From a virus (taxonomy: Duplodnaviria > Caudoviricetes), in the IMG/VR virus record IMGVR_UViG_3300038412_000083, positions 1 through 64,000 of that record: 64,000 nucleotides of DNA. The stretch is one strand, 5' to 3'. Positions 1 to 64,000 of this stretch are shown piece after piece. The notes below the pieces were generated by a model that was not told the DNA's origin, did not search any database, and worked only from the letters and a program-made list of their open reading frames with translations. Numbering within the stretch: position 1 is the stretch's first letter; the number at the start of each line of letters is the position of its first letter. The position numbers were made by a program, and so were the translations under genes.

Positions 1-261
1 TGAATTGCTGGCCGCTCCGCTGTAACCTGAATTGCTGGCCGCTCCGTTGTAACCTGAATTGCTGGCCGCTCCGCCGTCACCTGAATTGCTGGCCGCTCCG
101 CTGTAACCTGAATTGCTGGCCGCTCCGTTGTAACCTGAATTGCTGGCCGCTCCGCCGTCACCTGAATTGCTGGCCGCTCCGCTGTAACCTGAATTGCTGG
201 CCGCTCCGCTGTAACCTGAATTGCTGGCCGCTCCGTTGTAACCTGAATTGCTGGCCGCTCC
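1..261 (-). repeat. 27-bp coding tandem repeat, about 9.7 units
   Basis: Unit tgaattgctggccgctccg(c/t)(t/c)gt(a/c)acc encodes G(Y/D)(S/N/G)GAASNS on the minus strand; no spacers. Confidence 0.95.
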
Positions 262-654
262 TCTGTCTAATTTGTTTGTGGCGCAAGTGTTATATTCTTC
301 GTTTACTTTTTCTTTAGATTTCTTAATTCTTGAAAAAGTAAAATCAATAGCAGCTTTGATGAGTGAATGAAGATTTATTTCAGCATTAACTTTAAGGTGT
401 GATGAACAAACTTTGCTATCATCCGTATGCCTCTCTATTTCCCCGTAAGCCTCTACCTCTGCAAACCTGCTATTATTCGCATTGTAGTACCTAAGAACAT
501 CGAGTGGATATTCGCAACTATGAAGACCAGAGGCACATACTTTAATTTTCCAATTATGAATAAATTCTTTTCCAACTTCATATTGCATATCACGGCATTT
601 GAAATCTTTATCAAATGCTTTATAGGCGTTTAGTTTTTCGTTTTCTTTTTTCAT
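1..654 (-). CDS. Phage protein with N-terminal YKAFDKDFKCR domain (DUF7666-like) and C-terminal GxxGAASNS repeats; runs off the window
   Basis: Absent from the ORF track. Manual translation from ATG at 654: MKKENEKLNAYKAFDKDFKCRDMQYEVGKEF...VCASGLHSCEYPLDVLRYY...DSKVCSS...GAASNSGYNGAASNS; open to position 1. Confidence 0.85.
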   Translation of the reverse strand, partial: MKKENEKLNAYKAFDKDFKCRDMQYEVGKEFIHNWKIKVCASGLHSCEYPLDVLRYYNANNSRFAEVEAYGEIERHTDDSKVCSSHLKVNAEINLHSLIKAAIDFTFSRIKKSKEKVNEEYNTCATNKLDRGAASNSGYNGAASNSGYSGAASNSGYSGAASNSGDGGAASNSGYNGAASNSGYSGAASNSGDGGAASNSGYNGAASNSGYSGAASNS

Positions 655-656
655 GA

Positions 657-935
657 TTAGTCGTTTTCGATGTCAATTAAATTTTCTTCTTTTGCTGCCA
701 TTTCCTCGGCATATACTTCGCTCCAGTTTATTTGATCAATGATTTTATTGAACTCAGGAACAGTTTCAAAAACGTCGGTTAAGTCGGTGAAGATTGTTTT
801 TCTGGCATTCCATGATTGCACCTTTTCAAGTGAATAGGTTTGGTCTTCAGGATTGTAGTTTACTTCGATGTCGATTGAATTTTGAAAGCCGTAAGAATCT
901 TTTTTTGTTTCCCAGCTTTTAGTTAACTTGCACAT
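657..935 (-). CDS. Hypothetical phage protein
   Basis: 92-aa ORF directly upstream of the 654 ATG. Confidence 0.7.
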   Translation of the reverse strand: MCKLTKSWETKKDSYGFQNSIDIEVNYNPEDQTYSLEKVQSWNARKTIFTDLTDVFETVPEFNKIIDQINWSEVYAEEMAAKEENLIDIEND

Positions 936-984
936 TATTTACTGATTTTAGTTTTTATTAATGCCCTGTTCATGCAGGGTGTTT

Positions 985-1164
985 TTATTTTATTAAGTAC
1001 CTTGTTTTGCGCCGATCATCAACAACCTTTTCCATCCTCATTTTGCTTTCACTTTTCTTTCGTGCTGGTTTGTCGGCCAACATTGCATCTATCTCAGCAG
1101 CGTAACTTTTAAATGTTGCGGCCATGTTGCGTAACTTGTTTTCTATTTCGGTAGGGGTTGGCAT
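985..1164 (-). CDS. Hypothetical protein, 59 aa
   Basis: Manual: MPTPTEIENKLRNMAATFKSYAAEIDAMLADKPARKK...; TAATG overlap with the upstream stop. Confidence 0.65.
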   Translation of the reverse strand: MPTPTEIENKLRNMAATFKSYAAEIDAMLADKPARKKSESKMRMEKVVDDRRKTRYLIK

Positions 1165-1604
1165 TAGGCTGGTAATTTTGTTTTATCAATTGCTAATCCG
1201 GCTTCTATTAAACCGAATAAGTCAAAGTATTTTGAAAGAAGGTATATGAAGGTTTCAGGAGAAAATTCCCAGTCATAATTAGTTTCAAGAAAACCCCAGT
1301 CCGTTCCTTGTATATTCTCTTTTTCTTCCTCTGTCATATCACTTAAAGGGCGAAGCAGTAATTTAAAATCTTTTAAATCCCATAAGGCAATATGACAATT
1401 TTCAAATGTTACACCATAAGGCCAACCTTCGCTTTCTTCTCCACCGTTAATTTGAAAATCGCCTTCATTAATTAAAGATAATTTTCCAATGCTATTAATT
1501 GCCGGAGGATCATAGCTGTCATCTCCGTAATCTTCGCTAATGTCATTTATTAATAACACATCACATCCTAAATACAAGTGGTAATCTTTAAATTCTTTTT
1601 CCAT
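1164..1604 (-). CDS. Conserved Bacteroidetes phage protein (LRPLSDMT motif)
   Basis: Likely start MEKEFKDY at 1604, which avoids overlap with the cro-like gene; motif FKLLLRPLSDMTEEE. Confidence 0.7.
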   Translation of the reverse strand: MEKEFKDYHLYLGCDVLLINDISEDYGDDSYDPPAINSIGKLSLINEGDFQINGGEESEGWPYGVTFENCHIALWDLKDFKLLLRPLSDMTEEEKENIQGTDWGFLETNYDWEFSPETFIYLLSKYFDLFGLIEAGLAIDKTKLPA

Positions 1605-1638
1605 TGAAAATTTATTTGGTATTATTAAATATTTAATA

Positions 1639-1854
1639 TTAATTTTGGATTTGGAGCGCTTCACGAATTTTAGTTACTGTGTGTTCGCTGCCAGATCCAA
1701 CCTGTCTAACCCTAGCTAATACATTACGATCTATGCCAATTTTCAAAGCACAATCCACTTCCGTTGGGAAACTTTTATAAAATCTGGTCAGTCTCTTTTT
1801 CTCATCCTGTGAAAGTTTAATTGATCTTTTTGGAGGACTTATTGTAGTATTCAT
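1639..1854 (-). CDS. Cro-like HTH regulator
   Basis: Start MNTTISPP at 1854; HTH-like EVDCALKIGIDRNVLARV; divergent from the repressor-like gene. Confidence 0.6.
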   Translation of the reverse strand: MNTTISPPKRSIKLSQDEKKRLTRFYKSFPTEVDCALKIGIDRNVLARVRQVGSGSEHTVTKIREALQIQN

Positions 1855-1881
1855 CTTTTGTACTATTTTTGATTTGCTTAG

Positions 1882-1960
1882 CAAAGATAATACAAATATT
1901 GTATCATGCAACAAAAAATGTATTTATTTTTCGCATAATTAAAAATTTAAGATACAGATA
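1882..1960. promoter_or_regulatory. Divergent switch region with leftward -7 element and operator-like near-palindrome
   Basis: TATCTTTG on the minus strand at 1882-1889 (Bacteroidetes TAnnTTTG), overlapped by near-palindrome ATACAAATATTGTAT. Confidence 0.55.
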
Positions 1961-1995
1961 ATGTTTCTTTTGTTTCATTAGATAAAATCTAACAA

Positions 1996-2415
1996 ATGAC
2001 CCAAAGTAAAGAGAGATTGATTAATATTTACGAAGATTGTAAGAAGCAAAGAATTGTGCTAAACCAGGCTGAGTTTGCAAAAGCTGTAGGATTTAGCCGG
2101 GCCCACTTATTTAAAAAGATGGAAGATATACCTGAAAAGATTATAGACAGGGCAATGAAATTACTTGCAACTGTAAATGTTGCCAATGAAACTAAAGATG
2201 TAATTTCTAAATCAGGTGATGCAGGTGAAGAAATAAGCAGATTGATAGAGCTTTCAATAAAACACCAGGCAGCGTTAGATGTTTTGCAACTGGTAATTGA
2301 GGACATTGTGGCTTCGGTAAAAGACAAGTCAATTGCTCTCGTATCGGATGAGATTCACGAAGCGGTAAAGAATCGGGCTGACAGGCTTTACGACGAATAT
2401 TCAAAGAAACGGTGA
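1996..2415 (+). CDS. cI-like XRE-family repressor
   Basis: N-terminal HTH LNQAEFAKAVGFSRAHL; divergent from the cro-like gene; close to the integrase. Confidence 0.7.
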   Translation: MTQSKERLINIYEDCKKQRIVLNQAEFAKAVGFSRAHLFKKMEDIPEKIIDRAMKLLATVNVANETKDVISKSGDAGEEISRLIELSIKHQAALDVLQLVIEDIVASVKDKSIALVSDEIHEAVKNRADRLYDEYSKKR

Positions 2416-2805
2416 TTTTTTTACTCATAGATTTTTCTTTAAAGCAGTTATAAATTCTTTAGCAATTTAAAACTAAATATTTTAGTTATCAAAAATTAAT
2501 TTTGGGGGAAAAATTAGCTTTGGCAAAGTAAATATTTTTTCTAAAACAAAAGAATTTATTTTGGTAAATAAAAAATGCCCGTGTTATCGGGCAGGGGAGG
2601 GCTAAAAAGTATGGAAGTACTAAGCGTACCAAAATTCTTTATTTAGAATAAACTTTTCTAAAATAGCATCATACTCACAATGTACCTCTTCATTGTCATA
2701 TCCTTCACTCTGCAATACTTTTATTAAATCTTCAATTTGTTTTTTCATAATTTCATTTTAAATTTATTCTATCAACAATAGGCTGTATTAATTTCTTAGC
2801 TTTGA

Positions 2806-3102
2806 TTACGTGCTTGGAGTAGGTTGTTTATAATCTTCACATTCATTAATACTATCAATATCCGCATAACTCCATTTACCTAAATATCCTAATTGGCAGT
2901 CAAAGATATTTTCGCCTTCGTTCCAATATAAATAAATACAACTGCGACAAGAGTGCTCAGTAAATAAATCCCTTTCCATCTGTTCGTACATTTCCTTCTC
3001 GATTGCCTTTTCTTGGTCTTTATTCATGTGTTCCTGTTTATCGTAGTAGGCATTTACTTCATCTTCGAAATGCTCTTGGCTTCCGATATATTCCTTTGAC
3101 AT
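2806..3102 (-). CDS. Hypothetical protein with CxxCxY...C Cys cluster
   Basis: 98 aa; CRSCIYLY...C...C. Confidence 0.65.
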   Translation of the reverse strand: MSKEYIGSQEHFEDEVNAYYDKQEHMNKDQEKAIEKEMYEQMERDLFTEHSCRSCIYLYWNEGENIFDCQLGYLGKWSYADIDSINECEDYKQPTPST

Positions 3103-3107
3103 TGTTT

Positions 3108-3257
3108 TTAGTTTTTAGTTTTATTAATTATTTTTTTTATTACAGTTTCGCAGAAGTTCTTCCGGCTGCGATCCTCTGCCTTAGCCAGTTTATCTAATTC
3201 TTTAACCTCTTTTGGCTCTAAATGAATTTCAATTCTTACTTTATCTTTCATACGACA
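3108..3257 (-). CDS. Ribbon-helix-helix (CopG/Arc-like) regulator
   Basis: MKDKVRIEIHLEPKEVKELDKLAKAEDRSRKNFCETVIKK shows the RHH pattern. Confidence 0.75.
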   Translation of the reverse strand, partial: CRMKDKVRIEIHLEPKEVKELDKLAKAEDRSRKNFCETVIKKIINKTKN

Positions 3258-3447
3258 AAGTACCGATTTATTTACGATACGACCAAATTTATTTTTCACT
3301 TCATTTTATAACATTGCCACAGCGCCATTTTATAACTTTTACCATGGTATTTTTTTTATAAGTTTGAGCCCATGGCTAAAGCCCCGTTCAGTAAAGGTTT
3401 TAAAGGTTTTTATAGTAAAAAGTAGCCACTTTGAGCCCATGGTTACA

Positions 3448-3675
3448 GGGTCACAAAAAGGGTAACAAAATGTCGCAAATATTGCCTAAAATTGCGACAA
3501 GATAAAAAATTATTATGCTGAAAATCAAACGGTTAGTAAAATGAAAATATACTGCCTTACGCTTCCCAAGCTGTCACCACTACCCTCTTTTAATCTCTCA
3601 AACTCAATACCAGTAAGGCTTTCAGTTATTTCCAAAATGGAACATACTCAAAGGGTAACAAAAAGGGTAACAAAA
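3448..3675. mobile_element. Putative attP: core GCTTCCCAAGCTG (3561-3573) flanked by tandem arm sites
   Basis: AGGGT(A/C)ACAAAA tandem pairs at 3448-3470 and 3651-3675 bracket a core identical to a tRNA-Gly(CCC) anticodon loop; integrase lies 1 kb downstream. Confidence 0.65.
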
Positions 3676-3717
3676 TATATTTGGTTTGAATTGGAATAAT
3701 TAATAGTTTTGATAAAC

Positions 3718-3850
3718 TGTTAGGCGAGTGTGTGGCGGAATAAGACGCAAGGGATATGAGCAGTTCACTATTAATGCGCATAAATAGATGATGCCCTGTC
3801 GCAAATGACTAACCATGTAGGTAATCAATCCTACCATAATCGCCTAACAA
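3718..3850 (+). ncRNA. tRNA-like RNA (class II, Leu/Ser-like) with expanded anticodon arm
   Basis: Closing stem TGTTAGGCGA/TCGCCTAACA; D-arm-like GTGGCGGAATAAGACGC; T-arm-like GTAGG-TAATCAAT-CCTAC; variable arm GTC-GCAAAT-GAC; no CCA. Confidence 0.6.
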
Positions 3851-3874
3851 TTTTTAAAACTAAAAACTGAAATC

Positions 3875-4282
3875 ATGTCAAACGAAATTTTAGAAAGCAA
3901 TAAACTGATTGCTAAATTTATGGGTAAAAAAATAATAAACAACTGGGTTCAACTTGTAGATAAATACAATGGTGAATACGATATTTCTCTTTTAAAATAT
4001 CATTCAGATTGGAATCAGTTAATGCCAGTGGTTGAAAAAATTGAAAAGGATATTTCAAAAGAACCTTACTACGGTTTTACGGTTAGAATCGCAGATAGAT
4101 GTTGTTTAATCGCTTGTCATGAAAGAAATAAACAAGATGGAGTTATTTATCAAACTCCGTGGGGGTTTAGGCCACTTCTAAAAATACAGGCTGTTTGGCT
4201 TGCGGTAGTTGAATTTATTAATTGGTACAATGCTAATAAAGTTCCTGATACCATTACAAACGAACTACAACCCGCTCAATAA
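3875..4282 (+). CDS. Conserved Bacteroidetes phage protein (NKLIAKFMG...YHSDWNQLMPVVEKIE)
   Basis: Recurrent phage motif; AT-rich initiation region. Confidence 0.75.
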   Translation: MSNEILESNKLIAKFMGKKIINNWVQLVDKYNGEYDISLLKYHSDWNQLMPVVEKIEKDISKEPYYGFTVRIADRCCLIACHERNKQDGVIYQTPWGFRPLLKIQAVWLAVVEFINWYNANKVPDTITNELQPAQ

Positions 4283-4334
4283 AACTAAAAACAAGGTACT
4301 ATAAGTACCGAAATGGATTAATTAATAAACTAAA

Positions 4335-4664
4335 ATGGGAAATATACTTTGTGCTGCTATTTGGTATAAAGAACTTGATAAGATGTCTGATAAATGGGTT
4401 CCTAATGTTGAAGGGTTTATGCGCCCTAAAAACATTGATAAAGGAATTGTAATTTGCGGATATAGGCATCCAAGTTGTATGTACACAATGATTGCTATTA
4501 CCGGAAAAAGAAGTGTTACTGTTGAGTGTGGCGAATACGTACAAGGATTTCTTACTTCTGATAATAGATTTGTTGATAGAGAAGAAGCCGCTAAGATATT
4601 TATTGATAACGGAGGTAAATTGCAATATTCTGCAATAGAATTATTTTCTGAAGATTTATATTAA
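4335..4664 (+). CDS. Conserved phage protein (GFLTSDNRFVDREEA motif)
   Basis: Motifs CAAIWY, GYRH and QGFLTSDNRFVDREEA. Confidence 0.75.
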   Translation: MGNILCAAIWYKELDKMSDKWVPNVEGFMRPKNIDKGIVICGYRHPSCMYTMIAITGKRSVTVECGEYVQGFLTSDNRFVDREEAAKIFIDNGGKLQYSAIELFSEDLY

Positions 4665-4674
4665 AACTAATCCA

Positions 4675-5910
4675 ATGCAACCACTCCCCAATAATTGCAG
4701 AATAGGTAAATTCTCCGTGTCACCAAAAAACTGGCAATCATCCGCTGCTAAGGTGAATGTGAAATGGAGAATCGTTTATTGGTTTTACGACGATAATTTG
4801 AAACAAAAACGACAGGTTCCCATCAAAGGAATGAACCGGTTTGAAACTTTAAAAGAAAAGCAAGATGCCGTCCGGGCACTAATTAAGGATGAACTTGAGT
4901 CGATAAAGGCCGGTTACAATCCAATAAACAAGAAAGTAGTACAGGAATCGGAAATAAACAAGTTTACAGGGCTTCTAAATGCACTGAATTACGCCTTTGC
5001 TTGTCATAGTTCAGAAATGGATAAGCGAACAACTACCGACGTTAAAAACGTTCTTAAATACATCTTTATCGCAATTCGCGATTTGCGATATGAACACCTG
5101 CCTATCTCTCAGATTGAGCCTATGCACATCAAATTTATTTTAGATGCCTGCGGTGAGATAAAAACTTACACTGATCAGAAAGGGAACGTAAAGCCGCGCG
5201 CCTGGGGGCCATATCAATTTAATCGTTACCGGACTTATCTGTCCTTACTCACGGGACATTTGATTGATAAATTTTTAATAAATACTAACCCGGTTCGTGA
5301 AGTAAGGAAACAGCAGCAATTAATTAAGATCAGGGAAACCGTTACAAAAGATCAAAGACAAAAATTACAGGAAATTAACACCGAGGAACTATACACTTTC
5401 TTTCGGTTCATAAATATTTACTTTCACTCAAACCGCCGGATTACAGAATTACTGGCAGTGAAAAAAGAAAGCGTACGTTTAGAAAATCAAAAGTTCAAGG
5501 TGACAATGAGAAAAGGAAAGAAGTCAAAAGAAATTTGGGCAACAATAGAAGGACCTGCTTTACCTTTTTGGGAGGAAATTTGCTCTGAAGCTGAACCAAA
5601 TCAGTACCTTTTCGGGCTTGATCTCAAACCACAATTTAGGGATAAACCAGCATCAGGGGAAATAGTTGGTAAACGATGGAAACGGCACGTAAAAGATAAG
5701 TTAGGAATTACGGCGGATCTTGCCAGTTTGAGACATACCCACGCCGACGAACTTGCAGAATTATATAGTAAGATAGGAGGCGCAAAAGAAGCTATTAAGG
5801 AAGTGCAAAAGGATATGGATCATTCAACCCCTGTTATTACTATGCGTTATTTACCAGGGCAGGAAGAAAGGAATCATGAAGAAGCGAAGAAAGTAAATAG
5901 TAAATTATAA
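4675..5910 (+). CDS. int: Tyrosine integrase
   Basis: Catalytic motifs RRITELL, ASLRHT, DMDHS and TMRY; N-terminal arm-binding-like region; adjacent attP-like site. Confidence 0.9.
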   Translation: MQPLPNNCRIGKFSVSPKNWQSSAAKVNVKWRIVYWFYDDNLKQKRQVPIKGMNRFETLKEKQDAVRALIKDELESIKAGYNPINKKVVQESEINKFTGLLNALNYAFACHSSEMDKRTTTDVKNVLKYIFIAIRDLRYEHLPISQIEPMHIKFILDACGEIKTYTDQKGNVKPRAWGPYQFNRYRTYLSLLTGHLIDKFLINTNPVREVRKQQQLIKIRETVTKDQRQKLQEINTEELYTFFRFINIYFHSNRRITELLAVKKESVRLENQKFKVTMRKGKKSKEIWATIEGPALPFWEEICSEAEPNQYLFGLDLKPQFRDKPASGEIVGKRWKRHVKDKLGITADLASLRHTHADELAELYSKIGGAKEAIKEVQKDMDHSTPVITMRYLPGQEERNHEEAKKVNSKL

Positions 5911-5983
5911 CGGCCAATAAATGAACAAATGTTGAGGATTTGCACTTTCAGCCCCCGTAGCAGAAAACCGATTGTTATGCGTT
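5904..5983 (+). mobile_element. Right half of an attC-like site
   Basis: ...CAGCCCCCGTAGCAGAAAACCGATT-GTTATGCGTT ends in a GTTRRRY core. Confidence 0.6.
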
Positions 5984-6013
5984 GTTTTTTTTCATTAATA
6001 AAAATAAAAAAGT

Positions 6014-6343
6014 ATGAATAAGTTAGAAATTAATTACAAGTACAAGGTTGGTCAGGTTGTATTTTTTATGTACAAAAACGAAATTAGAAAAGGGATTGTT
6101 GCAAGTATCTCGATTAGCATTGAATCTAAAACTATTGCAACGTATTTGACAAAGAAAATAATTGATAAAGTGATTTCAATATTTGATAAAGATTATCCCT
6201 TTGAAAAAATTTGTATTAGGTATTCACTTGACCTTGTTTCTAAGAGTGGGGATTTTGAATCATCTCCACATTTATTATTTGAGTACGATGTTTATGATAC
6301 TAAAAATGCTATAGTTGAGACATTGGCTTCAAATAACGCATAA
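6014..6343 (+). CDS. Cassette-borne hypothetical protein (SH3-like N-terminus)
   Basis: Bracketed by GTTATGCGTT (5974-5983) and its reverse complement AACGCATAAC (6335-6344), which contains the stop codon. Confidence 0.75.
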   Translation: MNKLEINYKYKVGQVVFFMYKNEIRKGIVASISISIESKTIATYLTKKIIDKVISIFDKDYPFEKICIRYSLDLVSKSGDFESSPHLLFEYDVYDTKNAIVETLASNNA

Positions 6344-6554
6344 CTCTCTCATTGGCGCTACAGAATTTCACAGCATATTGATTACCAATGATATTGTGAA
6401 ATTATGCAATAAATCCAATTATTGCGTAAAAGTGCAATTTTCCAGTAAAACCGATTTTAAGTAAAATGTTTTCCAATAACTTTAATTATACATGATATCG
6501 GCCTCATGTCGAAAATTGAGGATAAATTATACATGAAAAAAAGTACCGAAATTA

Positions 6555-6815
6555 TTAAGCCCAGTCTGTATCTCTCATAAACTTTCTTTTTTCTTTTGCA
6601 CGATTGTATTTGTTTGGAGAACACATTAGACATGAGCAAGGTGTCGAAGTGGTTCTATAACAGGTCTGCCCATTATCTTTCACTATATCAATCCATTTTG
6701 GGTTTCTTATATATTCGCCGTTTCTATTAACGTAAATATCTAAATTACGAGCATAACGCTTAATTCTTTTTGTGAACTTTAATTTTTTAAGTTCATTTCT
6801 TCTTGCTTTATTCAT
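6555..6815 (-). CDS. Basic phage protein with PCSCxxC motif
   Basis: TSTPCSCLMCSPNKYNR, possibly Zn-binding; TATCTTTG -7 element at 6889-6896. Confidence 0.7.
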   Translation of the reverse strand: MNKARRNELKKLKFTKRIKRYARNLDIYVNRNGEYIRNPKWIDIVKDNGQTCYRTTSTPCSCLMCSPNKYNRAKEKRKFMRDTDWA

Positions 6816-6971
6816 TTGAAAACGTGCTGCGAATTGTGCAGCTACCGTTTTCCTAATATTGTGTCTTTCATAAAAAGATTTTTAAGTAATGCAAAGATAA
6901 TAAAATTCAATACAAAAAAGCCCCTGTAAAAACAAGGGCAATTAAACTAAAACTAAACCACATGAAAAAAA

Positions 6972-7280
6972 CTATTGCTTTGTTTTTTCAAATTCATATA
7001 ACCTATCAGAAAATGCCTCCACAAAATCTTCATCCCACTTTAATTTGTGATTCATAGAGTGCAAGATTTGGTGAACTAATTCGTGATAAAATGTTTTCTC
7101 TTTATCTGTTTTTTTTAAAACCCTTCCTTTCCAATCCCGGTGACAAAGGATGATCATTCCCTCTGTAAAATCTGCCTCTCCCCAAAATTTATAATCTTTC
7201 AAATACTCGTCATCAACAATTACCACAACGGTTTTTTTGTTGAGTTTGAATTTTTCCGGTATGAGAAAAGAGTTATTCAT
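6972..7280 (-). CDS. Small zincin-like metallopeptidase
   Basis: TFYHELVHQILH HExxH motif followed by DEDFVE. Confidence 0.7.
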   Translation of the reverse strand: MNNSFLIPEKFKLNKKTVVVIVDDEYLKDYKFWGEADFTEGMIILCHRDWKGRVLKKTDKEKTFYHELVHQILHSMNHKLKWDEDFVEAFSDRLYEFEKTKQ

Positions 7281-7522
7281 TCATCTTCCATTAGGAGTTG
7301 ATTCATTAAAAATTCATCCGGCCTTACATCTATTTTTTTTCTTCCCATTTGGCCATCATTAATTCTTATAGCATTGGCCCGTCTTAACTTTTTACCCAGT
7401 GATTCTACGATATTAATTTGCTCCTGTTTGTCTAATTTTGCCAACAATTTTTCAATCTTGGCTTTTATATCTGTATCTGCCATTGTGTTTATTCGTTTAT
7501 AGTATGGTTTGTAAAGTGTCAA
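7277..7522 (-). CDS. Hypothetical protein
   Basis: 81 aa; start and stop overlap the neighbouring genes. Confidence 0.65.
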   Translation of the reverse strand: MTLYKPYYKRINTMADTDIKAKIEKLLAKLDKQEQINIVESLGKKLRRANAIRINDGQMGRKKIDVRPDEFLMNQLLMEDE

Positions 7523-8733
7523 AATAAATGTGTTAATCTACTTATTTGCCCGTATTGTGGATGATGAATAAAGCCTTCCATTGCCTGAAATGAACCATCA
7601 AAAGAATTTCTATGATGCCACGAATCGGGCGGCTTTATACTTCTTACGTATTCCACATGAAAAAAATCTTTCGCCGTTGCGCCGGTTCCTGAATTAATTA
7701 CCGATACCGCTTTGCCGTCTTTTTCTAAGGCTATTGCCTGTTTATTCCCTCTCGCCTTTACGTCTTTATGATGCCGGTGGTGCAAATACCAATAAGCATA
7801 CACACTTTCGCTCCATGCTTTCTTAGCTTCCCTTGTCATGCAGTTAGATAGATCAACTTCCTTTGCGCCGTCGCCGTGTGTCATTCCTATTAAATTAACT
7901 CCATACTGTAAATATTTACGATGTGAAGGGCTTATATCAAAAGTCACATTTTTATTATTCCTGAACCACGCTTCTAAACATTGAGCTAAAAAAAATCCGG
8001 TTGCATAATCGTGATTACTTGGGCAATGGATAAAATGAACATTAGCAACTGTGGCGGCCTTTTCTATAATACCTATATTTGCCCATTTAGCTGCCTGAAA
8101 TGCCTCAAACCACATTCCGTCCGTATCTTGCCTGGTCCCGGATGTTGTCGTTCCAAATGGGTTATCTGTGTGTACAATATCATTTCCACCAATAATTACT
8201 ATTTTTTCATGATTATAAAAAGCGCCTTTATTCAAAAGTCCTTCAAACCCTTCGTTATATCTTTTTGTTGCTATGTTTAAATTATAAGCTTCGCTTGTTT
8301 CTTCTTTGCTTGCATACGCCCCGAAATGAGGATCAGCGGGATCAATTACGAATAAAGAACTATCTTTTAATTTTGGCCTTTTTAATGTCGGGTATTTTGG
8401 AGCATATTTCTTAACGTCTGCAATTAGTTCATTTTTTACTATTTCAAAATCTACTAATTTATTCTTTGCAAATATTGAAAAGTGTTTGCCTTTATGCCAA
8501 TAATGATTAATGTCATTAACTGGTATTCCCACCGATTCTGCCTCTTTTTTTAAGGCTTCATGCTCACTATGTAATTGGCTTCCAAAGCCCATTCCCTTAT
8601 TAGGCAATTCCAATCTTCCTACCCCTCTTTTTCTTACCGATTCGGAAGATAATCCACACATTTTTCCGATTTCCTTATTCGTTTTTAAAAGCCAATTTTC
8701 AGTTATTACTTTATCAATCTCGGCTGGTAGCAT
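7519..8733 (-). CDS. Calcineurin-like metallophosphoesterase with N-terminal HTH
   Basis: DPHFG, GGND, SNHD, THGD and HRHH motifs; N-terminal TNKEIGKMCGLSSESVRK HTH. Confidence 0.8.
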   Translation of the reverse strand: MLPAEIDKVITENWLLKTNKEIGKMCGLSSESVRKRGVGRLELPNKGMGFGSQLHSEHEALKKEAESVGIPVNDINHYWHKGKHFSIFAKNKLVDFEIVKNELIADVKKYAPKYPTLKRPKLKDSSLFVIDPADPHFGAYASKEETSEAYNLNIATKRYNEGFEGLLNKGAFYNHEKIVIIGGNDIVHTDNPFGTTTSGTRQDTDGMWFEAFQAAKWANIGIIEKAATVANVHFIHCPSNHDYATGFFLAQCLEAWFRNNKNVTFDISPSHRKYLQYGVNLIGMTHGDGAKEVDLSNCMTREAKKAWSESVYAYWYLHHRHHKDVKARGNKQAIALEKDGKAVSVINSGTGATAKDFFHVEYVRSIKPPDSWHHRNSFDGSFQAMEGFIHHPQYGQISRLTHLF

Positions 8734-8896
8734 TAATTTAGTTTTAAATGTTTTTCTGTTATTGAGATGACAAATACCGGCGTTACGAGCATCTCAAACC
8801 ATAGCAGCGCCTTATAATCTTCCTGAGAGTAAAATGATATTTCAAATTGCTTTTTTATAATTTTTTCACCAAAGCAATATCGTATCACGTATTCTT

Positions 8897-9361
8897 TCAT
8901 AGATTGACAAAAGTTGTCCCAGGAATAAAGTCTTTGTTGTTATGCTTTGCTAAAAGATCCCTCCAATCATACCCAAATGTTTTTTGCAGGTGTGGATTAT
9001 CTTTTATGTGCCGCCAATCGCCGCCCCATTCAAAACCATGTTTCTTAAAGATGTTTACAACGGTCATCCAGTTTTCGTTTACGTCCCATCTTGAATGTCC
9101 GTTTTCCTGAATGACAAAATCAATCGCTAAACCGTAATTATGAAATGATGAACCGCCGGGCGCATTGGTAACTATTTGGCCGGGCTTTGTTCTGCCCTGT
9201 TGGTATAAATCATCGCTCTCCTGAAACGATCTAAGCCCTTCTGTTATGAATGGATGAATGCCTTCAGGAGTTGCTTTAACTGCCTCCATGTAAGCGGCAA
9301 GGGCATCATCTACTAATTTTGGGTGAAGTCCTTTAATTCTTTCGATTGATGTTGTTTCCAT
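8897..9361 (-). CDS. Endolysin, M15-family L-Ala-D-Glu peptidase
   Basis: RSFQESDDLYQQGRT, SFHNYGLAID and DNPHLQ motifs. Confidence 0.9.
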   Translation of the reverse strand: METTSIERIKGLHPKLVDDALAAYMEAVKATPEGIHPFITEGLRSFQESDDLYQQGRTKPGQIVTNAPGGSSFHNYGLAIDFVIQENGHSRWDVNENWMTVVNIFKKHGFEWGGDWRHIKDNPHLQKTFGYDWRDLLAKHNNKDFIPGTTFVNL

Positions 9362-9461
9362 TGATTTTAATTTTGCACCCTTTCGGGTATGATCAATAAA
9401 TGAATTGCCTTATTCGTACCTTATCGGGTGTAGCTTAATTAATAATGAATCAGTTTATACC

Positions 9462-9740
9462 TTATCGGGTGTCGTATTCGTAAATCAAAATTTCCTTTAT
9501 TAAATTTCTCCATACTTTTATCGTTTTCCCGGCTCCATGAAACTCTTTCCATTCGCCGTACATTTGGTAATTATCGGGATGAAGTTTTTTGATATTTTCT
9601 TTTTCCTGATCTAATAATTTTCCGGCCTCCAAAATTGCAATGTTTTTATCTGTATAAATAGGATTTATAATATTCCCTCCTTCGTAAATACTACCTACAA
9701 AAACACCATAGACCTTATTGTCTTTTATTTCTACTGTCAT
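9462..9740 (-). CDS. Hypothetical protein
   Basis: Likely start MTVEIKDNK at 9740 (ATGA overlap with the upstream stop). Confidence 0.6.
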   Translation of the reverse strand: MTVEIKDNKVYGVFVGSIYEGGNIINPIYTDKNIAILEAGKLLDQEKENIKKLHPDNYQMYGEWKEFHGAGKTIKVWRNLIKEILIYEYDTR

Positions 9741-10300
9741 GGTTTTTGCGTTAAAGTATCCATTGACATCAACCCTACTGATTGTAAAATAAAATGCGTT
9801 CCTATCGCTGCCAGTGACAGCCACTCGCCAACTAACAGCGTTACAAATCCTAAATAGTGAAGTGCTATTGCGGTAACCACAAGTATTGAAAGTATTATGC
9901 TTACCACCCTGTCCTTTTTCTTATGGAAGAAAGCCATTACCGCTGCATTCCCGATAAAAAATATTCCGGCAAAAGTGTAATGAATAGCAGCGTATTGAAG
10001 GTGCGGGAAAAGAATAACTCCCAACAAACTAACCCCTAAAACGATATTGTACCACTTCCCATGCTTGTTAAGGCCGTAACGATCTTGTTCTCTGTAATAC
10101 ACAGAGGCATTAAAAATAAAGAGCATTGCAGCCATACAGAGCAGCATCCCAAAGATGTAACTATGCACCATGTAAACGTAATTACTTATGCTTGAACGAA
10201 ATAGATTAGCGTTATCAGCAAGTCGTAAAAATACAGGGATAAATAGGCATATCCCGGCAATTACTCCCTGTAAAATGCTAAATGTTTTGCGTCCGTTCAT
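9737..10300 (-). CDS. Multi-pass membrane protein (DUF998-like)
   Basis: Start MNGRKTF at 10300; about 6 hydrophobic helices; RSSISNY and HYTFAGIFF motifs. Confidence 0.65.
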   Translation of the reverse strand: MNGRKTFSILQGVIAGICLFIPVFLRLADNANLFRSSISNYVYMVHSYIFGMLLCMAAMLFIFNASVYYREQDRYGLNKHGKWYNIVLGVSLLGVILFPHLQYAAIHYTFAGIFFIGNAAVMAFFHKKKDRVVSIILSILVVTAIALHYLGFVTLLVGEWLSLAAIGTHFILQSVGLMSMDTLTQKP

Positions 10301-10307
10301 TGTTAAA

Positions 10308-10667
10308 TTATGGTGCTTGTGTTGGGGCCTGTAATTGTAATAGTTGATTTGTAAGCAACGATTCAAAAAGAGTAATGATACTATTTACAAAAGATTGAAG
10401 ATCTGATGCAAGCTGTTGTTCAACGGAAATAAAAGCGGCTTCTGCAATTTTGCCTTCGGCTGCTAATTTTAATTTCACTTCCTGCCAACTCATTGGATCT
10501 GTCGGGGCCAGTGCAGCCATTCCTATAGCTGTTAATGATGATTTTGCGTCTGCTAAATATCCGGCTCCTGTAGTTAATAATTGTTTTGAATCCGTACCAA
10601 TAGCGGTAACGACCTCACCCGCGAAAGTGGTGTAAATGTTGCTTATAATTGTTTTTATGTCTGACAT
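10308..10667 (-). CDS. Hypothetical lysis-module protein
   Basis: 119 aa, amphipathic; lies between a lipoprotein and the endolysin. Confidence 0.65.
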   Translation of the reverse strand: MSDIKTIISNIYTTFAGEVVTAIGTDSKQLLTTGAGYLADAKSSLTAIGMAALAPTDPMSWQEVKLKLAAEGKIAEAAFISVEQQLASDLQSFVNSIITLFESLLTNQLLQLQAPTQAP

Positions 10668-10685
10668 AATTTTATTTTTTTTAGG

Positions 10686-11111
10686 TTATTTATAAGTTTT
10701 TTCTGTAGTGACAAGTATGTGCCCGATTTGTCTTAATAAGGCTCCATTGACGCTAATATGATTGGTTGAAATATTGCCGTCTTTTTTATGATCCTGCCTT
10801 GCTGATTCGACAATATCCAAATATGTTTTATCAATGGTTAAAATTTGAGTAGGATATTTTCTTGTTGAATCAATGCTTATTTTAGTATTGATAATCGCTT
10901 CTGCATCATCATAAATTGTACTGTTAGCATCGTAACTTAAATTGGCGCCATTGGTAAAGCCTGTATAAAGCGCATTCATTGTACTATCAACAGACACGGC
11001 TGCCTGATAAGTAGCTGAATTGTAGTGTGGCGCGGATAGTTTTTTAAAAAGGCTGCAGCTCGTAAAAGCAAAAGCAATCACAAGTAAGAAGGAAAATTTT
11101 AATGGTTTCAT
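10686..11111 (-). CDS. Lipoprotein (possible spanin component)
   Basis: Lipobox LVIAFAFTS-C. Confidence 0.7.
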   Translation of the reverse strand: MKPLKFSFLLVIAFAFTSCSLFKKLSAPHYNSATYQAAVSVDSTMNALYTGFTNGANLSYDANSTIYDDAEAIINTKISIDSTRKYPTQILTIDKTYLDIVESARQDHKKDGNISTNHISVNGALLRQIGHILVTTEKTYK

Positions 11112-11198
11112 TGGTTTAATTTTTAATGAATAATAAATAATAAGCTATCTCGAATATTACGAGCAGCCAAAAAGCTATTTTATAAAAGTCTATTTGCA

Positions 11199-11510
11199 TT
11201 ATGAGTTTGCTTTTGTAAAGGGTAGCAAAGGTTTAATATCGCCATTCGGGTTTACCGAAATAGCACTATCATTTTTTACAGGTAATTTGGCAACAAAGAA
11301 TCCAATAACTCCGGCCCACATTGCCGCCTTATTTGAAAAGGTAAAAATCCATGCAGGAAAAGTAATTGGTAATTGCGCCTGATAACTTGCTAATAATTGT
11401 GGTAAGCCAGTAACGAAAGCCACCGCTGCGGATAACCATTGAATGATCTGAAAAAATGAAGGTGAAGGCAATTTTAATCGTGCCCAAACTTCCTGAAAGA
11501 ACTTTTTCAT
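11199..11510 (-). CDS. Putative holin
   Basis: Two TM segments; WARLKLPSPSFFQII motif typical of Bacteroidetes phage holins; upstream of the endolysin. Confidence 0.65.
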   Translation of the reverse strand: MKKFFQEVWARLKLPSPSFFQIIQWLSAAVAFVTGLPQLLASYQAQLPITFPAWIFTFSNKAAMWAGVIGFFVAKLPVKNDSAISVNPNGDIKPLLPFTKANS

Positions 11511-11716
11511 AATTTATTTTTTTTGTTTCTTTGATGTTCGTGAAATTTTTCTACTATCTTAATGATATAGATAGAGGATGCTAATAAAGCACAAAAAATA
11601 GTCGCCAATGTAGCAACATAAGTGGCAAGCGTTTGCGAGTGCATAATCTGCAAAAAAATTGTCCCGAAAAAAGAAACACCTGCACCTGCGTTAGCTGTTT
11701 GTAAATCGTCTGTCAT
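11507..11716 (-). CDS. Small membrane protein (holin/antiholin-like)
   Basis: Hydrophobic core and basic C-terminus. Confidence 0.55.
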   Translation of the reverse strand: MTDDLQTANAGAGVSFFGTIFLQIMHSQTLATYVATLATIFCALLASSIYIIKIVEKFHEHQRNKKNKL

Positions 11717-11722
11717 TTCATT

Positions 11723-11818
11723 TTAAAATTTTACATTGAACATTTCATAAAAAATCATTGTCATTACAGCTAATATTATTAGCCATCCTACTACCGTAAT
11801 TATTGTTTCTTCTTTCAT
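11723..11818 (-). CDS. 31-aa single-TM peptide
   Basis: Manual: MKEETIITVVGWLIILAVMTMIFYEMFNVKF; ATGA overlap with the upstream stop. Confidence 0.45.
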   Translation of the reverse strand: MKEETIITVVGWLIILAVMTMIFYEMFNVKF

Positions 11819-11961
11819 TTTACAATTATTGAATCTGATCTATTCCCATCTTTGTCTACTGCTACTATTTTATAAATCTTTTTTACAGGCGGATTAACAA
11901 CTGGTTTGCTCACTGTACACCCACAAACGAAAAATAGTACTATGATTGCAAGTTTTTTCAT
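11815..11961 (-). CDS. 48-aa lipoprotein
   Basis: Manual: MKKLAIIVLFFVCGCTVSKPVVNPPVKKIYKIVAVDKDGNRSDSIIVK; lipobox; below the ORF-track cutoff. Confidence 0.6.
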   Translation of the reverse strand: MKKLAIIVLFFVCGCTVSKPVVNPPVKKIYKIVAVDKDGNRSDSIIVK

Positions 11962-12266
11962 TGGTTAGACAAATGAAAATTATTCGTGGTGTCAAAAACA
12001 GGATTTAAAACATTTTTATCGTATCCGGAAGAAGAATCAATAACGAATGGTGTATAAATTCCACCATGATAAATCGGCGAAATACTACCTTTCCAAATAA
12101 AACCTTCATCTTTTTTTACTTCTTCCAAAGTGGTTACTACCTTATAAACCTTTTCACCAATTTTGATGAACTTCACTTTTCCTATAGGAATAGTAAGAGT
12201 GTCACTTTTTTGCGCTGTGGCTGAAAGTGAAAAAAGAACGATTGCGATTGTTAATAGTTTTTTCAT
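11958..12266 (-). CDS. Exported protein
   Basis: Signal peptide MKKLLTIAIVLFSLSATA-Q. Confidence 0.75.
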   Translation of the reverse strand: MKKLLTIAIVLFSLSATAQKSDTLTIPIGKVKFIKIGEKVYKVVTTLEEVKKDEGFIWKGSISPIYHGGIYTPFVIDSSSGYDKNVLNPVFDTTNNFHLSNQ

Positions 12267-12694
12267 AATTTAATTTTATAAGTTTGATTCCCCGTTGCTT
12301 TTACCCTATTAATTTCTGAAAAATGAATCCCGTCGGTACTTTCGATGATAGAATAGTAATCCAAATTATCTTCATTTTCACTTGTCCAGTTAAGCACTCC
12401 ATTTTGTATAAAAACATTGATCATTTTTACAGGTGTCACCGAAGTAACAAGGATTGTTTTGCTCACCACATTATCTGCTTTTACTCTGAAATAGCCTCCT
12501 GAAATATTTGGAGCTTTGTAAACAAAAGCTGTGTCAGTTATTTTTCCTCTTACAGTTCCTATTGTTATCCAATTAATACCGTCATAGCTTTGTTGGAATT
12601 GGTATAAAGTGTGATTGTAGCTGTTCCAATAAGCTGAATCCTGAGCACTTACCTTTAAAGAGAAAAGAATTAATATGGTAAGTAAAATCTTCAC
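12263..12694 (-). CDS. Exported protein with Ig/FN3-like domains resembling those of T9SS cargo
   Basis: Signal peptide ...SLKVSA-Q; VTPVKM...LNWTSENEDNLDYYSIIESTDGIHFSEINRV. Confidence 0.75.
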   Translation of the reverse strand: MKILLTILILFSLKVSAQDSAYWNSYNHTLYQFQQSYDGINWITIGTVRGKITDTAFVYKAPNISGGYFRVKADNVVSKTILVTSVTPVKMINVFIQNGVLNWTSENEDNLDYYSIIESTDGIHFSEINRVKATGNQTYKIKL

Positions 12695-13842
12695 TGAAAA
12701 ATAATATTGTTATGGATGATACGAACATTAGAAAAGGGAGGTGAACTAACATTTACCGTTACTTCTCCGTAAACCGTTTGTCCATCATCCTGTGTAAGTG
12801 TATTTCTAAAAACATAAATTCCTGTCGTTAATCCTGTTACTGTGGTACTTGCAGAAGTTGATGAAGTTATTGTTGCAGCAGGCCCGCTTGTTTTCGTCCA
12901 CGCATAAGTACCTGAATGACCGGCGGCCCATATAGCTGTTGAATAAATACTTGTTGAACTTGTACTGATAGCCTGATTGCCCGACATTGAAACAGTAGGG
13001 GCATCCGCTATATCTGAAACGTCTTGATAAACTTTATAGCTTTGGGTTACCAAAGAAAATCTTCTACCCCTTGTTGTACTATCTACATTAACCATTGCAC
13101 TATTCCAATCATACAACCCTCCGAACTTCACATAATCGTCAAAGTGCCCTACTTGTCCTGTATCACGCCTATATTTTGTAACCCCATCAACTTGCAAATG
13201 AAAGAATGCTGTTTGGCCTGTATAGCCTTTACCTTCTCTGAGTGTTACCCTTACTGTATGTGGTATATTATACCAACCAGATAAAGTTCCAATTGTGGTA
13301 TTAGCCGTAACAAGTGTTCCACCCCCTACATCATGTACATCACCGCTTATTAAATTGCTGCTTGTATCAAGATCAATTCCCCACACTGTTGCAACCTGAG
13401 TAAGACTATGAATCTGCATAGCCACTAAAATTTGATACCAACTTGTTAGATAATTATAATTTTGTGGAAAATAACCTTTCCATTCAAGCGTGTAAGTATG
13501 GGAAGTATCAATAGTGAAACTATATTGCGAAAGTGTCATTTCTGAACGTGGGTAGCCAGACCCAACAGGTGTACCATCTTTAATTGTACTCCATAATGCA
13601 CCACTTTTGATCTGCTCACCAAAACCTGCATTTCTTCCTACATACCAATTAACGCTTGCAGCATCGTAAAATTCACCATAAGGAGTAGTATTTTCGGCAT
13701 AAAATAAAGTAGTATCTGCACCATTTATTGATGTTAGCGCATTAGCATCTGCCATATTGAAATTATACAACAAAGTGCTGCTCGTAGGCATCTGAGCCTT
13801 TACAATAAGTGGGAAAAGAAATAATATGATTAGTTTTTTCAT
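12691..13842 (-). CDS. Exported polysaccharide-lyase-like (jelly-roll) protein with C-terminal PKD/Ig domain
   Basis: Signal peptide ...PLIVKA-Q; PRSEM and YVKFGGLY lyase-like motifs; YAWTKTSGP...VTGLTTGIYVFR PKD-like domain. Confidence 0.65.
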   Translation of the reverse strand: MKKLIILFLFPLIVKAQMPTSSTLLYNFNMADANALTSINGADTTLFYAENTTPYGEFYDAASVNWYVGRNAGFGEQIKSGALWSTIKDGTPVGSGYPRSEMTLSQYSFTIDTSHTYTLEWKGYFPQNYNYLTSWYQILVAMQIHSLTQVATVWGIDLDTSSNLISGDVHDVGGGTLVTANTTIGTLSGWYNIPHTVRVTLREGKGYTGQTAFFHLQVDGVTKYRRDTGQVGHFDDYVKFGGLYDWNSAMVNVDSTTRGRRFSLVTQSYKVYQDVSDIADAPTVSMSGNQAISTSSTSIYSTAIWAAGHSGTYAWTKTSGPAATITSSTSASTTVTGLTTGIYVFRNTLTQDDGQTVYGEVTVNVSSPPFSNVRIIHNNIIFQ

Positions 13843-16800
13843 TAATTATGGTTTTTCGTTCCTATTAAAGTGACAGATAAATAAGTTGGCTTTGTTGTGA
13901 TTGAAGTCAGTTGACACCACACCCAATTACCAGGCGGTATCTTCGCATTATCAAAACTTGTTACCGTTGTTCCTGTGTAAATATCTGTTGCTGCACTTCC
14001 AGCATTTACCAATTTAGTTGCCCCTGCTGTCACTCCCAAAGAATCATTAAAGTAAATTGTAACTGTCACAGAAGGAGAAGTTCCCTGCAATCCAATCTTC
14101 ATTTTAGTAATATTCAAAGTGTCGGTACCTGAATTGTACATAGAACCATAGATAGCACTTGTGCTCGCTGCAATCGTATCTGCGGCCAGTCCTGAACCGT
14201 AACCGAAGGAAAGGAGTGGGATTGTGTCTCTACGCTCTACAATATTTCCTGTTGAAGTTACTGAGAGATCATAAGCTGGTGTGCTTTGGAAGTTACCTTG
14301 TCCGTATTGATTTAATTGTATTTTGCCGTCATTATTGAACACTACTTTATCGTGAACTACACCGTTAATATCTGAAGTGTCTTTTGTGCCAAAATGGATA
14401 GACGCTCCACTTGAACCTGCTGATATTTTGTCGGCAATAAAAGAGATATTTGCCTCTTCTGATGAAGAACCGGAACTTGTTGGTAATCCAGCTTTTATAG
14501 AATATCCCTGACCTGCTACTGTAGAAGTTGAAAAACCATTTAAGGAAACCATCGGAGAAATAGTGCCGGATATATCTGTCCTTTCAGCATAGAAAGGTGC
14601 TCCAGTAGATGTACTTGAATAAACCCCCAAACCTGTTGTATTTACGGCTTTTATTGCCTGTGTTGCAGTCGAATAATTTGAATAAATACCATTATCTGTG
14701 AAACTTATCTTATTTGTTCCAGCACCCATTATGTACAACTCTTTACTGTTTAATGTCAATGAGTCTGTTTTTGTCAGATTTCCACCTAACTCAACATCAT
14801 TTCCAGTTTTTGTTAAACCATTTGAAGCGGATAAAATACTTAACGCATGAACACTATCCACATATTTTTTATCAGGAACAGTAAGGCTGTCTGCTGTAGT
14901 CATTGTGGGATTGGTGGTGTATTTAGCCTTACCAATTACTGAAATGCCAGAACTGTCAACCTGTAATTCCTTTATTCCTTTAGATATTAATTGTATAGGT
15001 TTAGCACTATATAGCACACTCGCGTAAGCAGATGAACCTGAGTAAAATCCTCCCGCAGTACTACCTTCTTGTCCAAGATAAAATGAACCACCTGCATTAT
15101 TAAACTTATTGTATGTATAGCTGGTTCCTGAATATGTTTGATTAAGAAAGATATTTGAAGATGAGGTTATTGTCCCTGATAAATTAAGTGTTGTTCCCGT
15201 AAGTGTTGTTCCCGTAAGTGTTGTTCCCGTAATTGTTGTTCCCGTAATTGCAGATGTTGAAATTAATGGATTATAAAAATAAATTCCCGCATCATTAATT
15301 TTAGCCCTCATTACTGAATCCGTATAAAAAGTCATATTTCCCCCCCACGTAGTATTCCTACCAACATTAAATTGTAATTCTGCTACATTAGGTTGCATTT
15401 TTATAAAAGATTCCGGTGTTGTATAGTTGTAAAATATAATCCCATATTTATTGCTGTTAGAAGTGGTTGAGAAACTTAATACAGGTGCAGAAGATGTTAG
15501 TTCTAACATACTTTTGGGTGTTCCTGTACCTCCCAGCTTCATAGAATCAGTAGATGAATTACCCTTATCCATCACGCTTTGTAAGCTCGGTATTGATGAT
15601 TTTGAATCATATAAATTCCCCTTATTATTATGCCCAGCAAAAGCCTGAGCAATTATATTCCCCAGAACTATACTTCCATAATAATTTGGGTGCAACCCAT
15701 CTGATGTAAGAGTGGGGATTGTTTGTAAATTAAAGTTTGCAAGAGCGTGTAAGTCAATACACTGTACACCATAATTAGCGCATATTTGAGAAATCAACAC
15801 TTCCAAATCTGTGAGTGTCCACCCGGCTGAATTAGTTGCATGATAAAGCACCCCTGCGCCGTTAGCTTCAGGCGGAGTCATTACATATAATTCAATATTC
15901 GGATTAGCGGATAAAATGGATTCTATCATGTGTTTTAAATACCCTGCGCAAGTCGTTCTATTTGATGAGTCATTTACAGTACCCAAAGAATCGCTCGCTG
16001 CAAAATCATTTACGCCTAATAAAATACTTGCTATATTGAAGGAATTAAAATAGGTTGGATTGGCTGATAAAATTGAATCTAATTTTGCAGATTGTTGATA
16101 AAACCTATTACCAGAAACGCCGTTTGTTACTGTTCCTGTAAGATGAAGCAACGTATCAACCCTTCCGTAATAATGATTGGATGTAGCAGAAAAACTATCC
16201 CCAAATATTACCCATTTCTTCCAATATGGATTCCTGTTTTGATTAAGTGTATCTGTAATATTTGCCTTCAATCCATTTTGATAAAGCGTTGTCCAACCTG
16301 TTGTTGAGTTGGTGGAATCTACTTTACGTAAATACGGACTAAGCATTGATGCTGTGTCTGAGATGTTTAGTTTTGTTATATCGTTTAAGTGACCTTTTTT
16401 TACAGTGTCTTTATCCATCCATACTACACTATTTATGTCAGCATTTGCACTATCTACCTTTTTTAATGTGAAATCGCCATTGGTTTCAAATGCTCCCATT
16501 TCACTGTAAGGGTGTAATCCATATTGTGATCCATAAGGATAAGCTACTGAACCTTTACTAAATACTATTCTGCCTGAATTACTTGAAAATTCCATACCCC
16601 CTGAACCATTGGTACTAATTATTGCACCATCTGTTTTAAGATCATTAGTAGTACTTCCCATCATTAATTTTAACCAATGCCCTGTCCATTCATCTGATGG
16701 ATTATCGGCTACATTATTCTTAAATACAAAGCCTGTTGCTGCCCAATTTAAAGAATCACTATTTTTTTCATACAAATAATTATTTCTATTAAATTCACTT

Positions 16801-17480
16801 GTAATTTTTAAAGCGGTTTGCGTACTATTACTGTTTATGAATATTGGATTAGTAGTAGAGTTACCTGCGTTTGTTACTTTCTGTAAATTTGGTATTGCCC
16901 CAATAGAATCTGCCACAGGTGGCGCAATCTGATTACCATAAACATCTACGATAGTTATTACAATAGAATTTGCAGGCAATGAAGGAACTAAAGCCCTTGC
17001 TGTATCTTCTGTACCTACTAATTTATAAAGCAATCCGCTGGTGTCAGCGTAGATCAAATCACGTCTATAATATCCGCTATCTGCTGAATTAATTATAAAA
17101 GATGAAGGTGTAACTTTCGTGTATATAACTCCGTTATAACTCCATTTTATAGTATCGTTGATCGTTAAGGTAGAATCTACTAAGGTTATACCTCCTGTAG
17201 ACATAAGACCGTTGTTTATGGCACTCGCAGCGTTTATTAATTTTGAAAGAGAATCCCATCTTGAACCCCTCCAAATATAAACTTCATTATTTTTTATTGA
17301 TAGGCCCCTGTCAGTACTTAATAACTGAATAGTATCTTTTGGGAACAACATAGCACTGTCAACTGAGAGTTCTCCATTAAGTTTTACAATGTTGTTCTTA
17401 TTCCCTATTGTTTGCACCGGCTTCTGAGCCATAGCAGCACAACTTAAAATCGTAAAAAGTATGGTTAATATTTTTCTCAT
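13842..17480 (-). CDS. Tail fibre/spike with signal peptide and SGNH (GDSL) esterase domain
   Basis: MRKILTILFTILSCAAMA-Q; SGNH blocks FGDS, GVSG, GVND and DGLHP; repeated IPNLQKVTNAGN/IPSLQSVMDKGN fibre motif; S/T/G/N-rich; follows the structural genes. Confidence 0.8.
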   Translation of the reverse strand: MRKILTILFTILSCAAMAQKPVQTIGNKNNIVKLNGELSVDSAMLFPKDTIQLLSTDRGLSIKNNEVYIWRGSRWDSLSKLINAASAINNGLMSTGGITLVDSTLTINDTIKWSYNGVIYTKVTPSSFIINSADSGYYRRDLIYADTSGLLYKLVGTEDTARALVPSLPANSIVITIVDVYGNQIAPPVADSIGAIPNLQKVTNAGNSTTNPIFINSNSTQTALKITSEFNRNNYLYEKNSDSLNWAATGFVFKNNVADNPSDEWTGHWLKLMMGSTTNDLKTDGAIISTNGSGGMEFSSNSGRIVFSKGSVAYPYGSQYGLHPYSEMGAFETNGDFTLKKVDSANADINSVVWMDKDTVKKGHLNDITKLNISDTASMLSPYLRKVDSTNSTTGWTTLYQNGLKANITDTLNQNRNPYWKKWVIFGDSFSATSNHYYGRVDTLLHLTGTVTNGVSGNRFYQQSAKLDSILSANPTYFNSFNIASILLGVNDFAASDSLGTVNDSSNRTTCAGYLKHMIESILSANPNIELYVMTPPEANGAGVLYHATNSAGWTLTDLEVLISQICANYGVQCIDLHALANFNLQTIPTLTSDGLHPNYYGSIVLGNIIAQAFAGHNNKGNLYDSKSSIPSLQSVMDKGNSSTDSMKLGGTGTPKSMLELTSSAPVLSFSTTSNSNKYGIIFYNYTTPESFIKMQPNVAELQFNVGRNTTWGGNMTFYTDSVMRAKINDAGIYFYNPLISTSAITGTTITGTTLTGTTLTGTTLNLSGTITSSSNIFLNQTYSGTSYTYNKFNNAGGSFYLGQEGSTAGGFYSGSSAYASVLYSAKPIQLISKGIKELQVDSSGISVIGKAKYTTNPTMTTADSLTVPDKKYVDSVHALSILSASNGLTKTGNDVELGGNLTKTDSLTLNSKELYIMGAGTNKISFTDNGIYSNYSTATQAIKAVNTTGLGVYSSTSTGAPFYAERTDISGTISPMVSLNGFSTSTVAGQGYSIKAGLPTSSGSSSEEANISFIADKISAGSSGASIHFGTKDTSDINGVVHDKVVFNNDGKIQLNQYGQGNFQSTPAYDLSVTSTGNIVERRDTIPLLSFGYGSGLAADTIAASTSAIYGSMYNSGTDTLNITKMKIGLQGTSPSVTVTIYFNDSLGVTAGATKLVNAGSAATDIYTGTTVTSFDNAKIPPGNWVWCQLTSITTKPTYLSVTLIGTKNHN
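15185..15248 (-). repeat. 15-bp coding repeat (TGTT[I/L] x4)
   Basis: gtaa(g/t)tgttgttccc tandem inside the fibre gene. Confidence 0.85.
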
Positions 17481-18652
17481 ATCGTATTTATGGATATTAA
17501 TTCTGAATCTTGAATTGGAGTTGAGAATGTTATAGTATTGCTTAAATAAGTCTTTGTTAAAAATTCTCCGCCGTCCAAAGGATCAATACCAGGAACTTTT
17601 ATACCACCCCTGTAAACATTCACGTATTTGTTTGCAATAAGACTATTCACGAAGGTTGTAGCTCCAACTACTATACCTGCAGAGATTGCTGCTGAAGTGC
17701 CAGCTACTACTTCAAGCACATAAGGAACTACCGGAGCCGGAGTGCTACCGCAATCATAAACATAAGCCGATATAGGAGCGTTTGTATGTGTTCTGCTAAG
17801 GGTTACGTTATTATTTAAGATGTCAATTATTTCCTGTATGTAAGTATCAACACCACCGCTATCAGAAGCGCATATTCTTTTTTGAGCATGAGCGTACAAT
17901 GTGTAAGCATACTCATAATCTGCTTTTGCGTTATCGTATTTTTGACAACTATTAATCAAAGCATCAAGCCTTGTTTTTAACGTTGTCATATCGGTAAGTA
18001 ACTGAGCAGAAGTAGGGGGTGTATAAACGTCCACGTTAAATACACTTTCTAAGTAGTCAACGATGCTTAAATAGCTGTAACTTGTTGACTGATAGGTTAT
18101 GGTTGCTGTAAAGGTTATAGCATAAGCAGAATCATAATAAGAACCCGCATATTTAAGATCAAAAGATGCTGAATTGGTGCCCGTAATTGTCGCCGCCGAC
18201 ATTACCGCTTGCCATGTACGTACTACCGTTTGCGTGAAACTTCCGGCAGTGTAAACTGTACTATCATCATAACTTAAAGCCGGAGTAAATACATCAAAAT
18301 TCTTAGTAAGAACAACTGTTGGTTTTGTATATCCTATCGTGAATGATCGTGATAACAATGTAGGTACATATCCATCCGCGGAAACTTCATACTTAATGGT
18401 GTATTCTCCCTGCTGTAGAAGATTTGCCGAAGTCAATCTAAGGGCTATTGAAGCAATTAAAGTACCACCTGAGATGTCCGGGGATGTAAACGTTCCCGTC
18501 CTTGTTATTCCATCCGGCTGAGTTATAGTAAAAATCCCTGTAGGAACTACACCAACCGGGTAAACAGAGTTATCAGTCAGCTTAAATACAGGGGCAGAGA
18601 TATTTGTAACATCTGCCTGTACTAAAAATGAAATATAACTTGATAAATCCAT
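17477..18652 (-). CDS. Virion structural protein (tail hub or fibre anchor candidate)
   Basis: Beta-rich, no signal peptide; first gene after a late promoter, upstream of the fibre. Confidence 0.6.
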   Translation of the reverse strand: MDLSSYISFLVQADVTNISAPVFKLTDNSVYPVGVVPTGIFTITQPDGITRTGTFTSPDISGGTLIASIALRLTSANLLQQGEYTIKYEVSADGYVPTLLSRSFTIGYTKPTVVLTKNFDVFTPALSYDDSTVYTAGSFTQTVVRTWQAVMSAATITGTNSASFDLKYAGSYYDSAYAITFTATITYQSTSYSYLSIVDYLESVFNVDVYTPPTSAQLLTDMTTLKTRLDALINSCQKYDNAKADYEYAYTLYAHAQKRICASDSGGVDTYIQEIIDILNNNVTLSRTHTNAPISAYVYDCGSTPAPVVPYVLEVVAGTSAAISAGIVVGATTFVNSLIANKYVNVYRGGIKVPGIDPLDGGEFLTKTYLSNTITFSTPIQDSELISINTI

Positions 18653-18667
18653 GTATTTAGATTAAAA

Positions 18668-18721
18668 CAAAGTTAGACGGTTAGGTACATGGTGTACCCT
18701 AAAATACGGGGAGAAATATTT
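18668..18721 (-). promoter_or_regulatory. Late promoter, copy 1
   Basis: AAATATTTCTCCCC...TACA-CCA-TGTA-N10-TAACTTTG, 54 bp. Confidence 0.8.
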
Positions 18722-18792
18722 AAAAAACCGCCTTTCGGACTATCGTGCGAAACGAATGTGATCAGACGGCTACCCTTATCAACTAAACGAGA

Positions 18793-19680
18793 TTACTCTT
18801 GTACAGAGGATTTGAGCTGTGCCTTTATATTTTTGATAACTACTTTCCCTTGAGCAGAAGTCTTTAACCATTCTGCAAGCTGGTCTATGGTGTCCACGCT
18901 TTCTTTTCTATCGAATGATCGTATAACTTCATTGGTCTGTGTGAAATTGTATTTGTTTTCTAATGGACTAAAAGTGATAACATTATCTGCAATCGCTTCA
19001 TTTATGAGTGACCTTAATGCTAAGTCATTTTTATTCCCTACAATTTTCTTAAACCCTGCTGGATCTTTAAGAACAAGCTCCTTTAAGCGTGTAGTGATAA
19101 TTTCTTCGCTTGAATTTCTATCCCATCCATAGGCCCCGGCGACTTCCATCTTTTCTGATTTGGATAAGTCCCTTACAAACACGAGCATTTCGGTAAGAAG
19201 GTCGTACTGGCGGCTCTTTTCTTTACTTTCTTTTTCAGCGTCAATAAGTTTGAATTTCGCTTTTTTGTTTTTGTCCCTGTGTGGATTGCTTTCGTTCTCA
19301 TTACAGATAAGCATATACTCATACCACTTTTCCTGCTCTATATTACCGCCTACGATAGTTATAAATCCATTGGTATTTTTTGGCATTATTGTCCATTGGT
19401 CGCATATAGCCTTCCCTTTTTCATCAATTTCTGTTACTACACCGATTTCTACTATCTTCCCAGTGTAAGGGTCTTTAATATTATCATGCCCTCTAATCTC
19501 GTCCACCATTTTCCAGATGATTTCTTTCCCTTCCTTCCTTCTTTCATCCGGGTCAGGATTTAGAATACCATCGAGTAATTTGAATTGTACTACCTGTCCA
19601 TCAGATAATATTTTTTTATCGAGTTCAGCCTGATATTTTTCTGAGATTTTGTTAATGCCTGAGTTGTCAAACGTTTGCAT
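18793..19680 (-). CDS. Conserved head-associated protein downstream of the MCP
   Basis: 295 aa; its position mirrors crAss-like head modules. Confidence 0.6.
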   Translation of the reverse strand: MQTFDNSGINKISEKYQAELDKKILSDGQVVQFKLLDGILNPDPDERRKEGKEIIWKMVDEIRGHDNIKDPYTGKIVEIGVVTEIDEKGKAICDQWTIMPKNTNGFITIVGGNIEQEKWYEYMLICNENESNPHRDKNKKAKFKLIDAEKESKEKSRQYDLLTEMLVFVRDLSKSEKMEVAGAYGWDRNSSEEIITTRLKELVLKDPAGFKKIVGNKNDLALRSLINEAIADNVITFSPLENKYNFTQTNEVIRSFDRKESVDTIDQLAEWLKTSAQGKVVIKNIKAQLKSSVQE

Positions 19681-19710
19681 AAAATTTTTGTTTAGTTAAT
19701 AAAAGATATA

Positions 19711-19740
19711 AAGAAAAGAAGGCGAGTTGCCCCGCCTTCT
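19711..19740 (-). terminator. Intrinsic terminator after the MCP
   Basis: Stem AAGAAGGCG/CGCCTTCTT followed by a T-rich tract on the minus strand. Confidence 0.65.
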
Positions 19741-19746
19741 TATTAA

Positions 19747-21057
19747 TTAAGCTGCAACACCTGATTGTTTAGCAACCTGGTTAGCACCAAGTACTTCAAG
19801 ACCTTGATAGGTTTCCCAATGCGCCTGCCAGTTAGCAACTGTTCCATTTCCGTTAGGAGATAGAGCACCAGTATGCCATTCACCAATCATTTCATTTCCA
19901 CCAGGGAAAGAATGTTGTAAATACCTGATCTGAATACGAGGCTGCATTCCACCGCCTTCAACATTTACTTTTCCGGTAGGAACCCAATAGATGGCTTTCT
20001 TAATAGAATCAGTAAACAACTGAGGATGAGAGAAAATTGGCATCGGTATCAAAGAATATTTACGGCTACCGAAAGTGTAGCTGTCAACAGTCAAGTCGAG
20101 ATCCTTGCCGTCAATATTCATACGTCCAGACTGTATGCCACTTGAACCGAGTGCTTTAAAATAAGTATCGTAAACGATCTTAGAAGCATCAGAACAGTAA
20201 CCCATGTATTCCAAAGGAGCTTTTGCGGCATTTAATTTAGACGCAAAGTCGGCCAAATCTGCAGTGACAAGTGTTCCGGCAGTAGCAAGTGTATCAGCAA
20301 TACCGTAAGTGGTAGCATACTGATCAAGACCTCTTGTTTTTTGAAGCGGTTTACCGTTGGCATCTACCAGAGCAGGTGAAGCATCACCGTATCTTGTAGC
20401 AGAAATTTGTCCACCGATCATTGCGATATCCACAGAGGCGGTCAATGCCTGTACTTTCTTCGCGTGTTCGTAAACACCATAAAGAGCCTGTCCGTTATAA
20501 TTGAACTCAATAGGAGTTACCTTTTGAATATCAGTGATAACGTCAATTTCCCTGAATGCCTGGATTAAGTTTGAGTATTTTGTTACATCATACTTCCTGT
20601 TAGTCACAGCATCACTTTCTTCACCTACTACGTTACCGTTGTAAATCAGTGCATTTCCTGATACCAATGTAAGGGCTGTTCCGTCGCCGGAGTTTATAAC
20701 CAAAGTATCAACGCCGGAAGAAGTGCTTACACTGTAAACAACTCCATCATTACCGGCTGGAAATTTAGCCACATCACCTACACGCCAGAATCCGTTTCCT
20801 GCAGTTAAAGCAGTAGTTACGGCAGTAGTACCGGAGCCAGAAGTAGTACCAACAGTAGTAGCAACGAACAAGTCGCTGTTTACGAAGTGGTGGTATTCCG
20901 GCATTTTGCATTTCTTAGTTCTGCCAAGCAACTGCATTGTTTTTAAAAATCCTGTATCATTCGCTGCATCTATCAATGCAGGATTGATGTCACGTTGGTC
21001 AAGCATATCAATAGCTGACACATACGCCTTATTTAGAGTACCCCTTGTAATAGCCAT
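19747..21057 (-). CDS. Major capsid protein
   Basis: 436 aa; follows portal and scaffold; TRGLDQY motif; followed by a terminator. Confidence 0.8.
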   Translation of the reverse strand: MAITRGTLNKAYVSAIDMLDQRDINPALIDAANDTGFLKTMQLLGRTKKCKMPEYHHFVNSDLFVATTVGTTSGSGTTAVTTALTAGNGFWRVGDVAKFPAGNDGVVYSVSTSSGVDTLVINSGDGTALTLVSGNALIYNGNVVGEESDAVTNRKYDVTKYSNLIQAFREIDVITDIQKVTPIEFNYNGQALYGVYEHAKKVQALTASVDIAMIGGQISATRYGDASPALVDANGKPLQKTRGLDQYATTYGIADTLATAGTLVTADLADFASKLNAAKAPLEYMGYCSDASKIVYDTYFKALGSSGIQSGRMNIDGKDLDLTVDSYTFGSRKYSLIPMPIFSHPQLFTDSIKKAIYWVPTGKVNVEGGGMQPRIQIRYLQHSFPGGNEMIGEWHTGALSPNGNGTVANWQAHWETYQGLEVLGANQVAKQSGVAA

Positions 21058-21087
21058 TATTAAAAAATTAGATTGTTATAAAAGTTG

Positions 21088-22194
21088 TTAATTCGATTCT
21101 TTGAACTTTCCGAACTTAGCAAGAGCCTGTGCCGGTGTCAATGACGTATCAGTAATTGACGGGGCCGAATCTTTCTTTGTAGGGTTTTGAAGTTCATCGA
21201 ATGCCTTTTTTTTGCCTATCGTTTCTCCATGAGATATGAGCATCTGCTCAATTTTGTCCATGTTGGCTATATAGGCTTTAGCCTTGTAAACTTTTGCGAG
21301 GTCAGCATTCCCTTTCTTATCAACCAAGTCATTAAATAAAAGGTTAGGGTTAAGGGCAGTTTCTACCAAGTCTTTAGGCTTTTCAACGTTGAAGTTGAAG
21401 GCTGTTTCTCCGCTACCGTAAACAAGTTTCTTGTCTTTAAGTAGGGTTTTGGTTTGGTCGCTCTCATCCACGAAACTCTTGTACTCATTGTACTTAGCCT
21501 CTTGTTCTGCCTGTTGACGCTGTGCACTGTCATCAACAGGCTTCTCCGGTGCTTTAAACTTGCTTTGTGTTTCTATTAACCCTTTTCTGATTTTATTAGC
21601 TTCGTGTTTCAATAACTCCCTGCCCAGTTCTGCGGCGGCCTCTCCGTTTACTTCCGCATCAAGTTTATACTGTTCATTTACTTTTTGTTCGTAAAGCATG
21701 TCGAACACCTTGTCCGGCATATCCTTGTACTGTTGGCGCAGGTCATGTTTCATAATCTGCTCGTCAGTGAACTTTGAGTAATCAACCGTCTTAGCTTCCA
21801 AGTAAGGTGTTAAATCCCCTGTCTGCTCTTTATATTTTAAAAGGTCAATATCAAAATCGTCAAAACCCAGTTTTTTAAGGGCTTCATACTTATCAATCTT
21901 TTTAAGTTCCTCGTCAAAGTTTAAAACTGGTACTACTACCTTTTCTTCTTTAACTTCTTCCGGCTTTTCTTCCGGTATTTCCACTTTTTCATCTACCTTT
22001 TCCTCGGCAGGTTTTTCTTCTACTTTTTCCTCCGGCACTTTTGCCACCTTTTCTTCGGCTGGTTTTTCATCTGCCTCTACTTCCGGTTCGTCAGGGTCAA
22101 CCAATGAAATATCACCGCTTTTTGCTCCCTCAAAAGGATTATAGGCTATACCGCCTTTACCTTCTAAGGCATCATAGAATTTTTTTATGAACAT
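21088..22194 (-). CDS. Capsid scaffolding protein
   Basis: Very acidic E/K/P-rich N-terminus and coiled-coil; lies between portal and MCP. Confidence 0.7.
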   Translation of the reverse strand: MFIKKFYDALEGKGGIAYNPFEGAKSGDISLVDPDEPEVEADEKPAEEKVAKVPEEKVEEKPAEEKVDEKVEIPEEKPEEVKEEKVVVPVLNFDEELKKIDKYEALKKLGFDDFDIDLLKYKEQTGDLTPYLEAKTVDYSKFTDEQIMKHDLRQQYKDMPDKVFDMLYEQKVNEQYKLDAEVNGEAAAELGRELLKHEANKIRKGLIETQSKFKAPEKPVDDSAQRQQAEQEAKYNEYKSFVDESDQTKTLLKDKKLVYGSGETAFNFNVEKPKDLVETALNPNLLFNDLVDKKGNADLAKVYKAKAYIANMDKIEQMLISHGETIGKKKAFDELQNPTKKDSAPSITDTSLTPAQALAKFGKFKESN

Positions 22195-22231
22195 AATTTG
22201 TTGTTTAGTGGGGTAAACTATTTTCTAAAAA

Positions 22232-22285
22232 CAAAATTAGAATGATAGATACATAGTGTATCTCAAAATAAGGGGAGAAATATTT
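22232..22285 (-). promoter_or_regulatory. Late promoter, copy 2
   Basis: AAATATTTCTCCCCTTATTTT...TACA-CTA-TGTA-N10-TAATTTTG, 54 bp. Confidence 0.8.
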
Positions 22286-22342
22286 GGTAGCCGTTAGCCG
22301 CAACCACCCCAATTGTGAAATGCGGCTGTCTATATCGGCTTT

Positions 22343-24745
22343 TTATCCAGCCATTGCAGGCTGTGGAGACTGTTGTGGTGCTCCTTGTTGCGATTGCTGA
22401 TCAGGTGGTGGCTGTAATGGTGGCAACCCTGATTGATCTGGTTGTCCTTGTTGTGGTTGTCCTGCCATACCTTGTCCGGCACCTGCCGGAGTATCACCTG
22501 CCGCACTCATAGCTTGCGTAATTATTTTAGCATTTGCCCCTATTATAGTGGCTGTATCTGCTGTTTTATTTTTAAGTTCCTGAACGGCAAGATTACCTTC
22601 AATTTCCCTGTTCAAATACTCCATATCGTATTGATGTTTCAGCGCTTCACCCTGTTGTTTTAACTTCTCTGACACCATAACCGACTGCTGCTGCCCTTGA
22701 ATAGTCTGCTGATTATTCTGTAAAGCGTTCTGCTGCATCAAGGCTTTATTTTTCTTCACCTTGTAAGCGAGTAACTGGTACGCTTGCCTTGATGAGTACA
22801 TATCAAGTATAATCAAAACGTCTGAAAGGTCTAAATATCCCGCTGCTATATTCGGCTGCATCTCCTGAATGATTAACTGCTTTATTTCATCCGTAGGGCG
22901 TACTTCGCAGGCGATAGCAAACTCATGTAAAGCAAGATTAGGTGAGACGGTTATCAACTTCACTCCATTTCCACCGAGGGCATTAATATAACCGCCATAA
23001 TCGCCTCTTTTTAACGCTATCTGTAACCTCATAAAACAACTACGTGCCAACTTTTCAAGCAAGCATTTTTCAGCATCTATAATTCCAAAGAGTGCGTTGT
23101 TTGCACTTTCCATATTTGCCTGGATAAGTCCGTTAGGCATCCTGTCTTGTCCTGCAGTACTTCCGTCAGTTAATTCATTTAAACCGCTTATATCCCTTAT
23201 CTGTGCGATAATAGAAGTCATGTGCTGATATAAAGCAAGCATTTCCTGTGCAAAGGAAGTTTGTATAACTTCAACCGGTTTATAATTAATGTTATTATTA
23301 GCGTTGTCTTTCTTTCTATAAACCAAAAGCTGGCTCTGAAAGAACATATCGAGTACTTCCGAAGGTTTTAAGTTTTCTCCACCTTGTCCGAGGGCGACAT
23401 CTTCAATAGCATCCAAATCTATTGCCCATCCAAAAGGCATCATCCGGTTATTTAAGTTCTGCACTTTATAAACAAGCAACTGGTATTCATCAGCCATAGG
23501 TATCAACTGTTCCATGATTGACAAAACTCTCATTTCATGGAAGTCTGGAGCATAAAAAGAATAACTTAATTCTGTCTTAGCAGCCTTCTTAGTATTAGTA
23601 GAACGCGGCTGATCTTTTGCGATCCCAAAATCATAACAAAAATCAGTTCCGATAATCCATTTACACTTATAAACTACTTCTATAGTTTTAGGAATATACT
23701 TAGGCTGTTCCTTGCCGTCAATTACGATAGTTTTATCTGAATCTTTTTTAGAGTATTTCGCATTGGCAAAGGCTAAATTCCCTTTGGCATCCACGTTTTG
23801 CTCTTTGACAATAGTGTTATAGGTTATCCATTCACAGTCTAATACTTTGATCTTTGAGGGGTCGTGTCTGTAGATGGTAAATATTGAACCTAAAGGACGC
23901 TGCTGGTTGTCCGTTTGGGCTACTCCTTTTAAATATTCCATTGTTTCAGCATCAAACTGTTTGGATATTTCAGTTAAAGGAACTTCTATAATCTCCCCTG
24001 CATATGAAAGGTCTCTAAAGTCTCTTTTGCGGCAATAGTTAGTCAGAATATTTCTTAAATCACACACTCTGAATCGCACCCTTCCGTTTGCATCTGTCCA
24101 TACTTTTTGTCCACCTACGCCATAGTCAAATAAATTCTCAAACTGCAGTTTTCTATGTTCGTAAATATCGTTATCGGTATCATTGAAAATTACTCCCACA
24201 CCTTCTTCGGCCTCAATAGATAGATTGGTTTTTGAACCGTAGTCCATCTGCATCTGCAGTTCTTCCATATCTTCGGGATCACCAAATTTTTTCTTAAAAG
24301 CAGGTAAGTCGGCAAGTTGAGGCTGTTGTTGTAAAATTTTTTCCCGAAGAATCATCTTCGCCTTTATGTCGCTGTAATATTTTGATACCTCATCGCGGGC
24401 CAAAGGGTCAATGGGATGAAAATTTACATTGTATTCGGCCTTTTCCAGTTTACCGAGTGCTATCCTCCTGAATTTGGAAACAATAGGACGTATTGACCAG
24501 TCAATATTAAGGTAAGAACTATCATCTTCTTTATCTACTCCCATACCTTTTTGATACTTAGCAAGAATCTGGTAGCCAAGAGCATAAGATTTTATCCTTT
24601 CATACTTATCGGCAGCATGAGAAAAGAGTGTTTTAGGCACTACATGAATCCAGTTATTATAAATAGCTTCGGCATATCTCTTACAGTAGTCCTGATTTTT
24701 CAATTTAGGGTCTATGCTGTCTGCCGGAAAAGTTGAATCACTCAT
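22343..24745 (-). CDS. Portal protein
   Basis: 800 aa directly after TerL; LNIDWS...KFRRIALGK and ISGLNELTDGS motifs; Q/P-rich tail as in podovirus portals. Confidence 0.85.
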   Translation of the reverse strand: MSDSTFPADSIDPKLKNQDYCKRYAEAIYNNWIHVVPKTLFSHAADKYERIKSYALGYQILAKYQKGMGVDKEDDSSYLNIDWSIRPIVSKFRRIALGKLEKAEYNVNFHPIDPLARDEVSKYYSDIKAKMILREKILQQQPQLADLPAFKKKFGDPEDMEELQMQMDYGSKTNLSIEAEEGVGVIFNDTDNDIYEHRKLQFENLFDYGVGGQKVWTDANGRVRFRVCDLRNILTNYCRKRDFRDLSYAGEIIEVPLTEISKQFDAETMEYLKGVAQTDNQQRPLGSIFTIYRHDPSKIKVLDCEWITYNTIVKEQNVDAKGNLAFANAKYSKKDSDKTIVIDGKEQPKYIPKTIEVVYKCKWIIGTDFCYDFGIAKDQPRSTNTKKAAKTELSYSFYAPDFHEMRVLSIMEQLIPMADEYQLLVYKVQNLNNRMMPFGWAIDLDAIEDVALGQGGENLKPSEVLDMFFQSQLLVYRKKDNANNNINYKPVEVIQTSFAQEMLALYQHMTSIIAQIRDISGLNELTDGSTAGQDRMPNGLIQANMESANNALFGIIDAEKCLLEKLARSCFMRLQIALKRGDYGGYINALGGNGVKLITVSPNLALHEFAIACEVRPTDEIKQLIIQEMQPNIAAGYLDLSDVLIILDMYSSRQAYQLLAYKVKKNKALMQQNALQNNQQTIQGQQQSVMVSEKLKQQGEALKHQYDMEYLNREIEGNLAVQELKNKTADTATIIGANAKIITQAMSAAGDTPAGAGQGMAGQPQQGQPDQSGLPPLQPPPDQQSQQGAPQQSPQPAMAG

Positions 24746-26808
24746 GCTGTTTTGTATTTTTTAACGTAATCAGTTATTGGCCTTAATTTGCCAGGGTCTC
24801 TTTTAATAATTTTGTATTTGTCAGCCCACAGTGTCCACATAGAAGCCATAGTTTCATCTTCTTTTTGGGTATCGTTGACATTGAATTTTATCCAGCTTTG
24901 GAGTAATCTTTTGAAGTAAACTTTATCAAGATTTTCGTTTATGTATTCTTCAAGAAGATCAACGCCTGATTGCTTATTGGCAGGGCTAGCCGGAATACCG
25001 GAATCTTTATAATCGTCAAGTTGTATAAGGAATGAATTGCAATTATTATCTCTGAAGTAAGTACGAACTCCGGGTTTATTACTTTCAAATAATAGTGAGC
25101 ACCCGAAGTAAAAGCAAGCCTTTAAAACATCGTCGTACATCATAGCCGCCGTCGCTGGCCTGTAAACGTATTCCATGACAAATGCCTTATTATAAGGATC
25201 GGAAGGCTTCATAGGATTATGCTTCTTAAACACATAAAAAGCAGCATTTGACTTCCGGTTATCCTCCGTTATGTCATGATCATAAGGATCTAAACCAATA
25301 ACATACTTTGAAGTGTTGGCCGGTTGATAACCGTTGCCTCTTTTCATTACATTATTAATATCAGTTTCGTTATCAAACTTGAATCCGGTACAGATATAAA
25401 ACTTGCCTGAATTTTTATTAGGAACGAAATTTACTTTGGTAAGATGTTCGCCTTTATCCCAAACTAAATCACCTCTTTGAACCATATTTGTCCATCCTAT
25501 TTCGTCTATACGTTCGTGTAGTTTTGATTGCGGGAAGTGGCACGTATTAGAAGTAATTCTAAAAGCCTGTATAACATCAAAAGGATTTTTCCTCATGTCA
25601 GCTATAAGGTCTGATTCGCTATCCTGGTACTGCCTTTGAGAATCTTTTATACGCTGTTTTTCTTTGGCTTCATCGCAGTAACCGTACTTGTCGTATTTAC
25701 CTGATCTGTACGCCGGCATAAAAAAGCAATACAGTTCACCGCCCCTTTCTACTGAATCTGAAACGGGCATTCTCCTTAGTTGATCATTCTGCGCCCAAAA
25801 CTTATCACCTTTGTATTTAACACCTATTTCCTCTACCGTAGAAGTGTAAAGGATTTTTCCTGTTATAGCTCCGGTATGATCAGTAGCACAATACTTAATA
25901 ACAAGGTGTCTTTTAAAACAATCTACCTCAGTCTTAAAGACTTCATCCACAACGCCCCTTTTAAGTTTGTGACCATCATACGCTTTGGGTTTTGAATCCA
26001 TGAAAGTCAGGTAAGAACCAAGTTCCTGCCCATTATTGTGAATGTTATTGTTCTTGCCTTTTACCGAAGGTTGAGTGAAACTAATATCACTTTTTAGAGT
26101 GCTTGAAGTGTCCCATATTGGAACAAAGAAAGAAGCAAGCCTTTTAAACGGAGATACGATAGTTTTAGAGAAAAATTCAGAAGCAGAATCTTTGTTGTAA
26201 GATATAATACCACCCTCAATAGTTCCGTAGGTTCTTGAAAGACTTTCAAACAACATACAACCAGCAAAGAAGGATTTTCCGTCACGCCTTTTTCTTACCT
26301 CAATCATCCCTACCGCGTGCGGATCTTCAACCACTACCTGCCACAAATAAGCCTTTTCCAAGTCTATGATACGAAAGTCTGGATAACCGGAATCAAGGTG
26401 CCAATAGTTAAGGAAGAAATAGTGAAGGCCGGTAATGTAAACCGGAACACCGTTGTTCCAAAACCATACACCGTACATTCTCCTATGCCACTCCTGTATT
26501 CTAAAAGCGTCAAGGTCTGGATCAGAATAGCCAACATCTTCAACGGGTCTGTTTGAGGCTTCTGCAGCCCTCTTTTCCGCAGCTTTTACTTCTTCGTCTT
26601 TTTTCTTCTCTATTAAGGCTTTCTTTTCAAAATCTTTGGGTAATAGAGTTCTTTCCCAGTATTGTTCTTCTTTTTTACCGGAACGCTTAATAATATCCGT
26701 CGGTTTTAAAGCACCCGTTTCTGAATGACTACCCATCCCCAAAGGAGGTATGTAGCAGGTAACACCTTCTAAAATTATAGAGCTTCCATCTGGTATAGGA
26801 TTATACAC
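24742..26808 (-). CDS. terL: Terminase large subunit
   Basis: Walker A KRRDGKS, Walker B GVVDE, nuclease IGLDPYD, C-terminal DETMA. Confidence 0.9.
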   Translation of the reverse strand: MYNPIPDGSSIILEGVTCYIPPLGMGSHSETGALKPTDIIKRSGKKEEQYWERTLLPKDFEKKALIEKKKDEEVKAAEKRAAEASNRPVEDVGYSDPDLDAFRIQEWHRRMYGVWFWNNGVPVYITGLHYFFLNYWHLDSGYPDFRIIDLEKAYLWQVVVEDPHAVGMIEVRKRRDGKSFFAGCMLFESLSRTYGTIEGGIISYNKDSASEFFSKTIVSPFKRLASFFVPIWDTSSTLKSDISFTQPSVKGKNNNIHNNGQELGSYLTFMDSKPKAYDGHKLKRGVVDEVFKTEVDCFKRHLVIKYCATDHTGAITGKILYTSTVEEIGVKYKGDKFWAQNDQLRRMPVSDSVERGGELYCFFMPAYRSGKYDKYGYCDEAKEKQRIKDSQRQYQDSESDLIADMRKNPFDVIQAFRITSNTCHFPQSKLHERIDEIGWTNMVQRGDLVWDKGEHLTKVNFVPNKNSGKFYICTGFKFDNETDINNVMKRGNGYQPANTSKYVIGLDPYDHDITEDNRKSNAAFYVFKKHNPMKPSDPYNKAFVMEYVYRPATAAMMYDDVLKACFYFGCSLLFESNKPGVRTYFRDNNCNSFLIQLDDYKDSGIPASPANKQSGVDLLEEYINENLDKVYFKRLLQSWIKFNVNDTQKEDETMASMWTLWADKYKIIKRDPGKLRPITDYVKKYKTA

Positions 26809-27391
26809 GCGCCATAGTTTCGGGTGAAATACGATTGTTTATTACCTGTTCTCTCAAATCATCATCTTCAAAAATCTCTTTGTAATATTCTTTGAGTATA
26901 GTGTGTATCTCCTTTAAGTCCTGCACCAGCTTAGATTTCAGGACTATCGTAGCCATTACGTCCTTTTCTTTTGTAGTATCCTTATCATCCTCTACCGGCT
27001 TCATTAATCGCTCATTGTACTCATAAAAAGTTTGCTCATGTGATACAATCATTGACCATGTTCTGTCATGAATAAACTCTTTTAGGAACTTTATAGCTTT
27101 GGCTGCGGCTTCTTTATTTTTGAATGAGTAAACACTATCTAAAAAATCGCTGTCTTTTTGCAGGTCGAATCCGGCGAGTTTTGCCGCTTCCTGTTTCCGT
27201 GTTTTAATGTTGCGTATATCCCGTATGAAAGGAGATTTAGGATCATAGAGAAAGAGAATATATTTAAGCACTTTTTCACCATGCTCCCCTTGTGGTAGCA
27301 AGTCTTTTAAAGCAGGATATTTGCCAGTTAAGTCCTTAGCGAAAGGATTAAATAAACAATTTTTAAACGATTCCTGTGAGTAATCGGCCAT
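26801..27391 (-). CDS. Packaging-associated protein (possible terminase small subunit)
   Basis: Helical 196 aa; overlaps the terL start; first gene of a late operon. TerS call is positional only. Confidence 0.4.
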   Translation of the reverse strand: MADYSQESFKNCLFNPFAKDLTGKYPALKDLLPQGEHGEKVLKYILFLYDPKSPFIRDIRNIKTRKQEAAKLAGFDLQKDSDFLDSVYSFKNKEAAAKAIKFLKEFIHDRTWSMIVSHEQTFYEYNERLMKPVEDDKDTTKEKDVMATIVLKSKLVQDLKEIHTILKEYYKEIFEDDDLREQVINNRISPETMARV

Positions 27392-27407
27392 AATAATATT
27401 TCTCCAA

Positions 27408-27461
27408 CAAAATTAATCCTGTCGGTACAGTATGTATCGTAAAATGCGAGGAGAAATATTT
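27408..27461 (-). promoter_or_regulatory. Late promoter, copy 3
   Basis: AAATATTTCTCCTC...TACA-TAC-TGTA-N10-TAATTTTG, 54 bp. Confidence 0.8.
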
Positions 27462-27519
27462 GTTTATTATTGATACATAGTGTAATTACACCTTGAAGCA
27501 TTAGGAATAAAGTCATGAA

Positions 27520-30500
27520 TTATTCCCCTATCTGCTGTTTAAATTCAGCCGTTTTTATTGCCTTTTCATGTGCTTTGATTTTAGCATCATGCTTTTCTAA
27601 ATTAGTTTCGTGTGGTTTCTTAGCCTCTTTTTCTGCCAATAATTTCTTAAGTACTTCCTGCCGCCATCCAGGTACGCCCATTTTTATATTATCCATGAAG
27701 GTTTTAGGATAAATACCTACTTCATAAGGCTTCACTTTTTCTTCGTGTCCTGATTTTATTCCAAACTTATTAAGTACAGGTATTTGTCCTTGTGCAATCT
27801 CAGAACTGGTAGTAGAAAATGGTGTTCTTGCTTTTATGAAGTTAGCAGCGGCTTTCCCCAATCCTTTACCGGTAACAAGCGGGTTAATAACTGTGCTGGC
27901 TGATTGAAGATACGGAGAAGATGAGCCTACGCTTCTTGCGTTTTCTGCAAGTACATTCGGAAGGGAACCCATGAATGTTGACATACTTGCTTCGCCGGGG
28001 TGTTCTTGATCATATTTATCCCATACCCATCCATGCGAAACGCCGGCATTAAATACAAGGGCATCCGGAAAGTGAGAAAGTGTTTCATATAATTTTAACC
28101 AGGGACTTTCTTCATCACCCTGTTTTTGTTGGGCATATTTACTTGCAGAAGATTGGTAGAATGGATTAAAGTGAGAGTGCAACGCATATCCGAGAGCATA
28201 CGTAAGCGCACCAACGCCCTGAAAAGTAAGCGTTCTAAGTAATACAGATTTTTCGTTTTCTGAAAGTGGTGAATCCTTACCTAAAGCATTGGAAAATATC
28301 TTAAATATTGGTTTATACGCCGCTGTCATTCCAACCACAGGCATTTTAGTCAAGGCTTCACTAATGTAGTTGGAAGAAATCTTAGTGATTGGCGCAAGTC
28401 CTTTTACTAATTCAGCCCCGTTAGGCATTCCCCTTCTTCTTAAACCCTCCTCCATATCACCTTGTAATTTTGTTACAAAGTTATCCTGCATAAATTTAGC
28501 ACGTAAAGACTTCCTAAAGGCACGTTGATTAATAGCTTCCTGCAAAGTAGCATTGCCTAGTTCTTCCGGTTTCACACCTTCCCTGATTAGGTTGGCGCCA
28601 ATAGTTTTTTGATACGCCCTATATTCGGGTAGAGAAACAAGAGACTTTTCTGCACCATGAAGTGAAGCATTCTTATCTAATACCTTCATTGTTTGGAAGA
28701 AGGAGTTTTGTATAAAAGTTTTCATACCTGTTACCTTTATATCTGGGATAGGTAACTTCTTATAATTGCGGCCAAGAGTTAAATCTTCCTTCGTATTGTG
28801 ATTTTTAAAGGCAAACTTCATATCCTGAAAGTTCTCTTTACTGAATAAAGTAGAATAGAAGGTAGCAATATGTTCAGCAAGATCGTGTCTGGTTGTTATA
28901 GCTTCCGTATGAGCACCTTTTGCAAGTTCCGGAAACATTTTACTTACTCCATATTTTACGGCTTCTGTTGGCGCTTTAAATGTAGCCCTCCCAATTACGG
29001 AACCTATGATACGTGCAAGGATGACGGGATTGGATATTAAAACACCGTTGACGAACCTGTTACCCCAATGTATAGCCTTACCAAGAGCACCCATATTATT
29101 AAACTCCCGTATGCCTATCATGTTATCAACATCATTCTTAACTTTTTGTTGTTCGGCACGTAGTTTTAAGGCTTCAGCATCAAGTACGGTTTTCTTCTTA
29201 ACCCTGTCAGCCAAAAGTTTATCAAGATTATTAGTATCTCTGATTTCTTTAAGATACGCAGTTCTCTTAGCGATATTTTTCTTCATGGCCTCCAACTTCC
29301 GGCGATTGGTTTCACCTTCGGCATCCATAAGTTTATTATAGACGTTCTTTAAATCTTCACGTTTCTTTTTGAGCGCATCAAGGCTTTCACTTTTAAGATC
29401 GGTTTTCTTATTTTGTGAGAAGTCTTTATTGGAAATACGTTCAGTTAATTTGTCAATAGATTTTTGAACGGCTTTTGAGGCTCTCTCTATTCTATCTTCA
29501 TCAGTTAATTCCTTGTTGGTGCCGAATACTTTATCATACTCATCACGTAAATCATCTCTTTGCGCTTTCAGATCGTTTGCTTCCTGATCATACTCAATCC
29601 CTTTTCTGTCCTTAACGATTTTTTCATTACGGTCAATAGCATCGGATAAATCCTCAATCTGATTTTTTAAACGGGTTTTTGCGGCATCCAGGGAAGTCTT
29701 GATTTGTTCTTCCGGTGACTTAACCTGAATATTATTGTCTTTTATAGCCTTGTTAAGCTCTTTTTGCAGCCTTCGTTGTTCAGGTGTAGGCTTATCTCTT
29801 TGAGCGCCGGATTTAAGCGGATTTTCGCCCTTGTTGGCAAGTTCTATACTACTTACTAATCTACCTTGTGCGGTAATATCTCTAAAGGCTTTTTCTACCG
29901 GATTATCATTTGGCTTTTTAATCTTGCCGTAGCCTGTGATAGCATCACGTACAGAAGTTTTATCAATATCAGGATTCCCAAGAGCATCAACAACGTCTTT
30001 ATGTACCCTGTCAATTATTTTATCCAGTATAGCTTCTTTACCAACAGCCAAACCTTCCTCGATATAACTTTTAGCCAACTTTACAAGATCGGGCACCATG
30101 TCAAGAGGAATGATATTGTTCATACCAGCACTTCCACCCTTAATATGATTTTGCCACTTGTTTTTTAAAGAGGCTTTTATATTTTCACGCTCAAATTTTA
30201 TCTTCTCTATGGTACGCTTACCTTGTGATTTTACCTGTGATTTTACTTCTTTTGCAAGGTTGTCAAGTGCGCCCTGTTGGTCTGCATTATTTTTACGATT
30301 TTCTTTCTCACCTTCGATAAGTAATTTAAGGTCGCTTATTTCCTTTTCTGCTTCGGCCTGCTTCGACTGCATATCCTGAATAGACAAGTCTTTGCTTTCA
30401 ACCTGTTTTGCAAGGTCTCTTAATTTATCTTTTACGTGCTCAGGTATATCGCCACCGTTGGCCGCCTTATATTTTCTTGTCAGGGCTTCAAGAGTGTAAT

Positions 30501-33500
30501 CCTGTTTGATTAATAGTTGTCTTGCGCGACCTACGTCACTCCATTCCCTACCTAACCTTCTTGCAGCAAGATCATTGTTTTCAAGCAACATTTCGTTTTG
30601 GGCACGTTTACCCATCCACATAGCTTCGGCTTTCTTATCTCCTTTCTCTCTGGCCTCTGTCAATCCATTGTCTATCTCAGCACCTTTTTGTTGAAGTGTA
30701 TTACGATCGTACAGTAAAGCATGGTGCATTTCTGTTACCGATAGGTTTGTATGAAAATCATCAAAACCACTTGCAAGGGAGGCACTTAAATCCCTGATAT
30801 GTTCCAGTGAAATATCGCCACTTTCAATACGTGCTTTTGTTTTGTCAAAGGCATCCATTGTACCATCACCAGTACTCTTTAAAGGTTGTTTACCCTGTTG
30901 GGCACGTTCATCATCTACTATCTGGTTTTTAATGGAAGTATATTTATTTTCCGGTGACAGTAGTTGCTTTATCTGATCATCCTTGTAACCTAAATCTTTG
31001 AGAGTATCTTTAATTTCATCGTCCGAATAATCGAGATCCTTTAACTGTTGTATTCTATCGGGAATGCTATTGCCTTTATCGGCTTTGTCACTGCCACCAT
31101 TACCTTTATCCACTACCTTTTTTAGCGATTCTGTATCGCCTGTATCGAAGGCTTTTTTAATATCGGTAGCGAAGGATTTAAAATCATACTGTTGCCCGAA
31201 ACGTATCTTTAATCCAAGTTTTTCAAGTATCTTATTTAACAGGTCAATGATAACCCCTTTCTTTGCCGGAGGTATATCTTCCAATTTAATATTACCTTCT
31301 GATATTTGTGTTAGAAGTTCTGTTATCCCTTCGGCGGCAGGGTGTTCATTAACGCCGTAATTTAAAGTGTGGTGAAGTACTGCATCAAACCCTTCTACAC
31401 CTTGCATTTGTTGAGCAAGGTCATTCCATAAAGGATTTAGTTCTTCGGGGTGTTCGCCTACCACTTCATCAACAATAGGATGTATTACTTCATGGAAAGC
31501 TGTTCGGCCAGAACCATCTTCACGTAACTTTTGAAGATCGAGCATGATAGTTCTATTACCTTCAGCATCTACTTTTGATACGCCCCTTGAATCGCGGGGG
31601 CCACCGTTAGCAACATAGTCAGAAGTCTTATCGTAAGTTTCAAATTTAGCTTCGGGGAATAAAGATGATAAAACAGATTTAGCCCTTGATACGTACTGTT
31701 CAATAGGCATTTTGCCGTTATCAGTATTTATTTCTGCATTATTTGTTTGTTTACTGTTATTATCTTCCGGATAAATAACTTTATTTTTATCTAATACTAA
31801 AATTTCGTTTTTATAAGCAGCACTATGTTTATCAACTATTGCATCAAATCCTAATTCTTTCGCTGCATCTGAAATATATTTTGAAGGTAATTCTGAATAA
31901 TCCCAATATTGCTTATAACCATTATCATCTTCTGTAAAATTGTGTTTTTTATTGTAATCATTGATAGCGTTTTTTTCCGCTAAATCAGTAACATTCGCCC
32001 AATCTTTTGTATTGGTATAAACCGGGTTTTCAATGTTTAATTTTGCCTCAGTAACATGGTTTCCAAATTCATTAACTGCCTTATCCTTTTCTGTTGTAAA
32101 ATAAATTCCTTTACCAAATTGAGTTGCATCATTTTCTTCTAATTTCCCAACTCTTTTTTTATTTGAGGCGTGATAAAAAGTGTCTTGTTCTCCTAATTTA
32201 AACATCTTACTACTCTTATCCAATTTTTCATTACCAAGTATTTTATTTACAGTTTCGGTATCTCCGGATAATATAGCTTTGGCTAAAGATTTTTTATCTT
32301 CGGTAGAAAGTTTTGCAACCTTTTCTTTTACTGGTTGGCCTTTATCACCTTGTTGTTGGCTGTCTGCTGGTTTTGACTTATCTGGTTCAGGTTTGGTGCT
32401 TTTATCGCCCCCTTCTGCATCGGTATTCCTACCCCCGCTTTTTGCATTGCCCTGTCCACTGCCAGATGATGTATTACCCTCTTTCTTACTTCCGGTGTCA
32501 GTGGTTTCAGCATTTGGTGAAGTTTTGCTACTTTCATGGTCTATTAATTGTTGTACGTATTCTGGTGTTGATTCAAACTCTGATTGTTTGTTAGCCTCAT
32601 CTTCAAGCCACTTTTCTTCTGCAGCTACTTCTTTCTGGTGCTCGGCTTCCCAATGATCACGTTCTGCCTGATCGTGCATAGCCTGTATATGTTCAAGATG
32701 ATAAGTGTTTACAAATTTAGTTGCTGCATCTTCCCTACTTCCATGCTCCTGCAAGGTACTGATTATTTTATTTCTTATCTCATGATCATTTGTGCCGTCG
32801 CCCCAACCTTCCGCAAGTTGTGAAACTGTCGGATATAGTTTACCGTTTTCATCGGTAGCTTTTACAAGTGTATTATCTTTAACGTCCGAAGCTTGAGTGC
32901 CCTGTTCTCCATAACCGGCTCTTTTCTTATGTACAACTTCAGTGCTAAAACTATCAGGATGAACTTTACCACCACCTGCGAAGTATTGTAATATCTTCCC
33001 TTCGACATCGGTAGGCTCATCTACTTCATTAACCATTTTATAAAGCCTTGTTCTGCCTGATCTGCCACCAAACCCTTCCGTTAAATCCTGCTGTCTGGTA
33101 TCTTCAAGTTCTAACTGTTTGGCTTGTTCTCTTTCGGCTTTTGCACGCTGTTTAGCTGCTGCAAGGTTTTCAGCCTGTCCTCTTTTGACATCAGCATTAG
33201 CTTGACTTTTTCTTTGCTTTTCAAGTTTGCCATAATATTTGTTTAAATCTTTATCAAATTTATCTAACATTTTCGTAGCATCGGCTTTTTCTTTGTCGCT
33301 GCTATCGCTTTCTGCTATTTTTTGTCGTGCCTGATCTGCCCATTCACTTGAACGGATTACCATTGCTTGCGTTTCTTCCGGTGCAAGGGCTTCAATCTTA
33401 TTGTCCATTGCGGCAAAAGTATCAGCTACTTCTTCCGGCATTGAATCTATAATATCGTTTGCTTTCTGTCCTAAAGATTTCTTTGCTATATCATTTACTA

Positions 33501-36492
33501 CCTGTTGGTGTACGGCATAGTCCGGAGGTTCAAGCTTACTTTCAAAATCATGTTGGTTTTTAGCAATAGCAACATCGAGTGCTAATTCTTTATCTCTGAA
33601 AGTTCTATCCTGTCCGTCACTGTTTGTAAGGGTTACAGAAGCTAAATTACCGTTATTGTCTTTATTGAATGATTCACCGTTTGGTTTAAGGGTAAAATCT
33701 TCACCATCAATATTTACGTTATCGCCTTTTACCTCTACTTTTGGGGCAGGTTTTATACCGTAATCAGAAGCATTTGAGTTATTGAATTTTTCATCGGTAG
33801 TCTTTCCTAAAAGCGTTTCTTTTGTGCCGTTGTCAAATAACACATTATTTTCTTCATCGGTTCTCAGTTTTCCTCTTTCATCATTCATTACTACATCGCT
33901 GTTAGTAAGATCAGAAATAACCGGAGAACTTACGGGTTCAGCCGGCTTTTCTGCTGCACTTACGGGCGCAGTTTTTTCAATAGGTTTTTCAACGGGCTTT
34001 TCACTAACTTTCGCTTCTGGGATTACAGGAGCTACAGGGTTTAATATTTGTTCTCTTTGGCCTTGTAATTCTTTAATCTTCCCATCGTAGAATTTAAATA
34101 ATACCTTGTCATCCTTAACGCCTGTTTTCTTAGCTTCCAAAGCGTATTCCTGTAATCTGTTATTTACCCATGTTACAGCCTGATCGTGTGTTAATGGCTG
34201 TCCGGTTGAAGGATTGCTTTGTGGAGTTTCATTTAAAATCTTTGAACCTACATTTATTACTTCGGCTCTTTTCGCATATTCATCGGGTGTTATTAATCCT
34301 GCATCCTGAGCTTTCCCTAAGTCAGATAAGGTACGTTGAGGATTAGCAAAAGCATCATACATTGACTGTTTTCTGAAATTGCTGGCATTCATACCTCCTA
34401 ACAAGTTAATGCCAAAAATACCAGGCATTAAAGACGTAGGAAGTGTTTCCCATTCATCAGCTATTTCGGAAGGTACATTTGCCCAATCTTCTGAGCTATT
34501 TTTATTGTTGGCAATAACACTTTGAGAAATATGTTTTAATAGTACACCTGCTGTTTGCATGGCGCCAAACTTACCGGCTTCCTCAGTTGTGTTTTTAGCT
34601 GATTCAAGAATATTGGCAAGAGGCTTTTGTAAGTATTTTTTAAGATTGGTATTCAATGTTTCACTGCTTAATCCTTGCAGGTCCGAAGGCAAATCTTTTA
34701 TCACATCGGTAAGTTCTGTTTTACCTGCTGTAAGCGCATCACCATACTTCCCTATCGGTAAATGGAAAACTGCTGCATCTATTAAAGAACCTAACATTGC
34801 AGATACGTTTCTCTTACCTTCGTCTCCCGGATTATCACCAATTATTTGACGTGCCTTTTGATAGTTAGGTTCATAAGATGAGGCGAATACCGTAGCATCC
34901 GTTCCTATATGATTAGCAAGTGCTGTTGAGGCCGCATCGGTCATTCCCGGCGCTGCATCAGCTAATACGTTTTCAGCTACCTTACCCACATTATTAGCCG
35001 TTAGAACAAATGAAGCAAGACTACCAATTCCCTTCATTACATTGCCTGCGGTAATAGATGATTGAGGTAGTACCTTATTCGCCAATGCTTCACTTTCAGG
35101 ATTGTCAAGATTGAAGTTCTTGTTTAAATTAGTCTGTCCTTGCTGAATATCCTGATTTAAAACATCTTTATCTACTCCTAACGTATTTCCTCCCATTCTT
35201 TCTATACCACCTGCCATATTTGAAAAAGTTCCCATAAAGCCAGAAAGAAGTTTTCCGGCCATATCTTTAGGTAAATTATCAGGCCATGAGATATTTTTTG
35301 CCACTGCATCAGGTACGTCAATACCGTCTTTTTTCATATCAGATATGTACTCTGATAATGATTTTGGATATATCCCGGTATTTATTTCCAACGGAGTTAA
35401 ATGTTTGGCAATATATTCGCCTATCTTATCGCTCCAAAGCTGTCTTAAGGCTTCCGGGTGCCTTTGTAATATCGTTGCTTTCTGATTTTGTAGATTAGCA
35501 AGTTGTTGTAAATATTGCGGATTTTGCGGATCGTTGTCGTTCTGAGCGTTTAAAGTAGTTATCTGTGCATCAATTCCGGCATTTTCTGTATTTACTTGCT
35601 GAATAGGGTTTATAGGAATCCCCTTAGCCATCAAACGTGCCTGTTGTGCCGCTTGTGGATCACCCATTGATTGACCTAAGATAAGTCCTGTCTTTACCGG
35701 ATCACCACCCCCTTCAAGCCCTGCATGAATAGAATTATAATGATATACTTGCTGAGTTAAAGCCTGTTGTTCATCTTTCAGTTTGGCTATTGCCCCACCC
35801 ATTACACCCCTTTTCTCACTAGCTTCCATTTGGTTAATCTGGTTCTGCAAAAGATCATTCTTTTGTTTATAGTAACCACTGAGCAAGTCTTTGTTACCTA
35901 ATATTTGGTTAGGATCAGTGCCAGGGAAATCAGTTTCAATAGATTTTGTAAGATCGAAAGGTTGGTCATCTGTTTTTATTTGCGCCTGTTTAGTTACCGG
36001 CTCTGCCTTAACTGAATTATTAGCGTTCTGTTGTATTTCCTGTACCTGCTTTTGAACTACTTGTTTAGGTACGTTCGCCTGTGCAGATAAATTATCTTGT
36101 GCCGATTGATTACCTAATACGTTAGCCCTTGATTGGCTCATGAAAGTATTCGGATCAAAAGCGGCTGGCTGTGATGCGGATTGACTTGACGAAGGTGTAG
36201 CAGCGTCGGAAGAAGGTGATGATTCTGTTAAGTCTGCCGGTGCGGCTACGTACTGAGTTGGGGTAGAAGTTCCTAAAGAATTTTTTTTTTGAGGTACAAC
36301 TGAATTATTAAACTCTTCCGGTGTTTTATCAAATCCTTGTAAGTTATCTTTCAAGGCAGCATAAACCCTACTTCTGTAATCAGGGTCTTGCATAGAATCA
36401 AGAAACTGTCCCGGTGTTTTATCAAAACCCTGTAAATTGTCTTTAAGGGCACTATAAACTCTGCTTGTATAGTCTAATTTAGGATCAGTCAT
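27520..36492 (-). CDS. Giant ejection/polyvalent protein (2990 aa) with ADP-ribosyltransferase-like and zincin domains
   Basis: FYHAS...FGKGIYFT...EILVLD (ART-PolyVal-like, about 31760-32190); AFHEVIHP HExxH (about 31480-31500); long coiled-coils; in the internal virion protein operon. Confidence 0.8.
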   Translation of the reverse strand: MTDPKLDYTSRVYSALKDNLQGFDKTPGQFLDSMQDPDYRSRVYAALKDNLQGFDKTPEEFNNSVVPQKKNSLGTSTPTQYVAAPADLTESSPSSDAATPSSSQSASQPAAFDPNTFMSQSRANVLGNQSAQDNLSAQANVPKQVVQKQVQEIQQNANNSVKAEPVTKQAQIKTDDQPFDLTKSIETDFPGTDPNQILGNKDLLSGYYKQKNDLLQNQINQMEASEKRGVMGGAIAKLKDEQQALTQQVYHYNSIHAGLEGGGDPVKTGLILGQSMGDPQAAQQARLMAKGIPINPIQQVNTENAGIDAQITTLNAQNDNDPQNPQYLQQLANLQNQKATILQRHPEALRQLWSDKIGEYIAKHLTPLEINTGIYPKSLSEYISDMKKDGIDVPDAVAKNISWPDNLPKDMAGKLLSGFMGTFSNMAGGIERMGGNTLGVDKDVLNQDIQQGQTNLNKNFNLDNPESEALANKVLPQSSITAGNVMKGIGSLASFVLTANNVGKVAENVLADAAPGMTDAASTALANHIGTDATVFASSYEPNYQKARQIIGDNPGDEGKRNVSAMLGSLIDAAVFHLPIGKYGDALTAGKTELTDVIKDLPSDLQGLSSETLNTNLKKYLQKPLANILESAKNTTEEAGKFGAMQTAGVLLKHISQSVIANNKNSSEDWANVPSEIADEWETLPTSLMPGIFGINLLGGMNASNFRKQSMYDAFANPQRTLSDLGKAQDAGLITPDEYAKRAEVINVGSKILNETPQSNPSTGQPLTHDQAVTWVNNRLQEYALEAKKTGVKDDKVLFKFYDGKIKELQGQREQILNPVAPVIPEAKVSEKPVEKPIEKTAPVSAAEKPAEPVSSPVISDLTNSDVVMNDERGKLRTDEENNVLFDNGTKETLLGKTTDEKFNNSNASDYGIKPAPKVEVKGDNVNIDGEDFTLKPNGESFNKDNNGNLASVTLTNSDGQDRTFRDKELALDVAIAKNQHDFESKLEPPDYAVHQQVVNDIAKKSLGQKANDIIDSMPEEVADTFAAMDNKIEALAPEETQAMVIRSSEWADQARQKIAESDSSDKEKADATKMLDKFDKDLNKYYGKLEKQRKSQANADVKRGQAENLAAAKQRAKAEREQAKQLELEDTRQQDLTEGFGGRSGRTRLYKMVNEVDEPTDVEGKILQYFAGGGKVHPDSFSTEVVHKKRAGYGEQGTQASDVKDNTLVKATDENGKLYPTVSQLAEGWGDGTNDHEIRNKIISTLQEHGSREDAATKFVNTYHLEHIQAMHDQAERDHWEAEHQKEVAAEEKWLEDEANKQSEFESTPEYVQQLIDHESSKTSPNAETTDTGSKKEGNTSSGSGQGNAKSGGRNTDAEGGDKSTKPEPDKSKPADSQQQGDKGQPVKEKVAKLSTEDKKSLAKAILSGDTETVNKILGNEKLDKSSKMFKLGEQDTFYHASNKKRVGKLEENDATQFGKGIYFTTEKDKAVNEFGNHVTEAKLNIENPVYTNTKDWANVTDLAEKNAINDYNKKHNFTEDDNGYKQYWDYSELPSKYISDAAKELGFDAIVDKHSAAYKNEILVLDKNKVIYPEDNNSKQTNNAEINTDNGKMPIEQYVSRAKSVLSSLFPEAKFETYDKTSDYVANGGPRDSRGVSKVDAEGNRTIMLDLQKLREDGSGRTAFHEVIHPIVDEVVGEHPEELNPLWNDLAQQMQGVEGFDAVLHHTLNYGVNEHPAAEGITELLTQISEGNIKLEDIPPAKKGVIIDLLNKILEKLGLKIRFGQQYDFKSFATDIKKAFDTGDTESLKKVVDKGNGGSDKADKGNSIPDRIQQLKDLDYSDDEIKDTLKDLGYKDDQIKQLLSPENKYTSIKNQIVDDERAQQGKQPLKSTGDGTMDAFDKTKARIESGDISLEHIRDLSASLASGFDDFHTNLSVTEMHHALLYDRNTLQQKGAEIDNGLTEAREKGDKKAEAMWMGKRAQNEMLLENNDLAARRLGREWSDVGRARQLLIKQDYTLEALTRKYKAANGGDIPEHVKDKLRDLAKQVESKDLSIQDMQSKQAEAEKEISDLKLLIEGEKENRKNNADQQGALDNLAKEVKSQVKSQGKRTIEKIKFERENIKASLKNKWQNHIKGGSAGMNNIIPLDMVPDLVKLAKSYIEEGLAVGKEAILDKIIDRVHKDVVDALGNPDIDKTSVRDAITGYGKIKKPNDNPVEKAFRDITAQGRLVSSIELANKGENPLKSGAQRDKPTPEQRRLQKELNKAIKDNNIQVKSPEEQIKTSLDAAKTRLKNQIEDLSDAIDRNEKIVKDRKGIEYDQEANDLKAQRDDLRDEYDKVFGTNKELTDEDRIERASKAVQKSIDKLTERISNKDFSQNKKTDLKSESLDALKKKREDLKNVYNKLMDAEGETNRRKLEAMKKNIAKRTAYLKEIRDTNNLDKLLADRVKKKTVLDAEALKLRAEQQKVKNDVDNMIGIREFNNMGALGKAIHWGNRFVNGVLISNPVILARIIGSVIGRATFKAPTEAVKYGVSKMFPELAKGAHTEAITTRHDLAEHIATFYSTLFSKENFQDMKFAFKNHNTKEDLTLGRNYKKLPIPDIKVTGMKTFIQNSFFQTMKVLDKNASLHGAEKSLVSLPEYRAYQKTIGANLIREGVKPEELGNATLQEAINQRAFRKSLRAKFMQDNFVTKLQGDMEEGLRRRGMPNGAELVKGLAPITKISSNYISEALTKMPVVGMTAAYKPIFKIFSNALGKDSPLSENEKSVLLRTLTFQGVGALTYALGYALHSHFNPFYQSSASKYAQQKQGDEESPWLKLYETLSHFPDALVFNAGVSHGWVWDKYDQEHPGEASMSTFMGSLPNVLAENARSVGSSSPYLQSASTVINPLVTGKGLGKAAANFIKARTPFSTTSSEIAQGQIPVLNKFGIKSGHEEKVKPYEVGIYPKTFMDNIKMGVPGWRQEVLKKLLAEKEAKKPHETNLEKHDAKIKAHEKAIKTAEFKQQIGE
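36319..36474 (-). repeat. N-terminal duplicated motif DYxSRVYxALKDNLQGFDKTP
   Basis: Two copies 31 aa apart. Confidence 0.85.
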
Positions 36493-36494
36493 AA

Positions 36495-38075
36495 TTACAA
36501 GTTGTAATCTTTAGCATTTTTGCCTCCTTTAGCATCAGGAAGTTTGTAGTTCTGCTTATTCTTAATAGACGTTTTTGAGTTCTGTAATTTAATATCAGAA
36601 TTTGTCCTGCTATTCACATCAAACCATTGTCCTGATTTTGTCATTACTCCCGTAACCTGCCCATTTTCTATCTTTACCTTTACCTGATTTGTAGGATCAA
36701 AGGTTGTAGGGTCAATCTCATTTTTAATATCGTTATGTGGTGACCATTTGGCTACTGCATCTCTTACTGATAAAGGGAGGTTTGAAATAGGTATAGTTCC
36801 TGTCATTTCACCACCATTATATTTAGGTGTACCGTATAAGGGCGCAAATGCACCTCTCTTTGCAGGTTGAAATTGTCCGTTTGTGATAGTTCCCTTTACA
36901 CCGTTATCTCCAACAAAAGGAGTATTAGAAATGTCGCTGAATGACGCTTGTGTTTCATCATTTTTATTACCTGCTGCAGCACCACCACTTCCGGGCATTG
37001 GATAACCCAATTCTATTTTAGTCAAGGCCTCAGATTTATTGACACTCTGTTTATCACTTATTGATTTTGCTCCCCAATCTTTTGTCATCTGGTAAGCCAT
37101 GATACGCTTTGCATTCTCAAAGGCCGGAGTACCGGGAGCCACCGATACGTTAGGTGAATGTTGCGCTAAATAGTGCATCGTAGCAACATCTAATTGAGCT
37201 TTCATTCCTGGAGTTGATTGCATTGTATCAATAGAACTTTGTGGCAACGCATCTATCTGAACTTGTTTCCCGTTTGCATCGGTTGTTGTGATAGGATCAG
37301 AAAGTGTTGATACATGGTACGCCCCTTTATCATCTCTAACTAAATTTTGCAATCCATCAAGCCATGTAGCTTTGAAATCGTTTTTACTCTTAACACCGGG
37401 AGATGTGTAGTGCTCGCCTGATAGTTCCTGACTTACAGGAGTGAACGCTTTTTTATAACCTTGCCAATCAACATTACCCGGCATCACTAACTGAGGATTG
37501 TTTTGTAAAACATCGGCAGCGTAATTATGGCTTGGGTCAAGTTGTGAAAGTTCATCATTGCTTTTCAATACAAGTTTACCAGTAGCCGGATCTTTCTTAT
37601 AAAGAACATTTAACTCTGTATTCTTAGCAAGAGCGCCATAGTAAGGCGCCAATGTTTTATCAGCCTTATAACCTTCCAAAGAAGTATTGATATTGTTTTG
37701 TAACGCTGTTCCTAACTGATAGGTTTGTCGTAATCCACCTACCTCTTGATTAGCCGCAGCTTCTATATCCTGATCACTGGCCCCGCTATTTATTAAATCA
37801 GAAACTCTTTTTAGTGAATCACCGGACATCTGAGTTATACGCTGGTTTAAATCATTTTGGGTATTGTAGTTGGAGGGATCAAATTCCTTCCCGTAATATT
37901 TTTGTAGAGCGAATTTATGAGCAGCATCCGCTTGTTGTTGAGCATCTGCTTGATCTTGCCGAGCCTGATTTTGCTGATCTAGCATCCTAACAAGATTATT
38001 TCTGTTAGTTTCACCTAAATCACCATAGGTAACTGCGTACCCTGCGTTCTGTGCTCCTGATCCTGGTGCTCCCAT
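36495..38075 (-). CDS. Internal virion (ejection) protein
   Basis: 526 aa, Q/N/K-rich; between the small Gly-rich and the giant ejection proteins. Confidence 0.65.
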   Translation of the reverse strand: MGAPGSGAQNAGYAVTYGDLGETNRNNLVRMLDQQNQARQDQADAQQQADAAHKFALQKYYGKEFDPSNYNTQNDLNQRITQMSGDSLKRVSDLINSGASDQDIEAAANQEVGGLRQTYQLGTALQNNINTSLEGYKADKTLAPYYGALAKNTELNVLYKKDPATGKLVLKSNDELSQLDPSHNYAADVLQNNPQLVMPGNVDWQGYKKAFTPVSQELSGEHYTSPGVKSKNDFKATWLDGLQNLVRDDKGAYHVSTLSDPITTTDANGKQVQIDALPQSSIDTMQSTPGMKAQLDVATMHYLAQHSPNVSVAPGTPAFENAKRIMAYQMTKDWGAKSISDKQSVNKSEALTKIELGYPMPGSGGAAAGNKNDETQASFSDISNTPFVGDNGVKGTITNGQFQPAKRGAFAPLYGTPKYNGGEMTGTIPISNLPLSVRDAVAKWSPHNDIKNEIDPTTFDPTNQVKVKIENGQVTGVMTKSGQWFDVNSRTNSDIKLQNSKTSIKNKQNYKLPDAKGGKNAKDYNL

Positions 38076-38077
38076 GT

Positions 38078-38779
38078 TTATTTTATAAATGGATTAATAT
38101 AACTACCACCGTTTAATTGACCGGGCTGTATGTAATTCCCTACCTGTCCGACATTTTGAACCATTGGCGTAATTCCCATACTACCCATTTGACCACCCCC
38201 ACCACCGCCAAAACTACCGCCTTGCGCCATTTGCCCCGCACCAACAAGAGCATTAGAAAAACTATCCATCATTCCCCCTTTATTATTCCATGCAGCATTT
38301 TGAAGCGCATTCTTAGCCTGTAAGTCGTTATTGTAATTCCTTAACTGATCTTGGTACATATTCATATTCTCCTGTGTCATTCCCTGATTAGCGGAAGATA
38401 AATAACCGAGTAAGTTTTGTTTGTTAGCAGCCTCTTGTTGTCCGAGTTGATTGTAAGCGTTATTAGCGTTACCGTTTAATCCTGCCAGCATAGCAAGTGA
38501 TTGTGAACCGTTGGTAGAGTTTCTGTCCACTCCCGCCATAGAGTTAGCGAAATTCCCTGCGATATTCTGTTGTTCATTTGCGGCCCCCGCCATACGCCCG
38601 TTCATCATCTGTTGAACAGTAGATAGTTGGTTTTGAGCATAAGGAGAGGTATGATACACCGCATTTACAGGATGAATAGCATCTGCCATTTTTTGCTGCT
38701 TGTGGCCTTGAATACCTTTAAATACTCCATTGATTAAATTAGCGGCAGTATTGGCTATATCTAAAAAAGGTAATCCCAT
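38078..38779 (-). CDS. Internal virion (ejection/pilot) protein
   Basis: Gly/Ala/Asn/Gln-rich with amphipathic termini; first gene after a late promoter. Confidence 0.65.
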   Translation of the reverse strand: MGLPFLDIANTAANLINGVFKGIQGHKQQKMADAIHPVNAVYHTSPYAQNQLSTVQQMMNGRMAGAANEQQNIAGNFANSMAGVDRNSTNGSQSLAMLAGLNGNANNAYNQLGQQEAANKQNLLGYLSSANQGMTQENMNMYQDQLRNYNNDLQAKNALQNAAWNNKGGMMDSFSNALVGAGQMAQGGSFGGGGGGQMGSMGITPMVQNVGQVGNYIQPGQLNGGSYINPFIK

Positions 38780-38795
38780 ATTTTATTCGTTTGAA

Positions 38796-38849
38796 CAAAG
38801 TTAAAACGGAGGGTACATTATGTACCTAAAAAAGAGGGGAGAAATATTT
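38796..38849 (-). promoter_or_regulatory. Late promoter, copy 4
   Basis: AAATATTTCTCCCC...TACA-TAA-TGTA-N10-TAACTTTG, 54 bp. Confidence 0.8.
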
Positions 38850-41800
38850 AAACCCGATGCCCGATGGAATCAACAAAACTTACATTAACGGCTTTTAGTT
38901 GCACTATTGAGGAAGTCCAAAACTCTATTAAAACATAAACATAAGTTCCTCTTAACTTATCGCCGGTAAATAGTTTTTCATCATAAGTACCGGCACTGTT
39001 CGGTGATAATCTATCTCTCAAAGCGGAAGCGTAAAATATACCTTCTTTTTCAGTGAAGTCGGCAGTCACAAAATCAGAACTTTGTATGTCAGGGTATTCA
39101 GTCCTGAAATGTACGTAATCAGGGCTTACATTTGCCTCTACTGATATAGCTGATAGTACTTTCGGTTTAGAAGGTTCAGCATTGATAGCAAACATTATCC
39201 GTGCCTTCTGTTGCACTCCACTAAAATTATTATAGAGTGATGTTTGATTGCACTGATAAATGTTCCCGGCATTAAAATAAAATAACTTATTTGCTATTGA
39301 TATGAAAGATTCTGCATTAAAAGAATAACTGCCCATAAATGCCCCCTGAAATGAAAAGTATTCAGTACCATAAGAACGCATACCTACAAATTCACCTTTT
39401 AATACGATTGTCTTTCCCTGAAAGTCCAAAAGGTCATAAGGGTAGTCCATACTTATATCGGCAATAGTTCCGTTAGGATTATCGCCTATCTTTGGAATGC
39501 TCCAAAGCATTTCTTTGTGGTAAATATCTACACCACCTATTATCAATGGGCGGTTTCCTAAAGCCTCTATTTCAGCAGATGTCAAACTTTTATACTGATC
39601 AGAATATAATTTAGCAAACCTTTCTGTTCTTCCTTTATTTAGAGAGTGAACACCACTGGAAGAATAAAATGCCCAACAACCGGCATTGGCATCAAACCAA
39701 AATACACCACCCCTGTATTCTACAACACTTTCAGGATTTATAGTGCCATAGCCGCCTTTAAGAGGGTTTATCTGCCCTATCGTGTTACTGGATTGAGCAA
39801 TAGCAGTATTTTCTCCGGTAGCACTTGTCAAAACACTTTCTCCCAGGTAAACAGAAAGGGTTTTATTTTCACATATAGCCAGCATGATTGAACCTTCGGC
39901 CTTAGTTTTTGAGGTAAGGATAAGTTTTCTTAACGCACCATTCTCTATTGAGATATTATCGGTATTTAAAGGTTGAAAAGAACCTAACCCGTTTACTTTT
40001 GTTCCTTCAATGTAAGTGTCACTAAATGCGATAGATCCTTTGATTAATTTTTGCCCGATACTATCTACTTCATTCGGCCACCCTGAATCAGTTTGCCATA
40101 TCTGCCATACCAAATCATTTGGTGACATAGCTTCAACAAAATAAACGCTGGCGCCGTTATTTCTTTCAAAAGCATAACAGTCGCCGTTTATCTGACCACT
40201 AAGGGAAGAATAAGTACGGCTTGAAGTTCCGGGGAGTAATATAGGCATTACATCTCCTGTTTCATAGAAAGGTTCTGTAACGGACGCTTTATAAGGTGTG
40301 TAAATTTCAACAAGAAATTGTACGGTTCCTGTGAGATCACCTACATCTGTTGGATGACAAAGAACATTATTACCGTCAGTTCCCAAAACGGGAATAGTTA
40401 CCGAAGTGCCGTCACTTTTATAGATTATAAGAAAATCACCGTCATTGTAAGTATATCCAAGACCGTTAGAAATAAGTTGTGTCAGATCAAAAGATACCGC
40501 GTAATTCGTGTTTATCGCCCACGTTGTTTGATTATAAGTTAATACTCCTGAAGTAGATTTTGTAACATAAGAACTCTTTGGTGAGTTAATTTGCTCAAAG
40601 AATCGAGTAGTTTGATTTTTAGTTATCTGTATCTGGTAATAATAAGCCCAATCCGGTATCTCTGTTAAAGCACCAGCATTACTTAATGTCCATGCTAGTA
40701 TAGAAGAAAAGACTGATTGATTATAAGTCCGTACCGGAATAGTTGAACTTATGTAGTTTTTAACTATACCGCATTTCCTTCTAAACCTGTCATAAAAAGC
40801 AATAGAAGTTCTGTAAGTAGAGTTTGATTTAAAAAACTGTAATAACGAAGATGTAGGTGCAGCGACAATAATAGTACAGTCCGGCCCTAAGTCAGTAAAT
40901 GTCACAGATGAATAAGACCACAAAGCACCTGCAGGTACATTAACATTATTCCTTATTATGTAGTAAGCAAGGTTTATTTCTGTGTTCCACGATGTTATTG
41001 CGTCGGAGGCGTTAAGAGACGTTCCTCCCACCATAGGGCCGTAATAGTAAGAAGAAGTCGCAAGCGTAGCAACATAAACGTAAGGTAGTGATTTATCAAT
41101 TAAAACAGAAGGCGCATCAGGGTAGTAATATTTAAGGTTCATATCCTTGTACCGACCAGCGTAAGAACCCGACCCCCCTGTATCAAATGTTTGTACGGTA
41201 ACCCCAAGACTTGAAGCCGAAGGTGTATTATATCCAAACAAGTTATGCCCAAGAAAAATCCGGTTTTTTGCTACTGATAAAGTTTCAGATAGTAAGGGTA
41301 CGCTATCAAAAGGAGTGTTAGCCGAAACATCATCAAGTGCTATCCCAGAAAGATCATCGTAAAAACCAAAACTAAGAGCAGTACCGGCATTGTGAGCCGT
41401 AATAGCTGCAGTATCAGAGGTTTTATCCCATGACTTTACTATAAACGTCTTTCCGAAATTGCCGTACTTAACACAAACATCTATCGCAAAAATATCATCA
41501 TCAATATACTCTGTTGTGGGTACGGTTACTGTGATCTTATTAAAGGTTTCAGAGTTTCCATTAAAGGAAACAAGTCGTGAATAAGTAGATAAAACAGAAT
41601 TTTGATAATCTCTATATCTGTACCTGTAAGAAAACTGGTAAGCATTCTTAGCAATAAAATTATTCGGGTAGCCAGCATCCGTACTCTTTGCCCATGTAAG
41701 AGGAAATATCGGAGGCCGCTTTATTAAAGTGGTAGTGGTGTACTTTATCGGAGTAGCATAAGCCGCTTCGGTAGTAACGTAAGAAGAATGGTTGAGTTTT

Positions 41801-42252
41801 ATTCCGGCCTCAACGTTGATACACTTCTGTTCCTGATTGTTGTCAGTCCATATAAGAAGATTTCCTACTACTTCTGCAGAGTGAATGTAAAAATCTTTAT
41901 CTAAATTAAGACCACCTTCAACCTGTGCATCCAGTAAAACTTTATAAACCGTTGTACCATCATAACAGTATATCGCATGATAACCTGTTTGGTTCCAAAC
42001 AAATTGATAAAATCTTTGCCGGGCATTATCTTCTACCGAACCATTACATAAGGAAGTTCCATAAGGAGATGTTGGAAGTAGGTAAGGATTTGTAACAAGG
42101 AGTGAAGAACCTATGGATTCCATTTGTCCAGTACGCCCTTTATCGGTAGAACCCATCCTCATATTTTGAAGATTCATATAGTCTGTCGGCTGTAACTTTT
42201 GCGGAGCAACATCACTATTTAAACCACCCGAGAAGTCAGTTTTTATTGTCAT
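38848..42252 (-). CDS. Tail nozzle/muzzle (P22 gp10-like stabilisation protein)
   Basis: N-terminal DFSGGLNSD...LQNMR motif; 1134 aa, beta-propeller-like; follows the ring proteins. Confidence 0.75.
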   Translation of the reverse strand: MTIKTDFSGGLNSDVAPQKLQPTDYMNLQNMRMGSTDKGRTGQMESIGSSLLVTNPYLLPTSPYGTSLCNGSVEDNARQRFYQFVWNQTGYHAIYCYDGTTVYKVLLDAQVEGGLNLDKDFYIHSAEVVGNLLIWTDNNQEQKCINVEAGIKLNHSSYVTTEAAYATPIKYTTTTLIKRPPIFPLTWAKSTDAGYPNNFIAKNAYQFSYRYRYRDYQNSVLSTYSRLVSFNGNSETFNKITVTVPTTEYIDDDIFAIDVCVKYGNFGKTFIVKSWDKTSDTAAITAHNAGTALSFGFYDDLSGIALDDVSANTPFDSVPLLSETLSVAKNRIFLGHNLFGYNTPSASSLGVTVQTFDTGGSGSYAGRYKDMNLKYYYPDAPSVLIDKSLPYVYVATLATSSYYYGPMVGGTSLNASDAITSWNTEINLAYYIIRNNVNVPAGALWSYSSVTFTDLGPDCTIIVAAPTSSLLQFFKSNSTYRTSIAFYDRFRRKCGIVKNYISSTIPVRTYNQSVFSSILAWTLSNAGALTEIPDWAYYYQIQITKNQTTRFFEQINSPKSSYVTKSTSGVLTYNQTTWAINTNYAVSFDLTQLISNGLGYTYNDGDFLIIYKSDGTSVTIPVLGTDGNNVLCHPTDVGDLTGTVQFLVEIYTPYKASVTEPFYETGDVMPILLPGTSSRTYSSLSGQINGDCYAFERNNGASVYFVEAMSPNDLVWQIWQTDSGWPNEVDSIGQKLIKGSIAFSDTYIEGTKVNGLGSFQPLNTDNISIENGALRKLILTSKTKAEGSIMLAICENKTLSVYLGESVLTSATGENTAIAQSSNTIGQINPLKGGYGTINPESVVEYRGGVFWFDANAGCWAFYSSSGVHSLNKGRTERFAKLYSDQYKSLTSAEIEALGNRPLIIGGVDIYHKEMLWSIPKIGDNPNGTIADISMDYPYDLLDFQGKTIVLKGEFVGMRSYGTEYFSFQGAFMGSYSFNAESFISIANKLFYFNAGNIYQCNQTSLYNNFSGVQQKARIMFAINAEPSKPKVLSAISVEANVSPDYVHFRTEYPDIQSSDFVTADFTEKEGIFYASALRDRLSPNSAGTYDEKLFTGDKLRGTYVYVLIEFWTSSIVQLKAVNVSFVDSIGHRV

Positions 42253-43001
42253 CCTTTTATAGTTGCAGAATATCCGGTTCTTACAATTCTTACATAGTCA
42301 TCTTTGGTAAGCCCATTCAATCGTGCTCTTAGTGTTCTCCTTTGCGATTCAAACTCTTTCTGCGCAAGCTGCCTTTCAGTAGGACTATAAGACCTGCTAT
42401 GTTCTTTAAACTGCCAGAAGATATAAGCCTCAATAGTTTTCTGAGCGTAAGGATGAATCATTGTAGCATTGTCAGAAGATTGCCCATCGCTGATATATTC
42501 TAAATAAATTGAAGGATCAGCAATAGACTGATCAATTTGGATGATTCCCCTTTCTCTGATTACTTTGTAACCGTCCGTAAGCCAGTCGGCACTAAAGCCA
42601 AAAAATCTTCCAAGAGGTTCATAGTCGTCAGTAAAATAATCGCTCTGTAATAAGAAAGGAATATAAGTCAGATCAACATTGTCCGGTGCAGGATAATTTA
42701 TAGGTTGTCCGCTACTGTTAAGGTCAGGCAATCTATTAATTGTATCTTTTTTTACCAAAGGCTTTACATATTGCCCTGTTGGTACACCTACTTTAATCAT
42801 GTCAACACAATCACAGGGAATATCAATGGTTCCTGTTGCGGAAACCGGAAGCATGATTGTATTAATATTTCTAAGAGAATCAAATGTTAATTCACGAAGG
42901 CAGTCGGAAGCACTCTTTAATCCTTGCAGATAAAAGTGTATTGGATATGACTTCTGCATCAAAGCACTACGAACAATATTGTCTAAGGTTTGAAATCTCA
43001 T
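42249..43001 (-). CDS. Tail ring/adaptor protein
   Basis: IDIPCDCVDMIKVG and LEYISDG resemble podovirus/crAss-like ring proteins. Confidence 0.6.
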   Translation of the reverse strand: MRFQTLDNIVRSALMQKSYPIHFYLQGLKSASDCLRELTFDSLRNINTIMLPVSATGTIDIPCDCVDMIKVGVPTGQYVKPLVKKDTINRLPDLNSSGQPINYPAPDNVDLTYIPFLLQSDYFTDDYEPLGRFFGFSADWLTDGYKVIRERGIIQIDQSIADPSIYLEYISDGQSSDNATMIHPYAQKTIEAYIFWQFKEHSRSYSPTERQLAQKEFESQRRTLRARLNGLTKDDYVRIVRTGYSATIKG

Positions 43002-43645
43002 TGTTGTTGTGTTTGTGGTGAACGTTCAGAAGATGGATCTACGATTTTACTTCCAGGCATTTGAGAAGCGAATAATTGAAAACATTCCTTCGCTACCAAC
43101 CCTTCCATATCCGCAGGTATAGGCAGAAGGTCATAATCATCATACTTAGAAATATCCATTACCACCAACCCGACAATTATCGTAACACCTACTTCAGTAG
43201 TTAAGTCAACATTGAAAACAAGATCATTACCGTAAGGAGTATAAACCACTTGTCCTAATACACCACTTATCAATCTTTCACCTTTTATTAAAGCTAATTG
43301 GCCGTTTTGCGCAGGGATAAATCCGTTGTCAATGTCTGCAGTCCTGCTTACATGGAATATTCCCATATTGCGAGGTAGTGCAACCGGAGTAGCCGGTAAT
43401 GTTATTTTTGAAACCGTTTTATATTGAACTGGGACAATACCGTCATAGTAAGTAAGCATACAACCTTCGGGGATAGTTTCACCGGACGGCATATTTACGC
43501 TTAAATGTTCCTGCTTAAAATGAGTATTTATAGACTGCCCTACGGCCTCCATAATATCTTCCATCTCAATAGAAGTAGCCGCTTTAATATTTCCTCCTTT
43601 AAGTAAGAGAAGAACTTGTTCCGCTATTTTATATTTCGAGGTCAT
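42998..43645 (-). CDS. Tail ring/adaptor protein
   Basis: Position and size within the ring-protein trio. Confidence 0.55.
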   Translation of the reverse strand: MTSKYKIAEQVLLLLKGGNIKAATSIEMEDIMEAVGQSINTHFKQEHLSVNMPSGETIPEGCMLTYYDGIVPVQYKTVSKITLPATPVALPRNMGIFHVSRTADIDNGFIPAQNGQLALIKGERLISGVLGQVVYTPYGNDLVFNVDLTTEVGVTIIVGLVVMDISKYDDYDLLPIPADMEGLVAKECFQLFASQMPGSKIVDPSSERSPQTQQQ

Positions 43646-44310
43646 TAGTTTACTTCTTTACTTTTTAAGTCAGCGAATTGAGCAACCGTTTGATCTTGTG
43701 CATTTACTCCGAGGTATTCTAAAGCCCTTATCATTATTTCACCTATCTCACTTTCACCCCATTCAAGCTGTACGGAGTTTGTTGGATCGTAGGTTATCAC
43801 CCTTCCAACTTGTGTATAAGCAAACTTTGGTACGGCTGGCCTTCTTAAATAGAAGATTGTTCCGGCCATAGATGTTTTAGGATAAAGCTGAATCAAAGTA
43901 ATACCCGATACTTTTCCGTATATAGTGGCGAACGGTTTAGATGTACTAACAGGACGTAGCTTAGATTCAAGCCTGTAAGCAACTTCATCTTCTGAAAGAA
44001 TTTTTAATGATTTGTTCCTTGTATTGCCATTTATTACCACTGTAACATAGCCTCCGGTCATATACATATAATCAGAAGTAAGCGTAATAACACCGGAAGG
44101 CGTATCAGATGTAAGAAAATTGTATGTTACCTTAAAAGGCGAAAGGCTATCTTGTAGTTTTTCAGCCAGTGCATAATAAGAGTATTCAGAATTAAAGTAT
44201 GCTATTTGTGCCCTATCAAGACTTCTATCAATCTCATCAGAAGTGAAATAATTGTCGATCGACTTATCCGCGATAAAGTTTATCCACTTATGTACATCTT
44301 CGATTGTCAT
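43645..44310 (-). CDS. Head-tail connector/ring protein
   Basis: EIDRSLDRAQ...YLRRPAVP...EIMIRALEYLGV pattern. Confidence 0.6.
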   Translation of the reverse strand: MTIEDVHKWINFIADKSIDNYFTSDEIDRSLDRAQIAYFNSEYSYYALAEKLQDSLSPFKVTYNFLTSDTPSGVITLTSDYMYMTGGYVTVVINGNTRNKSLKILSEDEVAYRLESKLRPVSTSKPFATIYGKVSGITLIQLYPKTSMAGTIFYLRRPAVPKFAYTQVGRVITYDPTNSVQLEWGESEIGEIMIRALEYLGVNAQDQTVAQFADLKSKEVN

Positions 44311-44882
44311 AGTTTGGCAAGGATTCTTGTTTCGTGTAAAATGTAATACTCCCTTCCAAAAAGTTCATAGGTTTCAACATAACTCTTATCAAAGAAGATA
44401 ACATCGTCTCTCTTATGTTTTTTTGCTGCCACAACTCTTGCCTGTCCTATAAGTTTTACCTTTTTTAGGTAATCAGGTACAATTAAAGTTGAGGTAGTTT
44501 CTTCTTCAATAAAATCCAGTAAAACATAGCCGTTAAGCATTTCCATTTGATCGTCCCTTACCCTGAAATAAATGTGTTCAGGCGCTACCATCCATACCTT
44601 TTTACCTTTACGAAAGAGAAGGTTTTTATGAATGTCGGTATCGCGGTCTCTTTGGATTTTATCTTCAATTACCTGATAAGAAAAGTATATTTGATCACCT
44701 TCGGTTACGTCAATGTCATTGAATTTTGGAACACGGGTAACAACACCATTTGTTTGTGCATAAAACTCAGGATGGAATGAAGTATCGCGGTACAATACAA
44801 TACCGGACTTAGTTTGTACTTCATCCATGTAAGCCTTTTCAAGCTGTACTAAAAATTTTTTAAGTGCTTGCATATCTTCCAA
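44307..44882 (-). CDS. GroES-like co-chaperonin (two-domain)
   Basis: EVQTKSGIVL...GVV...EGDQIYF in the first half; TSTLIVP...ARVVA...DVIFF...YYILHETRILAKL in the second. Confidence 0.6.
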   Translation of the reverse strand: MEDMQALKKFLVQLEKAYMDEVQTKSGIVLYRDTSFHPEFYAQTNGVVTRVPKFNDIDVTEGDQIYFSYQVIEDKIQRDRDTDIHKNLLFRKGKKVWMVAPEHIYFRVRDDQMEMLNGYVLLDFIEEETTSTLIVPDYLKKVKLIGQARVVAAKKHKRDDVIFFDKSYVETYELFGREYYILHETRILAKL

Positions 44883-44883
44883 A

Positions 44884-44937
44884 CAAAGTTATAATTAGCG
44901 GTATAATATGTATCGCAAAATAAGGGGAGAAAAATTT
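44884..44937 (-). promoter_or_regulatory. Late promoter, copy 5
   Basis: AAATTTTTCTCCCCTTATTTT...TACA-TAT-TATA-N10-TAACTTTG, 54 bp. Confidence 0.75.
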
Positions 44938-44997
44938 TGTTTGTATCGGTACATAGTGTACCTTAGCTGCTTCAATTCACAACTAAACTTTTTAATT

Positions 44998-45858
44998 ATG
45001 TTTAATCTCAAAAAAAAGATCGTGGATTCTTTTAAAGATCCAAATGTTTTAATCGCAGAAATTCATGAAGAATTTGATTCATCAACCGAAAGACTTCTAT
45101 CCGAAGCAAAAGAAATCCTATCGAAAAGCGATACAAATAAAATCGCCAAAGCAGACCGGCTAAAAAGCATCGGCTTTTCAAGTGCCAAAACAGTCGCAGA
45201 AGCGCAGCAACAAGTAAATGATGTTGCTAAAAGCAAAGAGCTTTCTGAAAATATCATGTACTTCAAACAATGGTATCCATTCAATAAGTTCATTAACGAA
45301 GCCGAGGTAGAGCGTATCTGTAAAAAATACGGTTTGCTTTGTGGGGAAGCCAGTAAATACATCGGCGATATTCCTGAAAAGAATTTATCCGAAATAGAAG
45401 GGTTTAAATTGAGGCAGGAAGATATGGTTGTCCGGTATTCACCAAACTATAGTATAGATAGAATAATGTATGAGCAGCAAATGTTATGGGAAAGAAGGCT
45501 TAATGAGCAAACACAAAGAAACGCATTAATGGCTTCTAATTCATTTGGTAACCTACTTGGTGGTGTTTCCAGTATTGGCAATTCTATAAATTCAGTTGGT
45601 TCAAGTGCTCCGATATACTCAGCATTGGAACAAGCTAACTTTGGCGAACGTGAGAAGACCCACGTAAAACCTGAATTTAAAATTTGTGCTCCTGTAAAAG
45701 ATTTTGATACCAAATGGATGCGTGTTGAAGATGGTTACAAACTATCTAACGTACCTGACCCAATAGTTTTGCAGCCAGTAAAAGGAGGCTACTTAATTGT
45801 AAGCAAATGGGGACTTGAAGGAGAAGATAAAGAACTAGTGAACGAGGTTTTGAATTGA
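44998..45858 (+). CDS. Conserved phage protein (DPIVLQPVKGGYLIVSKWG motif)
   Basis: Likely start MFNLKKK at 44998; the upstream extension overlaps the promoter. Confidence 0.75.
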   Translation: MFNLKKKIVDSFKDPNVLIAEIHEEFDSSTERLLSEAKEILSKSDTNKIAKADRLKSIGFSSAKTVAEAQQQVNDVAKSKELSENIMYFKQWYPFNKFINEAEVERICKKYGLLCGEASKYIGDIPEKNLSEIEGFKLRQEDMVVRYSPNYSIDRIMYEQQMLWERRLNEQTQRNALMASNSFGNLLGGVSSIGNSINSVGSSAPIYSALEQANFGEREKTHVKPEFKICAPVKDFDTKWMRVEDGYKLSNVPDPIVLQPVKGGYLIVSKWGLEGEDKELVNEVLN

Positions 45859-45867
45859 TAAATGGCG

Positions 45868-45892
45868 AGCCATCCGAAAGGGTGGCTTTTTT
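45868..45892 (+). terminator. Intrinsic terminator
   Basis: AGCCATCC-GAAA-GGGTGGCT-TTTTT. Confidence 0.85.
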
Positions 45893-45958
45893 CATTAAAA
45901 TATTTTTTTATTTACGATACACTATGTATCTTTACCATCTAATTCAACTAAATAGATT

Positions 45959-46483
45959 TTGAGCAATCTTAATTTTTCCGGTGTGCAGGCTATTATCCTA
46001 CCTGATACACCACCTACACGGGTAAACGGCATCGTTATTCCTGATGAAGCCAGAAAGCCCACTAATACAGGAACTATAATCTCTATTGCTCCAAATGATA
46101 ATCTTAAAGACGGCGACCAAGTAGGGTTTAACTTCTACACTGGCTACCGATTTGAACATGAAGGAGTAAAATATTTATCTATTAATCACAATAATATCTT
46201 ATCAAAAGACATGATACCATTACACGCAAGGGTTTTTGTAGAACCCATAAAAGCAGAGAAATCATTATCCGAAGGCGGTGTAGTATTACTTGAGGATTCA
46301 GTTACCAGGGATGGCATAGTAGTATCTACCGGAAGTGGAACCAAAGATGACCCAATGTTACTTGGAGTGGGTGACTTAGTAACATACCCGAAGAACGCCG
46401 GAACAACAATCAAAGGGCTTTTACTGTTAAACCAAGCAGATATTATGTGCTTTGAGGACAGGCCTGAAACTGAAAACGAATAA
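45959..46483 (+). CDS. Tandem GroES (Cpn10) domain protein
   Basis: GIVIPDEARKPTNTGTIISI...DGDQV and PLHARVFVEP...SEGGVVL...GIVVSTGSG...VGDLV...LLNQADIM. Confidence 0.85.
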   Translation: MSNLNFSGVQAIILPDTPPTRVNGIVIPDEARKPTNTGTIISIAPNDNLKDGDQVGFNFYTGYRFEHEGVKYLSINHNNILSKDMIPLHARVFVEPIKAEKSLSEGGVVLLEDSVTRDGIVVSTGSGTKDDPMLLGVGDLVTYPKNAGTTIKGLLLLNQADIMCFEDRPETENE

Positions 46484-46636
46484 AATGAAATACTTCTATA
46501 TAATTTTCTCAATAATTTCATTAATAAATGCGGTAGTTTATCTGAATAACGATTATCTCTTTGCATTTTGGCTGACAGCATTTGTTATCTCTATGGGTAT
46601 AGAGGATATAATTACCGAGATAAAAAATCTGAAATA

Positions 46637-47176
46637 ATGGTACACATAATCAACATACCATACAGAAGTGAAAGAAAAAGAATAGTGGAGCAGGAAATGA
46701 TTCAGCAGGGAATAACTGACTACCGTTTTTGGGATGGCATTGTTGATAATCCTGTATGTAAAGGCGTATCAAAAGCACACAAGCAGATAGTGGCCTATGC
46801 CAAACAATATGAACTTCCTGAGATAACGATTGCAGAGGATGATATTAAATTTCCTGCAGAAGATGGTTATGAATACTTTCTCAGTAAGAAACCGGAAGAT
46901 TTTGACCTTTATTTAGGGGGAATATACAGGGGAGAAATTAAAGACGGTAAAACAACCGACTTTTCTTCGCTTCACCTGTACATTATTAAAGCAAAGTTCT
47001 ACGATACTTTCTTAGGCATTGATGAAACAAAACATTTGGACACCGAACTTGCCGGTAAAGGAGATTACCACGTTTGTTACCCCTTCGCAGCTATTCAACA
47101 CAATGGGTACAGCGATGTAGAGCGAGGTAAAACCAATTTCGACAACTTATTAAAAGGCAAACTAATACACCAATGA
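46637..47176 (+). CDS. Glycosyltransferase (GT25-like)
   Basis: Start MVHIINIPYRSERK; GVSKAHK and IAEDDIKF motifs. Confidence 0.7.
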   Translation: MVHIINIPYRSERKRIVEQEMIQQGITDYRFWDGIVDNPVCKGVSKAHKQIVAYAKQYELPEITIAEDDIKFPAEDGYEYFLSKKPEDFDLYLGGIYRGEIKDGKTTDFSSLHLYIIKAKFYDTFLGIDETKHLDTELAGKGDYHVCYPFAAIQHNGYSDVERGKTNFDNLLKGKLIHQ

Positions 47177-47868
47177 AATCAATAGATGCTATTATTGTTT
47201 CTGATGCAAAGAATGAAGGACTAAGGCGATTGACACAGCAAACTATTGACACGGCTACAGATAGCGAAAAGAATGTAGAGGTAAATATTATTGTAATAGA
47301 GAAGCAAGACTGTAAATTTTTTAATGCTCTTACAATAAAACAGGAAGGAGAATTTTGCTACAATAAATATCTTAACCAGGGAGCGGCATTAGGTAGTTCA
47401 GAATATATAGCATTTTGTAATAACGATTTAATATTTATTGACAATTGGGCGACAAAAATAATAGAAGCGATGGAAGAACACAATGTAAGTTCTGCCTGTC
47501 CTTATAGCCCTATTTCAAACTTTGAAAATAAAACCGGAATAGGTGAAAATACCGGAGTTCACTTTGGTTACGAGGTAAGAAAAGAGTTTGTCGGATGGTG
47601 CATTGTTTGGAAAAGAAGCCTTTGGGATAAAATGAAACTTGATGAAGGAGTAAAGTTTTGGGCCAGCGACAATGCAACTGCGAAAATTCTTATGAACGCT
47701 GGGGAAAAGCATATTTTAGTTACCAACTCAGTAGTTCATCATGTAGAAAACGGGAGTAATACATTAAACACAATTGAACCTACTAAAAAAGATGAATTGA
47801 TGCACCGGCAGATTAAAATATACAACCGGCTTTACAACGACAATTATTTCAACTTAGGAACAGAATGA
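47173..47868 (+). CDS. Glycosyltransferase (GT-A/GT2-like)
   Basis: FCYNKYLNQG...IAFCNNDLIF...FWASDN. Confidence 0.8.
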   Translation: MKSIDAIIVSDAKNEGLRRLTQQTIDTATDSEKNVEVNIIVIEKQDCKFFNALTIKQEGEFCYNKYLNQGAALGSSEYIAFCNNDLIFIDNWATKIIEAMEEHNVSSACPYSPISNFENKTGIGENTGVHFGYEVRKEFVGWCIVWKRSLWDKMKLDEGVKFWASDNATAKILMNAGEKHILVTNSVVHHVENGSNTLNTIEPTKKDELMHRQIKIYNRLYNDNYFNLGTE

Positions 47869-48455
47869 AATCAGTAACGGTAATAATAGGTTGGTACGGT
47901 GACATAGCAATATGGAATCCTTTTATACAAAGGGCTTTGTGGTCGGTATTGAACCAATCTATTCCTGCTGACAGGATTTTAATAAGCAAAGGAGATTATT
48001 TACAAGACGCAAGGAACGCCGGACTAAATGTTGATACGCAGTATATTATTTTTCTTGACGCTGATGACGAACTTGATTACCACTACATAAAGTCAATGCT
48101 CAGTGGTGAAGGAGATATAAGAGTTCCTTTTGTTAGGAATATTTACCCAGATGGAACAATTTCCGACGATCAACGGTGGTACACACCAAAGAATTTAATT
48201 GAAGGACAGAATTATATAGTCATTGGCCCGATGATAAATACTGAATTATTCAAAAAGGCAGGAGGATTTAGAAATTTACCTTCACTCGAAGACTACGATT
48301 TATGGCTAAGGATGGAAGAAGCCGGTGCCGTCATTAAGCAATGTACCAACGCAATTTACAAAGTACATCAAAGAGAGAATAGCCGGAGTAAAGATCAGAA
48401 CGCAATCTTAAACCAAATTGTTTCAGAAGCAAAACAAAGGAGGAAAATAGCATGA
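47865..48455 (+). CDS. Glycosyltransferase (GT2)
   Basis: ARNAGL...IIFLDADDEL...GGF...EDYDLWLR. Confidence 0.9.
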   Translation: MKSVTVIIGWYGDIAIWNPFIQRALWSVLNQSIPADRILISKGDYLQDARNAGLNVDTQYIIFLDADDELDYHYIKSMLSGEGDIRVPFVRNIYPDGTISDDQRWYTPKNLIEGQNYIVIGPMINTELFKKAGGFRNLPSLEDYDLWLRMEEAGAVIKQCTNAIYKVHQRENSRSKDQNAILNQIVSEAKQRRKIA

Positions 48456-49123
48456 AAAACGTTTCACTTGTAATAATCACCGACGGAAGGTTGGAGTATT
48501 TGGAAAAAACAATGAACTCTTTATACAATAATGTGAAATATCCTTTTGTAGAGAAGATTATCGTAAATGATTGTATAGATATAAGATTTAGAAATAAGGT
48601 AAAGGAACTTGCAGATATTTATTCCTTTTTTACAATTAACCACAATACAAAAATGGGATTTGCCAGAGTTTACAACACCGCATGGAAAAGAATTTGGCCA
48701 TCATCAGACTTCGTTTTCAGCACTGAGGATGACTTTACCTTCAATGAAGAAATTGATGTAGAGAAAATGATTGAAATTTTGGAGTACGATAGAAACTTAG
48801 TTCAGGTAGCCTTAAAACGTCAGGCATGGAATGAAGAAGAAAAGAAAGCCGGAGGAATAGTTGAGCTGTGGCCTGATCAGTACGAAGAAAAAAACGTAGG
48901 TGATTTATCATGGACTGAACACAGGCAGTTTTTTACCACCAATCCAAGTCTGATATCAAAATGGGTGATTGACAGAGGGTGGCCGTTGGTTCCTGATAGT
49001 GAAGGCATATTTACTCATGAACTTTTTAAAAATCCTAATTACAAATCTTGCTTTTATGGCGGAAAATTTGATAAGCCAAAAGTGGAACACATTGGGATAA
49101 CCCGCGCAGGAATAAATTATTAA
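48452..49123 (+). CDS. Glycosyltransferase (GT-A/GT2-like)
   Basis: LVIITDGR...IIVND...FSTEDDF...VEHIG. Confidence 0.8.
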   Translation: MKNVSLVIITDGRLEYLEKTMNSLYNNVKYPFVEKIIVNDCIDIRFRNKVKELADIYSFFTINHNTKMGFARVYNTAWKRIWPSSDFVFSTEDDFTFNEEIDVEKMIEILEYDRNLVQVALKRQAWNEEEKKAGGIVELWPDQYEEKNVGDLSWTEHRQFFTTNPSLISKWVIDRGWPLVPDSEGIFTHELFKNPNYKSCFYGGKFDKPKVEHIGITRAGINY

Positions 49124-49127
49124 AACT

Positions 49128-49682
49128 ATGATAGGAAAGACAGGTATTTGGACTAATGAAGAAAACTTCGCTCACGCTTTCAGTTATTATACTGCAAGGT
49201 TTATTTCAAAATACTTTGAAAAAGATAATACAGTATTTGATATTGGATGCGGCAGAGGAACATACTTGCAATACTTGAAAGATGTTGGATTTATGGATTT
49301 ATCAGGAATTGAAGGTAGCAAGTTAGATAGTTTTGATTTCGATGATATTTTATGTGCTGATTTAACCCATCCAATTTTTATTCCACAAAAAGGTAATGTT
49401 ATTTCCATTGAAGTTTTTGAGCATATTCCACCTGAATTTGAAAGTGTGTTTGTAGATAATATTTGCCGTTTATGCGATAATAAACTTGTGTTATCAGTAG
49501 CAGTTGAAGACCAACCGGGCATAGGTCATGTAAATTGCAAAAACAACGACTACGTGATTAATCTATTTCAAGGAAAAGGATTTTGGTTTAACAAAGAAAA
49601 GACGGAAGAAGTAAGATCAACGGTAGAAGATCATGTTTCTTATTTACGGAAAACGTTAATGGTTTTTGAAAAAATAAAGTAA
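49128..49682 (+). CDS. Class I SAM-dependent methyltransferase
   Basis: VFDIGCGRG, SIEVFEHIP and GHVN motifs. Confidence 0.85.
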   Translation: MIGKTGIWTNEENFAHAFSYYTARFISKYFEKDNTVFDIGCGRGTYLQYLKDVGFMDLSGIEGSKLDSFDFDDILCADLTHPIFIPQKGNVISIEVFEHIPPEFESVFVDNICRLCDNKLVLSVAVEDQPGIGHVNCKNNDYVINLFQGKGFWFNKEKTEEVRSTVEDHVSYLRKTLMVFEKIK

Positions 49683-50497
49683 TGAAGATAGCAGCAATAA
49701 CGATGGTTAAAAACGAAGAAGATATAATCTATCATTCTTTGTTGAATATGGCCGAGGAAGGTATTGACGTAATTATTGTAGCCGATAATATGAGTACCGA
49801 TAAAACTCTTGCTGAAATAAATAAAGCTAAAGATGTTCTTAATGGTTCTACCTGCCAAATAATTATTTTGGAGGATAAGGAAGTAGGGTATTATCAATCC
49901 GAAAAGATGACAGCACTTGCTCATAAAGCGTATAATGAATTTAGCGCAGATTGGATCATACCAATGGATGCAGATGAAATATGGTTTGCACATGAAGGGA
50001 AAATTTCAGATGTTATAAAATCATTGCCTGAGAATATAAATGTTATCGAGGCTTCATTATACAATCATTTTCCAACAAGTATAGATGTTGATAGTATAAT
50101 CCCATTTGAAAGTATTGTGTGGAGACAAAAAGAAAAAGGTGCGCTTCTAAAAATGGCTGTAAAATATCATAAGGATATGGTTATTGAACAAGGTAATCAT
50201 TCAGTAAGACTACCTGTACCACAAGTAAAATCAAATTGTTTAGAAATAAGGCACTTTCCCTACAGAACATGGGAGCAGTTTAAGAACAAGGCATTAAACG
50301 GAGCAAAAGCATACAAGGCTACAACTCTACCAGAAAATATAGGAAGTCACTGGAGAGGTTACGGTGAAATGATTGAAAAGTGGGGGGATGAAGTTGTTAG
50401 AAAAGAAGTCTATGAAAAGTATTTTTCATTTTTTTCACCTTTTGACAACGATATGATTTTAGATCCGGCGCCTTTTAGACGATGGAATAAACAATAA
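49682..50497 (+). CDS. Glycosyltransferase (GT2-like)
   Basis: TMVKNEEDII...VADNMSTDKT...WIIPMDADE...IRHFPYR. Confidence 0.85.
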   Translation: MKIAAITMVKNEEDIIYHSLLNMAEEGIDVIIVADNMSTDKTLAEINKAKDVLNGSTCQIIILEDKEVGYYQSEKMTALAHKAYNEFSADWIIPMDADEIWFAHEGKISDVIKSLPENINVIEASLYNHFPTSIDVDSIIPFESIVWRQKEKGALLKMAVKYHKDMVIEQGNHSVRLPVPQVKSNCLEIRHFPYRTWEQFKNKALNGAKAYKATTLPENIGSHWRGYGEMIEKWGDEVVRKEVYEKYFSFFSPFDNDMILDPAPFRRWNKQ

Positions 50498-50719
50498 AAA
50501 TATGCACAAAGGACAATCTGTATGGCAGTTTAATATGCGAACAAAGGAACTTATCAAGAGAGTAGAAAATAAGTTTGAGTGCGAGCCATATTGTCTATAT
50601 GTAATATCAATCAACAAAGAAAATGCGGCTAAAAAGATAATAAAACTTTTGGATGCAATGGAAAATAAAAATTAAAAATATAAACAACCAATAGATGAAA
50701 GAGAATTAAACTATTAATT

Positions 50720-50920
50720 ATGACTGAAACATATTTTAAAAATGACGCAAAACAAATTGTTGATATGCTATTCGACAATAAATTGTTTATCTCAACCTTA
50801 ACAAGGGATGAATTAAATTCAATAGAAGAATATTTAGCATACTCAATGGAATCAAAGTTTGATAGTCATTTAAGAGCAGAGAAACTTTTTTCTAAAATAA
50901 ATAAAGAACAAAAACAATGA
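50720..50920 (+). CDS. Hypothetical protein
   Basis: 66 aa; overlaps the next start. Confidence 0.6.
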   Translation: MTETYFKNDAKQIVDMLFDNKLFISTLTRDELNSIEEYLAYSMESKFDSHLRAEKLFSKINKEQKQ

Positions 50921-51279
50921 GCTACGAAGTAATAGGAAAACTAATTTTCAAATCAGAAACTATCCAGCGTACAGAAACATTTAAAGTACGTGATTTTGTA
51001 CTGGAGCAAACCGAAGAAGCCAACAGTAAGACCTTCATTAATTACATCAAACTACAAGCATCACAGAACAAAGCAGACTTACTCAATGATGCAAATATTG
51101 GAGATGAATTAAAGGTGCAATTCAATCTTCGCGGATCTAAGTACGAAAAAGACGGGAAAACCTTGTACTTTACCAATCTTGATGCCTGGAGAATTGAAGT
51201 AACTAATAAGCTGGAAAAGAAACCGATCATAAGTGAGGCAGAAGTGGTAGAGGAAACATCAGATGATCTTCCGTTCTGA
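50917..51279 (+). CDS. DUF3127-family ssDNA-binding (SSB-like) protein
   Basis: FKVRDFVLE...GDELKVQFNLRG...YFTNLDAWRI with acidic DDLPF tail. Confidence 0.9.
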   Translation: MSYEVIGKLIFKSETIQRTETFKVRDFVLEQTEEANSKTFINYIKLQASQNKADLLNDANIGDELKVQFNLRGSKYEKDGKTLYFTNLDAWRIEVTNKLEKKPIISEAEVVEETSDDLPF

Positions 51280-51294
51280 TCTAAAATAAAACAA

Positions 51295-51783
51295 ATGAAA
51301 TATTTCCATCTTGACGGTAGGATAGTTGAGGAACTATTAAATAGATTTTTAGGGTTTATGAATGAAACTCCTTCGGAAGAAATAACTATTATCATTAATT
51401 CAGTAGGAGGCAAAGAGTGCGTTTCAAAATTAATTCTAAATATTATTAATGAGAACAAGGAAAGATGCACCTTAATTTCGCTCGGAGTATATAGTGCAGC
51501 TTTTTATATTTTTTATAATGCAGAATGTAAAAGGAAAATGACCTATGGTTCACCTGCAATGTGGCATTTATCTTCAGCAGATATGAGAATGATGTCTAAT
51601 AAAAAACCTTCTTATACTGAGGATGAGACGCAATTGAAAAATTGGGTAGATGATAAGATTGAAATTGAGTTCGCTGAGAAATTTATGACACCAAAAGAAT
51701 TAAGGGATTTTAAAAAGGGTATCGATGTTTACTTCACTTTTAAAAGAATTAAAGAAATATTCCCTGATGTAGAAATAATTTAA
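51295..51783 (+). CDS. ClpP-like protease
   Basis: IINSVGG, YSAAF (Ser) and MWH (His) motifs. Confidence 0.65.
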   Translation: MKYFHLDGRIVEELLNRFLGFMNETPSEEITIIINSVGGKECVSKLILNIINENKERCTLISLGVYSAAFYIFYNAECKRKMTYGSPAMWHLSSADMRMMSNKKPSYTEDETQLKNWVDDKIEIEFAEKFMTPKELRDFKKGIDVYFTFKRIKEIFPDVEII

Positions 51784-51932
51784 AACCAACCGAAATGAGA
51801 GCGATAATATTTATATTTTTTACCGTTGCTATATGTGTAACCATATTGATAATTACTGTGATGGCAATTCGTACTTCATCAAATACATACACAATACGAA
51901 AACCACATTTTATAAAACCAAAATAAAAATCA

Positions 51933-52124
51933 ATGAAAACAATAATCAAAGAAAAAGGTAAAAAGCCGCTGGTATTTCAGAAAGGAGGGCTTCATAAGAG
52001 CACTAATACTCCTATGGGTAAGACTATCCCACAAGCTAAATTCTCAGCAGCCTTAAAAGGCTCAGACGGCCCTAAAGCGAAAAAGCAAGCTCTAATGGCT
52101 AAAAACGTTTTCGGGAAGAAGTAA
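51933..52124 (+). CDS. Small basic phage protein
   Basis: KGGLHK...GKTIP...KAKKQALMAK; Lys-rich. Confidence 0.65.
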   Translation: MKTIIKEKGKKPLVFQKGGLHKSTNTPMGKTIPQAKFSAALKGSDGPKAKKQALMAKNVFGKK

Positions 52125-52188
52125 ACTCCAATGTAGGTGTGATAATCATGCCTACTTTCTATTAAGTAACCAATTAAACCTAAATAAA

Positions 52189-52518
52189 ATGTCAGTACTT
52201 TCAGATTTTAACCCAGATCCGGTAATAAAGGAATCATATCCAGATTCAGAACGTGATCCATCCGATACTCAATTAAGAGAAAGAGAACTTACTTTCGGAG
52301 AAAAATTAGTAGGATTGAATTTTAATCCTTCAAATGATGATAAGGTTGGTAAGGCAAAAAGACTTTGCGCTGATCTTGCCGATTTAGTATATAACAACGA
52401 TGCCGCAATAGGTACAGAACCTCCAACTTACTTGTATAACCTTATTAAAGGAAAAGCATTAGGAGAAATTCTTAATGCCCAAATGAACGTGGTAAAAGTT
52501 CTTACCCTGAAGTATTAA
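52189..52518 (+). CDS. Candidate Acb2/Tad1-like helical-hairpin protein
   Basis: TFGEKLVGLNFNPS...KAKRLCADLAD...EILNAQMNVVKVLT; family link recalled, not searched. Confidence 0.5.
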   Translation: MSVLSDFNPDPVIKESYPDSERDPSDTQLRERELTFGEKLVGLNFNPSNDDKVGKAKRLCADLADLVYNNDAAIGTEPPTYLYNLIKGKALGEILNAQMNVVKVLTLKY

Positions 52519-52572
52519 AATCCTTAGCTGCCGGAACTTAAAAATATTTTTTTGGGTTGCGGAAACCGGCGG

Positions 52573-52845
52573 CTATATTTTAAAAATATAATGATAATGT
52601 ACATTTCAAAGAAAAGTCTTAAAAAGGTAGTAAAATATATACTTGAAAATTCAGAATGGCTATCAAATGAAGATGAGGCATTAAGCGAAGCATTGGAGAT
52701 GCTAAAGAATGGAGAATTGGAAGATAAACCCTTAACCGAGGAAGAAAGGAAATCTTTAATCAGGTATATATCAGATATTAAGTTTTTAGACCAAAGGGAT
52801 ATTGATACAAATATTTTCACTTTATCTTCAACCTACTCCCATTAA
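52573..52845 (+). CDS. Hypothetical protein
   Basis: Helical, acidic; likely starts at MIMYISKK or the next Met. Confidence 0.5.
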   Translation, partial: LYFKNIMIMYISKKSLKKVVKYILENSEWLSNEDEALSEALEMLKNGELEDKPLTEEERKSLIRYISDIKFLDQRDIDTNIFTLSSTYSH

Positions 52846-53266
52846 ACACATAGTTGATATTAACGAAGAACTCGATGCTACTACCCTGTTTTCTGGCGAT
52901 AACCTGCTTCTCAATTAATAAGGATATATTTCTATAATAACTCCTACGACTGAAATTACAAGATTTACATACAATATCACAAGGAAGTGAAATAACATCT
53001 ATATGAGGCTTTAAATTAATGGCTATATAAATAAACATAGACAAAGCGCCAAAACCTAAACCGGAAACTATAACCAATCCTTCCCGAAAGAACTTAACAT
53101 AATTGGCAGTATCAACAAGAACTCTTTTATTCTTTGCCGCTTTCCGGAATACATTGATCTCGCCACTACTAGTATCAGCTAATTCGTAATCACCACCCTC
53201 TACCCTTTTAAAACACTCTTTTATTGCTCCATCTATAACCTTAAATGGACTGTTTAAATACTCCAT
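52817..53266 (-). CDS. RepL-like winged-helix protein
   Basis: SRRSYYRNISLLIEKQVIAR HTH and FFVNINYVFNGSR C-terminal motif. Confidence 0.7.
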   Translation of the reverse strand: MEYLNSPFKVIDGAIKECFKRVEGGDYELADTSSGEINVFRKAAKNKRVLVDTANYVKFFREGLVIVSGLGFGALSMFIYIAINLKPHIDVISLPCDIVCKSCNFSRRSYYRNISLLIEKQVIARKQGSSIEFFVNINYVFNGSRLKIK

Positions 53267-53452
53267 ATTTACTGTTTTGTGCCACCGTTGGCACTATGAA
53301 GGACATAAATGACACTAACCACCATTAATAATCAATGACTTATCTACATTCCATTCTTAATATTCTTAGTACTACTTTTCTACTCCCACAAATTTAATCT
53401 TTTTCGGTACATATTGTATCTTTTTTCGGATTATTTAATTAGCTTTGCGGTA

Positions 53453-53530
53453 GTTCTTTAAACGGTTAGGTAGTGACTGAGTAAACGCATAAAGCACGAA
53501 AACCAGACTATTACTTAACCGTTTTTTGAA
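53453..53530 (+). ncRNA. Candidate small hairpin RNA
   Basis: TAGCTTTG -7 element at 53440; long stem AAACGGTTAGGTAGT/ATTACTTAACCGTTT followed by a T-tract. Confidence 0.4.
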
Positions 53531-54127
53531 CTATTTTCAGTTCTTTGTAAACATGGCACGATTTTTTATTACGCGAACTTCCATACTAAACACCCAAATT
53601 CATGGAATTAGTTCACACCGTCCTGAAAGGTTATTTTTACTTCTGGATAATAATTATTTCTCTGCTTTTTATCGTCCCCCTGGTTCAAACTTTGTTCAAA
53701 TTGATTGATATTTTGATCAAAAAGAACTCTAAATACAAGCGGGATATTTAAGCAAGTAACAATATGAAGGTCAAGAAGTAACAACAGTTTTAAAAAGATT
53801 AATGTAGTTGTGATGATGGGGTACATGTAGATTAAGGCGGGGTCAAACTCAGATGGGAAATGGGTTTTGGCGAACCAGGTGGGGTGTCAATTTACTTTTT
53901 CAAAAGGAGGGAAAATACTTCGCTACAAAGTAACAACAACGAATTGATGCGTTTACAAATAACTATTTTTTAAAATAACTATAATTAAATTGGAATGATT
54001 GAAGGAAATATTCTATTTAACATAATGTTTGAGAAGGGAAAGTGTGAGTGTGGGAATGTGGTGTTTCCATCTATAACTAAAGACATAGTTAATTCCCATT
54101 CATTATTCTACTTAACATAATAATCAT

Positions 54128-54442
54128 TTGAAACTAAGCTACCTTTCACGCTGTTTCTTATATAATAAGGCTATTGCCAAAGCTACTATAAAGCCTGAAT
54201 ACATCTTCATTTTACACGCTATTAGTTTACTTCAGCCTGTTGGCTGGTTAGCAATATTAAACGTTCTTACTAAGGTTAAGAGAGGAAGAGATCGAGGTGT
54301 ATTAACTCAATATCTTGATTATCTCACAGCCAATGGATATATAATAAGAAACACAGCCCGCAAATATTCGCTTACTCCTTATGGATTATCTATCCTAAAA
54401 GATATTGAAACAAGACTTCGCAATGAACGCCACGACAAATGA
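54128..54442 (+). CDS. Winged-helix (MarR-like) protein
   Basis: LTQYLDYLTANGYIIRN...YSLTPYG motif. Confidence 0.65.
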   Translation: MKLSYLSRCFLYNKAIAKATIKPEYIFILHAISLLQPVGWLAILNVLTKVKRGRDRGVLTQYLDYLTANGYIIRNTARKYSLTPYGLSILKDIETRLRNERHDK

Positions 54443-54510
54443 ACTTTGGCACGATATTAAGTTGAGTAATAATTTCCCCACTCATTTCCCACAATGTAGA
54501 ATAAAATACA

Positions 54511-54526
54511 CGTTCCACGTGAAACA
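54511..54526. promoter_or_regulatory. parS-like site
   Basis: CGTTCCACGTGAAACA, 15/16 match to the chromosomal parS TGTTNCACGTGAAACA. Confidence 0.75.
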
Positions 54527-54574
54527 TCTATATAGTTAAGTATATTTTACGTTATAACCTTAGGTTTATAACTT

Positions 54575-54590
54575 TGGCACGCTGTTTGCA
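54575..54590 (+). promoter_or_regulatory. Sigma54-type -24/-12 promoter
   Basis: TGGCACG-CTGT-TTGCA, exact consensus spacing, about 20 nt upstream of the first ATG of the early operon. Confidence 0.7.
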
Positions 54591-54707
54591 TTATATTGAG
54601 CAAAAACAATATGAAAAAGCTAATAAAACAAATCATCGCAGTTCTCCGTAACTGGAACTTTGAAACCCCTTCCAATTTTTCACAATTCAATTCTAAAAAT
54701 TAATACT

Positions 54708-55961
54708 ATGAGAAAGACAATTAAAAATGTTAATGGCTGGGATGTTCAAATATCAACCGGTAAGAATTACAAAAATATTATTTCCTGCACTGCTCAATTT
54801 GGAGTATGTGAGGAGCGCAGCGGCTATCAGACATTTTCACACGCTTTATTTTCTGATCCTTCTTTGACACTTGCGCAAGCTAAACCAGGCGAAAGGGCAA
54901 CAGAAAAGAAACTCTTGGAAGTGTTTAACGCCGGATTGGCTGAGTTTGAAAGATTAAAGGAAGCGAACGAATTACCAATTAAAAAAGATGCGTTGGAAAT
55001 TCAAGTCGGCCAAATTCTATTTTTAAATGGTTACGGACAGGACGAACAAGGGCACGAAAGACTTGCCGTTTATGAAATAGAGGGGAGCAGGTACAAAACC
55101 GTAAATCTTGAAACACTTACTTTATCAACAGAAGAACACATTAGGCCAATTGAAGAAAAATTTGGCATCGGTATTTATTACAAAAAAGGCGATGTGATAG
55201 AAGTTAATGAAGTAAAAGCCGCAGTAGCAGCCGCAAGAGTAAAAGTAGAATTAAAAGAAAAGGCAGACAAAGAACAGCGCGAAGCCGCCCAAATTGAGAG
55301 ATCAGAAAAAATAAAAAAGGGCGCTGAGATTATTAACGCAATCCCGGAAGGCGTAAGCCATGCGATCGTTGCAAATCTTATGGAAGATGATAGCGACATC
55401 CAAAGCGATTATTTTGCAAGTCATTCAACACAAACAGTTTTTTTAGCTTTTAGTAAACATGGCCGGGATTTATTCGACGAAATGAGAAAAGCCGCCGCCA
55501 ATTGTCCTATTGAAGAAATAAATAAATACAGTGTAAAGCCAGAAAAACCAGAAGGAGAAAACGAATTTTGGACACCGGAAGACGAACACCGCGAAAAGTA
55601 TAGTATGGGATCTGGTTATTATTTAGGCAGCCAGTACAGAAGCGGCTGGGAAATAAGTAAGACTAATATAGACGGCCGCAGCCTGGAAGCCTTACAAATT
55701 GCAGCCGCCGAAGGTCGCTATTTTATCCCGGAACAAAGCGAACAGACGGAAGTTAAAAACTATTCTCCAGTTGAAGTAAAGGCCGGAACTGTTCAAATAA
55801 TAGATTACAGCGAAAAGGCGATCGCCGTAATTGGTGACACAAAACCGATAAAAGATAAATTAAAAGAATTGGGGGGTCGTTTCAATTTTCGTCTTTCTTG
55901 TGGCGCTGGCTGGATATTTCCAAAGACTAAATTAACCGAATTACAAAGTGCATTAGTCTAA
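54708..55961 (+). CDS. Multidomain early protein (polyvalent/anti-restriction-associated 'fusion protein' type)
   Basis: Start MRKTIKNV; SDIQSDYF and C-terminal IIDYSEKAIAVIGDTKPIKDKLKELGGRFN...GWIF domain. Confidence 0.65.
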   Translation: MRKTIKNVNGWDVQISTGKNYKNIISCTAQFGVCEERSGYQTFSHALFSDPSLTLAQAKPGERATEKKLLEVFNAGLAEFERLKEANELPIKKDALEIQVGQILFLNGYGQDEQGHERLAVYEIEGSRYKTVNLETLTLSTEEHIRPIEEKFGIGIYYKKGDVIEVNEVKAAVAAARVKVELKEKADKEQREAAQIERSEKIKKGAEIINAIPEGVSHAIVANLMEDDSDIQSDYFASHSTQTVFLAFSKHGRDLFDEMRKAAANCPIEEINKYSVKPEKPEGENEFWTPEDEHREKYSMGSGYYLGSQYRSGWEISKTNIDGRSLEALQIAAAEGRYFIPEQSEQTEVKNYSPVEVKAGTVQIIDYSEKAIAVIGDTKPIKDKLKELGGRFNFRLSCGAGWIFPKTKLTELQSALV

Positions 55962-56010
55962 CTGATGAGCCGTAAAGCGGCGAAACTTGGCCTACGGGCT
56001 AAGTCTTAGA
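55957..56010 (+). ncRNA. Hammerhead ribozyme (open stem I)
   Basis: UCUAA-CUGAUGA-G CCGU aaa GCGG C-GAA-ACUUGGCC uacg GGCUAAGU-C-UUAGA: complete core, three stems, GUC cleavage site at 56005. Confidence 0.92.
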
Positions 56011-56024
56011 TAAAAATAAATACC

Positions 56025-57509
56025 ATGTTTAACAGCGAATTTTTCCCCACTCCCTTAGAAGTTATTGGAAAAATGACTTGGGGGCTTAACCTTAACGGCA
56101 AAGTAATTTTGGAACCCGAAGCCGGCAAAGGTGATATAGTTGATTATCTTAATAATGCAGGGGCCAATGTATTAGCCTGTGAATTAAATAAAGACCTTCA
56201 GCAGATCATTAAAACAAAGTGTAAACTATTAGCCGAAGATTTTTTAACCGTCACAAGCGACCAAATAAGCCACATTGACTATATTATTATGAATCCGCCA
56301 TTTAGTAAGGCAGTAGAACATATTTTACACGCTTACCAGGTCGCGCCCAATGGTTGCAAGATCGTTGCCCTTTGCAACGCTTCTAATTTAGAAAACCTTT
56401 ACACCAACACACGTAAGGAATTAAACGCGATTGTTGAGAATTACGGACAAGTGCAAAACCTGGGCGATTGCTTTAAGATGGCAGAAAGACAAACAGCCGT
56501 AAATATTTCAATGATAACCATAAATAAACCCGGCGAAAGCTATAAAAGCGAATTTGAGGGATTTTTTACCGATGAAGAACCAGAGGAAGCTGGGGAAATT
56601 GGGTTAATGAGTTACAATGTAGTTCGGGATCTTGTAAACAGGTATGTTGCAGCCGTTAAACTGTATGATGAACACTTGCAAACAGGTGTAAAAATGAACA
56701 GTCTTTTAAATAACTTTTATGGCGAAGGCTTAACATTTACCTGCACAGAGCAAGGAGCGCCAAAATTAAGGAACGAATTTAAAAAGGACTTGCAAAAATC
56801 AGGGTGGAAATTTATATTCAATAAAATGGATATGCAAAAGCACATGACAAGCGGACTAAAGAAAGATATTAATAAATTTGTTGAGCAGCAAAGCGAAATA
56901 CCTTTTACAATGAAAAATATTTATTTCATGCTTGATATGGTGATTCAAACACACGGCCAAAGGATGGATAAAGCAATTTTGGAGGTATTCGACAAGATAA
57001 CCGAACACCACCACGACAACAGGCATTTTGTAAAAGGGTGGAAAACAAACAGCCATTTTCTAGTTGGCAAAAAGTTCATCCTTCCTTACCAGATCAACCC
57101 GGCCAAAGAATACGGTTATACATCCGATTCTTACAACAGCTTACGGCAATCTTATGACGGTATAGTGTCAGATTTTGAAAAAGCCTTGTGTTATGTTACC
57201 GGGAAAGATTACAGCGATATAAAGCCGCTCAACCATTGCATAAATAGAAATGATTACGGCGAATGGTACGACAGCGAATTTTTTAAGTACAAAGGCTATA
57301 AAAACGGGAATATGCACTTTGAGTTCAATAACGCTGATGTGTGGGCCAAATTTAATCAAAGAGTTTCTAAATTAAAAGGTTATCCACTATTTGAAGGGAA
57401 GGCGCAAACTAAATACCAAGACAGGCAGACAGGAAGGGCACAACAAAAGAAAGCAAACCCGGCACACATGTATAAACCAACCGTTCTTTTTGAAATTAAA
57501 GTAGCTTAA
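56025..57509 (+). CDS. N6-adenine methyltransferase fused to DUF4942-like domain
   Basis: FFPTP, LEPEAGKG and MNPPF motifs; C-terminal FFKYKGYKNGNMHFEF. Confidence 0.85.
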   Translation: MFNSEFFPTPLEVIGKMTWGLNLNGKVILEPEAGKGDIVDYLNNAGANVLACELNKDLQQIIKTKCKLLAEDFLTVTSDQISHIDYIIMNPPFSKAVEHILHAYQVAPNGCKIVALCNASNLENLYTNTRKELNAIVENYGQVQNLGDCFKMAERQTAVNISMITINKPGESYKSEFEGFFTDEEPEEAGEIGLMSYNVVRDLVNRYVAAVKLYDEHLQTGVKMNSLLNNFYGEGLTFTCTEQGAPKLRNEFKKDLQKSGWKFIFNKMDMQKHMTSGLKKDINKFVEQQSEIPFTMKNIYFMLDMVIQTHGQRMDKAILEVFDKITEHHHDNRHFVKGWKTNSHFLVGKKFILPYQINPAKEYGYTSDSYNSLRQSYDGIVSDFEKALCYVTGKDYSDIKPLNHCINRNDYGEWYDSEFFKYKGYKNGNMHFEFNNADVWAKFNQRVSKLKGYPLFEGKAQTKYQDRQTGRAQQKKANPAHMYKPTVLFEIKVA

Positions 57510-57552
57510 AATCTAAATGACACGCTCAGTCAATAACAGGAGCAAATAAATT

Positions 57553-57648
57553 ATGAACATATCAAAAACAACACAACCACCGGAAAGACCAGACTTCAAC
57601 GCCTGGATCAATTACATCTTTAAACTTATTCACAACCTTCAAAAATAA
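57553..57648 (+). CDS. 31-aa peptide, copy 1
   Basis: MNISKTTQPPERPDFNAWINYIFKLIHNLQK. Confidence 0.7.
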   Translation: MNISKTTQPPERPDFNAWINYIFKLIHNLQK

Positions 57649-57675
57649 TTATCTTAAAAAATAAAAAACACAATC

Positions 57676-57963
57676 ATGAAACAATTTAAAATTACAGCAA
57701 CAGCGCCAACAGTTTATCAAATTCAATCTTTAAGGCATTTCGGGATGAATGTTAAAGAAAACGGTAATGGTTTATTTTCCAGTGAGCAAATATTTGACAG
57801 CGAAGAAGCAGCTAAGGCTTACTTAGTAGAGAGAGCAGAAAAATATTACGATGAATTTGAAGGGCAGGTACAGGAACATTTAGAAGATATTAAAAAATAT
57901 GGAATGTTGACTATTGACGCAGTTACCGCTCGAATAGATGAAGTTGATAACGAAAAAGACTAA
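57676..57963 (+). CDS. Hypothetical protein
   Basis: 95 aa between the duplicated peptides. Confidence 0.7.
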   Translation: MKQFKITATAPTVYQIQSLRHFGMNVKENGNGLFSSEQIFDSEEAAKAYLVERAEKYYDEFEGQVQEHLEDIKKYGMLTIDAVTARIDEVDNEKD

Positions 57964-58012
57964 CCAACCCATTAACCAATAAACAGGGAGGCGCACCCAA
58001 AAAGCGAAAATT

Positions 58013-58108
58013 ATGAACATATCAAAAACAACACAACCGCCGGAAAGGCCAGACTTCAACGCCTGGATGCAGCACATATTTAAATTAATTCATAACCTTC
58101 AAAAGTAA
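58013..58108 (+). CDS. 31-aa peptide, copy 2
   Basis: MNISKTTQPPERPDFNAWMQHIFKLIHNLQK. Confidence 0.7.
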   Translation: MNISKTTQPPERPDFNAWMQHIFKLIHNLQK

Positions 58109-58112
58109 AATC

Positions 58113-58331
58113 ATGGAAACGACAATTTTAAAAAAAGTAAAAGGTTCTACAATGGTAGATATATTTAATTTTTCAAAAACTTTAAATGTAAGGTACTACA
58201 AAGCATTAGACCTTCCAGAAGTTCAAGACTATAGCCCTGAAAAGGTTTATAAATTTGAAATTAACATAAGGCATTCAGAAGGAACAGATGCAAATGATTT
58301 ATTTCAAAAAGCGATAAAAGAAAAACATTAA
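58113..58331 (+). CDS. Hypothetical protein
   Basis: 72 aa. Confidence 0.6.
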   Translation: METTILKKVKGSTMVDIFNFSKTLNVRYYKALDLPEVQDYSPEKVYKFEINIRHSEGTDANDLFQKAIKEKH

Positions 58332-58901
58332 CCCCTTAACCCCTGCAAGCCTAAGCAGCCCAACCAATGGCAAATACTATGACCAGAAAAATAAATGGAC
58401 GGGTACGACAATTTAAGCCCGTCCTCACGATCAAAGAAATTATTTCAATCTTGTTAATGATCTTATCTTTTATCTTAATAGGTGTAATAGCATGAAAATA
58501 CAACTAATTAAATTCGGGCATTTCCCGGAAACCGCCGAAAGAATTTATGATCCTCGATTCAGGGCTCTAAGTTTAGAGCAGATCCTGGCAGAAATAGATA
58601 AAGAGCATACATACAAGAAAATATTCCTTAACAAAAACACAGCAACAATATTTTTAATAAAATAAATTTACAATCATGAACATCTTTAAAAGGTTTTTTA
58701 AAAAAGTAACTCCCTGCATCCATGAAGGGGATTTGGCAGAAATTAGGCAGGTAAGAGTTGAAAATGGTAGGTTGGTTGGATTCAAGATAAGAACGCCTGA
58801 GCTACTTGAATGTAAAAAATGCGGAGCAACAAAAAGAACTATGATATGAAACTACCACCCTTCGTATTTATTGCACCAAACGAAGATTAAAACTTTTAGC
58901 C

Positions 58902-59957
58902 ATGTATTACACAACAACCACCAACAGTCAAACCTTTCAACCGGCCAATAAACAGAGAACGCTATTTTTGCCCCTTTTTAGCCTCATGGCTGATAAAATG
59001 CGTGAAGGCAAGTTATTAACGCCGGACGGTAACAAATACAGCCATAACACAGTCAAGAATTATCAAACAGATATAAAAGCCTTTAAAGCATATCAGGAAG
59101 AAACAGAAATTATTTACCTGGAGGAGATTTCTATTAAGTGGGCAGAAGATTTTAATATTTGGATGATGGATAAAGAATATAGTAAAAATACTATTGCCGG
59201 AACACTCCAACGCATTAAAGCCGTTTTGCGCCGTTTAAAGCATGAAGGAGTTACAACATTCGACGGATCCGGAATAAGAGCGGCAACAGAACAAACAACA
59301 ACCGTATTTAATACTATTGAAGAATTGAAGACACTACTGGAAGCTGATTTTTCAGATACACCGGGATATGACAGAGTAAGAGATATTTACGTGATTCATT
59401 GTTTTCTTGGCCTTCGCTTTTCTGATCTTGCTATTTTGCTTGCAAATCCTAAAAACTATTTAAGAGAGATGGGCGGCAAACTGTACTTTGAAATCAAGAC
59501 GCAAAAGACGGGTGAGATTGTTTTCATCCCCGTTTCGAGGTCTGTTAAACAGGTGTGCGACAGATACCAATGGAATTTCGGGGATTTATTCACCTACCAG
59601 TATTACAACGAAGCAATCAAAGAAATAGCAAAGAGGGCCGGATTAACTGAAAATATAGTATTCAGCAGGACGGAAGGCGGGAAAAGAGTAGATAAGCAAG
59701 TTCAGAAGTTTGAATTAATGAGTAGCCACACCGCCAGGCGAACATTTGCGACCAATGCGCACTTATCAGGGATAGCAGAAAGAGATATTATGTTAATCAC
59801 CGGCCACAAGACAACGGCCAGCTTTTATAAGTATATCAGGAGCAGCAGCATGGAAAACGCTATTAAGATTGCCAACCACAACTTTTTCAACTTAGATATG
59901 CCGGTAACTATTAGCTTGCCGCAGGAAGTAAAACAAGAACTTAAACTATTATTTTAA
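58902..59957 (+). CDS. Second tyrosine recombinase (SAM-like core-binding plus catalytic domain)
   Basis: GLRFSD, QKTG, SHTARRTFAT, TGHKT and FYKY motifs; no obvious arm-binding domain. Confidence 0.92.
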   Translation: MYYTTTTNSQTFQPANKQRTLFLPLFSLMADKMREGKLLTPDGNKYSHNTVKNYQTDIKAFKAYQEETEIIYLEEISIKWAEDFNIWMMDKEYSKNTIAGTLQRIKAVLRRLKHEGVTTFDGSGIRAATEQTTTVFNTIEELKTLLEADFSDTPGYDRVRDIYVIHCFLGLRFSDLAILLANPKNYLREMGGKLYFEIKTQKTGEIVFIPVSRSVKQVCDRYQWNFGDLFTYQYYNEAIKEIAKRAGLTENIVFSRTEGGKRVDKQVQKFELMSSHTARRTFATNAHLSGIAERDIMLITGHKTTASFYKYIRSSSMENAIKIANHNFFNLDMPVTISLPQEVKQELKLLF

Positions 59958-59980
59958 ACAATTTTTAATACCTTTGGTTT

Positions 59981-60283
59981 ATGATTTTCGATAAAGAACC
60001 CTTTATTTTTGTTGAGGCGACGGAAACCTTACCGGGCGCAGGTTTTATACTATCAACAAAACCACCTTTTTATATCGGGAGGGTAATAAAGATGAATCGC
60101 GAGGACTACACAGAAAAAAATTATGTGAATTGTGAAGGTTACAGCGTGGTAATTCTTGCCGCCGGCTCATTACTCCCCGGACATACTGAGGATATTAGAA
60201 TTGTACTTGCTAAGATGGCAAACTACTATTCACAATTTAAAATACAACGATACGAAGGAAGATTTAAAAGATACAGATTATGA
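59981..60283 (+). CDS. Hypothetical protein, paralog A
   Basis: LPGAGFILSTKPPFYIGRV...EGYSVVILAAGSL...MANYY. Confidence 0.7.
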   Translation: MIFDKEPFIFVEATETLPGAGFILSTKPPFYIGRVIKMNREDYTEKNYVNCEGYSVVILAAGSLLPGHTEDIRIVLAKMANYYSQFKIQRYEGRFKRYRL

Positions 60284-60630
60284 GGCTACCTAAATTTTCT
60301 TTCATTCAGTCCGATATTGACCTGCCCGGATGCGGTTATATTCTACATGGTGAAGAACGACCCTATTACTTTGCGCGAGTTGTGAAATTTGGAAACCAGA
60401 TGGACCTAACGGTTGCACTCAACAACGATAAAAAATTATGGATCAATAAACAGGTAGAGGGTTATTCGATCTTAATCGTCCTGGCTGGCTCTCTTGAAGG
60501 CAAAATTTACGTTTCTGCAGAAGGGACTGGTAATTTAGAGCGCATGGTAAAAGAAATGGCTGAATGGTACTTAAAACGCCATATTTTAACTAATCAAAAC
60601 AAATTTAAAAAATATGAACTCAGTATTTGA
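60280..60630 (+). CDS. Hypothetical protein, paralog B
   Basis: LPGCGYILHGEERPYYFARV...EGYSILIVLAGSL...MAEWY. Confidence 0.7.
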   Translation: MRLPKFSFIQSDIDLPGCGYILHGEERPYYFARVVKFGNQMDLTVALNNDKKLWINKQVEGYSILIVLAGSLEGKIYVSAEGTGNLERMVKEMAEWYLKRHILTNQNKFKKYELSI

Positions 60631-60931
60631 TGATCCCGAAGAAATAAAAGACGATCCCGAAACGCAAGCGATTGTTAGCACATTCACAGAAGCATTAAAG
60701 CAAGCAAGAATCGCTAAAGGTCTTTCGCAAATGAAGGTAAACCGGAATGCGCGTATTAGCCAAAAAACAGTGAGCGAAATTGAATCCGGCGGAAATTTTA
60801 AGATGAATAATTATGTTAAGCTGTGCCGCGCAATTGGTGTAGTGCCCGTAGTTAAGTTTTTAAAGTACCGGCCTAAAAAGCAAGCAGTGAATCAACATAC
60901 TCTTTCTTCCGAAGCGAAAGATAATTCTTAG
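60614..60931 (+). CDS. XRE-family HTH protein
   Basis: LKQARIAKGLSQ...ISQKTVSEIESGGN. Confidence 0.85.
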   Translation: MNSVFDDPEEIKDDPETQAIVSTFTEALKQARIAKGLSQMKVNRNARISQKTVSEIESGGNFKMNNYVKLCRAIGVVPVVKFLKYRPKKQAVNQHTLSSEAKDNS

Positions 60932-61415
60932 TTAAGTGTGTTTTATTGTAGATGAAGAAGGAAAGATAATCTTCGTCTTTAAGTTCGGTATTATCCTTTA
61001 TGAATTTACTAAACTCTTTTTTAGAACTTACCACATGGCTAAGGATAATACCGGATTTGAATATTTCGCCTGCAGTCGCTTGATTGTGCTTCGTCCAAAA
61101 CTTTTCTGAAAAGTCTTTATAATCTTTTGCACCATAAAAGTGCATTATTTCAGCAACACGGGCTAAGTGCTTATTAAATACGGTAACATTGGTATTAAAT
61201 CCCTTTGGAGTTATATCGTAGTAAGCAACTACCTTTTTTTGTGATTCATTGAGGTAAATAGTGGAAAGGCCACAGATAATAACCATACCAATATCGAGAT
61301 ACCGGTCTTTTTTTACATTGACACAGTTAAGGAACTGATCTGCTTTACCTGGCTCATGGTAACGCTTGAACGGTAACTGTTTCATCACTGCCGTTTCGAT
61401 TTCTTGAATTTTCAT
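60873..61415 (-). CDS. Hypothetical protein
   Basis: 180 aa; converges on the HTH gene. Confidence 0.65.
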   Translation of the reverse strand: MKIQEIETAVMKQLPFKRYHEPGKADQFLNCVNVKKDRYLDIGMVIICGLSTIYLNESQKKVVAYYDITPKGFNTNVTVFNKHLARVAEIMHFYGAKDYKDFSEKFWTKHNQATAGEIFKSGIILSHVVSSKKEFSKFIKDNTELKDEDYLSFFIYNKTHLTKNYLSLRKKEYVDSLLAF

Positions 61416-61704
61416 TGATAAAATTTTGGATTAACCCGGATTTGGATGCTTTAAAAAATATAGTGTTCCAGTCGTAAGTATTTACAATTTGCCCACTCAG
61501 GTTTATTTCACGCCTTTTAAATAACTGTCCATTTATTACTAAAGTAGAATCTTCCACCACCACGCCGGGCCGGTAGAAAGTGCCAATAAGATGTTCATCA
61601 CAAAGACTTCGTGAATAAGTTAGAAGGTAAGCCCGTAGATCGTCAAGATTAAATCTTTGATCGTCTGTTATTAGTAATCCAGTAGAGTAATTGAATCTAA
61701 CCAT
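61412..61704 (-). CDS. Hypothetical protein
   Basis: ORF track 61354..61704; its 3' end overlaps the next gene start. Confidence 0.55.
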
Positions 61705-61796
61705 TAAGCGGATATTGCTTTGGGTAGTAAAGATACATAGTGTACCTGAATTAACAATACTTTTTTCTCAAAAGGGGGAAAAAGATACACAATGTA

Positions 61797-61997
61797 TCAT
61801 CTTCCATCAATAAGCCAGTTATAAGAAACTTTAAATTTTTTATGTAAAATTTGCAACATTTCAATAGAAGGAAGATAGCGTTCATTTTCAATAGCATTAA
61901 CAGCAGAGCGAGTTATATTAAGCATCTTAGCATATTCAGGTTGTGTTAATCCGGCATTTTTTCGCACCTGTTTGAACCTTTTGCAAATCTCTTTCAT
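61797..61997 (-). CDS. XRE-family HTH regulator
   Basis: FKQVRKNAGLTQPEYAKMLNITRSAVNAIENERYLP...NWLIDG. Confidence 0.9.
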   Translation of the reverse strand: MKEICKRFKQVRKNAGLTQPEYAKMLNITRSAVNAIENERYLPSIEMLQILHKKFKVSYNWLIDGR

Positions 61998-62053
61998 AAA
62001 AAAACATTAAGTGGAAAAAGAAGGGGTGCAATAATAATACTAATTATTTATAT

Positions 62054-62533
62054 TTAATCATTTTTAATTAAATTTTCCAAATTCCTAATTACATTTTGAT
62101 AATTTAATGCAGTAAAAGTTAGCAACGGCCATCCTAAACTTTGAGCAAGGTTTGATTTATCACTATCCCGTGTTGCTCCAGCAGCAGAACTATGACCGCT
62201 TTTAGTTTTCATAAAAATTCCTCCCTGGTATTCAATGGCAGCTACAATATTTTCATTTGTATATTCAAACTCTCGCGCTTGTTTTTCAGTTACGCCTTTC
62301 ATTACCACAAAATCAAACCTGTATTTTCTTTTTTTATCGAACTTTAATTCAGGTATTACAATAAACCCTATCTTCTCGCACCAATATTTTAGCTGCCAGT
62401 GAATCCATTGAACTTCTTTACAATCGTTCCGGGCTTTTACTACTTTCTTTATCGTTTTTCCGGTATCAGGAACGAGGTGTTGATTTCTTGCGCCGCAGGG
62501 TGATTTTAATATTGCTTCTATGGTGGGTTTCAA
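62054..62533 (-). CDS. PD-(D/E)xK (Vsr/DUF559-like) endonuclease
   Basis: YRFDF...AIEYQGG...RDSDKSNLAQSLGW. Confidence 0.8.
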   Translation of the reverse strand: MKPTIEAILKSPCGARNQHLVPDTGKTIKKVVKARNDCKEVQWIHWQLKYWCEKIGFIVIPELKFDKKRKYRFDFVVMKGVTEKQAREFEYTNENIVAAIEYQGGIFMKTKSGHSSAAGATRDSDKSNLAQSLGWPLLTFTALNYQNVIRNLENLIKND

Positions 62534-62724
62534 AGTTTATTTTTTAACTGATGGTAACTTACATTGCCGCCTTCAATGTTCCATGACATTGTAGATCCTT
62601 TTACCTTAGCCTCAATTAATCTAAATTCTTTTCCAGGCATTAAATACTTTGGCTTTATAAAGCGATATTCCTGTTTTTCTATTCGGAATAGAAGTTTCTT
62701 TTTATCAATTAGTTGTATTGTCAT
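62530..62724 (-). CDS. Hypothetical protein
   Basis: 64 aa; starts at the end of the truncated attC half-site. Confidence 0.6.
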   Translation of the reverse strand: MTIQLIDKKKLLFRIEKQEYRFIKPKYLMPGKEFRLIEAKVKGSTMSWNIEGGNVSYHQLKNKL

Positions 62725-62753
62725 GTTGCGTAAATAAACGAGTTATACGGCAA
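62722..62753 (-). mobile_element. Left half of an attC-like site (truncated)
   Basis: TTGCCGTATAAC-TCGTTTATTTACGCAAC contains the YopX stop and complements the GTTATACGGC that opens the cassette. Confidence 0.7.
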
Positions 62754-63174
62754 TGCTCCCTGTCGAAATTAATTCAGGGTTGTCGTGGATGTTCCCGGCT
62801 ACTTCCATTTTATAAAGATTTATCTCTTCATTATGCCATTGAGAAGCGGCGCAAGAAATAATTTCTTTACCTCTATAAGTGTTTGGCATTGAAAGATAAA
62901 AACCTCCGATTGCGCCAATCCATTTTATAACATAAATTACTTCACTTTCACTTTTTAAAATATCATTCTCGAATATTTTTTTACCATTTTTATCTAATAG
63001 ATTTATGCACTGTCCTATTGTTTCAGGAATAACCTCATCCATGTGCATATCCTTATCAGTATTTTTAGATGTGAGAATCCAATGCTTACCATTGCGCTCA
63101 TCGATATACAAAAATCCATAAGTCCAAGTGTTATCAAATTTATCTTTGCCTCTAAATAAAATTTCCCTTTTCAT
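62743..63174 (-). CDS. YopX-family protein on a gene cassette
   Basis: MKREILFRGK...WTYG...PETIGQC...DKNGKKIFENDI...EVAGNIHDNPEL. Confidence 0.9.
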   Translation of the reverse strand: MKREILFRGKDKFDNTWTYGFLYIDERNGKHWILTSKNTDKDMHMDEVIPETIGQCINLLDKNGKKIFENDILKSESEVIYVIKWIGAIGGFYLSMPNTYRGKEIISCAASQWHNEEINLYKMEVAGNIHDNPELISTGSIAV

Positions 63175-63225
63175 GATTTTTATGTTTTTATAGTTTGAAA
63201 TAATTTTCTCGTTTACCGCATCGCC

Positions 63226-63358
63226 GTATAACAGCCCGTTTTGCGCAAGCAGGGCAGACCTGCAAGCGCTCAACATTTTTTCTCTAATCAACTTTAGTGC
63301 CTGTGCTGGGCAGACCGTTTTCAAATATCCTGCCTTCGCAAAGCGGAAAACGTAAGGC
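63226..63358 (-). mobile_element. attC-like site 2
   Basis: Left core GCCTTAC, inner box CTTTGCGAAGGCAGG pairing imperfectly with CCTGCTTGCGCAAAA, right core GTTATAC. Confidence 0.8.
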
Positions 63359-63362
63359 GCAA

Positions 63363-63725
63363 TTAAACCAATTCGTAATCGCTTCGTTTGTACCTGATAA
63401 AACGAACTCTGGTTTCCATTTCAATCGAACTTAAGATTCTGTTGGCAGCACGAAAACATACTTCTGCTACTATTTTATCTGGCAAATCGGCAATAGTAAT
63501 CATTACACTATTGTGGATTAGTTTAATGAAATTTCTTAACCGAGGAGATATTTTAATACCCATGTCTTTTAAGCTATCGAGACACACATAAACATCTGTA
63601 AAATGTATCAACAAACTGCGCCTTACATTGTGTTTGGCAATAGGCTTTGCAGACCTGCGAGTTTTGAACACCTGTTCGCTATCAACTTTAGTTCCAGCGA
63701 ACGAACTTTTATCAACTTTTTTCAT
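63363..63725 (-). CDS. Cassette-borne hypothetical protein whose reading frame starts inside attC1
   Basis: Cassette bounded by GTAAGGCGCA (63626-63617) and TGCGCCTTAC (63361-63352). Confidence 0.7.
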   Translation of the reverse strand: MKKVDKSSFAGTKVDSEQVFKTRRSAKPIAKHNVRRSLLIHFTDVYVCLDSLKDMGIKISPRLRNFIKLIHNSVMITIADLPDKIVAEVCFRAANRILSSIEMETRVRFIRYKRSDYELV

Positions 63726-63811
63726 TTTATGATCTTTTGGTTTTTAATTAATCTTTTGTTCCGGCTTGACGTGCGCTATTTCAGCCAATCGCCAAGCCCT
63801 GACCGTAAGGC
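63620..63811 (-). mobile_element. attC-like site 1
   Basis: TGCGCCTTAC...TTGGCGATTGGCT and AGCCTATTGCCAA...GTAAGGCGCA: paired outer cores and inner boxes separated by unequal spacers. Confidence 0.8.
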
Positions 63812-63817
63812 GCAAGG

Positions 63818-64000
63818 CTACTTTTCTCTATTCTTTACGTGTTCACAATAATGAAAATTATAATCAGAGGGATTGTTATAAATTCTTACATCTAACCCTT
63901 GCATAGCGTACTCTGTAAGCTCTTTTATCATTCTTTCATTTTCTTCAACATCAGTACCATCTATGAAGTCGGTGTGTAATGCTGTTACAGCAAAAACGCT
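63818..64000 (-). CDS. 3' end of a hypothetical gene (probable further cassette)
   Basis: Open frame ...DGTDVEENERMIKELTEYAMQGLDVRIYNN...KNREK* ends just before TGCGCCTTAC. Confidence 0.55.
   Translation of the reverse strand, partial: SVFAVTALHTDFIDGTDVEENERMIKELTEYAMQGLDVRIYNNPSDYNFHYCEHVKNREK

Follow-up and report, generated by a model that had tools for sequence, protein, structure and literature searches.

Tailed phages are taught to assemble purely in the cytoplasm, and the periplasmic glycosylation of their hosts is thought to serve cell proteins only. Filamentous phages have a receptor-binding protein, g3p, whose Sec leader is cleavable, and such a leader is also predicted for P0001, the fibre-like protein described here; unlike the phage encoding P0001, filamentous phages lack a tail and are assembled at the membrane. 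Virions of tailed phages can bear glycans, as in mycobacteriophages, where the phage's own enzymes act on leaderless proteins and not a host periplasmic system. G7C gp63.1 and the epsilon15 tailspike are, as far as is known, leaderless as well, and their folding and attachment take place in the cytoplasm. To our knowledge, incorporation of an exported protein into the virion has not been documented for any tailed phage, and we found no publication describing export, O-glycosylation and late joining of a tailed-phage fibre. Mycobacteriophage virion glycosylation by phage glycosyltransferases is mentioned in the literature (PMC11256854). Like P0001, G7C gp63.1 and the epsilon15 tailspike are receptor-binding proteins with an esterase-type hydrolase domain, which in such tailspikes and fibres is presumed to be active on surface polysaccharide (PMC10743462; bioRxiv 10.64898/2026.07.31.742079). 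That tail-fibre-like trimers can be exported and fold outside the cytoplasm is illustrated by the Sec-exported MAT fibres of Bdellovibrio, in which a signal peptide is followed by a conserved domain (PMC10769870). These are, however, bacterial adhesins of a predator from another phylum and are devoid of O-glycosylation sequons.

In Bacteroidota, Gln at position +1 of the mature protein is known as the Q-rule (PMC5837995), and general O-glycosylation occurs at the motif D-S/T-A/I/L/V/M/T (PMC12871550). Substrates of this system have a signal peptide, carry the motif above chance, show L, I, V, A or T at +1 and have Ser slightly more often than Thr, and P0001 resembles them in all these respects. 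It differs from them in being phage-encoded, part of a virion late operon, fibre-like and of high sequon density, and in that its glycosylation is a prediction. Phages are not mentioned in the review of this system, which reports that motif enrichment is absent from some Bacteroidota species (PMC12871550). Q-rule proteins of Porphyromonas gingivalis phages, functionally unassigned, were read as possibly host-modifying (PMC10367356); like P0001, they fit the host Sec and signal peptidase I pathway, but the authors neither describe them as fibres nor draw a link to O-glycosylation sequons.

The proteins gp085-087 of Cellulophaga phage phi18:3 and gp079-083 of phi46:3 (Pachyviridae; KC821620.1, NC_021792.1) belong, like P0001, to Bacteroidota podophages. 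The TerL, portal and large tail protein of these phages are distantly related to those of the phage studied here, whose portal and 1134-residue tail protein are distant homologues of phi46:3 proteins. All share consecutive Q-rule leader proteins beside the lysis genes, some annotated 'pectate lyase' and 'tail fiber' in phi18:3 and phi46:3; the leaders are not annotated in these records, and we found no publication that discusses them. The phi18:3 proteins gp085-087 all start with Q-rule leaders and are annotated as 'structural protein, based on experimental MS/MS proteomics analysis', which makes an odd assembly route more plausible, with the reservation that this virion proteomics is a GenBank annotation alone and that virion preparations can carry contaminants. 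In contrast to P0001, the leader-bearing structural proteins of phi18:3 and phi46:3 are sequon-poor (3 vs 9.8 expected; 3 vs 15.6), and the leader proteins have no detectable sequence similarity to P0001. Export itself seems to be the general trait, to which dense glycosylation was added in a particular lineage. A leader is not shared by the fibres of all Bacteroidota phages: those of Elemovirus and Bacteroides phage B40-8 are leaderless.

The fibre gene, its predicted leader and its domains

The window analysed here, a stretch of 64,000 nucleotides, comes from a complete phage genome of 74 kb. Cultured phages with related TerL all infect Bacteroidota, and from these relatives, the -7 promoter box and the Q-rule leaders we infer a host of this phylum. 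GenBank phages gave no useful match for the MCP, P0001 or another leader-bearing fibre, and two scans of genome contigs, by fibre alignment and by MCP alignment, revealed no prophage relatives.

P0001 (1212 residues; 13842..17480) is best read as the tail fibre with which a podophage of Bacteroidota binds its receptor, with a polysaccharide esterase domain. The sequence-only reading had placed a fibre of this length at these positions, which stands; its strand was corrected to minus, the strand of every feature given below. The first 18 residues (MRKILTILFTILSCAAMA; 17427..17480) show the n, h and c regions of a signal peptide (MRK, ILTILFTIL and SCAAMA), with basic residues R2 and K3, a hydrophobic core of 9-10 residues and an A-x-A motif. 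The predicted signal peptidase I cut lies between A-M-A and Gln19, with A16 at -3, A18 at -1 and Gln at +1, and the mature chain would begin with QKPVQ. Our call of a signal peptide is based on these classical features and on conservation: a leader ending in [AGS]Q is found in all close homologues (P0002-P0009 and P0012), and in 84 of 156 family representatives by a stricter heuristic or 92 of 151 by a looser one. The cleavable leader proposed in the sequence-only reading was retained on these grounds. A non-cytoplasmic location is predicted from the signal peptide, and export of P0001 is very likely.

Two other sorting routes were considered and rejected. A lipoprotein processed by signal peptidase II is disfavoured since Cys14 (ILSC) is present in P0001, P0022 and P0042 and missing from P0025 and most homologues, so that the leader has no lipobox; the cut site, [AGS]Q, has by contrast been retained. 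For a T9SS cargo, the C-terminal sorting domain (type A or B) was not found in Pfam or NCBIfam; P0001 has no NCBIfam match at E <= 0.05 and, except for GDSL, no Pfam match at E <= 0.1. A divergent T9SS C-terminal sorting domain remains conceivable.

Right after the cut follows a conserved module of about 70 residues (17211..17426; Q-x-P-x-x-Q-x-[IL]-G ... D-T ... W). In alignment A5, comprising 11 first-fibre proteins of related phages, D31-T32 and W57 are invariant and the C-terminal parts differ, the N-terminal module being retained on proteins whose distal portions vary. AF2 modelled the module with low confidence, comparison with PDB sequences gave chance-level matches only, and homology to the N-terminus of leaderless fibres was dismissed (hhalign probability 0.1%). 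The adjoining beta-sandwich domain (aa 83-190; 16911..17234; AF2 pLDDT 76-90) resembles, by homology and fold, the N-terminal 'shoulder' domain of receptor-binding proteins (RBPs). Residues 81-188 share 40-42% identity with proteins of Pseudomonas jumbo phages annotated as 'minor tail proteins', and VIA-align matched the domain to SPP1 gp22 (Z 6.7), Mtd (Z 6.1) and the lactococcal p2 RBP (Z 5.9), with further matches to the tail fibres of HFTV1 and A-1(L) (Z 5.2-6.7 for these five) and to TssK; as fold matches to the PDB they are middling (Z 5-6.7). In BFVD, 38 matches for P0001 were found at E <= 1e-3, the named ones including RBP, tail fiber and minor tail proteins, and by structure comparison the folds of P0001 are RBP-shoulder-like and beta-helix-like.

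The SGNH/GDSL hydrolase (esterase) domain (aa 425-602; 15675..16208; Pfam PF13472, E 5e-15, 56.9 bits vs a cut-off of 32.9) looks intact, as the catalytic blocks GDS, GxND and DxxH are present in the form of FGDSFS, GVNDF and DGLHPN; its PDB relatives are 3dc7 and 7bxd. The C-terminal domain (aa 1077-1212; 13845..14252; 4 sequons) is common to other leader-bearing fibres, P0009 and P0012 being 45-57% identical to it at their C-termini; it gave no Pfam or NCBIfam match and, searched as an isolated stretch of 136 residues, no PHROG match. P0001 itself has no PHROGs match and nothing firm in PHROGs or the protein atlas; a leader-bearing neighbour protein in a sister phage matches the PHROG 'tail spike' at 1e-23. 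Within the 74-kb genome, P0001 and the 1134-residue tail protein are the only fibre-sized candidates. Homology, fold, synteny and promoter all agree with the earlier identification of P0001 as a fibre. From sequence and model, it looks like a receptor-binding fibre with an SGNH esterase domain, and it is reasonably likely to be virion-borne.

Sequon excess and its association with the leader

The sequence-only reading had counted about 25 sequons in the fibre, with roughly half of all Asp residues preceding Ser or Thr, and our counts agree: P0001 contains 25 strict D[ST][AILVMT] sequons and 32 D[ST] pairs, the latter involving 32 of its 60 Asp residues (53%). Full shuffles of the protein contain 5.7 +/- 2.2 strict sequons, none of 20,000 reaches 25 (z ~8.6), and the observed number is more than four times that expected by chance; shuffling within blocks of 60 residues gave 5.8 +/- 2.2, with a maximum of 16. 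Eight control motifs (E[ST]h, N[ST]h, K[ST]h, h[ST]D, [ST]Dh, Dh[ST], D[ST][not h] and N-x-S/T) are at or below expectation in P0001, and D[ST]h alone is enriched. Both the third position (L9 I6 A4 V3 T2 M1) and the middle position (S15:T10) agree with the published preference of O-glycosylation sites (PMC12871550). All 25 sequons lie downstream of the leader and are distributed over every domain, at a density of 20.6 sites per 1000 residues. D49-T, D102-S-T and D159-T are conserved, and six other sites are gains unique to P0001. Among the about 53 ORFs of the window only P0001 exceeds z = 3; 4 sequons were counted in the 1134-residue tail protein (4.4 expected) and 3 in the MCP (1.8 expected), the same numbers as before.

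The excess follows the leader in related phages. Across phages that belong to its MCP lineage, 294 sequons vs 98 expected (3.0x) occur in proteins with Q-rule leaders, and 200 vs 246 (0.81x) in leaderless proteins of the same genomes. At the fibre locus of the sister clade, leaderless proteins of 782-2306 residues are encoded with about 39 sequons vs 72 expected; of these proteins, L041 has matches among the tail-fiber families of PHROGs. Counted over one shared domain alone, sequons number 1.98 per domain in homologues that bear a leader (n=60) and 0.70 in those that lack one (n=47; Mann-Whitney p = 3e-8). Support in silico was obtained for an excess that is specific to the motif and that tracks the signal peptide across homologues, same-genome proteins and sister clades, and judging from these sequences the combination of leader and sequons is a lineage-wide trait. 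Since P0001 has a host-type leader and this surplus of sequons, its maturation outside the cytoplasm is probable; given export, glycosylation is likely.

The fibre operon and the lysis region

The fibre operon is headed by a late promoter element (18668..18716) consisting of TTTCTCCYC, a spacer of 30-40 nt and TAAYTTTG, the last box being of the Bacteroidota -7 type (TAnnTTTG). The window contains exactly five copies, all on the minus strand (18668, 22232, 27408, 38796 and 44884) and each preceding a virion gene block; shuffles contain none. The first gene encodes a leaderless protein of 391 residues (17477..18652; 2 sequons vs 2.5 expected), a candidate for the virion-side anchor of the fibre. 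Its stop codon overlaps the start codon of P0001 (ATGA), and the two genes are translationally coupled. In distant relatives (L006/L057 and L067) a homologue of this protein is fused N-terminally to a leaderless fibre-locus protein of 1792-2195 residues. A fusion by frameshifting over the ATGA, corresponding to the arrangement in L057 and L067, was discarded here, as there is no upstream slippery heptamer. The AF2 model of the 391-residue protein (pLDDT 74.5) has two FN3/Ig-like domains, a three-helix bundle and a small beta domain, and its fold matches are generic only (FN3 and helical bundle).

Downstream of P0001, three more operon proteins have leaders of the same type (a slash marks the cut): a 383-residue protein (12691..13842; …LIVKA/Q) with a C-terminal PKD domain (PF22352, E 3.6e-10), a 143-residue protein (12263..12694; …KVSA/Q) with a weak, sub-cut-off F5/8 type C match, and a 102-residue protein (11958..12266; …SATA/Q; 2 sequons vs 0.3 expected), the product of the last gene. 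A terminator-like hairpin followed by a T run (11601..11617) ends the operon. Beyond it lies the lysis region (8897..11510), with a 103-residue membrane protein as holin candidate (11199-11510), a lipoprotein (10686-11111; …FTSC), a DUF7103 membrane protein and an M15 endolysin (8897-9361). The endolysin has no signal peptide, so that a hole-forming holin is implied, and it is from this putative holin that the mixing of fibres and particles proposed below is derived. The phage also encodes an integrase and an operon of five glycosyltransferases and a methyltransferase. An association of phage glycosyltransferases with leader-bearing fibres was rejected: GT2 genes occur in both clades (9/14 and 5/12 records), hence there is no clean link.

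Proposed route to the virion and alternative explanations

We favour, with somewhat more confidence than doubt, a route in which P0001 is exported by Sec, O-glycosylated by the host and joined to the virion after the holin has opened the inner membrane; export, cleavage, glycosylation, virion presence and docking time of P0001 are what we infer. The protein would be made late, in one operon with the leaderless anchor-like protein, and carried out of the cytoplasm by Sec. Signal peptidase I would cleave before Gln19, which would be converted to pyroglutamate as in host proteins, and the general O-glycosylation system of the host would modify many of the 25 D-S/T-hydrophobic sites in the periplasm. 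Capsids and tails would be built in the cytoplasm, and therefore the fibre would meet the particle only after perforation of the inner membrane or lysis, possibly docking through the conserved module behind the cleavage site. If docking occurred after lysis, dilution would work against it. More tentatively, the whole lineage may build its receptor-binding apparatus in two compartments, with heads, tails and the leaderless anchor made in the cytoplasm, and Sec-exported, pyroglutamate-capped, O-glycan-coated fibres and spike enzymes added between holin triggering and outer-membrane rupture. Virions would then carry host-type glycans, possibly edited by the glycosyltransferase and methyltransferase operon of the phage. 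Overall, the interpretation given in the sequence-only reading is partly supported, the advantages it suggested (self-mimicry, protease shielding or receptor tuning) being conjectural.

Signal peptides and a sequon excess would suit any periplasmic protein, and no T9SS or lipoprotein sorting signal was found, so that the leader proteins of the operon should remain periplasmic. P0001 could hence be an exported accessory protein that never joins the virion, an esterase-bearing binder that alters or strips the polysaccharide receptor from the periplasm together with its small partners. Such proteins could bring about superinfection exclusion or keep progeny off debris, like a receptor-destroying enzyme, and the true adsorption device would be the 1134-residue tail protein, perhaps together with the 391-residue protein. 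This would be in line with the integrase of the phage, with the host-modifying role that the authors ascribed to the P. gingivalis phage Q-rule proteins (PMC10367356) and with the enzyme domains in the operon and its relatives (SGNH here; Pel9A-like, post-leader beta-helix, LamG and PKD in relatives); in the downstream beta-helix proteins of sister phages the enzyme fold begins right behind the leader, as in free secreted enzymes. However, the fibre gene is under a virion late promoter and coupled to that of an anchor-like protein, and the same locus of the sister clade encodes leaderless proteins, including the tail-fiber match L041. Homology and fold of P0001 are RBP- and tail-fibre-like, a conserved post-leader module on otherwise variable proteins is the pattern of a docking domain, and leader-bearing proteins of the tailspike class are annotated from MS/MS of phi18:3 virions. 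We therefore regard a purely accessory role as rather unlikely.

It is improbable that the exported fibre is displayed on the infected cell or shed with outer-membrane vesicles, where it could tether neighbouring host cells or serve as a decoy, in the manner of the Bdellovibrio MAT adhesins. The architecture is indeed MAT-like, with signal peptide, conserved domain and variable fibre (PMC10769870), and the heavy predicted glycan load is reminiscent of surface proteins, but a surface-sorting signal (T9SS C-terminal domain or conserved lipobox) was not found, synteny and the late promoter speak against display, and only minutes pass from late expression to lysis. Hardly more credit, and if anything slightly less, can be given to a leader that is unused in infection, with ordinary cytoplasmic assembly and unglycosylated sequons that are structural, compositional or left over from a host gene. 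All tailed phages studied so far assemble in the cytoplasm, one D-S-T of the shared domain is common in leaderless homologues too (the 0.70 per domain are 1.4x expectation), and Met17, which lies two residues ahead of the cut, is a conceivable start for an isoform without the leader. Such an isoform was dismissed because Met17 is not retained among the homologues, while the leader is conserved even in very divergent ones. Moreover, the sequon excess follows the leader in three independent comparisons, sequons are still gained at new sites, and leaderless proteins of the same genomes stay below expectation.

If, as we favour, the fibres are exported and glycosylated before they join the virion, this would add a new step to phage morphogenesis, with a holin-gated or post-lysis attachment that would couple the timing of lysis to infectivity. 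For annotation pipelines it means that a signal peptide should no longer count against a structural role. Abundant Bacteroidota phages of gut, soil and sea may bear host-type glycans on their virions, and these would influence receptor binding, protease resistance and recognition by the immune system and mucus. Host glycosylation genes would be phage dependency factors and therefore a possible route to phage resistance, and phage infectivity would become a tractable reporter for the still unexplained O-glycosylation system of the Bacteroidota.

Predicted export signal and O-glycosylation motifs of P0001

The gene of the 1212-aa fibre-like protein P0001 (13842-17480, minus strand) belongs to a complete-looking IMG/VR virus genome of 74,050 bp with direct terminal repeats. 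Along the minus strand, tail genes including that of a 1134-aa protein are followed by a 2990-aa giant protein and by TerL, portal and an SU10-type major capsid protein (MCP). After the MCP come proteins of 295 aa and 391 aa, P0001, three small genes and the lysis region with an M15 endolysin, and no further fibre-sized ORF was found in the remainder of the 74,050 bp. This genome with direct terminal repeats also encodes a tyrosine integrase (PF00589; 4675-5910, plus strand), hence a temperate lifestyle is possible; species-representative genomes yielded no related prophages.

The N-terminus of P0001, MRKILTILFTILSCAAMA followed directly by QKP, has all classical features of an SPase I signal peptide, and the mature protein would start with the Gln described as the Bacteroidota 'Q-rule' (PMC5837995). 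The cleavable signal peptide claimed by the sequence-only reading is thus predicted here as well. Met17 (17430-17432) lies in frame two residues upstream of the predicted cut. A leaderless isoform (MAQKP…) starting at this codon was considered and rejected because the Met is not conserved among homologues.

The same reading had counted about 25 Bacteroidota O-glycosylation motifs (sequons) in the fibre, with roughly half of all Asp residues followed by S/T. We find exactly 25 strict D[ST][AILVMT] motifs, a number that none of 20,000 shuffles reached (5.7 ± 2.2; block-wise shuffling in 60-aa blocks gives the same mean), and S/T after 32 of the 60 Asp residues. Its low counts for the 1134-aa protein and the MCP also hold (4 versus 4.4 expected and 3 versus 1.8 expected, respectively), and none of the roughly 50 other ORFs in the window exceeds z = 3. 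Eight control motifs, with E, N or K replacing D, reversed or permuted order, a non-hydrophobic third residue or N-x-S/T, stay at or under expectation. The third position follows the order L>I>A>V>T>M and S is slightly commoner than T, in agreement with glycoproteomic site preferences (PMC12871550). Sites D49-T, D102-S-T and D159-T are conserved, while six others are gains absent from relatives, so that selection for glycosylation sites looks ongoing in the sequence. The unit NISDTASMLSPYLRKVDS (aa 369-394; about 16299-16376, minus strand) contains two sequons and recurs, in up to about 21 copies, in other leader-bearing phage fibres (P0071, P0043, P0040, P0098), P0071 having 55 sequons versus 12 expected. 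This repeat may be built to carry glycans.

Sequons and leaders across the lineage

A leader ending in [AGS]Q is present in all nine homologues that share the fibre domains, most of them with a sequon excess; the two matches with the esterase domain alone lack both. Residues 1-420 of P0001 gave 504 matches in an exhaustive search, and among the 150 representatives examined, the 92 bearing a leader contain 1360 sequons versus 411 expected (3.3x). The cleanest control for the link at the sequence level is the comparison within a single homologous domain of about 115 aa, which carries 1.98 sequons in leader-bearing proteins (n = 60) versus 0.70 in leaderless ones (n = 47; Mann-Whitney p = 3e-8). 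Over the homologous fibres, the excess hence follows the leader.

Scanning IMG/VR with an MCP alignment revealed 64 related loci that fall into two groups. In the first (GC 0.32-0.42), large post-capsid proteins bear Q-rule leaders and a sequon excess (33/8.1, 27/8.1, 24/7.1, 23/3.4 and 20/4.5, observed/expected). Pooled over these genomes, Q-rule leader proteins have 294 sequons versus 98 expected (3.0x), whereas the leaderless proteins have 200 versus 246 (0.81x). The equivalent locus of the second group (GC 0.40-0.45) encodes leaderless proteins of 782-2306 aa with about 39 sequons versus 72 expected. The few membrane or lipoproteins of this group are also 3x enriched, and for this reason these phages probably likewise infect glycosylating hosts, with fibres kept in the cytoplasm. 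Taken over the window and loci L008-L070, leaderless phage proteins have fewer sequons than shuffles predict (ratios of 0.81x and 0.70x), and the 2990-aa protein has 3 versus 9.4 expected. Owing to this depletion, the shuffle baseline understates the excess in exported proteins.

Sequons are likewise strongly enriched in spanin-like lipoproteins or membrane-anchored proteins adjoining the lysis genes of Bacteroidota phages: L012:18424-18927 (4 sequons versus 0.4), L016:20479-20985 (5 versus 0.5), L050:17641-18348 (7 versus 1.1), L070:19930-20475 (5 versus 0.8) and Bacteroides phage B40-8 (L075:15801-16406; 5 versus 0.8). Judging from these motifs, host glycosylation may extend to phage lysis proteins. 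The window itself contains, after a GroES-like gene, an operon (46568-50497, plus strand, with 45959-46483) of a GT25-like gene (a weak match, under cut-off), four GT2-like glycosyltransferase genes and a SAM methyltransferase gene. All its products are leaderless and might alter the lipid-linked glycan with which the host decorates exported proteins; however, GT2 genes are present in both clades, with leader-bearing and with leaderless fibres.

Full-text literature searches turned up no paper that connects phage fibres with Sec export or Bacteroidota O-glycosylation. The nearest published remark concerns Q-rule proteins of P. gingivalis phages, with no function assigned (PMC10367356), and a review of O-glycosylation does not mention phages (PMC12871550). 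The sequence-only observation of a leader and a sequon excess is confirmed here, and natural controls strengthen it.

Fibre-like nature and late expression

The sole Pfam match of P0001 is an SGNH/GDSL hydrolase (aa 425-602) with intact catalytic blocks, and tailspikes with esterase domains are known (PMC10743462). Residues 81-188 share 40-42% identity with 'minor tail proteins' of Pseudomonas jumbo phages. Confidently modelled by AF2 are aa 89-186 and 240-340. For the former segment, the predicted fold is similar to the shoulder domain found N-terminally in phage receptor-binding proteins, with SPP1 gp22 at Z 6.7, Mtd at 6.1 and lactococcal p2 RBP at 5.9, besides the fibres of HFTV1 and A-1(L) and also TssK; the latter segment resembles pieces of beta-helical spikes and fibres. 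Among the BFVD matches bearing a name, RBP, tail fiber and minor tail proteins are frequent. The Z values are middling, and the modelled folds support a fibre identity, short of proof. Conservation among phages covers the N-terminal 390 aa, with shuffled distal parts, and many related phages have, in their first leader-bearing fibre, a common module of about 70 aa right after the cleavage site. Every examined context of other family members is a phage late region. The closest relative (L073) encodes, after the 391-aa gene, four leader proteins of 988 aa (25 sequons versus 6.4 expected), 664 aa (12 versus 2.7), 531 aa (8 versus 1.6; PHROG 'tail spike protein' match at 1e-23) and 126 aa. Of the leaderless second-group proteins at the equivalent locus, one of 1831 aa (L041) matches PHROG tail-fiber families.

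The element TTTCTCCYC, 30-40 nt, TAAYTTTG occurs in exactly five near-identical copies (18668, 22232, 27408, 38796 and 44884, minus strand), each upstream of a virion gene block. All five have an invariant TTTCTCC box, a short palindrome TACAnnnTGTA and the TAAYTTTG box, which by sequence is the Bacteroidota -7 motif. One copy lies directly upstream of the 391-aa gene, and past the last small leader gene there is a terminator-like hairpin; hence a single late unit comprises the 391-aa gene, P0001 and the three small leader genes. Neither a leader nor a sequon excess is seen in the 391-aa protein. Its homologue is a separate gene here and in most relatives, and in two distant relatives it forms the N-terminal part of a fusion with the leaderless large protein at the fibre locus (L006/L057:12312-18899, 2195 aa; L067:12282-17660, 1792 aa). 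Because of these fusions it is a likely candidate for the virion-side anchor of the fibre. Its model, two FN3/Ig-like domains and a helical bundle, is uninformative on role.

A proposed assembly route and the reach of predicted export

What the sequence shows is a leader, a sequon load that goes with leaders, a fibre-like protein and late co-expression. The route proposed beyond this is inferred. Sec would export P0001, which would be cut before Gln19 and subsequently O-glycosylated by the host in the periplasm. The endolysin of this phage is without leader, so the phage would need a hole-forming holin, and canonical holins form very large holes. Opening of the inner membrane would mix periplasm and cytoplasm under a still intact outer membrane, and the glycosylated fibre could then dock on waiting particles, perhaps via the 391-aa protein, ahead of cell rupture. 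Independently of this, the tail-fibre-like MAT trimers of Bdellovibrio, which have a leader and a conserved next domain, are exported and functional (PMC10769870).

The main alternative is that such proteins act outside the virion as periplasmic accessory enzymes or adhesins, in receptor modification, superinfection exclusion or debris clearing. The beta-helix neighbours, in which an enzyme fold begins right after the leader, fit this alternative. The late promoter and synteny speak against this, and so do the RBP-like folds with the conserved module after the leader. A further argument comes from Cellulophaga phage phi18:3 (KC821620.1), where three consecutive proteins just before the lysis genes (gp085-087) have Q-rule leaders ending in FGYS, GVSA and GLNA, each before Q, and are annotated 'structural protein, annotation based on experimental MS/MS proteomics analysis', although virion preparations can contain contaminants. 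The interpretation in the sequence-only reading is partly supported, as the leader, the motif-specific, leader-tied sequon excess and the fibre-like nature hold up; export and glycosylation of P0001 are very likely, and its place in the virion is on balance probable.

Cultured phages with a related TerL all infect Bacteroidota (Flavobacterium, Cellulophaga, Bacteroides, Tenacibaculum, Azobacteroides). Cellulophaga phage phi46:3 encodes five Q-rule leader proteins, among them one annotated 'pectate lyase' and one annotated 'tail fiber protein', and its virion modules are related to those described here, since the portal and the 1134-aa protein are distant homologues of phi46:3 proteins. P0001 has no sequence similarity to the Cellulophaga leader-bearing structural proteins. 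The latter are sequon-poor (phi18:3, L078:2892-8584, 3 versus 9.8; phi46:3, L077:5344-13946, 3 versus 15.6). Either the host is non-glycosylating or sites are avoided there. Thus, by comparison with these phages, export seems to be the wider trait and dense glycosylation an addition specific to a lineage.

Follow-up and report, generated by a model that had tools for sequence, protein, structure and literature searches.

In the sedentary chromosomal integrons of Vibrio, a true IntI gene lies next to attI and is transcribed away from the array, and the ORFs are upstream of their attC sites. T4-type phages are said to carry PeSL mobile regulatory cassettes (reportedly described by Arbiol and co-workers in 2010), in which repeated promoter and stem-loop units flank small early genes in hyperplastic regions. 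The shuffling of these genes is reportedly attributed to homologous recombination.

CALINs, clusters of attC sites without an integrase, have already been reported from phages (Qi et al. 2023, PMC9892861). Of six sites assayed in that work, IntI1 recombined all but P12002L_attC1, a site for which HattCI gave the only prediction (Qi et al. 2023, PMC9892861). In rAID-1 elements, a gene for an XerD-like tyrosine recombinase precedes a run of small genes in one direction, and the sequences between these genes are repetitive and integron-like; such clusters are described from the chromosomes and mobile elements of gut Bacteroidales and carry immunity genes as cargo (Ross et al. 2019, 10.1101/471110). 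To qualify, a cluster needs a 5' recombinase of XerD type that shares at least 44% identity with BF9343_RS08045, and at least two low-GC genes must follow it in the same direction. Conservation of the IntI insertion is incomplete in the integron-like subgroup (Smyshlyaev et al. 2021).

The locus described here lies at the end of a 64,000-nt stretch of phage DNA (the window, meaning the whole stretch that was analysed) and extends past it; the window is the first 64,000 bases of an IMG/VR virus record (G000) that is 74,050 bp long and has direct terminal repeats. The original prediction for this stretch was an integron-like cassette array within a phage genome. The underlying observation is confirmed to be beyond chance and the integron-like reading is supported, but membership of the canonical integrons fails on the integrase and on the ORF-site geometry. 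The region is probably an array of mobile gene cassettes that belongs to an integron-like site-specific recombination system of Bacteroidota and their phages. A literature search that did not cover all journals found no paper on the hairpin anatomy, on reversed phage cassettes or on the sharing of sites between phage and host.

Array organization

The G000 array contains four homologous hairpin elements of 145-204 nt on the minus strand, from 64721 to 63220, and two of them (64226-64081 and 64721-64575) are outside the window. The minus-strand order is a 128-aa ORF, element E-1 (64721-64575), gene p141, E0 (64226-64081), gene p80, E1 (63817-63614), gene A, E2 (63364-63220), a YopX gene, a lone inverse core (62751-62742) and then a 64-aa ORF and a Vsr-like gene. 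Elements were scored with a covariance model (R1) built from nine elements of three phages.

E-1, the first element of the array, scores 63 bits, and the upstream 128-aa ORF reads into it. The p141 ORF (64221-64646, minus strand) lies past the window and has its ATG within the E-1 loop. E0 (126 bits), also past the window end, has the R' box GTAAGGCGCA at 64093-64084, and through this copy p80 is framed by cores like gene A and YopX. The p80 ORF (63818-64060, minus strand; window part 63818-64000) encodes a Cys-rich protein of 80 aa and is cut by the window end. E1 (75 bits) has the R'' box TGCGCCTTAC at 63814-63805 and the R' box GTAAGGCGCA at 63626-63617; its loop is longer by ~60 nt, its ends form perfect 10-bp terminal inverted repeats and its fold closes on this 10-bp R stem. 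Gene A (63363-63725, minus strand), an ORF for which no known family was matched in the known-family search, would encode 120 aa if the loop ATG at 63725 is its start. E2 (103 bits, supported by its fold) has R'' TGCGCCTTAC at 63361-63352 and R' GTTATACGGC at 63232-63223, with an L''/L' stem and an AT-rich loop between them. The YopX gene (62743-63174, minus strand) encodes 143 aa with the conserved domain PF09643 (E-value: 2.7e-17); an in-frame ATG at 63276, in the loop of the upstream element, would extend the protein to 177 aa. After E2 the array closes at its 3' end with the lone inverse core GCCGTATAAC (62751-62742, minus strand), which contains the YopX stop codon and is followed by no L boxes. 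This core is inferred to be the primary insertion (attI-like) site. An Rfam scan of the array region found no family, and a blastn search of the phage collection with this region gave no match.

Much of the anatomy that had been predicted is present. The 10-mers lie on the minus strand within ~3 nt of where they were placed, and those at the two ends of a cassette are mutually complementary as claimed (10/10 for all three framed genes of G000). Stop codons had been said to fall in or beside the left cores; of the three, one precedes its core by 3 nt, one by 1 nt, and the third is within its core. Pairing of the inner boxes with bulges was also borne out, and the stem covaries among 53 phage elements. 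The count of two attC sites was too low, as there are four elements with two past the window. The predicted attC2 corresponds to E2. The predicted attC1 does coincide with an element, E1, but that element also holds the ATG of the next gene.

Element structure and covariation

The family site is an imperfect hairpin of 130-200 nt. When the G000 elements are aligned, the left box (R'') reads GC-NNN-TAAC at its end and is followed by G and an unpaired spacer of 6-8 nt. A long imperfect stem is formed by L'' (for example TTGGCGAAGGCAGG) and L' (for example CCTGCTTTTCGCCAA), inner boxes that pair with wobbles and bulges, and the 70-130 nt between them form an AT-rich loop in which AAAGTTSA motifs recur. 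On the right side, a spacer of 2-4 nt is followed by R' (TGTTA-NNN-GC, with TGTAA in two copies). Every one of the 53 phage elements has the AAC of R'' and the TGTT of R'. The locus thus has the attC-type architecture of an R''-L''...L'-R' imperfect hairpin with conserved AAC/GTT.

Pairing of the L stem holds in 92.7% of cells across the 53 phage elements and in 57% in shuffles, and all 17 stem pairs show compensatory changes. These figures come from an alignment fitted to the model and are biased towards structure; an unfitted MAFFT alignment gives compensatory changes in 12 of the 17 pairs. The fold energies of the sense and antisense strands are alike, so energy cannot decide which strand is recombined. 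Wobble pairs lean to the sense strand (51 G.T against 23 A.C), mostly because of a single conserved GAAG/TTTT motif, which is a possible strand marker.

In 28 of the 53 phage elements, an ATG within the loop opens the downstream ORF, which then reads through L' and R'. The position of this ATG is nearly fixed at 54-85 nt before the element end. The loop ATG of G000 serves p141, gene A and, optionally, YopX. It is inferred that the loop supplies a promoter together with the translation start, although a promoter has not been demonstrated. With such a promoter, every cassette would drive its own expression whatever its position in the array.

Cassette end boxes

As a rule, the R' box of an element is complementary to the R'' box of the next element, over the intervening gene or genes, and not to the R'' box of its own element. 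The match involves the three variable bases of each box and the outer positions; it was evaluated at six variable positions in 38 pairs of neighbouring elements, drawn from 14 phage loci. At least five of six positions are complementary in 30 of the 38 consecutive pairs and all six in 19, compared with 18% and 5% of random pairs; boxes of the same element reach these levels in only 15 and 4 of 53 cases. None of 10000 permutations equalled the observed complementarity. Most failures are spots where the E-value cut skipped a weaker element. Such cross-gene complementarity is the signature of integron cassettes. Integron biology predicts it: the R box is fully paired in the circular form of a cassette, and each array site combines two cassettes as a hybrid. 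Reconstituting the sites agrees with this: when E0 is given the R'' of its own cassette (the p80 site), its fold changes from -20.7 to -30.9 kcal/mol, and the YopX site given its own R'' changes from -21.4 to -26.4 kcal/mol. Reconstituted cassette sites are thus better folded than the hybrid array sites by 5-10 kcal/mol.

Within G000, the cores that frame p80, gene A and YopX are complementary at 10/10 positions. Those of p141 are not complementary, and this gene is an exception to the end-box rule.

Related phage arrays

R1 identifies four elements in G000, 11 in a 48.8-kb contig (G001) and nine in a 71-kb DTR contig (G002), and all copies inside a given array have one orientation. A pattern search added 12 more IMG/VR contigs with arrays, and the R1 element family is found in 15 other phage contigs. 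A short form of the family is present in Polaribacter phage P12002L, where the published P12002L_attC1 (Qi et al. 2023, PMC9892861) is a 65-nt member. The related phages share the element family but have different genes between the elements. The arrays of G000, G001 and G002, the first three examined, all end in a lone inverse core without L boxes that coincides with the last stop codon or lies immediately beyond it; in G001 and G002 this core is complementary to the last R' at 10/10 positions.

Two phage contigs from one metagenome, G001 and G003, have a methyltransferase cassette in common (75% identity over 817 nt). The similarity extends from CATAACG in the R'' of one element, through the gene, to TAACG of the next element, and the flanking sequence on both sides is unrelated. 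These limits indicate that the mobile unit is an element plus its downstream gene and that crossover occurs within CATAAC(G). Comparison of cassette content among relatives had been proposed as a check of the cassette array, and in this pair it did reveal variation bounded at the cores.

Other homologies have different limits. The p141 homologue of G002 encodes a protein 79% identical to that of G000 (~86% nucleotide identity), and the similarity covers the ORF only; to either side of it the elements and cores differ. A p80 homologue in another contig (L096; 67% identical, 123 aa) is outside any cassette frame. Some homology blocks consist of an element plus only ~26-30 nt. Evidently, ordinary homologous recombination also reshuffles array regions. 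Neither circles nor an empty site turned up for G000. The 128-aa ORF upstream of its array has no homologue, and where the downstream Vsr-like gene has homologues, their contigs lack elements and a clean empty site. Among public sequencing runs, the whole G000 stretch is present in one run only, a mine drainage metagenome that is its probable source, and there just as contigs, in which circles or rare excision joints would not show. Four runs aligned to the array leave the gene bodies without cover, and their joints are replacements from the arrays of other organisms. Three soil metagenome runs and a wetland run have contigs that fall on element positions, and two of the soil runs have several hundred apiece.

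Bacterial arrays

A core-based pattern (the commonest end-box pair) matched 64 genome contigs, including those of Vibrio, Alteromonas and Spirochaetota. R1 matches among these contigs are almost exclusively from Bacteroidota, including Kaistella, Epilithonimonas, Lewinella, Chitinophagaceae, Saprospiraceae, Sphingobacterium and Winogradskyella; the pattern matches from Vibrio and from other proteobacteria and non-Bacteroidota do not match R1. The family forms large arrays on Bacteroidota chromosomes: Kaistella treverensis has at least 32 element copies, and its small contigs break inside the array. The array on its contig C7 follows the same cross-gene end-box rule. In Kaistella, the cassette genes run opposite to the element in its phage-derived model and in the same direction as the recombinase discussed below, so that bacterial cassettes have the canonical geometry of ORF then site. 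Phage cassette genes are on the opposite strand from the bacterial ones, and the site therefore precedes its gene. No cassette common to phage and bacterial loci was found in the sample.

Recombinases

G000 encodes two tyrosine recombinases, neither of which is an IntI or of the array-linked type. The one in the window (58902-59957, plus strand) is an arm-less enzyme with SAM-like and catalytic domains. It is 2.8 kb from the array end and is a neighbour only, with no link to the array shown. Against the integron-integrase model TIGR02249 it scores 15 bits, compared with a cut-off of 265, and it has no close relatives in IMG/VR. Both G000 recombinases have only generic similarity to the array-linked family, and G000 has no trace of such an array-linked recombinase. 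The array is therefore recombinase-less and CALIN-like. No Pfam-detectable tyrosine recombinase is found in 13 other array-bearing phage records, several of which are complete. No HUH or DDE transposase was seen beside arrays.

A recombinase is linked to the array in several relatives. The Kaistella array adjoins a gene for a 374-aa recombinase next to recA; the best solved relatives of this recombinase are XerA, IntI4 and XerD. This protein and its Lewinella counterpart match TIGR02249 only at positions 2-180 and 239-315, below the cut-off, and the array-adjacent recombinases lack model positions 181-238. No protein above the integron-integrase cut-off is encoded by three array-rich bacterial genomes. 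The arrangement of array and recombinase recurs in at least five further bacterial loci. A profile of these array-linked enzymes found five phage contigs, four of which carry family elements. In two phage contigs (L099 and L100), the array runs into a gene for an Xer/IntI-like recombinase of 270-300 aa; a lone core complementary to the last R' at 10/10 positions lies 40-55 nt upstream of the recombinase start codon. Judged by these profile matches, the enzyme linked to related arrays is an Xer/IntI-like recombinase without the IntI insertion. The G000 array probably depends on a host enzyme, but this is an assumption.

Proposed model and alternatives

The hairpin anatomy, the covariation, the cassette-bounded homology and, in relatives, the link between array and recombinase type are observed, and a model for cassette movement can be built on them. 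A tyrosine recombinase would cut inside the CATAAC(G) core of R''. The circular cassette would consist of the element, then the gene, then its own R'' half, and its point of insertion would be the lone core that closes the array on the 3' side. The circular form would have a perfectly paired R box, and each site in the array would be a hybrid. Shuffling in G000 would use an Xer/IntI-like enzyme from the host or a co-infecting phage. The chemistry, the exact cut site and the strand that folds are inferred; activity in G000 is inferred as well and is unproven, as no recombination has been observed.

A purely regulatory role is unlikely. The elements would then be regulatory repeats (a promoter plus a stem-loop terminator) that are shuffled by homologous recombination without a dedicated recombinase. 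The AT-rich loops with their AAAGTTSA repeats are in keeping with such a role, as are the ORF starts at a fixed loop position in 28 of 53 elements, the absence of a recombinase from most array-bearing phages and the homology blocks limited to an element plus ~26-30 nt. Homologous recombination does not, however, predict that an R' triplet should match the next R'' across a gene while mismatching its own element, nor a lone core at the array end beside a recombinase gene, nor homology breaks within a 7-nt core. Another possibility is that the sites are genuine attC sites of integrons, either taken from a classical host integron that has a true IntI or acted on by one, and the R boxes do have the invariant AAC/GTT of attC. 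The end-box pattern also matched Vibrio, Alteromonas, Spirochaetota and other bacteria, and HattCI predicted the short family member in Polaribacter phage P12002L as an attC. We nevertheless regard this origin as improbable: the matches in Vibrio and other non-Bacteroidota fail R1, the three array-rich genomes have no integron integrase above the cut-off and an adjacent enzyme without positions 181-238, P12002L_attC1 is the one site on which IntI1 failed, and the element moves with the downstream gene.

Action at the RNA level, in which the hairpins and the long-range box pairing would serve mRNA processing, stabilisation or translational control without any role in DNA rearrangement, is very unlikely. 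It could account for the sense-strand wobble bias (51 G.T against 23 A.C, mostly in GAAG/TTTT) and for the ORFs that begin inside loops, but there is no Rfam match, a pairing of 10 bp over 250-1250 nt of translated RNA would be weak, and the genes of bacterial arrays are antisense to the elements, so that sense-strand RNA is not mRNA there. It also leaves the cassette-bounded homology and the adjacent recombinase unexplained. Insertion of miniature transposable elements (MITE, REP or IS200/IS605-derived palindromes) between genes is barely credible. E1 does have perfect 10-bp terminal inverted repeats, and the soil and wetland metagenome contigs fall on element positions; in E0 and in E2, on the other hand, the two ends of the element mismatch and match those of neighbouring elements instead, the orientation within an array is single, and the neighbour of the arrays is a tyrosine recombinase, with no HUH or DDE transposase beside them.

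Several observations were counted against the mobile-cassette reading: p141 breaks the end-box rule, the p80 homologue lies outside a cassette frame and 13 other array-bearing phage records lack a Pfam-detectable tyrosine recombinase. The similar energies of the two strands and the failure of IntI1 to recombine P12002L_attC1 were counted in the same way.

The array of mobile cassettes served by an integron-like recombinase remains the preferred reading. Its broadest form is tentative, and we hold it somewhat short of belief. Bacteroidota and their phages would share one cassette-exchange network, run by an Xer/IntI-like recombinase without the insertion that integron chemistry is held to require. 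The cassettes of phages would be inverted and self-expressing, with a loop that contributes a short N-terminal leader along with promoter and start codon, and phages without the enzyme would borrow that of the host during infection to swap anti-defence and accessory genes. If the reading is true, gene capture of the integron type extends beyond bacteria with IntI, and a large phage group gains and reorders early genes (methyltransferases, YopX) through folded-DNA cassettes. The hyperplastic accessory regions of phage genomes would then have a concrete mechanism that can be tested, and the reading also bears on the recombination of folded single-strand sites by an enzyme without the IntI insertion. 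The arrays are also a possible channel of gene flow between phages and host chromosomal arrays, although the sample contained no common phage/bacterium cassette.

Comparison with known systems

Two further claims of the original prediction were upheld in part. The region had been assigned the architecture of integron cassettes; the covariation of boxes across genes and the shared core-bounded cassette agree with this, but the unit is an element plus its downstream gene and not a gene plus its attC. The phage had also been suggested to gain or shuffle early genes through a cassette system, and relatives do have different genes between the elements and a shared cassette bounded at the cores; for G000 itself such activity has yet to be proven. 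No IntI had been visible in the window and the array was called CALIN-like. The suggested search of the rest of the genome leaves that view intact: there are four sites and no IntI in 74 kb, and the two tyrosine recombinases are neither IntI nor array-linked. By formal definition, a CALIN has two or more attC sites that IntegronFinder calls and no integron integrase nearby.

Xer/dif modules (28-bp XerC-spacer-XerD sites in alternating orientation) do not fit, as the sites here are 130-200 nt and have one orientation. The R box alone presumably resembles an Xer arm. The PeSL criterion of shuffling by homologous recombination is not met either, since that process does not predict cross-gene covariation and core breaks; unlike PeSL units, these elements have cores that covary over genes, breaks within a 7-nt core and a dedicated recombinase beside related arrays. 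The arrangement of recombinase and array in Kaistella is like that of rAID-1. The rAID-1 text consulted describes no hairpin/core anatomy and no phage arrays, and G000, which has no 5' XerD-like recombinase, does not meet the rAID-1 criterion. The long arrays of homogeneous long sites recall the Vibrio sedentary chromosomal integrons with their attC repeats of ~120-130 nt, but the Vibrio pattern matches fail R1.

Two integron criteria are not met. An IntI with an insertion in its catalytic domain is lacking, as the G000 enzyme scores 15 bits against 265 and those of relatives are below the cut-off. An attC downstream of the ORF, with an R' (G|TT) crossover on the ORF-sense top strand, is not found in phages; the geometry is not canonical because the shared cassette spans R'' to the next R'' and the arrays end in a lone R''. 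Compared with integrons and CALINs, the sites are longer (145-204 nt in G000), the ORF often starts within the loop, the element belongs to the downstream gene and phage genes are on the strand opposite to that of bacterial cassettes; the linked enzyme of relatives differs from that of integrons in lacking the IntI insertion and falling below the TIGR02249 cut-off. Phage CALINs are alike in their methyltransferase cargo and, as in G000, the absence of an integrase. The criterion of a start core complementary to the end inverse core, with hybrid sites, is met (at least five of six positions at 30 of 38 junctions), and the array has in common with integrons and CALINs the R''-L''...L'-R' hairpins, the invariant AAC/GTT, the hybrid sites and the cores that covary over each gene.

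Loop start codons and the recurring N-terminal peptide

Elements of these arrays are integron-like hairpin sites with the order R''-L''-loop-L'-R', each followed by the gene of its unit. In 28 of the 53 phage elements compared (about half), an ATG at a nearly fixed position in the loop opens the downstream ORF. ORFs starting at this codon continue across L' and R', for the most part in one and the same frame, and read-through of these boxes places a peptide that recurs from case to case, for example (F)A(K/N)xVLxAxV, at the N terminus of unrelated proteins, several methyltransferases among them. In G000, the phage under study, the loop-ATG read-through stretches lie at window 63276-63223, window 63725-63617 and genome 64646-64575.

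Boundaries and surroundings of the arrays

The 128-aa ORF upstream of the G000 array runs through the first element (genome 64712-64643). If the R'' half in this ORF (ending in GCCACTAA) were joined to the sequence that follows the lone core (CTCGTTTATTTACGCAACATGA, window 62742-62722), the end of the ORF would overlap the 64-aa gene at an ATGA. Such a join looks like the pre-insertion junction of the array; the search gave no homologue with which to check it.

Downstream of the array lies a 159-aa gene (window 62054-62533, minus strand) that has many homologues on metagenome contigs (45-72% identity); public sources give members of its family the label very-short-patch-repair endonuclease (DUF559). 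The larger of the two tyrosine recombinases of G000 (411-423 aa) is encoded at the opposite end of the genome from the array (window 4639-5910, plus strand). It is unrelated to the array-linked Xer/IntI-like family, and is presumably the lysogeny integrase.

The nearest homologue of the Cys-rich cassette protein p80 is a 123-aa protein (L096 5001-5372), of which G000 p80 matches the C-terminal 80 residues. Its gene is located after a lone core, amid non-cassette genes. In the phage contig G001, the first ORF past the lone core (L006 5810-6178) resembles the C-terminal part (120 residues) of a helicase of the Dda/RecD type; this array may lie within a split helicase gene or next to one. Another phage contig, G002, has a 90-nt "cassette" without an ORF between two elements (L012 5640-5730), bounded by the two arms of a 19-bp imperfect inverted repeat, which is an extension of the cores.

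Occurrence in soils and in a bacterial chromosome

The four G000 element positions (L005 3148-3390, 3553-3876, 4039-4281 and 4525-4767; genome coordinates are obtained by adding 60000) are covered, at 85% likeness or more, by contigs of one wetland run and of three metagenome runs from soil, the latter belonging to two studies. Two of the three soil runs have several hundred contigs each on these positions. This coverage points to an element family that is very abundant in soils.

In a chromosomal array of Epilithonimonas G017, genes for a SacI-type restriction endonuclease and a C-5 cytosine methylase are found directly past the last element, on the opposite strand (L091 952-3124). This pair may be a restriction-modification cassette.
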